DNA of 64,000 bases. Origin: Haliotis cracherodii. Its lineage: Eukaryota. Each line of letters opens with the position of its first letter. The first letter of the stretch is position 1. The stretch spans positions 20,398,001 through 20,462,000 of the forward strand of contig NW_027266270.1 of the NCBI RefSeq assembly GCF_022045235.1. Direction: 5' to 3'. The notes below the pieces were generated by a model. The model saw only the letters and a program-made list of their open reading frames with translations, did no database searches and was not told the origin of the DNA. The position numbers and the translations under genes were made by a program. Positions 1 through 64,000 of the stretch are shown here, piece after piece.

Positions 1-120
1 AGCAATATCACGGCGGGGGACACCAGAAATGGGCTTCACACAATGAACCCATGTCAGGAATCAACCCGGGTCTTCGGCGTGATGAGCAAACGCTTTAACC
101 ACTAGGCTACCCGACTGACC
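1..120 (-). mobile_element. tRNA(Asp-like)-headed SINE family A, partial at window edge
   Basis: Reverse complement of the 15020-15179 copy. Confidence 0.85.
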
Positions 121-521
121 AATGGGGCAATGAGTGACATATTGTCATGTCATGTGTACATACTCAGCGATAACTCATCACTTCCTTCACATGAAAAGGA
201 ACCAACTGGTATCTTGTGCCCATCATTCTTGCAGTAGCAATTGTTCAGCTATGTGATATGACAGTATATTCAGCCATGTGATATGACAGTATATATACCA
301 AACACGAAAATTAAGGATCATGAATTAATTAATTTCTGCATCAGTGAGATACAACAAACATCACATGCAGACTACACTACTGGTTGACGGACCACTTTCA
401 CAAAGGGATCTCAGCATCAAGACAATCAATCGTAAGCCCATTAATCTGACCAACACCAAATTTACAGCTTTGATTCCTTTGTGAAAGTGAGGTCTGTGAT
501 ATTTTCCCAATCTGGACTTAC

Positions 522-584
522 CCTCTTGACCGGCCCATACACTTCAAACTCTCTCCTCAGTTTCGACTCGCTTGTGTCATAGTT
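522..584 (-). CDS. snRNP70: U1-70K internal coding exon ([21 protein letters not shown])
   Basis: ctgtttgcag|AACTATGAC...AAGAGG|gtaagt, 63 nt, phase 0/0. Nearly identical to human [21 protein letters not shown]. Confidence 0.97.
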
Positions 585-999
585 CTGCAAACAGAGAATT
601 CCTGGTTAGACCAATGTCATAAAAAATGCTGTGAAGAAACACAGATGTAACAAAGGTTAAAAAGTCCATTTGGAAGCATCTTATATTAAGGCTGACCTGG
701 TGATCAGAAAAAGTTCTTAAAAACATAAAAGTCTTCCCCATGGGAATAATGTTGATGATATTGTCTCTAAAGGAAGAAATAATACCCAAACTCTGACAAA
801 ATGACAAATGTGCACACTTTGATATGACAAGGTATATAAAATATTGAGATTTCCAATAACCTCAAACATTCTGAAAATATTAAACAGAATAATCAGTTTC
901 AGATTTTCTTTTCGCATATTCCAAGGCCAACCTGGTAGGAAGCACAGATTCAGACTATGGCCCTGAAATATGCAGATCAATCATACCCAACTCAGAATC

Positions 1000-3900
1000 T
1001 GTCACCCAGACCCAGCCAATACCTACATCAATCAAAATCAGGGGTCCTCAAAATTAAATTGGGAGAGAAAAGAAGCATCACTCCAACATGATAGTGAACT
1101 GAATATCCCTTTCCCCATGAATCACTGTCACATTGCCTAACCATGCACAGAACATATGATCAGTACCCAAATACTGATGAATGGTTTCTAAAGCAAATTA
1201 ATTTGATATTCTGCCATAATGGGTCCTGACATGAGGAAAAGATACTGGCACCAATATGCTTTGATGCTGAATGGGAGAGAGATGGGTTCATGCTTCTGTA
1301 AGAAGTATACAGTAAAATCCAGATCCTTCAACCGGAAACGATTATTCTTTTGGTCTTATCAACAACAATATTTAAGAATTGACTTCAATACTTTTTCATT
1401 TATATAAATAAAGAATGTAAAACACCAAAAGAATTCAAACAACTAGCCTCTATGGCCTGCAGTATTCCCAGCCAGTAGCTCTTACAAGACTACCACCCAA
1501 AGGCTGGTGACCAAGCAAAAGGAAAACATAAAAACACATTAGCATTCTGTAGTAGTTATGGATAATATATTCCCCTCATCGATATCCACATATGTTTGAG
1601 GGATGAATGAAGAAGAAGTAGCATAAAAAACATTTCTGTGTGAGGTTTAGTTTTTATGACGTCTATTTGAGAATAATGACAAATCCAATATCCCCTAATG
1701 CACTTCCAACAACAGATTCCCCTAACACCAAAATATTTGTACAATGCTTTTATATACTGTGTCGCCATCAACCATCCCACAATAGGAACCAGTCAATCTA
1801 CAGAATCAATATCTTCAGCCTTCTGAAACACAGTACTCAGCTTGTCTGATTAACAAATAAGCAATTCATTGCAATCAATTATTTTGCGGTACAGAGCTGG
1901 GTGGATTTAGCTTATGCAGAGTTGATGAAGATGAAAGCTCTCTGCTCGGTGGGAGAGTCTCGGTGGTATTCTCGCCCACCACATCATGCCATCACAGAAA
2001 TATCAGTACAAGGTTTTTTAACCCAACAAGTATAACTAAAAAGTATCTGTGTGTATTTAAGTGGCATTTTAGAAGCTGCAGTATCAACAAAAAGGGTAGC
2101 AGCATCTGTACCAAAATGTTGCATTAAAAGAATGAGGAAGTTGAAATCATCTTCAACACAAGGTATAAAATTTTCTGCTTTAATGCTGAATAAAGACAGA
2201 CAGCTGAGATTTTATTAACAGGAAATTTCATGTTAATCCTATCAAGACTGTTTGATGATACCGATATACATAAACTCCCAAAACTCTAAGATAAACCTAT
2301 CTGATAAAGGAGAAGTTGGAGGCAATAAGTTGAGTATTGTGTATATTCACCAGTTGCAACTTTAACATAATTCCACTCCTATCAAATCCAGAGATGGGAT
2401 AAATTACCATAACATCCAATGTAAATGACCATTAAGGATGATTTACACCACCATGCTGCTCCACAGAACAGATGCCATTTCAAGATCACCTTCTGCTGTG
2501 TCCCGACCAGTGGTCTGTTTATTTTGGGTAGGAACAGATGGTCTGAAGGAGAAACATTACCCATGAGGTGATACTGGGGATAACAGGTAGTAGCTTTATG
2601 CTGAGTCAAGTTACTACAATGTTGCAACCCCATGTGACAATACAATGCTCAGTTTAGTTACCATGATGTATCTAGAAGATGCTCAGCGATGTTACAACAT
2701 TGAAACTCCATACTGCTATGAGTTGATGCTTAGTCAATAAACTATGATGTGGAAACACTATACAATGTTGCAATAAAAAAGTCAATTCCAATTAGGAAAA
2801 CAACGTTGAAAAATGTTTAACTTGAATATCCATGAGTTATGGAATCATAATGCTATATTCCCTGGTGCTACAGTTTCAACACCACTGCATGTGATCCAGC
2901 CACTCAGCTCAGGAGAGCGTGGGTTGGGAGATGTATTCATGCAATGGTTTCACTCTTCAATCCTCAAACAAGCCTGTTTTTGTTATCAGTGACATGACCT
3001 TGTTTGTTTTATACTACTCAACATTTGTCAAGGGCCACCTTTGATGAAAGAAACACATTATTCTTGTCCTTGGAAACTGTTGAGCAGTATACATTCATCA
3101 TCCAGCTGCTGTTGTCACACTGTAAACGTGTCACACTGCTTTTAAGGTCATGGTCAAGGGCACCAAAAGCGAAATGGGGAGAACTCAATTTGTGCATGAC
3201 AACCAAGTGCATGAGCCACTTGCCCACCCCCTCCAGCATTTCATTTGTGTCTGCTCCAATTATTTCTGCAATCTTCAGCTACAGCAAGAAACAAGCAAGG
3301 TTCCCAGATACATGAAACCAGTTGACCAGAGTCATCAAATTCAGAGGATATTGGCCAATTTCACCACAATCTCTGGCACATTTAATGAAGTCTTTAACAT
3401 TTTTTTCTTGCTGGCCAAAAATGCATTCTTTTTCAGTCTGGTGCATCCATCCAAAAACTGCTAATCAATCTTGTACCTATCCTGCTATTAAACCGAACAT
3501 GAAAAACGTCTCTTTCCTGCGTAATCAGGCTTTTCATGTCGTAATAAGCATTGATCCATGAGATTTGGGCTCTGTTTTTACACTTAACTGCAGAATTATC
3601 CTTGCATGTGTAGACAATTAAGGCTTCCTTGGGGTAATATCCTCCAAAATTTTACAAAAATATTCCCATTTGCATTTAATGATTGGAGAAAATTTGTCTG
3701 TTTAATGCAGGAACAACAACTGGGACAAGAAGTTTTCTTTTCATCTTAGGATGATAATGGAGGGCCACTTAGCTAGTTTATCTCTAAGGAGCTGACTTGA
3801 GACGGACATTCAGTCTATCTACAGTGGTGATTGACAACCATGTATTCAAAGATCCAATCCTTCCTCAGTGATAACAATATCTGCATTACAAGATCACTTT

Positions 3901-5700
3901 CAGCATTACGTTGGATTATTTTCTTAAATGAAGAAACATTTCTTTCAGAACTGCCTTCTCGTGTAGGTTTGGCTTTCACGTAAAGGAAAAACCTGTTTCC
4001 TGATGGAAGTTCATCTCTTTGCAGATTCTCTATTCAAAACATCCTCCTCTGATTATGTTTGAGAAATAAAAAATTGTAAAGAATCTTTTTAACCCCTGAT
4101 CCTGAGTTCTCCAACTTGGTGTAACAATGATCAATCATCACCAGTGAAAGAGTCAACTGAATTGTACACTGCCTGGCATACTGGAACTGAGGAGGTGCTT
4201 TTTGGCGAGTCTAGATTGCTTTAACGATGGCGGTTCTGATAAGACGCTGTCCACCCTGAAGTCAGAATTACTCTTAAGCCAGGGCAAATGCTTCATGTCA
4301 CCAGTGGAATCTCCTACAGGCTGAAGAAGCGACTACACACTTGACAGAGTTAGTCTCAGTGCTGTGAATGTGCCAGTCTTCTGGTGATGTAATCGGCTGT
4401 TTGCCATGCTGCTTATGCACACTGCTCTCAAGTGTCTGAACACATTACACATTTGGAACCGAATCAGGAGGGCCTTCACCTTCACTAATTAAATTGTTGG
4501 TGAAGCAAATGTTAATGGTCTGTTTAAGCAAAGCAGTTTGACAGAATCATGGAAGAAAATTGGAGGGAAATGTCAGAAAGTCACCGAAGAAAGATTTGTG
4601 AATTTATGCGAAAGTGACCTGGTGACAACACAAAGCAAACCAGGTTGCAACAAATGGAGGTATTGAAAGAGGCTCCTTTGATCTTGGCAATGAAGTGGTA
4701 AAAAAGACCACGGCAATGTTGTTGATAAACACAATGGTTCTGAGACAAAGACTTCGGGGAACACTAAGATTGATGATGATAATAAGTATCTGCCAGTGAT
4801 AGACCTAGGACTCATCAAAGCAAGTCCGGATATAGAGAGTGAGTGAGCGGGTTGGGTTTAATGGTATTTATATTATATCCCAGTGTGTAAGTCCAGGTGG
4901 AAAGCCCTAAAAGATGCCAGTCTCTGTAGAAACCCAGTTGGATGGGCTGACTGGCATGGTTCCCAATCAGGCTCAAAGGGATTCAAACTCATCATCAGTG
5001 GATCCTGGCCAAGGGGAACAACTCAGAACAGCAAGTTGGTGCCTCGGGTGGCAGGACATGCCTCAAACTTACCAACTGGCTGAAAGGTTCATCAATGAAG
5101 ACCTACAAAAAGTTGCCTGTTGCTGCTATGTACCACCTGAAATGATGAGTTCACCATCACAGCTGTGATCATCAATTTTATCCTCATGATGTGAATATCA
5201 GAGCAAAAAATATCTGGCAAATCTTAAAAGTAAACAATGATGTTCCTTCTCTTGGATTCGTCTTCTTCCTGTACTGAACAGTTCCTCAATCTCACATCAA
5301 CCTTTTCCTGCTCAACCAGGGAGTGCGTGTTTACATGAAGGATTTCCATCAGCTTCTATTTTTTAACCAGCTGAACCTAATTAGAGACAATCAGCATTAT
5401 ACTCAACCTCACTGGATGTTTTCTAACAGCTCGGAACACTTGTGTAATGCCTCATGTCTTGGCAAACAAATACCCTCACATGCGATGGAAGCACTTCTAG
5501 CGCTTCCTGTTTACTGTATAAGGTTAATAAATGAAGTTGATGTTTTGACAGACCGCCATGTTCACAGTTTCTGAACTGTGGTCTGGATTTTACAGGATGC
5601 AAATGTTGCTTCATACACTCAAAAAGACTTAAGAACCACCCGATTCTTTCCCATTACTACAGGTAATTTGTCATAGAAAACTGACGTTTCATATTTACAT
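1000..5700 (-). mobile_element. Heavily decayed LINE (APE-RT non-LTR retrotransposon)
   Basis: Frameshifted remnants in the expected order on the minus strand: Cys/His-rich ORF1-like start (~5560-5430), LDDEC (~3100), SLDRINMKF resembling KAFDR (~2250), YKYFGVR..ALGDIG (~1740-1685), RISN..LET and Zn-knuckle-like end (~1210-1085). Confidence 0.5.
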
Positions 5701-5769
5701 TTTATTACTTGCCCGTGAAGAGATCACCCGTTTAATAAACATACAGCTTTATTACACATTGTGTAATAC

Positions 5770-6010
5770 CAAAACGCGTGCTTATGTACTCTCCGAACAC
5801 GTTTCACGAACAGATATTGAAAGCTCTCAACATCCCTTGGCGTATTCAACGACATTGTGTGTGGAGATGATAGATCACTGGGAGGAGCTTATGCACACTC
5901 GATGACCTCAGCAACCTTGTTGCTAGGCTGACGTCACATTGCTTTGACTCGCCGATGGATCTTGCAACAAAATTCCAGAAATTACGTCATCGGTTATTGT
6001 GACGTCAATG
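5770..6010. promoter_or_regulatory. CpG-rich patch with clustered CRE/ATF motifs
   Basis: TGACGTCA at 5929-5936 and 6000-6007, TTACGTCA at 5982-5989. Confidence 0.4.
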
Positions 6011-6313
6011 TAAACTTTGAGCTGCAAGGCCCCGTTCCACAAGGCGATCATACTCTAGCGCAACGAGAGTCTTTAGTCTAAGTTAAATTATGTGAGTTGT
6101 GATAGCCTTAGCACTACGATAATTTTGTGGGACGAACGCCTGAATTCTAAAGGTGGACCATTGTATGATATTAAATTCATACGTTTCAACTTTTGACGTG
6201 TTTGAAGTATTATTCTGTTAAACTCAATTGGATTATGCCATGGATCGTGTAGGTGTCAGCCTATTTACTCTCAACAGTATAATTCTAAAAACATTATAAA
6301 TGACAAGTAATAA

Positions 6314-6463
6314 ATAAAATACTAAACTCGCTCTCGTGTAAAAACAATTTTATGAAACTCGTGAATAGTTGTGGTATCTGACTCGCTTTCGCTCGTCAGA
6401 TACCAGAACTATTCACTCGTTTCATAAAATTGGTATTACACGGGAGCTCGTTTAGTATTCTAT
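6314..6463 (-). repeat. ~150-bp imperfect palindrome (foldback element)
   Basis: ~72-bp arms around a 4-nt loop at 6387-6390. Confidence 0.92.
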
Positions 6464-6512
6464 ATATGTACATGCACAAGCTTGTGCATACGAAAGATGT
6501 TTGTGTAAACAG

Positions 6513-6908
6513 TAGGGCTGGGACGGATAACTCAGGTACTCGGGTCGGTGGGTACTGAGTAGGAACCGGTTCCCATAGGACTACCCGGACCTGTGGTTAG
6601 TCATGTGATATATTGTTTAATGGCAAACTTATCTAGAATGGTTATGCTACTAGTCACAAATGTTCACATTTCTTTCTGACTATCCACACATTCCTTCTGA
6701 CTTTAAGTGTTTGAATAAAGATAAAACTTCAGTCAACCTCAGTGTATTCATGACAAGTTCGTTTTATACTTGTATCTAAATACATTTTGCGAGTGTTACT
6801 GTCAAACCATTCCCAATTTGACATTTGTACCCATCTCTTGAGACCTACAGCGGATATCCGGGTAGGGTTGGGTAATAGGGGGGTGGGTACCCAGGTAGTA
6901 AAAGCCTG
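6513..6908. mobile_element. hAT-like MITE remnant (TAGGGCTGGGAC end); related end at 29750-29825
   Basis: Shared tagggctgggac start and ggtaccc subterminal repeats. Confidence 0.5.
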
Positions 6909-6978
6909 AAGTGATGTAGGTCTCAGAAGTTTACCACTTCGGTGAAACCAACAAGCTGACAATCATAGAAACATAATA

Positions 6979-7085
6979 GGGGCGAAACGGGATTCGAACC
7001 ATCAATCATAGGTTTCTAGCGTGCCCTAGGGACGCAACTCTACACAGCGAATCGCGGCGCCTTAGATGACTGAGCCACCCGTGCC
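6979..7085 (-). pseudogene. tRNA-Leu-like pseudogene or SINE head with internal insertion
   Basis: TGGCTCAGTCATCTAAGGCGCC...GGTTCGAATCCC. The acceptor stem does not pair. Confidence 0.5.
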
Positions 7086-7261
7086 ACCTTATACTACTGA
7101 AATAGTTGTAACCACATTGTATCTCTCAGTATCAACTGACAACATTAAAGACACAGATGTATTGGCAGTGACTGTACGATCAAATAAATGCATAATACTG
7201 GATGTGATACATAAAGTCTGAAAAACATACTCAATGCATTGCAACTATGCTCAATATGATA

Positions 7262-7474
7262 AAGATCTTCAGCAACCCATGCTTGCCATAAGAGGCGGCC
7301 AACAGGATTGTGTGGTCAGGCTCTCTGACTTGGTTGATGCATGTCATTGTATCCCAATTGTGTAGATCGATGCTCATGATGTCAATTACTGGATAGTCTG
7401 GTGCAGACTCGATTATTTACAGTCTGCCATCATACAGCTTGAATATTGCTGAGTGCGTCGTTACACAACAAACA
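7262..7474 (+). mobile_element. SINE family B, slightly 5'-truncated
   Basis: cttcagcaacccatgcttg...gaatattgctgagtgcg..acaacaaac. Confidence 0.88.
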
Positions 7475-8379
7475 ATATCAATACTTTCTAATACAATCAT
7501 ACACTCTGATACATCACTCTGTGATGCAACATACCCTCAGAGATACAATCATACACTTTGCGATACAATGACCAGTGACAAAGGCATACTGCGGGATACA
7601 ACCATACTGTCTGTGACAAAGCAATACTCTCTGTGACAAAGCGATACTGTCTGTGACAAAGCGATACTCAAAGCGATACTCTCTGTGAGTGTCATTCCAC
7701 AGCCTCTCCACACCTAACGATCATGTTCATCTCTCACTCAAACACAATGAGGATGCTTGTTCCAATCTGACCACTAGATCAATCCAAGTGTCCACTCACT
7801 TCGATGACTGCCCACCATGGCTGCTACCAAATATTGGTCAATTGTGTTTCTGGCAACTGGACATACATCACAAGGGTCATCTTTCATGGCTGCAGCAATT
7901 CTTCAGGGCAGACAACTGCCTGCTTTCTGACTTATCAATCAATCGCCAAGCAAACTATCTTAGTTCTAATAGCTAATGGTAGAAGTGAAGGCAATCGAGC
8001 TAGATGCTGATAAATACCGCAATTAACAAGACCTCTCGGAAGGACAATTGTCAATGACATCTTCAAGTTGTTAGCCAGTAATCTGCAGACAATTTTAGTC
8101 AGCTTGGTCTTACATAGGTAATCAGGCGGACACAACAACGTCTGTTTGTGAACAGACATCAAATAAGGGACTTTCCCCATCCATTTGTGTTGCTCAGGGC
8201 AACATCTGCAGTTGGGTCACGAATCCCAGAATCCTCTGATTCTCTATCAGACAGCCTCAATTTATTTCAGATAAATTCACTTGTGATTAGAAGCACACTG
8301 GTTGTGATCGGTCCTATATGTGGCGCTGACAGCACACTTTCTCGGACCAACAAATAAGGTGCCGAGCCTTGGGCTCTGG

Positions 8380-9680
8380 TTACTTCAATTTTCAACGGTT
8401 TTACCCTAAACGCCATCACAATGGGCTTGTTTTTAGGTGATAATTTACCTTGAATTTGGTGAAAAAATTTCCAACACCTTGTATGAAGACTAATGAGGTA
8501 CTACCTGGAAATCTGATCAGCAGCAGAACCCTTGGGAACTGATCAGGGACAATGGAAATTTGTTTCTTTCCCACAATCAAATTTATCATTACATCTCAAG
8601 ATAGTGTTTTCAGTATCTAATGATTAAGTATAAGAGCCCAAATCTGGTTCATTTCAATCAGTTAAGGTTTCAATGTGTGGCTGATGATCACTGCTGCAGG
8701 AAAGAATAGTTCAATGCAACATCGGGGCAAATGTTCAATGCAACATCGGGGCAAATGTTCAATGCACTAATTTGTACCAGCAAAAGAACTTGAAATTGTA
8801 TTTCAAAATGTGTGAGATTAGTATTGATAAGTGGAGTAAAACCAAAGTTACATCAGGGTGGGGGACACCAGGAAAGGACGTTACACACAGTATGCATTTG
8901 GGGAATAGAACCTGAACCTGGACCTGGGACATTGCTGAGTGCGGCGTTAAACAACAAACCCACCAACCAATCATATCTTGATATGTCACATTACTGTACA
9001 TGACCACTTAGTGGTCTCTAGGCGTCAGCATTGAAATATCAAAGACAAGTGTAAAAGCACATTCTATTGGCTGATGTGAAGGAATGTCTTGTTGCCATGG
9101 TGGCTGGTGTTCTGGATTCATCTCTTCTTAATGCGATATGAGAAATGTAGCCCGACACACTGATGGATTATTAATGATAAATAGTGATTATCATCATTCA
9201 ATATCATGTTACCAATTGTCCTTCTCTGAATGGAATTTTTTGCAATCTTTTCTTGTAGGGTTTTGTCAGCGGCAAGCAGCATTTTCTATTTGATGTCTCA
9301 AATTTTTAAACCTATCTATTTGTGTTCTCAATCTTTTTATGAAACTTAAAATTCCTGCAATGCAGATTTGAAAGATATTTCCTTCGGAATCTAATTGTTG
9401 ACCAACATTCAAATTACAATTTCCAACATATCAAAGCAATATTTCATTGACACAGGCTGTATTTTTCCAATGAATCAAATATGAATAAGTGTGTACTAAG
9501 TTTGAAAAGCCATATAGTCACATGCTTACAGATTTACGATGTGCTAACTTAGGGCTGCTACCCAGATCTACTATAGCGAGTGACATCTTTGCAGAGCGCC
9601 TTGGAACACAGGCCTGGAGACGATGAGGTGTTTTTAGGAGAGTCTAGATTGCGTTAACGATGGCGGCTCTGTTGAGATGC
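8380..9680 (-). mobile_element. Fragments of related decayed LINE(s)
   Basis: HQIQGKLSPKNKPIVMAF (ORF1 HR..RPIIV-like) at ~8465-8410. 9625-9680 is similar to 4192-4250. Confidence 0.35.
8811..8915 (-). mobile_element. SINE family A, old fragment
   Basis: gggggacaccagg...cacacagt...ggggaatagaacc. Confidence 0.55.
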
Positions 9681-11653
9681 TTCATACTATTAGAGTTTTC
9701 TCAACAATTATTTCTCCGTGGGCTATAATGTTATCTCCCTCTGGATCAATACTATGTTCCCTATTAATTTTTAATGTTGTCGTATCCCAAAACTGTTACC
9801 ACTGTAGTGCAAGATTGATTTTTTAACACAGAGCAGAGTTGAAATCTTGACAAAATGCTCAACTGTGGGAGCAGATTACTTAATTACAGGATTCTTTCCT
9901 CATATCTTCTCTACATATCACTTTCATGACTTAGCCAACGATCAATACAGACACTCAGTGCAGACACTTGAGTCCTAAGACTGCCGACATAAATACTAGA
10001 GAAAACTGATGTCTTGCCTCTAATGTGCCCTTCCTGTGTGAACGGTGGTTTATTGTGTGATGGCTATTGTATGTGACTGTTTCCATGTGGCTGATGAGCT
10101 AATCACTTGCTACAGAAAGCATGTGCTGCGTTAAGGACAGATCAAACAGCAGATCAAAGCTCTCTGTTGTAATCGTTTGTCCTGACACCTAAGACTTGCA
10201 ACTTGATAACATGGGTCTCTTTGGTTTTGAAACTACAGCAATCTTTTCAAAAGAAACACATCAGGCGACAAGTCAACTAAAATATTACAAAGAAATGTTT
10301 TTATCCCCTTAAATCAACATACCCATGTTTCTACCAACCTTAGAGTGCAAGAAAAATCAACACTTGCTGGTATATCCTTCTAATCAATCACATATCAATT
10401 CCCCATAACTGACTTAGAAAAGAAAACATTCTGAAAGCCATAACCCCTTTTGAGGGCTCTCCACACCAATTTTTTTCGAAATATTTTCAGCCTGACATCT
10501 GTTTGTCGGAATTTGAATCCAAGTGCAATTAGGGCTTGTAAAATATGCCACTTCACTCTTGGAAACTTGCCCCTTTGCATGAGGTTCTTCAAGGTGTTGA
10601 TGGACGACACAGCACCAAGACACCCATAATGAAGACATTCTCAGCATCACCTCCAATCTAACAGGATGCTTCAAACAACACTTCAACATCAAATTAGCTG
10701 GTAAATTTGGTTTTGTCAGGAAAGAATGTCAACCACAGCTACTGGTGTTAGCTATGATTCACGGTAGGGGTAGGAAGGCACACCAGGTCAGCTTGGCTGT
10801 TCCAGGTCACAATGTTAGGCGCAAGCATGACCCCAGTGCTTCAGTGAACTAGGATCAAATGACCCCCCCTCCCACTTTTCCAAAAAAATACACATACCCT
10901 TTCTCCAGATATTTTAAACCATTTGATATTAACAAACCTGTCGAGGTATTTCTGAAACCTAGTTCCATATTCTGTAAACCTGGCCCTGTATTCTAAGCAT
11001 TGGAGCATGGCGAACTTTTCCCCATACATTACCATGTGCACACCCCTGAAGCGCAACTGCTTGTGCTACAAGACACAATCACCTGTTATCTCTAGGATTA
11101 TCACTTCTAATTGACCTCTCCTACCTGCTCTTTGCAACACTGGGAAGAAATCCATCTCTGCAATCAATGTGAGTAACGCAAGCAAGTGTGTGTTTCCCCA
11201 CAAGCCATCAATAGCTCTTGAGAAAATCCTTCTTTCTTTCATTGTTAATGCTAACCCGTCGGTAAGGGTATCAACAAATTAGCACCACTCGTAAAGATTT
11301 TTTACCGGTAACGATTCATCTTATACTAATTACAGGACTTGTGTGAACATTTCAGTTTGTAGTTGAATTCAATACAGACAGTAGGTGCTAATTGGGGAGA
11401 GCATGACTGAGCTGACGCAGTAACACACGTATCAAATACCAGGGTCACATGACAGAAACATACCTATCATTGAGAGATGAGTGATTATATTTTAGATAAA
11501 AACAGATTAGACAAAATGTGAATGATTTTCTTTTTGCCTATTAAGAAAAATGCTCACATACTGTTATCCATACCAGGATCTAGGTTTTCATGTCAGTATT
11601 TTTTAATATAGTATTTAGCAAAGAATAGCCAATTATAAAAACAGGGCCTTAGG

Positions 11654-11973
11654 TAGGGATGTCATCGAATATCATGACACTGAAGCTGCAATTGATTCAA
11701 ACTTATGAATATCGATACTAAAATAACAATTCATGGCCACAGAAATCATTAACATTACCATGATTAACATGGACAATGTAAAAGGAAAAAATTCAATTTT
11801 AAATATATATTGGATCAGTCTAGTTCATATTCAGCACTAACTTTATCAATTGCAGGTCTTTAGGTAATGATTTATTTTTACACATACCGAATAATTCATT
11901 TTAGTAATCAATATGTCATGATATTTCTGAGTCAATATATTGACACAAAATTTCCAATTAATGACTCCACTAG
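11654..11973. mobile_element. Decayed hAT-like MITE
   Basis: Imperfect TIR tagggatgtcat / atgactccacta. Confidence 0.4.
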
Positions 11974-14900
11974 CCTTGGGAGTACCAGGTAATGTAGGGA
12001 TTCTGGACTACAATAGGGCCACAGCAGCTGCTCAGGGCTTTGTTCAAGGGCTGCCTAACATGAAGGCTGGTGGGGGGACAAAAAAGAGGTGATGTCTATG
12101 TGTGTACCCCATGCCATGGAGTTGTGTGGTCCACATTGCAGACAAGCTGAGTTTGGTTGCTGGAACATTTCTTGTTGCTGCCAAAAACAATCACTTACTC
12201 GTCCCTAATTTACAACACTGAGCCAAATGTAATCAGATTAATTTGATCAGGGAAATGACAATGTGCCTCTTGACAGTATCTATGGTATTCGAGAAGTGAT
12301 AACATACATTATCAACAAATAACCACAATTTGTTTCACATACCTTCAAAGACATCAGAGTCTAAAGAACAAACAAAATCAAATATTTTGTGGTGCAATTA
12401 ACATCCACATGAAGTTCAGTTTACCGTCAATGAAGTTCAGTTAAGCTTATTCCTAATTATCACGCTGTGTAACTTCAAAATCAAGGTGTGTTTTCATGGT
12501 GAAATGAGAGTGCACCGAAAAGCAATGAATATTTAAAGCTTGGGAGATGCAGGGGAGAAGATTGGTTACCTGACAAACTATCAATACATGACAATCAAAG
12601 ATGTGACCTACCTGTCAGCCTCAGCCATGCTTAACAGCACATCAATAGGCAATCATTTATTCATTTTCTCACTTTCTATGGCTGAAGAGGATATGTATGG
12701 ATAGGTTATACACCCGGGTGCCTAACATCTGTGGCAGGCTGCAGGAGACGCTGTGACAGGGTTCCTTGCCGTCATCACGGAACACCTGTACGACAGTAGT
12801 GTAGAATCACCTGATGCTTGCCTGCCTGCCTGCCTGCAATCCGCCTGCTCAGTCGTTAGCTTGGCTCAAAGACGCTTGCAGATAGCGAGTCCTGTGGTCA
12901 CCGGAGCCACACACATGGAAACTCGGAGGACATCTCAGCCGAGGTACTTAACCCCCATCCAGGTGCCTGCACCCATCAATGAGCAGAGAGGGCTGTCATC
13001 CGTGTACGAGTACAAGAGCGAGTGGGCAGAATAAGATTACTGGGATTTTACGACATACATTTTCTGCATCTGCCTGTTGCTGCTGCCTCCTCTACATGCC
13101 TACTCCTCCTGCGTTCCTCTGTACATGCGTGATTGTGTTAACGACAGGGTGGCATAAAAGTCGACAGAGCCTGGTTCCACTTGTCAATGAAGTTGGACGG
13201 CCACATCCTAACTCGTGAGTGCAGTATGTTTATTAAACTGCATACATTATGCTCATAGCTGTAGGAAGTGTTGTATCACAAGCCTCTCCTCCTGCTTCTC
13301 CGTGACTCAGTCCAAGTGTGACCCTCCACTTGTCATCCCTGGGGAGGGGGTCTGTCAGCTCAGGAGGCCACATCTCATGCTGTCCGAGGTCTGGCTAACC
13401 AACCCCACTGTCGACCACGCACATGTGCGATTATACATAGCGCTCTCTCTCACTCTGGCCAGTCAGCTCAGCTTCTCTGATTAATCTGCAGGAAAAACAG
13501 CATGGAGCCGAATGCTTGGTGATAGTCGAGTGTCTGTGAGAGACTGCACCCACCTTTTACTTCATGTTGTGTGACCAGTGCGACTGTACTTGACCCACGT
13601 CAGACCGACTCCGACTCCACACCCTGCAGCACTGGCTCCCCCCACCCACCCCCCAGCAAGCTGGACCCACCTCGACCTGTCACTGGTCACATGGTCAGTT
13701 CCGGGGATCACAGACTCCCGCTCACACCTGGATTACTTGGTTCCAACACGGATGTCATTCATTAAAATGTTAATAAATCTGTGATATGATGTAGTGAATG
13801 GATGATGCTGGGATTACCTTAAGTTTTACCACCACCACTTCTACTACCGCCGCTGTCGCTGCCGGCTCAACAGGACGTACTGCGTACCAATGACAATGAT
13901 ATCGTACACAGGAGGGGTACGTACTTATTTACCATTACCTCTATTGTCACTTGTCCAACTTGTCCTAAGCTGGTGGCATCAGGCCACCACTACAACGTAC
14001 AGCCTCATTAAGTCCCATTGCTCCTTCCAACTACAATGTTTCACTGTCAAAGCATCTCAAACATTTTTTCAGCGTCTTTGACAAATCTCTAGCTCTAGCA
14101 GACACATGGTAAGAGTTATTGTCTGGAAGCGATCAGGCTAGCATGTAATGCTAGGCACACAGTAATCTCCGCCATAGCACATGGTTAATACTTGTTAGTG
14201 AGGCTACATCATGCTTTATCACCTCGTAATCCACCAGTGATGCAAGGACAGAGATAGAGAAGTTGTTGAAAGCATTTGGAAGGTCTGCTACCAGGGGATT
14301 ATACTACCTCCGGTTGACAACGTTGTAGCGCTGTTGTGCTTTGAAGTAGCTGGGTTTGGCAGGGAGACATACCATTATTGCTCAGTACAGTGATCAGCAT
14401 AAGGTGGTGGTGGTGGGTGTGGTGATGGGTGGGTTTGGGGGTTGGGGTGAAAAAAACTCAAAAAAAAGAACATGATATATACCCCATAACTTGTTTCAAT
14501 GAGCATGAGCTAAAAAATATCCTGGATTTGAAATTGAGAAAATGAGCCCCTCGGTTGCATCATCAGAAATGTATCATAATTAAGACTAGTGTGAACGTTA
14601 TTTCACTACTCCTCTGAGTTTGTAGCTAGTTCTGCTTGAATAATACAAAAAATCTAATGTGTTCCTATTTTCTGTTGGGTGTTATTCAGTTCTGGTTTGT
14701 AGAAAAATGGAGGCATTGAGTTCTAGTTTGTAGAAAAATGGAAGCATTGAGTTATGGTTCAGTATTTTAGCCCTGGTCATTGATGACTACCATCATCGGA
14801 TTTCTACTTGTCCTCAGTATAAATTTGGAGTCTCGGGCTATCAGACTAACATGAATTTTAAAGGCTGTGTACACAAACCCTCTAACTTGTATCAATGAAT

Positions 14901-15019
14901 ACAAGTACAGATCATGTACTGTGATCAAGTCTGGATTAGAAACTGAGGAACATGGTTTGAGTGTTTCAATTAAATCAGAGCTCACTGCTGTACATACGAA
15001 CACCATTACAGAAAGGTGA

Positions 15020-15179
15020 GGGGCGGTCGGGTAGCCTAGTGGTTAAAGCGTTAGCTCATCACGCCTAAGACCCGGGTTCGATTCCCGACATGGGTACAAT
15101 GTGTGAAGCCCATTTCTGGTGTCCCCCGCCGTGATATTGCTGGAATATTGCTAAAAGCGGCGTAAAACCATACTCACTC
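15020..15179 (+). mobile_element. SINE family A, full length
   Basis: A box TAGCCTAGTGG, B box GGTTCGATTCC, (ACTC)n tail, TSD acagaaag on both sides. Confidence 0.92.
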
Positions 15180-16069
15180 ACAGAAAGAGGGACTGAGAGA
15201 TTACAGTGGATAGGCTACTCTAACAGTAACACACAACACACAATAAGTCTCCAACTTGGTGTTAGGCATATCATGTTTCACACTGCCTGCTGTCACAGCG
15301 AAAACAGAGAAGACAGATCATACTGTCAGATTTCAATCGATGACAAAAAATATACAAAAATCATTACAAAATCAATCTTCTCTGAAAATATACACCGACG
15401 TTTTGATCTGAGCATGTAAAGGGAGATAATTAAGTAGTTGTGGGAGGGCGATACTGATCGGATGACAATGAATGAAAGACTTGTGTTGCCTTCACTAGCT
15501 CTGGGAAGGTATTAGTACACAACGTTGTCAGGAAATGATTTTATGATTAACTGTCATAAAATAATTCACAGCAAAAATATGAAAAACCTTAATAAGATCC
15601 GTATGTCGGTTAACATTGGAGGTCATCAAAACTATATATACCCTCTCAATGTACACAGTGTTCCTCCTACAATGTGCTATTGTGTGTAACATGGGCTAAA
15701 ATTGGCAACAATAGAAACAGAAACAACCAACCGCTATTATCCTTTCTGATGCATATCACATGAATAACATAAATGAAGTTGACATTTATACAGCAGTGTG
15801 GTGGAACAACCAACAAACACGTTCTGTATTGTCAAGAAAAATGTTGGTCATTCATATCAAAATTGCAGCACACCGCAGCAAGAAGGTAAATTGTATTGGA
15901 TATTAAGTCCCCAACAGGAGAAACAGATTGATTATTTCCCCGCGTTAGAAATGGGTTCGAGCAAGTATTTAGAGAGAATTGTCAACATGGTGATTACTGA
16001 TGTAAGGCATGTATTGATTTACACAGTGCCTGCTATTAGCCTCTCACACTACTCTGAGATAGGCATCAG

Positions 16070-17003
16070 ACACTAGTGTGACCAATACCGTACACGGTCA
16101 TAAGTAGGCCCATGTGGCCTCTCCTCTGTAGCAGCTCACATATCTCACACACTAGTGTGACCAATACCGTACCCAGTCATAAGTAGGCCCATGTGGGCTC
16201 TCCTCAGTAGCAGCTCAGTCACGTATCTCACACACCAGTGAGACCAATACCGTACACGGTCATAAGTAGGCCCATGTGGTCTCTCCTCTGTAGCAGCTCA
16301 CATATCTCACACACTAGTGTGACCAATACCGTACACGGTCATAAGTAGGCCCATGTGGTCTCTCCTCTGTAGCAGCTCAGTCATGTATTTCACACACTAG
16401 TGTGACCAATACCATACACGGTCATAAGTAGGCCCATGTGGTCTCTCCTCTGCAGCAGCTCAGTCATGTATTTCACACACTAGTGTGACCAATACCATAC
16501 ACGGTCATAAGTAGGCCCATGTGGTCTCTCCTCTGCAGCAGCTCAGTCATGTATTTCACACACTAGTGTGACCAATACCATACACGGTCATAAGTAGGCC
16601 CATGTGGGCTCTCCTCAGTAGCAGCTCACATATCTCACACACTAGTGTGACCAATACCGTACACGGTCATAAGTAGGCCCATGTGGTCTCTCCTCAGTAG
16701 CAGCTCAGTCATGTATTTCACACACTAGTGTGACCAATACCATACACGGTCATAAGTAGGCCCATGTGGGCTCTCCTCAGTAGCAGCTCACATATCTCAC
16801 ACACTAGTGTGACCAATACCGTACACGGTCATAAGTAGGCCCATGTGGTCTCTCCTCAGTAGCAGCTCAGTCATGTATTTCACACACTAGTGTGACCAAT
16901 ACCATACACGGTCATAAGTAGGCCCATGTGGTCTCTCCTTAGTAACAGCTCAGTCACATATCTCACACCAGTGTGACCAATACCATACACGGTAATAAAT
17001 AGG
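16070..17003. repeat. Minisatellite, 79/83-bp unit, ~11.5 copies
   Basis: cacactagtgtgaccaatacc(g/a)tacacggtcataagtaggccc... repeated. Confidence 0.97.
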
Positions 17004-17362
17004 TCCATCTGGTCTTATTTGATGTGAGCTTTGTTTTCCTCTCCACTGTTCAGTCACAAAGATTCAGTCACAAAGATCCATATTGGAAAAAGAACATCCA
17101 CGTTGACACAAGATGTTTCAGAAAAGAAATCCGAGCAGGATTAAAATGAATCTGAAACATTAACTATCCCGAACATAAGTACACCCTTACTCTGCCTGAA
17201 ATTCTACCATTCCTTGGGATACCTTTAACATTAGAATACCAACTCGGGCCAGTGCCAATCTGCATTCCTGCTGTGTGGTTCTTCTAACTGATGGAAATTA
17301 TTGTGCATTCAAATCCTGTTAGGTAAACAAGAATAAGTGTATACCTACCCACATTCTCTCCT

Positions 17363-18025
17363 GTATTTACCAGTTCCACTACCAAGGGTATTTAACAGTT
17401 CCACTACGAAGGGTATTTAACAGTTCCACTACCAAGGGTATTTACAAGTTCCACTACCATGGGTATATACAAGTTCCACTACCTTGGGTATATACAAGTT
17501 CCACTACCATGGGTATATACAAGTTCCACTACCAAGGGTATTTACCAGTTCCACTACCAAGGGTATTTAACAGTTCCACTACGAACGTATTTAACAGTTC
17601 CACTACCAAGGGTATTTACAAGTTCCACTACCATGGGTATTTACCAGTTCCACTACCATGGGTATATACAAGTTTCACTACCAAGGGTATTTACCAGTTC
17701 CACTACCAAGGCTATTTAACAGTTCCACTACCAAGGGTATTTACCAGTTCCACTACCAAGGCTATTTAACAGTTCCACTACCAAGGGTATTTAACAGTTC
17801 CACTACCAAGGCTATTTAACAGTTCCACTACCATGGGTATTTAACAGTTCCACTACCAAGGGTATTTACCAGTTCCACTACCATGGGTATTTACCAGTTC
17901 CACTACCAAGGGTATTTACCAGTTCCACTACCATGGGTATTTACCAGTTCCACTACCATGGGTATTTAACAGTTCCACTACCATGGGTATTTACCAGTTC
18001 CAGTACCAAGGGTATTTACCAGTTC
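17363..18025. repeat. Minisatellite, 25-bp unit, ~26 copies
   Basis: gggtattta(c/a)cagttccactacca(a/t). Confidence 0.97.
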
Positions 18026-19210
18026 AAGTAGCCATTGCTTGCAGCAGGAGGTCACGGTAACCTTCCCTCACTCCATCACACTATGGCGACACTCTTGTTA
18101 ACCCTATCTATTACCTAATACCAAGAACTGTCCTCAATGTCAAACACAAACAAAACGTTCACCCCCCAAAAATAATTTCCTTTTTCCGATGTCCATAATA
18201 CATCATGGTGTCACCAATATTGACCATGGATTTGCATGTGCCAACCCTTTTGAGGTTTTGCCCTCATCACCATGTTCGATACATCATTGCCTAAAGACGG
18301 CTCACTGAAAGTATATGCTACTCTTTCATCCATCAACATTTAATATTGTGTACACAAAGACTGGTAATGACAAATCCGTACTTAAAACGTCAGTTTTTAA
18401 TGTGGGTGGAGTGTAACTCACTCACACCTGGACAAACAGCCCATAAACATGATCAACCAAAACATTAATCTGAATTTCCAAAGCAACTGGCAAAATAAGT
18501 TTTTTGGCTTAATGCTTATCAGAAAGGTCTTCCACTGCTCACAAATACGTCGCGTGTTGTCTTATTATATCTCTACTTATGGTCTACTTAAGTTTTTATT
18601 TCTCCTTGAAAAGCATGTATTAGTAGGTGTATTTCCTTGAAAATCCTTATTTCATGTTGTATATATTCATTCCCCTTTAAATAGCATATATGAAAATACT
18701 TATTCCCCATGAACAGCAAATTTGAAAATATTTACATCCCATCCTTGAACACTTATGAGAATATGTATTGCCCCTTATGAAAAGCCTTTTTTCCTTCCTT
18801 TTTTCAATAGCCCTTGAACAGCTGATACAAATACAATTATTCTGCTTTAAAACGTATATATATATTAGTATATTTATTCGCCTTGTAGAAATGCAAATAT
18901 TATCTCCCAAACAGCATATATCAGAACCTTTGCTCTGTATCACATCATTTAAACCTTGAAAATCACATTTCCCTGAAGCTATTCCCCACTGAAACAGTGT
19001 ATATATATCACTAGGTTATGTACATTCAATTACGACATCCACCAAATATACCTGTCTGAGAAACACTGATATTTTGTATACAGTGACGACCACCATTTGA
19101 CACCAACATTGTAAGTTTTTGGGGTAGCTGGATGTACACTGGAGAGAGTCTGGCTCTCCTACAGCAGAAAATACCAGTTTACAATCAGTGTGTGTTGTAT
19201 CTCGAATTGC

Positions 19211-20389
19211 CTTGCACCTACACATTAACTCCACACACTGCTTGAAGGAATCCGGCCCTGCACCTACACCCAAACTCCACACACTGCTTGAAGGAATCCG
19301 GCCCTGCACCTACACCCAAACTCCACACACTGCTTGAAGGATATCAGGCCCTGCACCTACATCAACTCCACACACTGCTTGAAGGATATCAGGCCCTGCA
19401 CCTACACCCTAACTCCACACACTGCTTGTATTATATATCATGCCCTGCACCTACATCCAAACTCCACACACTGCTTGAAGGAATCAGGCCCTGCACCTAC
19501 ACCCAAACTCCACACACTGCTTGAAGGATATCAGGCCCTGCACCTACATCAACTCCACACACTGCTTGTATTATATATCATGCCCTGCACCTACATCCAA
19601 ACTCCACACACTGCTTGAAGGAATCAGGCCCTGCACCTACACCCAAACTCCACACACTGCTTGAAGGATATCAGGCCCTGCACCTACATCAACTCCACAC
19701 ACTGCTTGTATTATATATCATGCCCTGCACCTACATCCAAACTCCACACACTGCTTGAAGGAATCAGGCCCTGCACCTACACCCAAACTCCACACACTGC
19801 TTGAAGGATATCAGGCCCTGCACCTACACCCTAACTCCACACACTGCTTGTATTATATATCATGCCCTGCACCTACATCCAAACTCCACACACTGCTTGA
19901 AGGAATCAGGCCCTGCACCTACACCCAAACTCCACACACTGCTTGAAGGATATCAGGCCCTGCACCTACATCAACTCCACACACTGCTTGTATTATATAT
20001 CATGCCCTGCACCTACATCCAAACTCCACACACTGCTTGAAGGAATCAGGCCCTGCACCTACACCCAAACTCCACACACTGCTTGAAGGATATCAGGCCC
20101 TGCACCTACACCCAAACTCCACACACTGCTTGAAGGAATCAGGCCCTGCACCTACACCCAAACTCCACACACTGCTTGAAGGATATCAGGCCCTGCACCT
20201 ACACCCAAACTCCACACACTGATTGAAGGAATCAGGCCCTGCACCTACACCCAAACTCCACACACTGCTTGAAGGATATCAGGCCCTGCACCTACATCAA
20301 CTCCACACACTGATTGAAAGAATCAGGCCCTGCACCTACACCCAAACTCCACACACTGCTTGCATTATATATCATGCCCTGCACCTACA
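19211..20389. repeat. Minisatellite, 46-48-bp monomer with 140-142-bp higher-order trimer
   Basis: The variant ttgtattatatatcatg recurs at 19426, 19566, 19706, 19848 and 19988. Confidence 0.97.
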
Positions 20390-22821
20390 TGAGACCACCT
20401 CAGATTGTTTTGTATATTCCTGTGTCCCTGGCTCTACTTTACTACCGCTCCTCCATTCTTCAACATGTCTTGCTGCTGACGGGGAGCCATATAAAGGCTG
20501 ACACCTTCTCTAGTGCATCAGTCTGTCACAAAAAGATACTGCAATAATCTTTATGCCTTTCAGGATAGCATTAACTGACATAAACATTGATAAGACACTT
20601 TTGAGAATGCTATGTTGACTTACATATTGTTGCTAACCATGACTTATGGTTCACATCACATTCATTTCCTATTTCGGTGCAACCTACAGGCTCAGCCTGC
20701 TGTTCAGAGGCGAAGGATAATAATCAGGGTCAATGTTGAATTCAAAATCAGGATCCTGGTAGTTGAGGGAAGTAACTCTTCAGACCATTGGGAAAGGTTA
20801 CATTGATAGATTTCTTTCCCATAAGCTTTCACAAAGTTTGAAGCATAACGTTGCGTGTGACATGATAGATGCAGGCAATGGCGCCATGTTCAGACTGTCT
20901 GGGGACTGGAGTTATTGACCCTGGAAAGATATGCACTTGAACATTCCCCCCCCCCTTCCCCCTGCATTATTTAGAACCAGGGCAATTGTTTTCACTGGCA
21001 ATGGGTTCCAATAATTATTCACAACAATCTGAAGATCTGCTGTTCAGAACTGATTAACATCAGGGTATGATGACACACCAAAGCAGCAAATTCACTCCTG
21101 ATAACTTTTTCTTTCACAAAACAAAATAGATTTTTACCATGATGTCTTGGCTACTCGTTCCAATTGCCTTTTATGAGATGTCCTAGAGATATGTTTTGAA
21201 ATGAAATGATTCATGTGCCTACCCTACAATAATGAACCAATGAAGGCTTTTCCTCTTGGTGTTCCAGGCTTTCCTCACATCCTAAAAGGACAAGTTTCAA
21301 TGGCAAAGATAAAGTTGTAATGATGTCACCTCCCTTCCAGCCATCTTAGTTTGGACTGGTTTGGACGACACCTTACAGATTTCATCATGAAATGTTAGCT
21401 TCATCATAAACACCTGTCTCTGTAAAATATTTACTGCTAGAAATCAAGGACCCTACTGCATGTCGTCAAATGTAAATACCCGATATAACATTCTTCCCAT
21501 GTGCAATAAAGAACTTTTACGCCTCTCTGACATCAATTTATTTGATTGAACACATAATTACCGAAAAGTTATGAAAATCAGGTTTCAAAGCCATTTTCAG
21601 AGTCCTACCGCTTTTTGATGCACCTGAAAAAATAATCTGAACTCTTTTCATCACCTTATACATCAAAGTGCCTCTGTGCAGTGGAGAGATGACGGGCATA
21701 TAAATCTATGTTAAACAAGCAGTAACACATTACTGCTGGACAAACCAAACCATTTGCTTGTTGTCCTTTGTGCACTGACAATCGAATGGCAAGGCCCAGG
21801 CTGGCCAGTGTGTTTCAACTATGGACACAGTAGTCCAGTAGCTGTTGCAATGACAGGCGCCGATACTTAGCCAAGCATTCAATAAATCATTGATTCCCAT
21901 GTCAGCTACTTGCTACCCGTTCATGATAATGTGAGCTGGAGTGATAGCCGTCGTATTGACGCTGTCATCATCAGTCTCCAAATTAACAATCCCATTTTCC
22001 ACAAAATAAACCATGTAAAAGTTCCTATTGTGTACTTCAAACAGTGGAGCCTTCATCAGTTTGAACTTTTAATGCAGTAAAAGTTATTTCATAACAAGTC
22101 TGGATGAGAATTTATTTTAAAAATTCAAATCGTTGAATCCAGGAATGAAATATTGGCAAGTTGTCGCAGATTTCAGGCTTATGCTAGTTTTGCTGACACA
22201 GAAACTAATAAAATGGTTGTTAAGTCATGTATATTTAATAACTATCTGACTTTAATAGTTTCATGCATTCTTGCATTGACTTTGACACAATATTTTACTC
22301 TATTGTCCTTAGAAAATTTTATCAGTTGATATGAAACACATTTTTCATACTTGAAAATTGTGTTATCTGGATCAATTACAAAATTTTGAAAGCTTACAAA
22401 ACAGACAAAAGCTTTTACCATAACATCTATTATTCAACAGGGAAAACTGCCTATGATAAAAAGGGTATTAGATGAATGCAAGGTGCCACCTAGAGAGTTT
22501 ATGACGATTAGGACTAGCTGTGAGTAGGAAGTGACACTAAACGGAGTAATGCTGTGGCATTCTGCCAGATCCTTGACTTCTGTGCCTACAAATGGTGATA
22601 AGATTGAATGTGTAAGCAGTAAATTTCCTCTCCAGACCTATCTTCAGCTTCCAAGATGTATCAACGGAATTTTGCCTGTGATCAATAGACAGGGCTCGTC
22701 TTCCCCTCTGTCATTAAACATTCATTCTGGCAAACCAGCAAACAGGGTCAAACAAATGGATGGAAAGCCTTAGTGACACTTGAAACAAAACTACTACAGC
22801 AGAGACAACACACTCACAAAA

Positions 22822-23335
22822 TACACTGTACCAGAACTAATATGCATTGTGGCACAACTGTTATGCATTACAGCAGAACTGTTTGAACTGTTCCAGAACG
22901 ATTAAACATTGCAGCAGAACAGTTATACACTGTACCAGAGCTGTGATACATTTGAGCATAATTCATACATTGCAGCAGAACAGTTATACACTGTACCAGA
23001 GCTGTTATTCATTGTACTAGAACTGTTATACACCGTACCAGAGCTGTGATACATTTGAGCATAATTCATACATTGCAGTAGAACTGTTATACACTGTACC
23101 AGAGCTGGATACATTTGAGCATAATTCATACATTGCAGAACTGTTATTCATTTTATTAGAACTGTTATACATTGTACTAGGACTGTTTTACATTGTACAA
23201 GAACTGTTATTCATTGTACCAGAACTGTTATACATTTCAGCCTAATTTATACATTGCAGGAGAACTGTTATACATTACAGTACATCTGTTATACATTGTG
23301 GCAGAACTGTTATGCATTGTACCAGAACAACACAC
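22822..23335. repeat. Degenerate ~21-bp minisatellite
   Basis: agaactgttatacattgtacc variants. Confidence 0.9.
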
Positions 23336-26175
23336 TGCAGTGTTACATATAATCATATTAAAGGAGTATGCACGCCTTCAATTTACAGTAGGGGAGTGCT
23401 GGGATATACAGAAGAGTACTTTGAACATTGTGACCTGTTTTCATGCCATTAATAATTTGTAACCTTAGCAACTTGTTCTGGACCTCTCTTCTTTTCCAGC
23501 AAAGTTGACAGTACTAAGCATGACCTCTCAGCTTCATTAATGTCAAATTTAACCTGGTCATTATTTATACCAGTCCACTTCTATTATAGAATGCTTCACA
23601 GTAACACTGAGCAGGAGTCAATATATTCTACTTATTTTTGGACCTACACAATTCACAGATAAGTGTACAGGATCCCAATGCTAAAATAAGTGATTTCCTG
23701 CCATGGATACAAGGACAAAGCAATATAACTGAACATTAGCTCTTGGAATTATAATACTATATATCTGGTTAATACAAGTAATAACTTACTCATAATAGGG
23801 GTTTATAGATTATACATCTCCAGGATCGATACTTATAAAACAAATTCCCTCAAGACAAGTGATTAAATCCTAGTGGCTTATCAAATTATTCCTGGGTATG
23901 GCAACTACTTTGGTGACTGAATATTCTTCAGTCAAAACCAATCATAATGAAAAACAAGTTCTGCCATTTCAAACTTCACCTTATTATACAATCCACCCAC
24001 CAAACAGGTTGTTAAACAATTTTCAGACACTTAATTGAAAACTGGATTTTCAAATGTGAACAATTTAGATGCTTAATTTTTATTTTTCCATCCAATCAAT
24101 ACTACCTTTTTCAATTAATATAATTCAATAAATTGATGCGACAGCTTATCCCACACACAATAGACTCATTACATGCATGCACGGCAATGTCCCGTTTTTC
24201 CTCTGTGAATAAATTCAATTCAGAAATATGTATTGTAGTTATTTTTAAAAGAGTACTGAGATCTCAAGCCAATAGTTAATGCTTTTTAGAGACTGAATAC
24301 ATGTTGACAATCCCTGTTATCCATGATAAAATTACACAAAAATAACATTTGATGGGTTTGTGAATGGTGACAAGACCAAGATAAGGGAGATAACCCATTC
24401 TGAGATGGATATTAGCACAAGCATTCCAGTCTGAACCAATTTTGTTAATGTTAAAAGTGTCTTCAGGGCAAGTAGAATTTCAAACATTTGGAAGGTATGC
24501 TATATGTTATAACAATTTGGCTACAAGGTTCTTACAGATATGGAAGACACAAATTCATGTCTGTCGTTTCCATGGGTTATTGGCCTTAGTCTGTCCATAT
24601 TTTGCAATAATGTAACAAACGTTTATTTTCACAATTTATAAACAAAATAAATTATGTCTCTCTTGATTTCTTCATGGCCTTTGGCACACAAATACAAGTA
24701 TATGTCATTTAGTACAAATTCAAGGCTTTTCAAGGTTGAAACCAAAAATCAAGATACAAGAGAACTTAAAATTTAATGATTTTTTTTTAAAGCCTGTATG
24801 AACCTTGGGCTGGAAGATCAGGGTTAATTTTCTATCCTTGCCATATAGAATGTACTGTCAGGGGTGGGTGATCTTTTGGTTGGTGGATTTGCTTATCATG
24901 CAGAGGCCAGGTTTATTTCCTGCTGTAGTAAACATTCAAGTGTTTTCCTTAATAAAACAGGGGAAAACTCAGACAACTATATTTGAAACATCTGACAAGC
25001 ACAACAAAAACAAACAACAATAAATAACAGGAATGTTATCTAAACTTTCTCAGCCACCTGGAGATAAGATAACAGCAATTTTCTTGTTTAGGCATATATT
25101 TGTTTACTTGTAAATATTTGATTGCATGTTACTTTGGTAATCGATTTTGCATTAACATTATTTTGGCATGTCTTGAGTTTATACTGTGAAAGGAAAGATG
25201 AAAAAACCAGAATAACATTGCTACAGTGTAATTTCTAGCCCTGCACATAGGTGTTCTACATTTTGAATACATTTTGTAAAAACTTTTCTTGCTGTCCAAA
25301 ATCAAAGTAATAAAACAGTTTGATGCCTCATTCAACATCACAGCAGCATCAGCCACTCTCTGGATGGAGACATCCACCTTCACCCACACTGAACCAACCA
25401 GAGTTGAACCCACCCTTCTGCATGAGCAATTTCTGCATGACCCACTGGGCCTCCACATAAAGGATTGTCTCGTTCAAATGAAGCCAGTCTAGAGGGCGAT
25501 AACCTCCAAGCAAGATTACTTTCTACTCCAACTCGTCTAATACGACCAATAGAAATACAAGCAATCATGGCCCTAACAGGGCTGCTTTTTCAAGCAGAAA
25601 TGTACATGAAAGTCACACAAGACTGCTTGTGGTGTACAGGGAAAAGGTTTTACATCAATTCCAGCACCTCAACTTACATAAACTGAGGCAATCAATACCG
25701 CCTGTATAGAGATACCATGACACAATGAGCTGCGCTGTGAAAGGAGAGTGGGATCTATTGCTGGGCTTCCTATACACATCAGCCAACTGGCCATAGGGTT
25801 CAGACAGGTCAACCCTCCAACCCATTGTTACCCACCATGCAACGCCTCTGCATGCCTCTGGACATCCACATCACCATGCATCACCCCATAAGTGCAACTG
25901 GTAATGGGCTATTGGCCTGTAAAACCTGGAAATTGTCAACACTAGGGGAAAACAAAAATCAATTCCATTGCAATTCTGCATTTCTTAAAAAGTTAATAAA
26001 GCAATGCCAGATCAGACACAGGAACACAGGAACACAGACAATTCAAACTTACACAAGTTTCAAAAATCTCCCATAACAGTGTTTCAATATTAAGACAATT
26101 ACCTATACCTTAACACAAACCAATAATGTCTGCAGTAGGTCCAAGTCAATGTTGGAGAAATACAGCAAGATGGAC

Positions 26176-26266
26176 GAGTGAGTGAGTGAAATGTTGTTTA
26201 ATGCCGTGGTCAGCAATATTCCAGCCATATCATGGCAACCTGTAAATAAGAGTCAGAGCTAGACAG
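26176..26266 (-). mobile_element. SINE family B 3' fragment
   Basis: cagcaatattccagccatat..ctgtaaataa. Confidence 0.65.
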
Positions 26267-29200
26267 AAATGTTTGTCCACCATTTATATTACGAACGTCC
26301 CATGCCTTGGGGAATTGTGACAAGCTATCCAGATCACCTTTCGAAAAGGCCCAGTCCCGCATAGTTCCCAACACAAGTTGGTGTCATGAAGAATGTGAGA
26401 ATAAAATGATAGGCATAAAAATCTGGATATCGATGCAATTCCTATCCATCTTTGTTAAGTTTCCCACAAACATTACTTTCTCCATTTTCCTATTACTGAT
26501 TTCCCTATAATTTACCTAGATCCTATTTCAATACCAGCAGATCCTGGGCATCTGCGACATAAAACCTTGAAACCCAATCCACAAAGTCCTAGGCCCTCTC
26601 AAAAATATCAACAGAAACATGGAGTGTTACAGCCAGGTCAGCTGGATAAAAACATAATCGGATATAGAGACACATCTGTCACAGCAGAAAAAGCCTGGAC
26701 AGATTTCATGCCCAGACATTTCTTCTCTGAGTAGAGTTCCTGATCGGCTATGCCCTTGATAAAGAATGCCCAAAAGGCACGTATTACGTCAATGTACCGA
26801 CTAAAACCATCAAATAGCATAATCGCCTTCACGAGAGAGAGACAGAATTTTGCAACATTTCTTGGGGGTGTTCTGTCATGAGCAATGATTTTTGGGGGGG
26901 GGGGGGGGGGGAGAGAGATACTGGTTTGGCAAAATAAAGATATTTCAGATATTTGTTTTTATCTTTAAAAGGGAACTGAAACTGTTGCCATGTGTGCAGT
27001 GTTAAATGTTTAAATTTTTGTTAAACCTTTTGTTGATTTACTGTCTTGTCTTGTAGTTTAACAATATTCACACAATTATTTCGTAAATACCAATTCCAAT
27101 CCCGATCAGATTGGGATTTCATGTTCTTTTTAGAGTGGGCGGAACATAAACCATTCCTCAAGAACAACCCCAGGGCCAAACCTCACATCTAGGATGCACA
27201 TCCGATTTGCTGCATCGACAAATCTAGTTACGCCCTTCAGGCTGCAGTAACATAATCAACTAGTCATCACTTCAGCTTGAAATGTGTGAAGGTGTATCTT
27301 AGTTATGAAATTATCCTCCATGATACACATCAATTTTAATTTTGCCAACATTGGGGTCAAATTTGGGATTCAAACCTTTGGGATTCAAACCTTTAGGTTT
27401 CTGGCATGCCTAAGGTATGGAGTTCTGCTCAGCAATTTGCAAGGTCTTAGACGACTTGGCCACCTCATGAATGGACTACACTTACTCTAAATCAGTTTTC
27501 ACAGTTGGGAGCACTCTTTAAGAAGTCATCCATGCTTGAGGTCCAAAATGGTACAGCTTGTGGAATAACAATTATCCGCTGTGAGCTCACTCAAAGCAGA
27601 AGTTATGAAAGCAAACACCTCCTTAAATGATATTTATGCTCCTGAGAAGGAATGGTATTGGCTGGGTTGATGAACAAGATGGCAGACAAGTCCTTCACCA
27701 TTCATACATTTCATTATATTCCTTCATACATATGCCGTGGTGTCAACCCAAACCCATTGGCCTTGAAGTGGAATAAACAACCCAATACTCCAAATGACTT
27801 AACTGCCTATAAAATGCCAAGCAGACCAATTTCAGAGGTCTCAACAAGATGGCAGAGCATAAAGTGTTTGAAGGGGATATTAGTCCAAATCAATTCTTTT
27901 GCTTAGTAAATAAAACAACTCATAAAGAAGCAATGAAACGATCACTCAAAATGGCTGATGATTTACAACTATTGACATCTAGTGCTTGGGAGGAACTATC
28001 CTCATCCATGCTGCATATCAATAATATCCAAACCCAATCTGGAGTGAAATCCAATTCAATACGTGACTTGTATACGCATGCATTCAACGTGTTAACTTGG
28101 ATGATATTTCAGAGAGCCCCAGCTTCGAAACATATTAGGGCTTTTAAGAATGTAAATAATGCCATGGAATCAATGGCTCAAAGTCTGAATGACATCAGAA
28201 TATGTGAATAATGCTGAAAAGCTTAGATATTTGATGTCTGTCCTCTTTCTAATAACGGATATCAGTTTTCCAAATTCGGATCCTGTTTAATGTCAATGAA
28301 ACTTCTATTACACTGACAGGAACATCCCCAGCAATGCTGTTAATGGAATCTTCTTCCATGTGAGCGTGTAACTATAACGGGGGCAATAATGATACATATA
28401 TGAGCAGAAAAACTTCATCCAGATTCCAAATCTGATATACCTCATTGGACTAAATCTGATATACTTAATTGGTCTATCAGAAACAGCATATGTGGATGCC
28501 ATCTACTTTAATTCAGATGAATTAGCAAATGTGTTATATTTCTGGGTAGAATAAATTGTGATATTTACCAATTCACAAAATTAATCTGTTATAGAATTTG
28601 CATCTGCCTAATTGTGAAAGTGGTAGTCCACAAGGGAATGCCACTTGTCCTTCCTAATTGTACTAGTCCCGGACTCATGTGATTTCTGTATCAACTGTAC
28701 AGCAGTGTGCCATTCATGTATCACACAGATACAATCCATTTGTATTTTTTTAAAACTTTTTGAGGGGGGGGGGGGGGGGCAAATTGTCTGACAAAGAATC
28801 AAACAAATTTGGGAAATTGTTCAAACAAGTTCAAATCACTTGTAACTGACATAAAAAAAACATTTCTGGTATCTGTTTAACCTAAGCCACTGGGAATTAA
28901 AAAGGAATGGGTTTCCCAATCTGTTGGGTCATTCACAGACTGAGGGATATCGGGAACTTTACATAAAAATATAACAAACTGACATGTCTGGTTAAGTCAA
29001 TTAACACAAAGTCCTCAGAGCATATGATTGAATGGGCCTTTACACTACATTCAGCAATGTTGCTGCTGTAGTCCAACTGATAGCAAGGTGTGAAATGCCT
29101 GGGATTGTAGGGCAGGATGAAACAAAGGTAATAAAGTCATAATCATTAGTCACCTACTCATGGAGAACTGACAGAGAAAATGTCTTGGTTTAGTATGCAC

Positions 29201-30854
29201 TGAATACAACACCTCGGCCTGGCCAACACATGATGGAGCAGTGTCTCTGTAAATCACTGTCACCTAATGTATGTTCGGGGGGGGGGGGGGGGGGAATGCT
29301 TACGTTAAGACTTAGTTCCGTGCCACTCAGACAATTTGATTAAAAATGTAACTGTTTGTCTGTTGCCTGATGCTGGACAGCAGTAGGCCTGCCATGTGGC
29401 GGCATGTAAACAAACCAGACAATCAAGTGATGGACCAGACAATCAAGTGATGAACCAGAAAACCTAGTTATCCTTTTTCAGTGATTCTGGCAAGGCAAAG
29501 GGACATAACTCTTCCCATCCAATTGTGGCACCTTAGATCACAGAACAATCATGCTCCAAGCAAAGTAAGTCGCCATTGGGATATGGCTTGATGAGTGTAC
29601 TGTCCATACTCGGCAGTCATGCCGTTAGCCAATCCACACTGCAGCTGCTTTGGGGTCACAGGGAAACTGTTCTGCCCTTGAATTCTCACAGGACACTTCC
29701 TTACTAGACAGTATACAGTTCTGTAGCATGGGATTTGGTGTGGTCTACTGTAGGGCTGGGACAAGTCCAAATTTACTACCCAGGTACCCAATCCCTCATT
29801 ACCCGAAAATACCTGGGTACCAGCTGTAGGTCTCAAAAGAAGGGTACAAAATGTCCGATTGAGAATTCTTTGACTGGAGCTCTGGCAAAAAGTATTCACA
29901 ATCAGATCACGAAGGAACATGAACTAACTTTGGTACTTGCAACAGACCCATCACAAGAATGTTAAGGACTAGAAATATAGGTTGGGTTCAGAAAGCGAAC
30001 AGCAGTGGATGAGTAAATGTTGTTTCACACACACGCTATGAGCATTGCAGCAAGACAGTGAAAAACAGGATTGATGGGTATGTGGGTGGGTGAGTCGGGT
30101 AATGTGGGGCAAGTTGGTTGACTTGTTTATGGGTGGGTCGGTAGGTGTTGCTTGATGGTTGAATTGGTTGATGGATGGGCAGGTACACAAAATCACTGGA
30201 AGGGTACAAAGGGCTCACCACAAGTTACGCCACTGCACTGGTAAAGAAGATAACGTGCGGCCAATAAATGTCATAATGCTTAGGAGGCATTATATAACAG
30301 ACACATGATTCAATAATCATTACACAATAAATGAGAGGAAATTATCATACATAACGGACGATTTTGGAAGATATGGAAACAATTGGAGGAACTTGTTCAT
30401 TGAATGTATTTAGCTGCACAGTATAGGCAATTTGATCCCAGTGGTTGCTTCTGATCAATTTTGTAGGGGCTTCTGAGTACATTGACCATAGTCTAATTCA
30501 TATGTGAAGACAGGTTAAATGATATAACTGGTGTAGGAACCGACAGAAACAGGCATTAGTTCTACAGGCATTATTCTTCTGACAAGAAATGACAAAATCA
30601 TGACAGCGTCCATTTGCACAAAAAGAACAGCCTTTGGTACAGTACAATGACAGAAACCAAAAACTTGGGTAAAGTGGTGGCGGTCAAGAATCCTAATTGT
30701 GACAAATCTGTCATCTGTGACAAAACTCATGATCAGCAGATCCTGGCACACTAACAGGTTGCAACTCTTCACAGCAATGCCTAGTGCCTAGGACCACACA
30801 TGTTATTGCAGCAGGGCGTGGAGTCATCCCACAGATGACATCCTTCCCTTGTCA

Positions 30855-30928
30855 ACCTCTTTGGTCATGTGGACAAGGCATCCGACTTTTGATCACAAGG
30901 TCCATGGTTCGAATCCCATTACGGGACA
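30855..30928 (+). pseudogene. tRNA-Arg-like pseudogene or SINE head
   Basis: GGACAAGGCATCCGACTTTTGATCACAAGGTCCATGGTTCGAATCCC resembles tRNA-Arg D to T arms. Stems are broken. Confidence 0.5.
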
Positions 30929-33624
30929 TGAAAATTTTATGACCACTACATTATCAAGAATAACGATTCAACACATATCCATATTGTATGAAGTACAACT
31001 TGAAAGTGAAACCGATTATTAAGAAGAAAATGAACAATTGTCATACGAAGCACCTGTCAAGTTATGGATAAATAATTCACAATTCTCAAACAGCAATGAT
31101 ATATAGGCTCTGGTAAAATACCCCGTTCAAAAATCGATTCCACATTAAAAAAAATTCACAGCAGATCATGAAATGTTGTTCAAATACTCTGATATGAAAA
31201 GCCTTCTGCAAAAGCAAGAGGATTGATTCCCTCATGGGTGTATACCGAGTTAGCTGAATTATTAAATGTTGTACACTGGCATGTATCATTACCTTATTAA
31301 AATTCCACAGAAGTCAACTACTGGAAACCAACAGGACACACATGATTTATCCCGCAGGATGTTGCTATTTTTGACTAAACGTCAACAGACCTCATCGCTA
31401 TTTCAACCTGACACACAATGAACATCCACCACATCAGGAACTTTCAAAATGTGATTGACTAAAACACCCAGGAGACATCATTGTCCATTTACTTCATTAA
31501 TGCAGATCACTTGTTTCATCAGTTCCAGAATCATGACTGCATCCAAGTTTTCTTGGGATGGCTGCAATTTAGAACTAGCTATTGCATAACACGTCGTATC
31601 TCCCAATGGTATATTCACACAAAATGTGCAGGGTTTCTGGAGATGATAATAGTGATTGAAAGCGTAACACAAACTGAGGTGTGACGATGTCAAGGAGGAG
31701 GACCTGTTGCCAAGAATCACATCTGGTCTGAGACAGAAGGGGCAACATATCGTCTCCAGCACCTACTCACTGTCTCCAGTAACTTTTCACTGGCCTTCTG
31801 CTCGAAACCTTGATCTGTTCATTACAGCAATGGCTTGTTGATTGTGCCATTCTTTACCCTGCCACTGTTTATTAATTATTAGTGACACAGTTCTGTCAGG
31901 GCTATCAGCTGACGGGCAGGTCATGGCTGAGTAAACCTTACAGTTGAAGCGTGAAGGTTCCACTGTTTATATGGAAGCAACTCCAGCATCAATGCAGTAT
32001 GTGACAGGCCAGGAAAAGTTGGAGGACATTCCTTGGTAAATGGAGAACTGACATGGGATACCGACATGTACTGGCAGTTGTGCCCTGCTGCATCTGTATG
32101 CTCCATGTAGCTGTTACGACTCGTACTGTTCTGCGTCCTGGCTGTAACTGATTAATTCCCAGCTTGAGTAAGCTAGTAGTGGAGTACTGTTTGTACTGGA
32201 TGTTGATACTCATATGTCTGTGAGGAAGAGAGGCTACACACTTGTGTTTTGTACTGTGCCTCCTGTGAGTGGCTGACAGTGGAGTTCTTACCATGGGATG
32301 AGTGGCAAAATGTCATGATACGTTATGGTGTAGAGGAAGTGGTCACTTTCCTGAATGTCCGATTCCGGTGTCTTCATAGCTTCCGACAACCAATGCCATG
32401 TTCCGTATCGTGAACCGAGAGGTAAGAATATTGGAATATCCTCCACCAAAAAAGTCAGTGTCTCCTACACACGATAGCAGGATCATATCTCAGCCTGAGA
32501 GCAAGTGCCGTCTTGTCCTAGACATGTACACTGCGCAGAAACATTGACACTTCTTACAAATTCAAACTTCCTTACAAATGTCTCCCATGAATACAGTGGT
32601 ATTATTTGTAAAATCTACCAATCAGTGACAGTACTAAGTGATATATTTGGCAGGCCAATATATGGAAGTATTCCAACCAATTATATCTTGAAATGCAAGT
32701 TCTGTGAATGATTCATTCTTCAGTGATAAAACAGTGATAAAACAGTGATAAAACCCTGCTGAATATGTTGCTGCCATTCTGTTACAACCACTACCATGAC
32801 TACTGACACCATGCTCCAAGTTACCTTCAACAGGTTCCTTATCTGAATGTCATGTTAACATGTTCTTACTGACAATTAATTGACATATAAAGGCTTCCTA
32901 TTTACTATTAATTGGTTGACAAAAATGTTGGCCTTCAATTTCAGGTGTGTGTCTTTTCAGTCTTGATAAGCAAAAAATAACATATAAGGCCTAAGAGACA
33001 AGTAAATTTCAATGGGTTAGAGAAAACACAATGTTGCAACAACATATCAAGTACAGTCTTTATAATTGGGATGGGGGGGGGGGGGGGGGGGGAGAAGGGG
33101 GTGGTGGTGTTGTCAGAGATGACAAGCGGGCGTCCTAGAGTCTGTCTAAACATTCTAAACATCAAAATATATAGCAATCCAAATTTGATGGCGTCGAGTA
33201 ACCTTCAAAACAGGATAATCACACATATATTTATACTTAGATCCGATGCCAAATGTCATTTATGACAGGAACAATTCTGGTAACAATTGTAACAGTATAC
33301 ATATTCATCCCATCAGTCAAGAGTGTTCATGGGTTTGCTTAATTGTTGGTAGTGTTTGACTTTGGCCTCAAATAGTAATTAGCTCCAAGCTGAGCTCATA
33401 GTTGTGCATTTGCAGGACACGATGAAACAAACTCTCATAATTAGGACTGTAAACTCTCCAAGTTAATGTATAATAGGGCTATGTTACACTTTCCCTTTAA
33501 ACATAATTATATGTGCCATTTGTGGTACAGGAATAGCCAGAGGTGGTCATGTCCCTGAATGAGTGAGTACACACACAGGGCCTGGGTTAGTATGTGGTGT
33601 GTGACAACACCACATTCAGTAATA

Positions 33625-33967
33625 CTGTATTCGACGTAATAAGCGCCCAGGGCGCTCTCAAAATTAGAAATTGGGGGCTCTTATTAGAATATTATTTTGG
33701 TGGAAAAACAGAGTTGAAAGATAAATTTCGTGGTTTATGCTGACGGCCTGACTGTTTATATACGACAGATATATTTTTTCCAGAATTGAATTGCCCATAA
33801 TTAATGGTGTACATAACACACGAGTGCGTATTATACACGAACAAATAAGTCTTGTGTACATTGCTCAATCGGAAGGGGTGCTAATTGGGATTGTTCACTT
33901 GCCAATATATTAGCAAATATCGCCGTGGGCGCTTATTAGAGCGGGGCGCTTATTACGTCGAATACGG
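33625..33967. mobile_element. Tc1/mariner(pogo)-type MITE
   Basis: TIR C(T/C)GTATTCGACGTAATAAGCGCCC at both ends, TA target duplication. Confidence 0.88.
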
Positions 33968-33981
33968 TACTCTCGCTACAT

Positions 33982-34174
33982 CATGGCGGTCTGTAAATAA
34001 TTTACTTTGTACTAGACAATCCAGTGACTGACATCATTAGCATCGATCTACGCAGTTGGGATACAATGACATGCATCAACCAATTCAGTGAGCCTGACCA
34101 CTCCATCCCATTAGTTGCCTCCTACAACAAGCATGAATTGCTGAAGACCTATTCTAACCAGTATCTTGACAGGT
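33982..34174 (-). mobile_element. SINE family B
   Basis: Aligns to the 38130-38396 copy and abuts a MITE. Confidence 0.85.
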
Positions 34175-37100
34175 GGAACTACTGGCAGCACTTGTCTAAT
34201 TAATAGCACATACATACACATTTATATGGGATACACTTTTAACACTGATTTAAACAGTAAACGTGAAATGAGTCCCATGGAATATTAACATCCCCATTTG
34301 TTAAACAAACAATCAGTGTCCAATTGAGTATTAACAACTTCATTTTTAGCACCAAAAGAGGTAAATATTCTCCACATTAAACATTTTTCTCGTGAATTTT
34401 CAACACAAAACATTGTGCTTAAGCCTTCAAGGATTATGTTTTCCCAAATCTATCAAAATATTTAAAAGAGTTTTACCCTATTTTGACACTTACAGGACCA
34501 CTGTCTCCTTCAGTTTGATACAAATCAGTCAGTGGATGATAGCGCTGCCATCTGACTTGGACAGGTTATTCATGCCATTCCCTTGACAACCAGCTAGGAC
34601 AAGTAAACTGACAAATGGATCAGGAGTCAAAAGTAAAAATCTCTCCAGGGAAGCCAATTCCCAATCCTTGTTCTGTCCAACATCCCAGTAGTGCTCTAAG
34701 ACGTTTACACCGCTGTTCTCATTATGAAATCTATCATGGACAGTTCACTTCTCAACAATGACAATAATTGTAAAATGGATTGACAACAATGTGTAGAAAC
34801 GAATCAATGTACACTGAATAATTCAAAAGTTGTTTCAATTGTTTCCTTGTTTTCCCCTGCAAACCTTGTGCTGGGGGAAAAAACCCCTGACAAATGCTTG
34901 TCAAACAAGTGGATTCAGAAACATGCTTATTCATTTAACCGTTGGTTGACAGAAGGAATCAGTTCACAAGATTCTTCACACTGAATGATTCAACAAATTT
35001 TGTGCAACAGCAGAGAAACTGAAAAGGCACATAATGATATATACTAAACAAATATCATTCAGGAACTTGACTATCTTTTTTTAAGTCTGAGCACTCAATT
35101 TTATACAATTATCAAATATCAAAATAAAACTACTCCTAAATAATTGAAATATTCATGTACTTTGAACTTTTTTCTTCTTCAGTGTATCATCCAATTTTCA
35201 ATAGATCACATACTTCGAACAAGTCAATAATTCAAAACTGAAGTTCCCCTTTAATCAAGTGCTCAGTGCTACAGCTGGGTACTTATTGGCGCAGTTATCG
35301 GATGAAACAACACACACAATATACATCAAACAGAGAGACTTATCATCTGGGCTGTGGGGAGACAATCTACATCACAGCTTCAGAAATGAATCTAAATAGT
35401 TCAATATATAATTCATGATGGTTTCACAAAAACCTGGACAATTCAGTAACAAAGGTACTGGTGTACTAAAGCAAATGCAGAGTCCCTATACATGATTTAT
35501 GTTACTAGGATATAGGTCACGCTCAGCGTCAAAAAATAACTGCCTGGCCTCCTGCCCATGGCTGTTAACTCTTCTGTTAGGCTGCATGAAATTTTCCTCT
35601 GCCTGCCTGACTGTCTTGTTTGGTTATAAATATTTTCAAACAATGGTCATACTATTGTATGATTTTTTTAGTCTTCTTTTGAAAGTGATGAATTGTATCC
35701 TTTTTGCACGGTCTCACTTTCAGTTAGACGATAGTTAACAATAGGTCAAAATGTCAGACATTTCAAGGAAATATATAAATCAGTCATCAGCCGATATGTA
35801 AACCATATCCTTTCCATCTGATTATCTGTATGCTTCTGTTATCTACTACCTGTTGTTGTCAATGTTAATCTGCTGCTGATCAAAACATTTCATGCATATA
35901 CCGGTATACCTCTCATCACTTGTTGGTTGTCACTCCAGCATGATAACATGTCAGAATCTACATCTAAACGTCGCAATATGCAATAAACCAGAAGTTTTCT
36001 TACTCAACTTCTAATGCTAATTAAACTGATAGCATATCTTTTTCATTTCAAACAATAAAATATTAACAAGTGAATGTGAAAATAGGAATAGTTCAGGATT
36101 GAAATCTGACAACCATATTTTATCACTTCTTGACCTTGGCCTCTTCACTTCCCATTGCTAAGAGGCACTGTTACATTCCGGTTAATTCATTGCAATTATT
36201 GTCAACACAGCCTGCTGGAATGCTAATGGTGCAATGACTGTCATCTGATACACTACAATCAGTTGTGCTCTATTGGCATCACTGTCAGCATTCAAAATGT
36301 AGACACGTCACTTTCTTAAGTTAGTCCATTCTTTCAATGGCAACAACTAGCAGTGAGTCTGTATGTACGTCCTCTTATCATCCAAGGCAGGAACTCCTAC
36401 ATCAAAATCGTGCGTAGAAGTAATGCATTTTGCAAATAGTTGGGGCTGGTTTTTGTTCTGCCTCAAATTAATTCAGCCTGCACACAATCAGGAACAAGGG
36501 TCATGTGCAGTGGGTTGCCGAACATCAGTGCATGCATTTCTAATCAAGGAGACACAATTGGAAGATGCATGCCAAGATCTGACGGGGATTCTGACAGTGA
36601 CCCAACACACACTTTGAATCATGTCAACATACCAAAACCTGCCACGATTTCAATGTGTAAACCCAAGTAGGCGATGGTCAAGGTCAAAATGACCTGTTCT
36701 GGCACAATACCCTCTACTGTTAAGTTGGTACCAAGTGATATGTCCCAGAAATTCCACGCCATTTCCAAATAAGGTCCACTAATATAACTATGCGATACCG
36801 ATCGATCCTGCCACTGGATAGTGTCTACATACACTAATCCTGATAAACTGACACTATTCCTGAAGCTTATACAGCTCAATTTCCATGACAGTTAAAAGTG
36901 TTTCTTAAACACATCATAATATCAAGAGACTCAAATAAGTGAAGTTTTGACTGATATTGACACCACATATGTTAATTAGCTTGTCAAGACTTCAGTGTGT
37001 TTTGCAGTGATTGATTGATATGTTCAAATATTTCTTAGTTATTATTCCATCCACAGCTTCCACCAATCACAATGACTACTGTCTCCTCAAGTCCTTGGGG

Positions 37101-38129
37101 GGTCATCTCAAGACCTCAAACAAACTTAATTGAATACCAACTCCTGAGTAATATCTTCTAACGATAATGTGATGCTGTCCATGATTGATGTATTCATAAA
37201 AGAACTGACTAGTATGCTGATGAAACAGAAACATGGACCAAGGCCCGGTAGAAAGCTCTCTGTTTGTGCAACTGTGTGGCAAATAGCCCCTATGGGACAG
37301 ATGCACCTAACAGCCTTGTGAAGTGGGAAATTACTGGGAACATTTATCGGAATAATTACAAATGTGTTGCAATCAGCCAGGTCAACTGAGTATTCAAATC
37401 TGAAAGAGCACCATAAACCTCATTACACAGAGCCTACCCTATTGCTTGTATTAACACGGCACTGACAGTACAGGCAGGCCTCATAACCTGATAGTACAGC
37501 AATTACCAGTTACTTAACAGTTGGAATCCCTCAACACCTGATAACAGCAATTGTGCTAAAACCCAATTAACAAAAACATTTTCAAAAATAAATCATAGTT
37601 CCGTTTAACTGTGGAACATTTAGTAGAAATGAGGTACTTTGTTTTGTTATCTCCTGAATTAATGATATCAGTAAACATGAGATATTTCACAGCACCAGTT
37701 ACAGCATCTCGTCCTCATAGGTTAAAATCTCTTAGGGCACATTAGCAACTTGGCTCTGACAAGGAGACTATGTCAAAATGTCAAAGCCTTCATTTAACAG
37801 TATCATTATCGGTAGCCTTTTCACCCTTACGTGAAGATGTGTTCGTACCTTTTGCCCATGTAAATTCAAGAATACATTTGACTTGTATTTACCAGACAAA
37901 TCCTTTTTGGTCTTTTTTTTAATTATTAGTGGTAGCATTTGCTATTTACTGAACGGAAACAATGTGTTCTTGCTCTTCTAATCTTACAAGCCAGAGGGTT
38001 TTACTGGACTCGGCTTTGGACATGTGCTTAATTCTTCTACTGTACTTGCTTGTTATGTGTACATTGTGTGACAGCATCACAGATGAAGCAGCAGCAGTAG
38101 CAGCAACATACTGAGATGAAGCAGAATCT

Positions 38130-38396
38130 CTCGTCTTGTTTGTTGTTTAACACCGCACTCAGCAGTATTCCAGCTATATGACGGCGGTCTGTAAAATAAT
38201 GGAGTCTGGACCAGACAATCCAGTGATTGACATCATGAACATCGATCCACGCAATTGGGACCGATGACATGCAGCAATCAAGTCAGCGAGCCTGACCACC
38301 CGATCCCGTTAGTTGCCTTTTATGACAAGCATAGTCACCTTTTACGGCAAGCATGGGTTGCTGAAGACCTATTCTACCTCGGAATCTTCACGGGTC
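38130..38396 (-). mobile_element. SINE-like family B (no tRNA head, structured 5' end), full length
   Basis: 13-bp TSD tgaagcagaatct at 38117-38129 and 38397-38409. (AAC)-type tail. About 10 related copies in the window. Confidence 0.9.
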
Positions 38397-41114
38397 TGAA
38401 GCAGAATCTGTGTCTGAAGCAGAATCTGTCGTATCTAACAAGCTGTCTACTTGATACAGTTATTTCATCACAGCTCCTCACTGCTAACTGTTCTTGGTGC
38501 TGAATGACACATGGGCAGCATCTGGCCAAGACTGCTACTTGCCCAGCAAGCTGTAAATCCAGTGAGGATACTCTGTCGGTGTCAATGACCCTCACAACAG
38601 ATACACAAGTGGCCCTACTGAGACCACTGATTATTTTACTGATAGTCATTAAATGAAGTCTCACTAAACACTGACCAAGAAACCTGGCCTCAGTGGTCAC
38701 CAGATATTGACCATCTCCACATCAAGCCATTAATACTAGGATCCCGGAAAGGGCACCTGTTGAGCCACAGCTTGACCATGTTCTGATTAGTTGAACAGTG
38801 CTTCCCTTTGGGGAGTCCCTGCGGATAAACACTCAATGCTGCAAGTGTTCATTTTCACAGTAGCTTTATGGCATATGGAAAGGGCATAAATCAGTATTAA
38901 ACTGTGAGAGCTATACTTACATGGGCTAAGGGGAAGGCTCATGAGATCATATGAGTTATTGGGTGCCATTAACTTTTTACCTACACTTATTGATAACCAT
39001 TGTTTTCACTTTATGGATTGTTATCAATTTACACAGGCATTGAAAATCATGCTTGTATTTGTTTTAGCCCTTAAATGTTTGAATACATTCCCTTCTTTCC
39101 AATATTTATTGGTATTCCTCACATAGAGGACTAGGCTTCAATGGTAAGTTTAGGATCAGGAAGATTTTAACCGTATGTTGCTTGAAGTAGTAAAATGAAA
39201 CCAAATCAGCAAATATGACCACTAAGAAGGTCTGTTTTATGTTGTGCATTCTTAGATATTCATTGCCAAACAACAAAAGTATGGTTAAAACGTGAACATT
39301 TTGAAGATTTCTTCTGTCATAAAACAATGGAATTGTCCAGTGTAATGAAAAAGAAGCAGACTGGATAATCAGCAATACAAATACAACACAGTCTGGTTAA
39401 CACGATCAGTGAATTCGTTAGTAAGTTGGATTGTTTCATGTCGGTTATTGGGCGCCATACATTATGTTCATTGATTTCACAAACTTCATCAAAGCAGCTC
39501 TTATATGATGATATACATGCAAATGGCATAAATGAGGATCATTCTGATTAGTCAAAGCAGTTAGATGACTTTTTTCAAAATGTTAACCATGTGGTACTAG
39601 AGTCCTATTCTACCCTGGAATACATACAGGGGCCAAACATGGACCTAATCTACCAGGAAGACACAAAACGAATGCATACAATAAGATCACCATAGGAATG
39701 CCAGATACATTTCCCAACGTGACAGAACTTGACACATATTGCAGTGACAAAACACGTATCAGGTTCATTCTATCAATGGAGCAGATTGATCTCAATTCAA
39801 AGCGATCTTATCGATGTCGTGACATATTGGCCGAGTCACAGGTGCCTAGCATGGCAGGAGATGGCCCTGGGCAACCCTTCCGTGTGGTGATTGGCCACTT
39901 GGCCTGCATGGCCAGACTCCTAACAGCTTGTAATGAATGGATGGATGGCCCTACGGGAGTGACGCCGCCACCTATCAACTCAATCCAATAGCCACTAATA
40001 CAGGGAAGAGAGGGGTGCCAGCATGGAGAGGGAATTACAAAGAACTGTTAACTCTACCTTGTTCAAACTGAAACCCACCTCACATTACCCTGGGACAGGG
40101 ACAGTGAACACACACTCCTTAACAGGACAAGTCTGCCTTCCATCTAATATAGTTTTTGCCCTCACTATTTCTTGTTCGATTCAAAAGCCAATATACTGAT
40201 GGAAAGAAATAACGGAGCAGCTACTTTGGGGAGCAGATTTTGTAGAAGGGAGTAAGTGATTTTACTATATCACCACAATGGATAGTCCTTCAGTAATATA
40301 ACAGCGTCAGCTTACTGTGGCAGGAAAGGCGGCAGAGATGCAGATCTTAGACATTTAATATTCGTGAAACCCACACGCAAGGGAATGGTGCTGACAAGCT
40401 GAAAAACATGACTGGTCGAATCTGGGATTTCAGCCCATGATCAAAGGTTTATTGCACAGCTAACTGATGTGAACAGTAGTGCCTAAGAAGACGAGCACAA
40501 CCTTGTCCCCTGATATGCATGAATTGTTGTATATACCCGATAAACGATGATAACCAGGAAGGATGTCCTCATATCCATCACTAAGCAAAAATGGCTTATG
40601 TCGCCATTAACCATGTCAGCAAATCCTCACTCGTAACATTTTACGTTTCACAAAAAGATCATATTTTGGATTTACTTCAATTGAAAGAAAATGCTTACAG
40701 AATTTGAAATTCATCTCCATTTATTTTGAAGAATAACTGGATGTAACTCTGAACCATCCTGGCCAAACTTCTTACTATCAACGATATTATCTGTCACAAC
40801 GCTCAGTGTGATGAGTAAAGTGAACCTCAAAAGACAAAACCTACCACTGTTAGTATCTAACATCAGCAACAATACACCTGACATTTCACTGCGAGATGAC
40901 ACGAGATACAACATTGCCAATATTTGCTTATTTGATTGTGATCCGACTCCACAGTAGCTGAGATGAACCTACCTTGACATTAAGGCTGTGCCATTTCACT
41001 TATACCAACTTGACAAGGGAGTCTCAAAATAGATTACAATGTCCAAAATGTCAGCAAATTTCAATTTTCATTCATGCCGAGGGACCATTAAAGAAAGTAC
41101 TTATTCGCTGATTC

Positions 41115-41335
41115 ATGCTGCACTCAGCAATATCCCAGCCATACAACAGCAGCCTGTTACAAAATAGTCTGGACCAGACAATCAAGTGATTGATATTATG
41201 AGCAACGATCCACACCATCAAGGTCGATGACACGCAGTCAACGAAGTAGCCGACACTGACCACCCTATCCATTGAGTCACCTTTGTACAATGAACAGATT
41301 GCTGGGGACCATTTAAGCAAGAATCACCATGGGTT
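41115..41335 (-). mobile_element. SINE family B, degenerate
   Basis: gcactcagcaatatcccagc...gtctggaccagacaatcaagtgat. Confidence 0.75.
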
Positions 41336-41614
41336 GGTTAACTACTTGCACACATGGAATTGTTTGCTTGACTGTACTAAATACTTGTCAGGGGTGAATG
41401 CTCCCAGATCCATCGCGACGGCAATGTAGCGTTAACTTCCTGGTTTCACGTCAGTTAGTATGGAATTGGACCGCTCCTGCACTTATTAACTTTGATCACA
41501 TAGTCATCTCAACCACTACCATTTCTTTGATGTTCTAGTCATTGTATTTAACCACCATTCCTTAACCAAGCAATGTTCCATCAGGATCGGAAAATTAGTT
41601 CATGGTGGGGTTTC

Positions 41615-41854
41615 TGTTTGTTGTTTAAAGTCGCACTCAACAATATTCCAGCTATATAGGGTGGCGGTCTGTAAATAATGGAGTCTGGACCAGACAATCC
41701 AGTGATTAATATCATGAGCATCGATCCACCCGGTTTGGGATACGATGACATACATCAACCATGTCAGCGAGCCTGACCACACGATCCTGTTAGTCGCCTC
41801 TTACGACAAGCATAGTTGCCTTTAACAGCAAGCATGGGTTGCTGAAGAACTATT
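41615..41854 (-). mobile_element. SINE family B
   Basis: Near-full alignment, including the duplicated hairpin. Confidence 0.9.
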
Positions 41855-44800
41855 GAAAAGGTACAATCATGTTCTGGAAACATTTTCAACTTTTTTCAAT
41901 AAATAGTGCCATAAGGTATGATTTTACCTATTTGACAAAAACATGTTCCAAAAGATACATCTAAGGATTTGTTGTACTGATAGGTTTTGACACAGACAGA
42001 GAGCAAAGATTACAGGGGTCAAATCTAAACAAAAAATCTCACATCTCTGCTCAAGCCAAACTATCAGGGGTTCTTACAAAGAAATTGAGAATAAGGTCCC
42101 TCAGATAAGGTAGCATGACCTTACAGATTAATAAATTTAAAAGAATTAGTTTATTTTTTGGCTATTAGTTTTAATTTTTTTACACTTATGACAATATGGC
42201 CAAAACAAATTAAGTTGCATTTTTGAAATCTAGTATTTTAATTCAGGCACTTGACAGTCGTTTAACTTGTAGGTTGACAAGCTGGAACCAAAATATCTTG
42301 ATCTTAAGTTTGCCTTGATATCATCAAAAAGAAAACATAAATGTCAGCTTGTCAAAAATAATCAAATAAGGTGGGTGATCATCATGACAAGAACGGATAT
42401 AATGCCTTTGTACACCTCTCTTTGAATGCCAACATTGTCCAACACTTCTACAAGAAGGAGGACATTGTGCAACACTTCCTACAAGGAGGACAACGTTGTG
42501 CAACATTTGCTGCACAGGTCATAACACTGGTGTGAGGGTGGAGGTATTACACAACTCTGCTGACCTGGATAGTGACTCACTCACAGTACAGAATGAAGGA
42601 TGTACGCCCAGACACTTGTCTCCAGCGAGTGGGAGGCCGGCATGACAGGTAGAACGCATATTGATGAGTCTGGGGGAAGCCAGCGGAGCTGACATCAGCC
42701 ATATGTACGGACTGTACAGCCATGTGGTAAGACAGCGAGGCGGTCATGTGTGGGGAGAGATGACAGTGAATGAAATATTCATCTTTATTGCAAAAGACGA
42801 ACATATTGCTGATGTAGATGACCTTGACATAATCTGTCCACACAACTTTAAGATGGAATCATGTTTAGGGTTGGAAATATTTGACAGGGATAGAAATCCT
42901 GTGCACGTTTGCATATCAAAAACAGTATTCTGCGCAAAGTAAATGGATTGAGCTGCAATGCATACATAAGTAACTACTGGGCAGGGGATACGGGCGGCAG
43001 TCTTTCCATTATCGCCATCTGACAAATCATTTTCTGTGACTGTTTCATGTTTACAGGATAGAATATATGTACAAAAACAAGATAATCTATATCCTGAATT
43101 GCTAAAAGAATCAACAATGATCTACGAGGGGGGATTTCATTGAGAATAGCAACATGTTGGCACTTCAGTGTAATTGACTCTAAACTTACCTCCAGTTGGT
43201 AATGAAAGCTCATCACTACTTTCAACACCACTGTAGAGTTTTCATTGATTTAAGACATACATGTATGTACATGGATCTTAGCATGACAAGCGCGTTGCTA
43301 ACATGGCCACATGGACAAGACAGTCGACATACTGTATTATTGATCAACACACATCATCAACAGTTAGGTGAGGATCTACGAAGATGGTTGTCTAGGAATG
43401 ACTGATCAGTTTCACATGGCTGATTGGGGATTTCCAAGATTGGCGACGGTCTTGTTACAATCAATTCTCAGGTAGATGTCTTGTATATCTGTGTCAGGGA
43501 GTGTATCTGACTCATGAGGCGGTGGAGAATGGCATTCTTTAGAAAGTTCTGGGTGGTGGTGTGGACACGTAGTATGGGTTTTCTGACATTGGGGGTGTAG
43601 TCTGAGGGTGGAAACACAGAAGATGACTGTCATATTTTCCATGTTTGCATTGTACACCCCTGTCACTGAGTGTATATGCGTCACAGGGTGGAGGAGGTAC
43701 CCCTAATTGATCATTTGTATCCAGGGTTTTCCATCAGTGGGGGTGGCATGACTCGATCTGTGGGCAGATTCCACTGCTAGGGCCCTAGTTTTCCTAACAT
43801 TTGTAAGTTTGTTGGGGATGAAATGGACCATGCCTTTCTCTAGCTGGATGGTATGTACATTGCATCCTATATTGTCTTCTGACATGTCTTGATTGTATAT
43901 TTGACACATTCGTCACCACTCGCCCCTTTCCGTAACTTGCAAGAAGACTTGTCCCCCTATCGATGAATGTTATGTGCGAAAATACAACAAACCAATCAGA
44001 ATGCGCGTATGATTTAAAGTACTTCATCAAAGAATCCCTCACAAATAATTTTTGATTTTACATATGTCTTGCATCTAAAAATATACCAAAGACACAATTA
44101 AATGTGTTCAGTCATACTGTATAATTCCGCACGTCCCGATGTGCTTTAAATTGCATCTGAAATATATAAAATATATGGGGAAATATATTTGAACCATTAC
44201 GCTACGAAATGACAACTGTTTTAGGTATGCCCGTTTGCGCTAAGACGGAACCCGGTCACAAAAATGGCCACGAGAGAGGCACGAGACGCTATTCCGCTTG
44301 TCCCGGAATTACACGAGTTGGTCACGAATGATCTTTGACAGTGTTCAAATTAAGCGGAGTCTGCTCCTTGAGGTGTGCTCCTATGTTATTCTAATCTAAG
44401 GACCCTAAATCTTTACCTATATATGTGGTCACATGTCCTTCATGACACGGGCTATAAGGGATATGACAACGACCCCATGATTTACATGATTCACTTCGAA
44501 AACAAAAAATTCACTGCAAACAGTTATTCGTTTTGCTGGCGGTATTGTCATAATAACATCCGTGTAAGGCGTATTACTATAAGGGTGCCAAATTGGTTAA
44601 TCACAATTCAAATACATCATGCAAAGAAGTTACGAGCTGCCATATTCTCGCATATTACTTCAGTTAACATGCCATGATAGATTAACTCGAGTGATATGGA
44701 AGAATCGGGTGAGAATCACTCAAAGATCTGAGAATCATGTGGTTCTTAACTTCTTTTGATGTAATAGAAGTTTCTTATGTGATAATACATGGTCTTTATA

Positions 44801-44897
44801 GATGTGTTTTCATTATCTGGGTCATCTGTGTGATTATTCCTGGCTGATGTTAAATCACACGTCAAAACGCTTTTCATTACCAGAAGACATTTTCACA

Positions 44898-45118
44898 TGT
44901 TTACGCCGCACTCAACAATATTCCAGCTATATGACTGTGGTCTGTAAATAATTGAGTCTGGGCCAGACAATCCAGTAATTGACATCTTGAGCATCGAACC
45001 ACTCAATTGGGATATGATGATACGTAATCAACCAAGTCAGCTAGTCTGACCATTCGATCCCTTTAGTCGCCTGTGATGACAGGCCTAGGTTGCTGGGGAC
45101 CTATATTCTTGCCAGGAA
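44898..45118 (-). mobile_element. SINE family B
   Basis: Full-length alignment, moderately diverged. Confidence 0.85.
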
Positions 45119-45809
45119 TTTCCACCAGTCCATTGACCCCTGAACAGCCCCAACATCTGAGTTTGCTTCATGGCATGGTGCCCTGTCACGGTTTTAGCAG
45201 GGTAGTTACTTGTTATTCAAGACATTGTCTCTTGTGCAATTAGCTTCATCATTAACTGTTAGACTTAATTACTGCAACATGGCCGATGACTTAGTACACC
45301 CTAAAACTCTCCTGAAAATACACTAGGCCAGACATAGTTAAGGCTGAATTCTCCCGCAAAAGTCAATCTTGCTGAAAAGGAATTTCCACCTTACATGTTG
45401 GATCATTTCAGAGACTCATTGAAAACCTACACTGCTGCCATGCAGGATTAACAAAAGAACAAGTTTCTTTTTTAACAAAATTATATAATGTTAGCGAACA
45501 TTTGAATGAACTGCAATGTGAAAGCTTTCACGTGAATTTTGTATGCTGTACAAATGTAAAGATTAAAAAACGTTAAGGAACCCCAGGTTCTTTCATATTA
45601 CTCTTGTTAATCTGTAACGGCATTGCATTAACTACAGTTTTATGAAAGAATAATGTGATTCTTAACATTTTTTGTAGTCATGAATAAGTAACCATGGTAA
45701 CATGAAAAAAATGGGTGTTCCTCAACTTTTGATTCAGGCATGACAGATTAACCTCACTAAAATGAAAGAATTGATAGTCCTTAACAATTTTTGATGCATG
45801 ACAGTGAAC

Positions 45810-45955
45810 GAGTGAGTGTGTTTTGTTTTACTCTCCTTTTAGCAATATTCCAGCGGTATCGCGGTGGGGGACACCAGCAATGGGCTTCACATATTGTAGT
45901 TAAGTGGGGAATTGAACCAAGGGGAATCGAACCCAGGTCTACTGCTACCCCACTG
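45810..45955 (-). mobile_element. SINE family A, degenerate
   Basis: gcaatattccagc..ggggacaccag..gggcttcac..atcgaaccc. Confidence 0.8.
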
Positions 45956-48176
45956 CCCCTGATGCATGTCAGATTAGCCTTAGTAATATGAAAGAATTGG
46001 CTGGCCTTTAACTTCGAGCAGTCAACATCCATCTGTCCGATACCAATAGACACACAAACTCGGTACATTGTTACAAAGACCCGAGTGTGAAACAATGATT
46101 ACATGATTACACTATCATCACAAACAGCAGCTTCATCTATCATTCATTACACGCACACACAAGATCCAACGAACATCGTCATCATCAGCAGGAAGCCCAA
46201 GGGAAGATAGGGCAGCACATCTCAGTTGAAAAGCCCCATTGAGGACAAGTATCAATATTTAAGTGCACTCTGTAAAGTCTATTGATACCCACATTACATT
46301 GGTACGCAACGCCCACCTGCCTGTCTCTCACATTCAGATCCATCACTTAAGTCTAAATTATTCCTGCTCTAAATAACAAGATGTGTTTTCATGAACAGAC
46401 CATGTGTCATTTTGATGAAATTGGTTACTTTCAGTGATGTTTTCAGTGATGTTTTTATAGTCATACGAATGAGGTCTAAATAGATTCACTCGAGTGTAGG
46501 CCAAATGTGTGGTAAATTAATTAAGGAATTAAACCATAAGTTGTATTCATCACACAGCCAGCCTAAACAAGTCTTTTAAAGAATAGGAGCAAAAACATGT
46601 CAGGGTGTATATCAAGGCTGAATGCAAGGCTGCCATGAACAACGATATTTAACTTATCGGAACACTTTTTAATCTAACTTGACATATAGAGATATTTCTT
46701 TTCAAAATTTCTTAAAATGATCTTTCATATTTTCCTCATTCACCAAGGTCTTTGTGCACTTTTACAACGCAATCTCAGAGCGACGACGATCATAACTCGC
46801 ACATGTTAACACAGACGTTAGGTAATCGGAAAGCTAAGACTTAAGCTTTGTGTAAGTGGGTCAAGATCGATGTATGGTTTCGCCATAAAGTACTGTGCTC
46901 ATTTGATCACATACTGGTGTTGCCTGGATCAAACAGACAAATGGCTGTGTCCGGGGAGGAATGCAGCTTCTCTGTTTGCTTTGAATATACAATCTAAAAT
47001 ACTGTTGCAATGCAATAACTGTGAAATATATAAGTGAACAGTAATTCAGTTACTTAAGAATTGATTTCAATATTTTTGAGTTATAAATGTAAAACCAAAG
47101 AGCATACTGTATATATCCTGTATAAACTTAAGCAAAGTGAAACCAGACGTTCAACAGCTGAGACCCAGAAATCGTCATCTTATCAAAAAATATATATAAA
47201 GAAAAAAATACAAATGAGCCCAGAACAATGATTAAATTCAGCTGAGACAATCTAGACTTGCCAAATCATTCTGGTTGAGTTGGATTAATATTTTAATGTA
47301 TTCTCTAGGGTCTGGTGTTGACATATGAAATATGGATCATAAAACAATGTAGAATTGTGTTCCCACTGTGACATCATCATCCACAATGTCCAATCGATTC
47401 CCAAACTGCTCAGCAGATACAGCAACAGACCTATTCTGCCTGGGACTCCTCATGGTGTTAAAAGGGTAGGTTAAAGAACTCTACCAGATGACTGTACATA
47501 GATGTGACAGATTATATTCATGAAGCTGATAATCTGTTGTTGATACTGAACCATTTCTCCATGACTGTGTACATGAATACACTGAAGAACCAAACTCACA
47601 GCTTCATCTTCAACCCAAGTTATTCATTGCCTTCCCTGAGGAACTTACTTTACTTCACATAAATCTAAATAAGGACAATCTCCATTATAATGGCCCTATC
47701 ACAAATGACCCATAAGCAGCATGGGATAGTCAGCTGATTGGCAGTCTGCCACATGGTGAGATCTGATCTGATATGATCCTCAATGGAGTGGTGCTAGCTC
47801 CCCGAGAACTGCACCCACCACATGTTATGCAGAAAGTGTCATTGATACACTTTTGTTTTCTTCTGCATAGACTTTGTTCATGTTTAAACTTACCTTATGA
47901 CGCCATCTCTTATTGCAGCGTATCACATCCAAAACAAAAGGATTTCATCTGGTCACTTCAGAAGAAGGCACAGAGGCAGTGAAAATATTAGATAATAATA
48001 TTGAAACAAAAGTTACTTTTGTAGGACCTTGAGTTCCATAAATGAATGCAGCAGAGAAAAATTAACATAACATTTTCTGCAGGATTTTGGTCAGATTGAG
48101 CTATTGGTTTGTAACTTGGGTCTAATATGCCTCGAGTCCTTCCTCTAACGGACACCAAATAAAAGCTTCCTCACCA

Positions 48177-48285
48177 GGGCCCCGTTCCACAAAGCAATCG
48201 TATCACTACCTCAGTCACAAGTCTATGTTGAAATATGGGAGTTACGACCAACTCAGTTCTTCAATCGCCTTGTGGAACAGAGCCT
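48177..48285. mobile_element. ~110-bp PIF/Harbinger-like MITE; relatives at 388-495, 6027-6141, 46745-46865, 48419-48530
   Basis: TIR ggccccgttccacaaag / cttgtggaacagagcc, with internal ttacga/tcgta motifs shared among copies. Confidence 0.65.
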
Positions 48286-49100
48286 GATCTGAGGCAATAG
48301 CAGCCATATACCAAATTACAAAACAGCTCCTTTTCCGACATTATGTAACTTCGCAGTGGTTTTTACAAACCTATTTTCTTGATTAATATCAGAGTTCAAC
48401 AAATATGTCTTACCAGGAAGCTGAACGTTGTACAAAGCGATCTTAGCGCTAAGGTGATCGTAACTCTCATACCTTAACATAGACTTACGACAGTCGTAGC
48501 GCTAAGGTTGTTCTGTACAACGGGCCACTGGTATACAAAATGAGACTGATCCTTAAATATTCCCAATGATTCTAAATTATTGTTCTGATGTTACTGGCAC
48601 TGCCTTGAGTTTCAGCGAATTTGTTGAACCCTGACTGGTGCTTATGCCTCCTAAGATCAGAGTTGTCACTGACTGGAAATTTAGGTATTGCTATAAATCA
48701 ACTCAATAGAATCCTGATGCAGTGATTAATAATGAAAAAGATCATTCTGTATGTGTAAAGATAAAAATTACCTATTGATAAAAATTCATTTCTGCCTTAT
48801 TATCATTGTCTCTATTTACCATGGGAATCTTGATAAATGGGAACGTTTCTGTGCCCGTGAATTATTAATTCAATATCGATATTTGTTAATTTGCATGATA
48901 CAGTATCAAACTCAGGAATTTAGGAACTTAGGAATTTATCAATATATTGATATTGGGGCTGTACACAGTATACATGTTTTTGCATAAAATAATGACAAAC
49001 GGGGAATCCTATTTCCTGTCCATCAACCGTCACAAATATATTGATGTCAGAACTCAAAGAATGACTATTTTATAAGACATGTTTCGCTTTGAAGAAATGA

Positions 49101-49460
49101 GTGGTGATGGTGAATGGGGTTTAACTTTGCATCCAAGATTATTGCACTTATATAGAGCGACGTGCATGTACGTGTGTGTGTGTTTGTGTGGCTGCTTGTA
49201 CTCGTCCGGACTGATGGCGATTTATAGTGCTAGCTCACTGATATACCATGCCGCAACTTTAACATGAAAACCCCACACAGACACAGTATACTGACTCCGA
49301 GCCGACCAGTCCTTGTTTTGGCCCCTTAATGCCGAGCGCCAGACAGGGTAACAACAAGTTCCATCTTTTATTGTCTTTTGGTATGACGCGGCCGGGGATC
49401 GAACCCCGGACCTTCCGCTCTCCAGGCGGACGCTCTACCACTAGACCATGGAGGCGGTCC
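49101..49460 (-). mobile_element. tRNA-headed SINE family C (Meta/MESC-core type), full length
   Basis: A and B boxes (TGGTCTAGTGG, GGTTCGATCCC). Core GTCATACCAAAAGAC...GCATTAAGGG...CAGTGAGCTAGCACTATAAA, which I recall as typical of mollusc MetaSINEs. TSD tgaagaaatga at 49090-49100 and 49461-49471. Confidence 0.88.
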
Positions 49461-49618
49461 TGAAGAAATGAAAAAACATCTGCATAAGTGTGACCCGACT
49501 GTTACTGTTGCACTAACAGCATGATGAGTGTGTGCCCCGGGAGTGTGGGGATAGTGTAGCTGTTCCAGGAGCTTTTTCAGGAGCTGTTTACGAGTTGGGG
49601 TAAGAAGGAAACACTTAC

Positions 49619-49677
49619 GATTCTTGCAATAAATAGAGTCTTGTAGGCTTCACCGGGTGCAGTGGAGGCTGGGTCCC
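49619..49677 (-). CDS. snRNP70: U1-70K internal coding exon ((W)DPASTAPGEAYKTLFIARI), RNP2 of the RRM
   Basis: tgctgtttcag|GGGACCCA...AGAATC|gtaagt, 59 nt. Homologous to human [22 protein letters not shown]. Confidence 0.96.
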
Positions 49678-49981
49678 CTGAAACAGCAAATATAACACTG
49701 TTACTCATGTTAATGCACAGTGTATATGGTTGGGAAGTGAGTGAGTTTGGGACAATACTTAAAACAGTATTCCAGTTATATCTAGGCGTGTCAGCTTGAT
49801 GTGAGAGGAAAGCCCAAAGTGATGCAGGACTTTGAACATTTTGATGCTGTTGAAACAAATGAATATGGTGCTGGTGCTCGAGCTGGAGCTGATAAACCTG
49901 GAAACAATCAGTGTGAACTGTGGTTCAGACCACTCTTGCTGCGCTTTAAATGATTGGACCACCAAGGTCCCCTGATGATGC

Positions 49982-50563
49982 CATACCATCCATAACGTCA
50001 TACCAGGGATGTAATGAGCTACCATCCATAATGTCATACCAGGGATGTATTGAGATACCATCCATAACGTCATACCATGGATGTATTGAGATACCATCCA
50101 TAATGTCATACCAGGGATGTAATGAGCTACAATCCATAACGTCATACCAGGGATGTAATGAGCTACCATCCATAATGTCATACCAGGGATGTAATGAGCT
50201 ACAATCAATAATGTCATACCAGGGATGTATTGAGATACCATCCATAACGTCATACCATGGATGTATTGAGATACCATCCATAATGTTATATCAGGGATGT
50301 AATGAGCTACCATCCATAATGTCATACCAGGGATGTAATGTGATACCATCCATAATGTCATACCAGGGATGTAATGAGCTACCATCCATAATGTCATACC
50401 AGGGATGTAAAGTGATACCATCCATAATGTCATACCAGGGATGTAATTTGATACCATCCATAACTTCATACCAGGGATTTAATGAGATACCATCCATAAC
50501 ATCAGACCAGGGATGTAATGAGCTACCATCCATAACATCAAACCAGGGATGTAATGAGATACA
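49982..50563. repeat. Minisatellite, 39-bp unit, ~15 copies
   Basis: taccatccataatgtcataccagggatgtaatgagc.. repeated; this explains the periodic ORFs on both strands. Confidence 0.97.
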
Positions 50564-51466
50564 TCACAGAAACTAAATATTTATGACTTTCACAATGCAC
50601 CTGAGTAGTTGTCAACAACATTAATACATGCTTCATACAACAGAAGTCCTTTCCAAATATCACCCATATCTTGGTAATGCATGAATGATCAATATATATC
50701 TTTCCGCGGCCTTGACAGTCATCTCCTGAATGTCAATGCAGGTCTCTAACATGTTTTGAAACCTAAACTATGGCTCAACCTAGTCATTGCTCGAATTAAT
50801 TCTAAAAAAATTTAGGAATGCACAAATTAAGCACCGATAATTAGTAACATGCTAAATATATTTTTTCATGTGAAAGAACCATAAGAAAGAAAACAATCGT
50901 GTATCAATTATACGCAGCTGTCTTAATATGTTAACATCAATTAAAGTCCAAATACAATCAAAATCAAACAAACAGTACTGATAAAAGTGTTCTACTGACT
51001 GAAATATTTCCTCACACGATTTAGAAGAGGAGAGGAGTGGGGATGGAAAGAGGGGAGTGGAGAACAAGGGGGAGAGAGGAGCAAGGAGTGGTTAAAGAAT
51101 ATTCTCCTTCCATTACCATAAGAAATTCCATATTCTATTTCCTACTGAGAGATTGTACCAAGTACAGAGATCAAACTTAAGTGCAGGAGCACAAGGTTTG
51201 GCAAACCCTTCAATAAAACAGATAAATAGATCGAGTTACTAACAGATAAATTTTAAATAGGTTTTACATGAATAATTTAGGTTGAAGTGTAGTAATCCTT
51301 TAATTTTTTTATCACTTAAATACAAATTTGGTGCAAATACATGTTTTCCCCCCTTTTAATATCAAAATAGCTTGTTTAAGAGTTGGATGAGATCAGAAAC
51401 TATCATGCCAAGGTATTTAAAGTGTATTTTAGGATACAGCCTAATGGTGACGGTCAGTCAGGATAT

Positions 51467-51731
51467 ATCTGTCTCTCCAATACGCTGAGGTCGAGACAAT
51501 TGTTACTTCTCCACCACACATAGCGTGCCAGAGACTTCCTTTTCCTGGGTTTTACTACACACAAGTTCATAACGACCAAGAATGTGAAAACCCCAGGGAC
51601 ATGCAATATCAAAGTTTATCATATAGATAGAGTAGCTGGACTCCAGTCCTGCCGGGAATAAACCTGATAGCCACACACTGGTAAATACACATTCACAATG
51701 CACAGCACTGTTAATTCAGCTTCTGTTATTA
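51467..51731 (-). ncRNA. Candidate intronic structured RNA (H/ACA snoRNA/scaRNA-like with 5' extension), copy 1
   Basis: Four hairpins supported by G.U pairs on the minus strand. H box AAAGGA at 51542-51537 and ACA at 51472-51470. Identical to copy 2. Confidence 0.55.
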
Positions 51732-52302
51732 CCAAGACTCATTACAGACCCTAATGGTATCCTTTCATCAACATTTGGTAAAAATGCTTTGAACTGATTA
51801 AGTATTTGTAACTGACTGGTTCATGTTTTTAAATGAGGAATTGGGACCACATTAATGAAAAAAATCATATACTACTCAAAAGAAGTTAAAGAACACCCAA
51901 TCTTTCATATTAGTATAGTAACTCTGTCATAAATCAAGTACTCATAATTTACTTTTTCCATTACCATAAGAAATCCGATGTTATATTTCCCTACCGAAAT
52001 GCTAGCCCCATCATGAAACAAGAGCAGTTTGGCAAACATTTCAGGAAAACAGATAAATACAATTCCGGTCCTGAAGAAATACAATTGGAGGTTTTGCAGT
52101 TTAAAAAAAAATTAGCTTAGAGAATAAGAAATCATTATTTTTGTCGCGCTTAAACACATACTGGGTGCAAAAACATGTTTTCCCCCTTCTTTTTATATGC
52201 AAATAGCTTGTTTAAGAGTTGGATAAGATCAGTAACTATCATGCCAAGGTATTTAAAGTGTATTTTAGTATAAGGCCTAATGGTGACGGTCAGCCAGGAT
52301 AT

Positions 52303-52567
52303 ATCTGTCTCTCCAATACGCTGAGGTCGAGACAATTGTTACTTCTCCACCACACATAGCGTGCCAGAGACTTCCTTTTCCTGGGTTTTACTACACACAA
52401 GTTCATAACGACCAAGAATGTGAAAACCCCAGGGACATGCAATATCAAAGTTTATCATATAGATAGAGTAGCTGGACTCCAGTCCTGCCGGGAATAAACC
52501 TGATAGCCACACACTGGTAAATACACATTCACAATGCACAGCACTGTTAATTCAGCTTCTGTTATTA
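52303..52567 (-). ncRNA. Candidate intronic structured RNA, copy 2
   Basis: Exact copy of the above at an offset of +836. Confidence 0.55.
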
Positions 52568-52668
52568 TCAAGACTCATTACAGACCCTAATGGTATCCCT
52601 TCATCAACTTTTGGAGAAATGCTTTGATCTGATTAAGTATTTGTAACTGAGTGGGTCTTGAAAGAAGG

Positions 52669-52986
52669 CAGTAAGGTGAAATGGGGTTTAACGTCACGTT
52701 CATGACTATTGCACTTAAACTGAGTGTATATGTGTGCATGTGCATGTACTAATGCCAATTGTATAGTGCTAGCCCTCTGACATACCTTTGCCACAGTTTA
52801 ACATGAACACCCCATTCAGACAGTAAACTGACTTCGAGATGACCAGTCCTTGTTTTAGCCCCTAAATGCCAAGATTGAGGCAGGGTAACAACAAGTACCT
52901 TCTTTTGCTACAACGTGGCCGAGGATCAAACCCCGACCTCCCACTCTCAGGGTAGATGCTCCACCTCTAGACCACAAGAGTTGGTC
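52669..52986 (-). mobile_element. SINE family C, diverged copy inserted into duplication copy 2
   Basis: Aligns to 49101-49460. Imperfect TSD cttgaaa(g/t)aagg. Confidence 0.82.
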
Positions 52987-53030
52987 CTTGAAATAAGGAA
53001 TTGGGATCACGAAATGAAAAGGATCATATA

Positions 53031-53122
53031 TACTACTCAAAGATAGAGAACACCAGATTCTGTCATGATCGACTACAGTAATATGAAAGAATCATGTCTT
53101 CTTTAACTTCTTTTGAGTAGTA
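53031..53122. mobile_element. Short TA-flanked MITE (tactactcaaa...tttgagtagta); half copy at 51870-51915
   Basis: Terminal inverted repeats are visible; related sequence at ~45560-45735. Confidence 0.6.
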
Positions 53123-54234
53123 TTTGTCAACATTGCTCACACAATTACTAACAAGATCAAAAACAGCATAAGATTTGAACTACTTCATATTTTAAATTTC
53201 ATCTAAAATCAGATTCAAAAGTTATTGCCTTGTGGTAAGCATTTGTGTCCACCAGCACTTGATAAATTTCGTGTAAAATACACAGCAAAGTGTCAATTTC
53301 GTCAAAATCAACAAAGGATAACTTATTCTGAGCTTGTATATTGTTTATTAATGTTCTCAGAGAAGTTGTGAGCCTAAAAGACATATAATGTTCTGTCCGT
53401 ATCACCATCTCATTCAAACCCTGCTTCAAGATTACCATGGACGACAGTCCCTTGAGAAATCTTCCAGCTCACAAGACAAGAGTCAATGCAAGACAATACC
53501 AGCAGAAATCAATCATTAATAACTACAGGAAAATCAAACAGGCAGGATAAATTTTTTTTGGTCAAAGAGTCAAATTAGCTGCTGTGACTATAGTAAAATC
53601 AAACATCTTGTAAGACACAATCAATTGCAGTGTAACCAGCTTGGAGGAGTTGTGTCCCTTTAAGTGTTTCTGAGAAACTGAAAAAAGAAGTTTGGTAGCT
53701 CAATTATCTACAGTGCTTCCTACAGGGCTCGAAAATCAGGGGTCCTTGTCAAAGCCCTAATGCTAAAAGTTCTATGGGTGGCCATATTCAACGACAAGTC
53801 TTTTACCCTTCCTGTCCTGCTGAATTTTCCCAAATTGACTACACGTGCCCAAACCTTTACTAATCTACATGGCCAAACTTGTCACTTGACATCCTTTCCA
53901 GTCGACTTTACTGTGGAAAAAATGGCAGTTATGCTTTCTGACCAAACAAAATGTTGCTAGACCCAGGCTCCTGACTAGTGGTTTAATTTGCAGAATGTGA
54001 AATAACCCCAGGAAACAGAGATGTCATGATGTGCATGTTTCATGTATCGATGCGTATCACAATACACGAGTCACGATACAATACATTCGTACAAATTGTA
54101 TGCACGTTGCATATAGACTAGCAAACAAGTAGAGGCTGGTGTCAATTAGTTGTGCTTACATAGCAGTAATGGGTTAATGCAAGTCATTTCTAATTGCATT
54201 CTGCCATCAGATTCACCATGTAACATGACTGGCA

Positions 54235-54341
54235 GTACTTAGCATAAATCCTGCTTTATGACGACTGCCTGTAAATAACTGAGCCAGGTCTAGACAAACA
54301 AGTGATTGACATCATGAGCAACAATCCATGCTGCTGAAAGA
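54235..54341 (-). mobile_element. SINE family B, internally deleted fragment
   Basis: ctgtaaataa..agtgattgacatcatgagca..ctgaa. Confidence 0.6.
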
Positions 54342-54346
54342 TACAT

Positions 54347-54588
54347 TTTGTGGTTTATGCTGACAGCCTGAAATGTTTATATACGGCAGATATATTTTTC
54401 CAGAATTTAATTGCCCATATTGCGGGTGCATATTACACACGAGTGCGGATTATACACAAATATATAGGTCTATTGTACATTGATCAATCGGAAGGGGTGC
54501 TAATTGTGATTGTTCACCAGCCAATGTATTAGCAAATATCGACGTGGGCGCTTATAAGAGCGGTGCGCTTATTACGTCGAATACGGTA
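54347..54588. mobile_element. Truncated copy of the same MITE
   Basis: Aligns to 33728-33969, including the right TIR. Confidence 0.85.
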
Positions 54589-56628
54589 GTTGTAATAAAT
54601 ATCAATCTGAAACTTTACTAAAAGTGAACTGAATTCTTTAACTATTTAGAATTTAAGTTTGAACAAAGGACTAATGTCAGTTTCTAATGCTACCAAGCTT
54701 TAACCAAAATACCTGAGCCTAAAGCAGGTAATGTGTTGCTTGCTTGTTTAGAAAATATTTTGTTAATGATGCCTTCACTTAGCCTGTGTTTTTGATGGTA
54801 AACCCCTTGCACCTTTCCTTTTTTATGTGGTTCTGATAAAATAACTTCTCCCAATCTGAACCGAAATGGACAGAGATTTGATGCCTACGGTCTTCACAAC
54901 AAGTTTCAAATATTTACAAAGGGAATAATTGTTGAACCTTTCAAAATTTGAATAACAAGCAAACTCAGCAAACATAGGGCGACCAAGACTAATGGAGATC
55001 TGCCATTCATATTTCATTGCCTTGTTTACAGAGAATGTGTAAATCTGGTGAAAAATGTGCAGGATCCATTTTATCGAACACATGAAATCTTGGCCACCAG
55101 ACAATATCAAGCTGTGCTCAAAATGACCTTTTCTTTGCATATAGAGAATGTGACAATCTTTGATGTTTGACAAAAAACGTGCAACAAAATTGCTTAAGCG
55201 GATAATTCAAACAAGCACTTGGCCTAAAATATGTTGCTGTATTCTCTCTCATCTTTCAGTACATGAAAAACAAGTGCAAAAACTCATATCACAGAGTTGT
55301 CTCCCTTTGACTGATTGTCCAAGTGCAAATGAAGATTTTTTAACCAGTTCTGTCTTGAAGACATCTACACATTTCTTAAGAATATAATTATCTACAAAAT
55401 AAAGAACTTAAAAATGTGTTTCTTCCAAAATTGAAACCATATTCATGACAAATGATTTCTTTTGATTAAATAACTATCTTCTAAAGATGAAAGATACCAT
55501 AGTGTCAAGTGGAATCAAAAGTGTTTCAGTAAAAATACAATCAAAAATATACATTTTTAGCCACAGTTACAGAAATTACTTAAAATCGCACTGGTAAAAT
55601 TGGCACCAAGGTTATTTACTTTTTACTATCAATCAACCCTCCCAAGTCCCTATGATCAATGATTTTCTTGGTCCAAAGATCTTAAGAATTAGCAAGAGTT
55701 ATCTCCCTTCTACCATGCCACATTGGAATGGAACAAAGATAACAAACTTGTCAATGCAGACACAGCAATGTAAAGGCATTCACTATTAAGAGGTTGTCAA
55801 ATTGTTTCAGACAGGTTGGGATACATGCAACCCAAAAAATATTTCTAACACTGACCTTTCTCCATGTTTATCCATCAGTATCCAAGGAATGCATTGGATA
55901 ATTGCTACAAGTAATATGCTGTACATTGAAACTAATCTCTGTCATTAATCGGATGATAAGTGTGAAGAAAATTAAGTCGTTTTCCCTGTAATCCATATTT
56001 TCCTCTTATCCACATTAGATAACTACGGGAGCATAAATTCTTGATAATTTAATAATCATAACATTTAAGGCACACATAAAAGTTCAGGGACACTTATCAA
56101 TCTGTACTAGCTATTTAATATACATTTCTTATCACAAATGCTTCCAATAAAGATATACCTCAAAATGAAAACAAACAAAAAATGTGTTCGGTTTTCAAAT
56201 TTTATTAAAAAATACTTTCACATATAACCATTCGTTCTATAAACAGTCAATATGAAAGCCAAGTTCTGACTGTTTGAAGTTTTCTATTTTATATTTTTCC
56301 TTTCAACATCCTTCCCTCCTTATGACACTGTTATTACAGTGAGTCTACATGCCCTTCCGACTCAATTGACTTCCTTCAAACATTATACTAGCCAGACCAT
56401 TCCCTCTTGTCACTACCAGACCAAAACTAATGGACACAATGCCACCATCCACCTATAGCACGTACAAATAGACTCACACTGCAGAAGCCCTAGAATAATG
56501 ATCAATGGAGAAGGCCCCTAAGGACTATATGTTTAAGTAATCTATGTCAAAGATTAGAAACTATATTTAATATAGTGCCAACAAAACTAGGGTAATTACT
56601 AATTTCATGGGTCCTTAGAGGAATTTTT

Positions 56629-56862
56629 CGTTTGTTGTTTAACGGCTCATTCAGCATTATTCCAGCTATATGACAGCAGTCTGTAAATAATCGAGCCTAG
56701 ACCAGACAATCCAGTGATTGACATCATGAGCATTGATCCATGCAATTGGAATATGATGACATGCATCTATCAAGTCAGCAAGTCTGACCACCAATCCCGT
56801 TAGTCGCCTCTTACGACAAGAATGGGTTGCTGAAGACCTATTTTACCTGTATCTTCATGGGT
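56629..56862 (-). mobile_element. SINE family B, full length
   Basis: Intact GTCGTAAGAGGCGACTAACGGG motif on the minus strand. Confidence 0.9.
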
Positions 56863-57080
56863 GTCATAGAAAATATGAGGTCCTGAAGTCAGTGTACTGT
56901 ACTGAAGATTTAATATTTACATTTTTACAGTATCAGATTACATTTACAATATAAGTCTCCACTACAGTATTCAACAATATCTAAGGATCAAATGATGAGT
57001 GGTATATCTTATTGATATTGGTTTTATATAAACACATATTAAATGGATTTCAACTTAGGTATTCTTTGTACAAACACTTT

Positions 57081-57355
57081 GAGGTGGTGAAATGGGGTGC
57101 AAGACTGCATTCAAGATTAATGCATATGTATAGTGATATGCGTGTGTGCTTGTCCTGACAACCCCCTGAGATACAATACTATGGACAGCCCTCTCAGACA
57201 CATTATACTGACTTGGAGCTGACCGGTCCTTGTTTTATCCCCTTAATGCCAAGCACAAGGCAGTGTACCAACAAGTACCATTCTGCTTTAAGTATGAGGC
57301 CAGGTATTGAACCATGACCTTCTGGTCTCTGGGCAGACGCCTTTGCCACTGGAGA
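57081..57355 (-). mobile_element. SINE family C, diverged
   Basis: gaccggtccttgttttatccccttaatgcc..caacaagtacc. Confidence 0.8.
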
Positions 57356-57616
57356 CTCAAACAGCAATATGAATTTAAACATCACTCTTCACAGATAGAA
57401 ACTAACAGCTGTAGGCCACCCATCCTCATAATAACATATAGCAAAACCTTTCAAAAGGGCAAATTTCTACGAGTCCTTATGATACCTTAACCATTGGGCA
57501 GTTTGGCAAGGAGTACAGGACTAGTGCCAATTTCTAACTCTGGATATCATACAGCTGAACATGCTTCTTACATCTCCATCAATATGAACACTGGTCAATA
57601 CAGTCTACATAACCAA

Positions 57617-57860
57617 TAGAACAGGTCTTCAGCAACTCATGCTTGCCGGAAAAGATGACAATGCTTGTCGTAAGAGGTGATTAACGGGATCGGGTGGTCA
57701 GGCTCGTTGACTTGGTTGATGCATGTCATTGATCCCAATCACGTGGATCGATAATCATGATGTCAATCACTGGATTGTCTGGTCGATTGACTCGATTATT
57801 TACAGACTGCCGTCATATAGCTGGAATATTGCTGAGTGCAGTGTTAAACAACAACAATCA
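57617..57860 (+). mobile_element. SINE family B
   Basis: Plus-strand copy with the duplicated hairpin. Confidence 0.9.
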
Positions 57861-58227
57861 ACCACCCAACACCAATCCTCTAGAGACTTGATTATTCAAA
57901 CCATCTGACCAAGTGTCTCCTGCAGCCATTCATGTCAAGCAACATTTGCATTAACTCTATGAGGTTGGTCCTTCAACTCCCAAACAGCATCCCCTTGTTT
58001 CCACGGCAACTGATGTCGTCACTTTGAGACTGCAGGACTTGTCTGCTGTATTGCGCTTCCAACACACGTCCTAATTTCGGTTTTGCATAGAAAGCCAACG
58101 CCGGGCATAAAAAGTATTATTACTGATCCTGTCAATTTCCAAGTCATTTGGGGAATAGGCTGATCAAGATTTATGTTTGTAGTGTGTAAGCCTACATGTG
58201 ACGACATGTCAAAACAGGCTTAAAGAT

Positions 58228-58582
58228 GCTTACTGTCCACATAAATATGCCAAGTAATAACTTTGGTGTACTTCATTGAGCTCTTCTTCAGAAAAAGAAG
58301 TGCTGGTGTATGAGAATAGACACCTTATGTTACTTGGTTTAACCACGAATGCAAGATTCTAACACTGAAAAGGCATCCAACTGAAACACCATAACAATGG
58401 TATAGGCTTACTGTCTACATAAATATGCCAAGTGATAACTTTGGTATACTTAATTGAGCTCTTCTTCAGAAAAAGAAGTGCTGGTGTATGAGAATAGACA
58501 CTTTATGTTACTTGGTTTAACCACGAATGCAAGATTCTAACACTGAAAAAGCATCTAACTGAAACACCATAACAATGGTATA
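58228..58582. repeat. Tandem duplication, 178-bp unit x2
   Basis: gcttactgtc.. at 58228 and 58406. Confidence 0.95.
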
Positions 58583-60317
58583 AGCACCTATTACTCCAAA
58601 TTGACTCAAATCTGCTTAGTAAAAGAAATGTTGTTACAAAAAACTTGCAAATTTGGTTCAAGTTTTATTCTGCACTCAATGTGATGCCAGTCTTGTCACC
58701 ACAGCTTGTAAATTGTCAACTCCTACCCAGAAAACCAGTGACCGATATTATCAGCAATGCCCCACTTCTTTAAGGTACGATGACACAACTGAGTCATTGA
58801 GCTCCAAATTTGGTACAAATGCTGAGGTTTCTTGCACTGTGGTGTAATGTAAGTAGGGCTAATTGAACTGTGTATTTATGTTAAATGATGTTTAAATTAG
58901 GCTGAACAATCTTTAGCATCATGGTACTATTCATATGACAACACAAAGTAATCAGTCAGATTCAGACAACCAAAACACTCAGAATACCCCTATCAAAAGT
59001 TGAGCAGTACATATCGCCATCCATCATCTAACATATTCCTATAAAAGATGCCTTTTGATACTTTAAAGAATCTGGAGAGCTTATTATTTTGAATAAGATA
59101 TATATTTCTCAGAAGAAACAAGTACCAGTTAGATTAATGATCAACGGAAACTATCATACTAAGAGGCAGATGTTTTGCTGAATATAGTTTATGATATTAA
59201 AAAGCAGAGAAGTCATCGCTTATGTCAAATATTAATCTTTTTTCCTTCAATTATAAGTGTATTATCTGTTGTTAATAATTTCAAATAACATAAATGTCGA
59301 GGCATAAAAGAAATGATGAGATTCTGTGCTAACAGAAAGTAGTACAATGTTCACACCGGTGCTATCATACATGAAACATCCTATCAAATAACACGACATT
59401 ATAACACTAATCTGGTCAATAAGACGATTTTTCACCTATTTACCCATCAATCACTGATCAATGAAGATAATTTGTTTACTAACGAGAATCTCTGCGATAC
59501 GAGAAGCATAACATCACTCACATCTCGTACATCATGTTTCCCTCACAACCGGCTCACGTAACTAACACAGCGAGACTCAAGCCATATTTGCCGAGTTTAA
59601 AACATCAATACAAATCATTAAATTCCTACACTCAGCTTGCACATCCATTCAGGGCATGTGATATGCAGCGATTAAAATCTCTCACGTTCAGTGGCCCTAA
59701 CCCAATCATTGATCAAGTGGTTCACCACAGTGCAATTCTTTGTTTTCATGGAAGTCTCATTGCTTGACGACATCTGAAATCAGTGAATATTCTTCTCACA
59801 CGTTTGGGCACACTGACCTGATAGTTCTGTGATTGGAGTCTTTTAACTCAATCCAAACTTCACCCACCTTAATCTGTCAAGTAATATCTTGGGCAGGACA
59901 TAATGCACAAGAGCTTCTTCCAATTCCCTTTACTTGGCATTAATGCTAATGACTGATGGTTTCAAATATGGATAAATTTCATTGAATTCAGAATCCGAAA
60001 AAATAATCAAATTACAGTCCTCAGTTTTATGACAAAACACCTCTTTAAAAGCAGGAATATGAAACGTTGTCAACCTCATATTGCATCAAAGATGATAATG
60101 ATGCCAAATTTCTTTGTGTATTCTGAAAGTGTTTTTCCGCCACTCTAAGTGATCAATAGTATCTTGTCAGGACACAAGAAACAAGCTTATTGAACAGCTT
60201 GAGGAATAAACCCTGTACCCTGGCCTCACCACCAGTTTGTCCATTGGCCCTGATGAGGTGATCTTTATGACTTATGCTCTAACACCAAGTTGGCCAGTCA
60301 AGGAGTCTTCCAATCAA

Positions 60318-60500
60318 ACATCACTATGAGTGTATTGCAACATAAACCATCCACTCCATGTGATATTGTGAAATGTACCATGATACGCAGTGTAACATCA
60401 CTGAGTGTATTGCAACATATACCATCCACTCCATGTGACATTGTGCAAGGCACCATGATACGCTGTGTATCAGACCCCTAATAGTGACCTGGTATCATGA
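60318..60500. repeat. ~77-bp tandem repeat x2+
   Basis: gagtgtattgcaacata.accatccactccatgtga occurs twice. Confidence 0.85.
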
Positions 60501-61427
60501 TACGGAAAGCATCACCTCCCCTCATATCACCCTCTGGTAACCCTCCTGATGAGGAGGTTCCTATCATGACATCTTGACAGCAGGACCAGATACTTGACAT
60601 TCCATCTCAACATGACCAACAACTGGAGTATTTGAATACAGCTATCGGCACTGACCACTCCTCTTGGGCCTGCCTTGAGACTAACACATTGATTACACGT
60701 TAATCGATACCGCCACCGTTGCCACCAAATGCGACTCCTACCGTGGACAGCTCTGTGGCCCAAACCAGATTGATACAATAATGTATTTACATCAGCCAAT
60801 TAGCAGCCTCCTCCTTCCTGCCCACAACACAGCCCCTAGTGATTGGATCACCACACTCGTCTGACACACGGGCGGGTTATAATCAAACAGACACCTCTAC
60901 CCAAATGATATTTACAGCATACCAATAAAATCTGCCACCGAGTTTAATCAATTTACTGCAATACTATAGCATCAAGAGATTCTGGGCCTACAATTAAGAT
61001 GTTATTTTATCAGTCTATCCGTTCCAGTTACTGTCGATTTCATGAAAATCATTTCGTATGCAGCCCATAAACTTTTCCTCCATGCCTCCACAATCATTCG
61101 GTCGAGAAAGTTACTACCACAAATTAATCATTTAAGTTGCATTTATGGACACAAGGTTCAGAAGCCAATCCTCTAGTAGAGGCTATAAACACTCGGTGAA
61201 AAAACAAGGTCACACCAAGGTCACCTCTTTCCCATAGCAAAACCAGTTCATGTAACTTCCTGAAGAAAATTTGCCCGATTTTGCTCGTGAAGTCTGAATA
61301 ATTGATGAAGTAGTCACCAATGCTGATTAATTTTGCTCCTCACAACATACGTGACCTAGTGCCTGCCTGCGATGCCCGTCTTTTGGGCAACTTGACTCAA
61401 TACAACATCCTCAGCCTTCCTTGTTGA

Positions 61428-61602
61428 GTAAGTGAGTGAGTGAGTAATTTGGTTTTACGCCCCTTTAACAATATTTCAGCAATATCATGGCGGGGGGACA
61501 CCAGAAATGGGCTTCACACATTGAACCCATGTCGGGAATCGAACCCGGGTCTTCGGCGTGACGAGCAGACGCTTTAACCACTAGGTTACCCGACCGCCCC
61601 CT
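61428..61602 (-). mobile_element. SINE family A, full length
   Basis: Same sequence. TSD ttccttgttga at 61417-61427 and 61603-61613. Confidence 0.92.
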
Positions 61603-62227
61603 TTCCTTGTTGAAGTGTACTTACCAGGGAACAGAACACAAAAGCCACATCTGTTCTTCTTCAAATATGTTATTTAGTTTACTGTCATGTCATCTGTGGT
61701 AACTTTCAGTAAGTTACAAACTCCTCCTACGCTATCCTTCTCAGCATTTCAACAAGATAAGTTGGACAAGGTTCAGGCTTCCTTTTGCAGTGTAATGATG
61801 GGACTGACTATTATCTTGCAACTTATTGGAATTATGATTCATGTATTTATGATATGTCCCACGATAAATTGCATGTCAGGGTTAGAAACAAACAGTTTTT
61901 GTCCACTGTCCTTATAATGATAACAAATAGCCAAACCTTTAAAATTTCTACTAGTCCTTAGTATACTATTGGCCAGTTTGGTAAGGACTACAGGACAAGT
62001 GCCAATTTCTGACGCTGCATGTGTTTTTTATCTGTAACTTGTTATGGCATTTTCAGTGGATGATGTCACTGAATGTTAAATTTGTGGTCCCCCACCCTAT
62101 GCATGTTTCACCAAAGAGTTCCAGTGTTTGCACACCGCGATTATCTTCAATTTTTATGTCTTAATTCCAAAATGGACCCCAAATGGCTTACCCTGTACAT
62201 CTTTTACCACTTCCTGTACCTGTGATT

Positions 62228-62395
62228 GAGTGAGTGAGTATAGTTTTATGCTGCTTTTAGCAATATTCCACCAATATTACGGGGGGATGGGGCACCACAA
62301 ATGGGCTTCACACATTGTACCCACATCGGGAATAGAACCCGGGTCTTCGGCGTGACGAGCGACCGCTTTAACCACTAGGCTACCCGACCCCCCCT
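62228..62395 (-). mobile_element. SINE family A
   Basis: High similarity to the other copies. Confidence 0.9.
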
Positions 62396-62554
62396 CTTTG
62401 ATAGAGGGAAACTCTACTGCAGTGGATTTTTCTTCTCTCATTTTGATCATGCAAAATGGTAAACCTGATGAACCACTTTTGGGGTGATGAAATTAAGCCT
62501 TTTCACACATCAAACATGATCTTAACACCAACTGCCTTCACTAGCTTTACTTAC

Positions 62555-62609
62555 AAAGGGCCAGGTCCTGTTCCAACTTGTAGGCATGCTGTTCAGCCCG
62601 CTCCTTGCG
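62555..62609 (-). CDS. snRNP70: U1 snRNP 70 kDa protein, internal coding exon (RKERAEQHAYKLEQDLAL + first base of W)
   Basis: Minus strand reads ccatttcag|CGCAAGGAG...GCCCTTT|gtaagt. 55 nt, ends in phase 1. The peptide matches the U1-70K helix before the RRM and joins the next exon in frame as T|GG = Trp. Confidence 0.95.
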
Positions 62610-62802
62610 CTGAAATGGCAAACATTATTTTTACATTAATTTGAAAAAGGAACAACAAAACATATCTGGAAGACCATCTTATTGATGTGTTTCAATTTGA
62701 TAAAGAAACTAAATAGAATCATTAGCTATTTAATAATTATTGTACACTGTTCCAACAAACCATACTTTGCTGTTAGCTGACGATACATCCATCAAATCAA
62801 CC

Positions 62803-63075
62803 ATCCTGCCAATGCAAAAAGTTTTCCATTTGATGACATCCTTTAACAAGGCAACAACAGTTCCCCATTTGATATCCTAACAAGGCAACAACAGTTTCCC
62901 ATTTGATAACATTCTACCAAGGCAACAATAGTTTCCCATTTATTGACATCCTACCAAGGCAACAATAGTTTCCCATTTAATAACATCAAAAGCAGCAATA
63001 GTGTTTTTCTGATTATATCCTGCCAAGGCAACAATAGTTTCGAGACAGTAATGGTTGCCCATGTCATTCCCAGGC
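62803..63075. repeat. Degenerate ~34-bp minisatellite
   Basis: caaggcaacaa(c/t)agtttcccattt repeated. Confidence 0.85.
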
Positions 63076-64000
63076 AATAATATACCACTAAGACAATAAC
63101 CTTATAACAACATACCAATGTGACAACTGCTTTCATTTAACAGTTACAATTATGCTGGACTGTTTCTATCTGAACAAACCTGCACATGTTAAGAAAGAAA
63201 CATGTTTATTTACGATAAACCAGTACCAACAAAATATTAGACAATGGACTTCTTAGTTCTTAAAATAAACATAAATCATTTGGGTTTCACATTTTGGGAG
63301 TTATAGTTGATAAACTTGTCAAAAAGATTGTCCGAGACAGCACTGAGACTAAGGTTGGTCAGGTATAGAACAGTTAAAACTTAGACCGTCTATGATTGCA
63401 TTCTATGTGCATTAGTGCATGCATAAGCTTAACCATCATAAGCCAGGGAAGGCACAGAATAAATTTGGTTGGAATAACAATCAATAAATTACTTTGGACC
63501 ATTTCCAACGCTAACAGCTTAGGCTCAGTTAAGCTCTAAACCCCTTATCGTAATCTAACACAAACTATCAATATTTCCTCTAATCTTACCACCTGGAACA
63601 AGATGACATTTGGTTCAATAACCCCTCAACCATGGCAGCCACAGTGCCCTGGTATAGAAGACATTAGCCCTACTAATACCCAATAGACAAACTGAATAAC
63701 CATATCAATTTTATACCCCACCATGGCAGCTCGAGCTTTGTATTGACTTGTGAGTCTACAGAGTGTTATGCGCCACCAACACTCTACTTCAATGGCCTGC
63801 TAAATGGGCCAAGTTGTCAAAAGTTATAAAGCTATATTTAGCTCAGTCTTAATAACCTGTAGCTCAAAGGACAAAACATGTTTTCAGAAAGGCAAAGTGT
63901 TCTTTAGAGCTGCACTTTCCCATGACCTTAAAGGAGAAAATAATGAACACTTTAAGCTTAATCAATTTCAAATTTGAGGAAAGATTTTATTCATTCTTGG

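What the first reader, a model, noticed from the sequence alone, without database searches (positions are those of the whole stretch)
51439..52610. Twin 273-bp perfectly conserved cores in an old duplication: a candidate undescribed extended H/ACA-type RNA hosted in snRNP70
Seen: 51459-51731 and 52295-52567 are identical. The rest of the ~840-bp duplication has many substitutions and indels, and copy 2 carries an already decayed SINE, so the duplication is old but the core has not drifted. On the host (minus) strand the core folds into four hairpins. HP0 (51706-51670, GCUGUGCAUUG/CAGUGUGUGGC) has five G.U pairs and so works only on this strand. HP1 is 51669-51607 and HP2 is 51597-51544. An H box AAAGGA, HP3 (51535-51473) and ACA+3 nt follow. 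Established: hairpin-H-hairpin-ACA of ~130 nt is the H/ACA architecture, and G.U/U.G stems mark some Cajal-body scaRNAs. Inference: an intron-encoded H/ACA RNA with a ~110-130-nt 5' extension. It lacks the U17/snR30 m1/m2 motifs and a telomere template, and matches no family I recognise. Recent gene conversion is the alternative explanation.
Basis: partly seen in the sequence, partly recalled or inferred. Interest (0 to 1): 0.85.

Follow-up and report, generated by a model that had tools for sequence, protein, structure and literature searches.

The report
Gene-converted intron duplicate, possible H/ACA snoRNA
Two identical 273-base stretches in an intron of an abalone's snRNP70 gene were most likely made identical by one copy overwriting the other (gene conversion); each holds a normal-sized, snoRNA-like (H/ACA) fold that may or may not be a real small RNA, and the proposed long "extended" RNA has no support.

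Summary
Window 51459-51731 and 52295-52567 are identical (273/273) and are the only two copies in the 1.18-Gb genome. They sit in an old ~836-bp tandem duplication whose other aligned parts are about 77% alike. The site is a 12.9-kb phase-1 intron of snRNP70 on the minus strand.

Gene conversion explains the identity better than selection. Related species (~4% diverged in this intron) carry 2-3 substitutions and a 4-nt insertion in the core. The paralogues are therefore more alike than the orthologues. Contig depth and gaps suggest the homogenised tract has different limits in a relative.

The 3' 131 nt on the host strand (51597-51467; 52433-52303) does form hairpin-AAAGGA-hairpin-ACA. A strict scan finds that architecture in only ~0.2-0.9% of comparable stretches, and it recovers all three copies of an H/ACA-like element in EEF1G. 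This genome has many multi-copy intronic snoRNAs according to earlier scan notes; this locus was not among them.

Against a real RNA:
- no convincing guide pocket or rRNA/snRNA target
- weak fold z-scores
- no Rfam match
- no RNA data

The 5' "extension" has no H/ACA features and changes between species at close to the intron's background rate.

My odds: canonical-size orphan H/ACA snoRNA pair ~35%; extended RNA ~6%.

The parts
51459..51731 (.). identical core, copy 1 (273 bp)
   Evidence: Exact identity to 52295-52567, with mismatches at 51458 and 51732.
52295..52567 (.). identical core, copy 2 (273 bp)
   Evidence: In relatives the orthologous stretch carries 52348 C>A (species D), 52483 T>G and 52487 G>A (D and E), and +ATAA after 52522 (D).
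51098..51945 (.). tandem duplication, unit 1
   Evidence: Alignment of the two units.
51946..53140 (.). tandem duplication, unit 2, with a ~327-bp high-copy repeat inserted at 52661-52987
   Evidence: Contig depth is 10^5-10^6 over 52600-53000 in run X14, against ~35 for single-copy sequence.
51467..51597 (-). H/ACA-like unit, copy 1: 5' hairpin 51597-51544, H box AAAGGA 51542-51537, 3' hairpin 51535-51473, ACA 51472-51470, then 3 nt
   Evidence: Folds; strict architecture scan, sum -35.2 kcal/mol; box coordinates.
52303..52433 (-). H/ACA-like unit, copy 2 (copy 1 shifted by +836): ACA at 52308-52306
   Evidence: The species-D change at 52348 turns a G.G mismatch in the upper stem of the 3' hairpin into U.G (-1.3 kcal/mol).
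51598..51731 (-). the proposed '5' extension' (HP0 51706-51670, HP1 51669-51607), copy 1
   Evidence: Fold z-scores -1.47 and -0.67. No second H/ACA unit under relaxed rules. In relatives the matching part of copy 2 carries two substitutions and a 4-nt insertion.
62556..62609 (-). snRNP70 exon upstream of the host intron (…RKERAEQHAYKLEQDLAL, ends T|GTAAGT)
   Evidence: tblastn of P0001; sequence.
49619..49676 (-). snRNP70 exon downstream of the host intron (…cag|GG GAC CCA … ATC|GTAAGT; WDPASTAPGEAYKTLFIARI)

Best explanation
**What it is.** The twin 273-bp cores are a tract of non-allelic gene conversion (concerted evolution). The tract lies between the two units of an old tandem duplication inside a 12.9-kb intron of snRNP70.

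**How it arose.**
- The duplication predates the split of this abalone from its close relatives.
- Its outer parts have diverged and taken up a repeat insertion.
- The centre has been copied from one unit onto the other recently, so it is identical.
- The ends of the identical stretch are therefore the ends of the last conversion event. They are not the ends of an RNA.

**What the tract contains.** On the host strand each copy has one ordinary-sized (131 nt) H/ACA-box-like unit. It may be an orphan intronic snoRNA present in two copies. The ~134 nt upstream of it, the proposed 'extension', is sequence carried along by the conversion.

**Shown:** the identity, its uniqueness in the genome, the host intron, the differences between species, and the rarity of the architecture.

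**Inferred:** conversion as the mechanism, and any RNA product.
For: 1. Paralogues are more alike than orthologues.
   - The two copies differ at 0 of 273 positions.
   - Species D differs from this genome in the core by 3 substitutions plus a 4-nt insertion in 251 nt. Species E shares two of those substitutions.
   - That pattern is the operational definition of concerted evolution (abstract of PMC2720389).
2. The rates rule out independent evolution of the two cores.
   - The rest of the intron differs between A and D by 145/3612 = 4.0% (table 8). The core runs at about 0.3 of that rate.
   - The near flanks of the paralogues differ by 10.5-13%.
   - Independent evolution would predict about 9 core differences (my arithmetic). 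None is seen, so P is about 1e-4.
3. The borders are sharp. There is a mismatch directly at each end, then ~11% mismatches.
4. The duplication is older than the species. A contig from species E runs from the end of a core, through the spacer and the unit junction at 51945/51946, into a core (record 9).
5. The homogenised tract seems to differ between species.
   - In D, the contig on 52042-52545 has depth 61.5, against 23-40 for its neighbours.
   - Nothing from D lies on 51200-51599.
6. The core is richer in G+C (0.40-0.49) than its flanks (0.23-0.37). That fits biased conversion or function.
7. For the embedded H/ACA-like unit, see the first rival explanation.
Against: - Without an outgroup, the shared D/E states at 52483 and 52487 cannot be polarised. 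They could have arisen in the D/E lineage alone.
- The evidence from relatives comes from short-read contigs. It cannot show directly that both copies in D or E carry the same species-specific letters.
- A gap in contig coverage proves nothing, as the tool itself warns.
- The segment 52042-52545 is less diverged between A and D (8/504 = 1.6%) than the rest of the intron (4.0%). Some purifying selection therefore probably acts as well. Selection and conversion are not exclusive.
Confidence: 0.62

Rival explanations
1. Each core holds a real intron-encoded orphan H/ACA snoRNA of canonical size (~131 nt; 51597-51467 and 52433-52303, minus strand). It would be released from the snRNP70 intron and bound by dyskerin. 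Both copies would be kept by selection and homogenised by conversion, as in other multi-copy intronic snoRNA clusters of this genome. This adds to the conversion reading rather than replacing it.
For: - **Rarity of the architecture.**
  - A strict hairpin-ANANNA-hairpin-ACA scan finds only 6 places in both strands of the 64-kb window. Two are the cores, at -35.2 kcal/mol.
  - It finds 2 of 1200 composition-matched random 273-mers, and none at -35 or lower.
  - It finds about 13 independent loci in 400 kb of arbitrarily chosen genome, 5 of them at -35 or lower.
  - That is about 0.2-0.9% per stretch of this size.
- **Positive control.** The same scan recovers all three copies of the EEF1G H/ACA-like element and nothing else in 20 kb. 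That control also has no Rfam match.
- **Layout and position.**
  - The unit is on the host's sense strand, and the hinge AAAAGGAA is unpaired.
  - With the pocket held open, the 3' hairpin has a 7-bp lower stem, a 12/8-nt pocket, and an upper stem 16 nt from ACA.
- **Species changes.**
  - Only 1 change in 131 nt in species D, against 4% background. It closes a G.G mismatch.
- **Genome context.** Earlier scan notes report many multi-copy intronic snoRNAs in this genome.
Against: - No significant target in the genome's own 18S, 5.8S, 28S, U1, U2, U4, U5 or U6.
  - The best hit is 18S U780, score 22. That score is reached by 25% of shuffled target sets.
  - Hits for the 3' hairpin fall below the best reversed-target control score.
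- In both hairpins the pocket strands pair with each other in the minimum-energy fold.
- The unit's fold has z = -1.49 and a diffuse ensemble (frequency 0.0005). The control has z from -2.0 to -2.6 and frequency 0.13.
- No Rfam match at E <= 10.
- The identical tract is twice the unit's length.
- No covariation is available.
- No RNA evidence. The runs labelled 'RNA?' cover scattered intron pieces at equal depth, so they behave like low-coverage DNA.
Confidence: 0.35
2. One reading: a single, undescribed extended H/ACA-type RNA of ~240-270 nt, made of four hairpins (HP0-HP3). The 5' extension would be functional, as in a Cajal-body or U17-like RNA.
For: - The identical tract spans all four hairpins.
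- Its 3' border lies 8 nt past the predicted 3' end.
- HP0 and HP1 can fold.
- From my own knowledge: tandem or composite scaRNAs of this size exist in vertebrates.
Against: - HP0 and HP1 fold no better than shuffles, z = -1.47 and -0.67.
- The 5' half has no second H box or ACA, AUA, AGA or AAA box unit, even under relaxed rules.
- There is no UGAG (CAB) motif in the loops of the two H/ACA hairpins (sequence).
- In relatives the extension carries 2 substitutions and a 4-nt insertion in ~112 nt, close to the intron background.
- The whole 273 nt gives z = -0.68.
- The tract borders are better explained as conversion end points.
Confidence: 0.06
3. The core is a cis-acting splicing control element of snRNP70, such as a poison exon or decoy splice-site cassette. 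It would work like the conserved exon 7a region in vertebrate SNRNP70, here duplicated.
For: - Vertebrate SNRNP70 keeps a highly conserved intronic region with an alternative 3' splice site and a cluster of cryptic 5' splice sites. U1 snRNP binds them for feedback control (PMC3798272).
- The core is richer in G+C than the intron.
- The minus strand has AG sites after pyrimidine runs and several GUAA motifs (sequence).
- Divergence between species is reduced.
Against: - It lies in a different intron. This one sits before residue 88, upstream of the RRM, whereas the vertebrate element is in intron 7.
- No motif matches this gene's own splice-site pattern (yyyyyycag| and |GTAAGT).
- There are no RNA data.
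- The core is not invariant between close species.
Confidence: 0.07
4. An assembly or polishing artefact made two similar copies look identical.
For: Identical repeats can come from consensus polishing.
Against: - An independent short-read contig of a related species closes on itself through a core. That is what two near-identical cores in tandem would give (record 9).
- Nine other runs of the same species, from three studies, hold 43-73% of the stretch's words.
- The borders are single mismatches inside otherwise well-aligned flanks.
Confidence: 0.03

Closest known systems
Interlocus (non-allelic) gene conversion / concerted evolution of tandem paralogues
   Same: - Paralogues are more alike than orthologues.
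- A sharply bounded identical tract of a few hundred bases sits inside older, diverged duplicates.
- Divergence along the repeat unit is mosaic.
- The tract appears to have different limits in related species.
   Different: The duplicated unit here is intronic non-coding DNA, not a gene pair. Reduced divergence between species hints at some constraint as well.
Multi-copy intron-encoded H/ACA box snoRNAs (e.g. the triplicated EEF1G element of this same genome)
   Same: - Both lie on the sense strand of a housekeeping host gene.
- Copies are tandem within the same 2.3-kb stretch of the host gene, spaced 0.7-1.4 kb.
- Both have the hairpin-ANANNA-hairpin-ACA layout at ~125-131 nt, with similar summed hairpin energy.
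- Neither has an Rfam match.
   Different: - The EEF1G copies have a well-defined fold (z from -2.0 to -2.6), a compensatory pair change between copies, and a plausible 5.8S target in one copy.
- The snRNP70 unit has none of these.
- Its conserved block is twice the RNA's length.
Vertebrate SNRNP70 intron 7 / exon 7a feedback element (PMC3798272)
   Same: A conserved non-coding block inside an intron of the same gene family.
   Different: It is in a different intron. No matching splice-site cluster has been shown and no RNA evidence exists. The block here is not invariant between close species.
Composite or tandem H/ACA scaRNAs, U17/snR30, and telomerase RNA H/ACA domains
   Same: They are RNAs of 200-450 nt that contain an H/ACA domain plus further parts.
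   Different: - No CAB box lies in the terminal loops.
- The 3' hairpin has no m1/m2 pair.
- There is no second H/ACA domain.
- There is no telomere template on the sense strand. A 7-nt ACCCTAA lies in the flank, but on the opposite strand.

Membership tests
H/ACA box RNA | Hairpin - hinge with H box (ANANNA) - hairpin - ACA, total ~120-140 nt | tested here: met
   - Layout: 51597-51544 hairpin, AAAGGA, 51535-51473 hairpin, ACA at 51472.
- Rarity: 2/1200 random 273-mers pass the scan. About 13 loci pass in 400 kb of genome.
H/ACA box RNA | ACA lies exactly 3 nt from the mature 3' end; a discrete stable RNA bound by dyskerin | not testable with these tools
   No RNA run was available. Runs X15, X18 and X20, guessed to be RNA, behave as low-coverage DNA.
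H/ACA box RNA | Pseudouridylation pocket 14-16 nt from the box, with two-part complementarity to an rRNA or snRNA uridine | tested here: inconclusive
   - The pocket geometry is possible, but the two pocket strands pair with each other.
- The best targets (18S U780, U1668, U1306) are no better than shuffled or reversed controls.
- By my memory-based mapping to human and yeast sites, none is a known pseudouridine.
- An orphan RNA remains possible.
H/ACA box RNA | Structure kept across species (covariation) | tested here: inconclusive
   Only one substitution falls in the unit (species D, 52348). It converts a G.G mismatch to U.G. No two-sided changes are available.
H/ACA box RNA | Match to a curated family (Rfam) | tested here: not met
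   No match on either strand at E <= 10. This has little weight, because the EEF1G control has none either.
scaRNA (Cajal-body H/ACA) | CAB box (UGAG) in the terminal loops of the hairpins | tested here: not met
   The loops read GGUCGUUAUGAAC and AGUAACAAUUG and contain no UGAG (sequence and fold).
U17/snR30 | m1 and m2 motifs on opposite strands of an internal loop of the 3' hairpin | tested here: not met
   Reading the sequence: only a partial UAUUCC, and it is in HP1, not the 3' hairpin. ACCAU occurs only outside the core.
Gene conversion tract (concerted evolution) | Paralogues more similar than orthologues over a bounded stretch | tested here: met
   0/273 differences between the copies. 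At least 3 substitutions plus a 4-nt insertion in 251 nt against species D, and 2 substitutions against E.
Gene conversion tract (concerted evolution) | Both copies in each species share that species' own variants | tested here: inconclusive
   - Suggested by the single unbranched contigs.
- Suggested by the doubled depth in D (61.5 against 23-40).
- Suggested by the self-closing contig in E.
- Short-read contigs cannot separate the two copies.
Autoregulatory poison-exon cassette (vertebrate SNRNP70 exon 7a type) | Spliced inclusion that brings in a stop codon; cluster of U1-bound 5' splice sites; same intron | not testable with these tools
   There are no RNA junction data. The intron position differs.

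The most novel reading that the evidence does not exclude
snRNP70, which encodes a core U1 snRNP protein, hosts a two-copy orphan H/ACA RNA in molluscs that has no rRNA or snRNA guide function. It could be a non-guide H/ACA RNP, possibly with the upstream hairpins as a functional extension. Its copies would be kept identical by conversion because dosage or exact sequence matters.
Probability: 0.1. Interest if true: 0.6.

Novelty: new member of a known kind. Interest (0 to 1): 0.3.

Why it matters
- **A lesson for the scan.** Perfect identity inside an old duplication does not by itself show selection. Here close relatives differ in the core while the paralogues do not, which points to conversion. 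The limits of the identical tract should not be read as RNA ends.
- **If the 131-nt unit is real.**
  - It would add snRNP70 to the hosts of multi-copy intronic snoRNAs in abalone.
  - It would be an orphan H/ACA RNA.
  - That would be of modest interest to snoRNA annotators and of small general consequence.
- **Reusable method.** The strict architecture scan, with its measured false-positive rate and positive control, can be applied to the other snoRNA claims made for this genome.

Tried and rejected
- **Rfam.** The region at E <= 10 and the whole window at E <= 0.1 gave nothing on the core.
- **Core ORF as a proxy for cross-species DNA.** A protein search with the 66-aa ORF of the core found no candidate.
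- **Orthologous loci.** Deeper conservation could not be tested.
- **Metagenome scan.** A scan with a 25-mer of the core found nothing.
- **Runs labelled 'RNA?'.** X15, X18 and X20 cover scattered intron pieces at the same depth as the core. I treat them as DNA and draw no conclusion about expression. The three 'RNA?' runs of the window's own species hold none of the words. That is uninformative for a small non-polyadenylated RNA.
- **Shares of words in relatives.** Shares of 0.17-0.32 at first looked like core-specific conservation. They fit a uniform ~4% divergence (0.96^31 is about 0.28), so I dropped that reading.
- **Second H/ACA unit.** None was found in the 5' half.
- **Box C/D reading.** Only AUGAUAA is present, which lacks the key G, and no terminal stem was found by reading the sequence.
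- **Telomerase template.** There is only a 7-nt ACCCTAA, on the opposite strand in the flank.
- **Mobile-element reading.**
  - A 9-bp direct repeat CCTAATGGT flanks the core (51441-51449 and 51751-51759, and again around copy 2).
  - With only two copies in the genome, both in homologous context, a transposon is unlikely.
- **Flanking 7-bp inverted repeat (AGGATAC/GTATCCT).** It is not kept in copy 2.
- **Choice of stretch for read laying.** Any splice junctions to that exon could therefore not have been seen.
- **Human 18S positions.** The modification positions I used to judge targets come from my memory. No such letters were sent to any tool.
Full report
**1. The observation**

Window 51459-51731 and 52295-52567 are identical at all 273 positions. 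A mismatch sits directly outside each end. A search of the whole 1.18-Gb assembly finds only these two copies, so this is not a high-copy element.

The two stretches are the centre of a tandem duplication with a period of ~836 bp. Unit 1 is ~51098-51945 and unit 2 is ~51946-53140.

| Part of the duplication | Identity between units |
|---|---|
| Core (273 nt) | 100% |
| First 95-150 nt on each side | 87-90% (10 differences in 95 nt, 20 in 150 nt) |
| Further out | 33-78% per 40-column block |
| Whole aligned unit | 85.6% over 729 nt (~77% without the core) |

Unit 2 carries a ~327-bp insert (52661-52987) that unit 1 lacks. Its depth in other runs marks it as a high-copy repeat. With ~11% mismatches next door, an uninterrupted run of 273 matches has a probability of about 1e-14 (my arithmetic).

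**2. Host gene**

The N-terminal exon of a U1-70K gene lies 10.6 kb beyond the window's end, on the minus strand. With that exon as query, the protein library returned P0001 (394 aa, 100% identical over the exon). P0001 has the domains U1snRNP70_N and RRM_1.

P0001 maps to three minus-strand exons in the window: 62609-62556, 49676-49619 and ~584-516. The splice borders are clean: cag|…T|GTAAGT and cag|GG…ATC|GTAAGT. The finding therefore lies in a 12.9-kb phase-1 intron of snRNP70, before residue 88 and upstream of the RRM.

**3. Why the cores are identical**

Reads were laid on four runs of related species.

*The runs.*
- Run X14 (species D, ~35x DNA) covers the intron in contigs that differ from the window by 145 of 3,612 bases (4.0%). 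These are close relatives.
- The three runs guessed to be RNA cover scattered intron pieces at the same low depth as the core. For X18 these are 50605-50802, 53288-53444, 53627-53831 and 54826-55360. I treat all three as low-coverage DNA, and they say nothing about expression.

*The core differs between species.*

| Position (window) | Change | Species |
|---|---|---|
| 52348 | C>A | D |
| 52483 | T>G | D and E |
| 52487 | G>A | D and E |
| after 52522 | +ATAA | D |

Orthologues therefore differ where the two paralogues of this genome do not. This is the operational mark of concerted evolution (PMC2720389).

*The rates.*
- The core evolves at about 0.3 of the intron's rate between species.
- The paralogous near flanks differ by ~11%.
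- Independently evolving cores should then differ at about nine sites. None is seen, so P is about 1e-4.

*Age of the duplication.* A contig of species E runs from the end of a core, through the spacer and the unit junction, into a core (record 9). The duplication is thus older than the species split.

*Tract limits differ between species.* In D, the contig over 52042-52545 has about twice the depth of its neighbours (61.5 against 23-40). Nothing from D lies on 51200-51599. This fits a longer homogenised tract in D. The tool warns that gaps prove nothing, so I hold this as inference.

*Conclusion.* The identity is a recent conversion tract of at least 273 bp. Its borders are those of the last event. 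Without an outgroup the D/E states cannot be polarised, and contigs cannot separate the two copies. Direct proof needs long reads of the relatives.

**4. Is there an RNA gene inside?**

*Database and whole-core fold.*
- Rfam finds nothing on the core at E <= 10.
- The whole 273 nt folds no better than shuffles on the host strand (z = -0.68). It folds slightly better on the other strand (z = -1.80).
- The four proposed hairpins fold as drawn, with these z-scores:

| Hairpin | z-score |
|---|---|
| HP0 | -1.47 |
| HP1 | -0.67 |
| HP2 | -1.82 |
| HP3 | -2.33 |

*Strict architecture scan.* I wrote a scan with these rules: two single hairpins of 45-75 nt, each closed by three pairs; ANANNA within 4 nt between them; ACA within 2 nt after the second.

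| Sequence scanned | Hits |
|---|---|
| Both strands of the 64-kb window | 6 places, all on the minus strand; two are the cores (-35.2 kcal/mol) |
| 1,200 random 273-mers with the core's dinucleotide make-up | 2 pass, none at -35 or lower |
| 400 kb of arbitrarily chosen genome | ~13 independent loci, 5 at -35 or lower |

A stretch of this size therefore shows the architecture by chance about 0.2-0.9% of the time.

*Positive control.*
- The scan found exactly its three copies and nothing else in 20 kb.
- The copies show a compensatory G-C to U-A change and have no Rfam match either.
- The architecture in the snRNP70 cores is therefore a real and unusual feature, on the correct strand. It occurs in a genome where multi-copy intronic snoRNAs are said to be common.

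*Points against a real RNA.*
- **Fold quality.** The control folds into a well-defined structure (z from -2.0 to -2.6, frequency 0.13). The candidate does not (z = -1.49, frequency 0.0005).
- **Guide targets.**
  - I took the genome's own 18S, 5.8S, 28S, U1, U2, U4, U5 and U6 and searched for two-part guide complementarity with the 13-17-nt spacing rule.
  - For the 5' hairpin the best site is 18S U780, with 11 pairs, all A/U-rich. Shuffled targets reach its score 25% of the time.
  - For the 3' hairpin a canonical pocket exists only if a 5-bp self-pairing is opened. Its best hits are 18S U1668 and U1306, below the best reversed-target control score.
  - By my memory-based mapping, none is a known pseudouridine site.
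- **The 5' half.** It has no second H/ACA unit even under relaxed rules. There are no CAB boxes, no m1/m2 motifs and no template.
- **Where the species changes fall.**
  - The 5' extension has two substitutions and the insertion in ~112 nt.
  - The 131-nt unit has one substitution.
  - That one substitution closes a G.G mismatch in the upper stem of the 3' hairpin.
  - This direction fits a constrained 131-nt unit with a hitch-hiking extension, but the numbers are too small to be significant.

**5. Weighing**

The conversion explanation for the identity is strong. The question of an RNA gene is open.

| Reading | My odds |
|---|---|
| Canonical-size orphan H/ACA snoRNA pair (compatible with conversion) | ~35% |
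| Extended 240-270-nt RNA | ~6% |
| Splicing control cassette of the kind known in vertebrate SNRNP70 intron 7 (PMC3798272) | ~7% |
| Assembly artefact | ~3% |
| Neutral converted duplicate with a chance fold | the remainder |

**6. What could not be done**

- A protein search with the core's ORF and a metagenome scan were blank.
- The single run search and the single read-laying run were used, so this species' own reads and true RNA libraries were not examined.
- I kept the 36-bp tandem array and the coding exon out of the laid stretch, so junctions to that exon could not be seen.

**7. Novelty and interest**

Gene conversion between tandem intronic duplicates is ordinary. A two-copy orphan H/ACA snoRNA in snRNP70 would be a new member of a known kind. 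The scan has noted multi-copy intronic snoRNAs elsewhere in this genome, but not this locus. I score interest at 0.3.

Noticed in passing
window 37364-37512 (-): A second hairpin-AUACAA-hairpin-ACA candidate on the snRNP70 sense strand, in the next intron (49 kb). Its summed energy is -35.3 kcal/mol and it is single-copy in the genome. The fold z-score is only -0.63.
   Followed up: partly
window 48270-48421, 19132-19277, 3190-3318 (all -): Three weaker H/ACA-architecture hits. All six hits in the window lie on the host gene's sense strand and none on the other strand. With five independent loci this could be chance.
   Followed up: no
window 49983-50562: A 36-bp tandem array of about 16 copies, ~90% alike, just upstream of the exon at 49676. 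It creates long spurious ORFs on both strands.
   Followed up: no
window 49393-49448 (-): A tRNA-like match (Rfam tRNA, 32.4 bits, E = 0.007), probably the head of a tRNA-derived SINE.
   Followed up: no
window 51866-51896 and 53096-53126; also 54200-54600: A 31-nt inverted repeat pair (94% complementary) lies at the edges of very high-copy repeats. Contig depths there are 10^3-10^6 in all four runs, and many contigs skip 51890-53075 with other letters in between.
   Followed up: no
window 51441-51449 / 51751-51759 and 52277-52285 / 52586-52594: A 9-bp direct repeat CCTAATGGT flanks each core, about 10-20 nt outside the identical tract. It looks like a target-site duplication, but the enclosed ~300 bp has only these two copies in the genome.
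   Followed up: partly
L017 6035-6154, 7444-7563, 8159-8278 (-) (EEF1G, G000:C45:62192001-62202000): Three copies of an H/ACA-like element, spaced 1409 and 715 bp. They show a compensatory G-C to U-A change between copies and a block kept for ~45 nt past ACA. There is no Rfam match. One copy gives a 12-bp match to 5.8S U17.
   Followed up: partly
L017 5134-5223: A near-perfect palindromic hairpin gives sub-threshold matches to several unrelated miRNA families on both strands (best: mir-5014, 50.7 bits, against a gathering score of 101).
   Followed up: no
G000:C34:17600162-17680481: U4 and U6 snRNA genes alternate in one tandem array with a period of ~1,487 bp and more than 40 units. U1 (565 bp, C6), U2 (1,164 bp, C5) and U5 (630 bp, C10) also form long tandem arrays.
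   Followed up: no
L024 252-2225 (+) (G000:C6:4000001-4010000): A satellite array of hairpin-forming units repeatedly passes the H/ACA architecture scan, at -36 to -47 kcal/mol. It is a source of false positives for any such scan in this genome.
   Followed up: no
window 516-584 and 49619-49676 (-): The snRNP70 intron after the exon at 49619 is about 49 kb long. The gene spans more than 75 kb and runs off both ends of the window.
   Followed up: no
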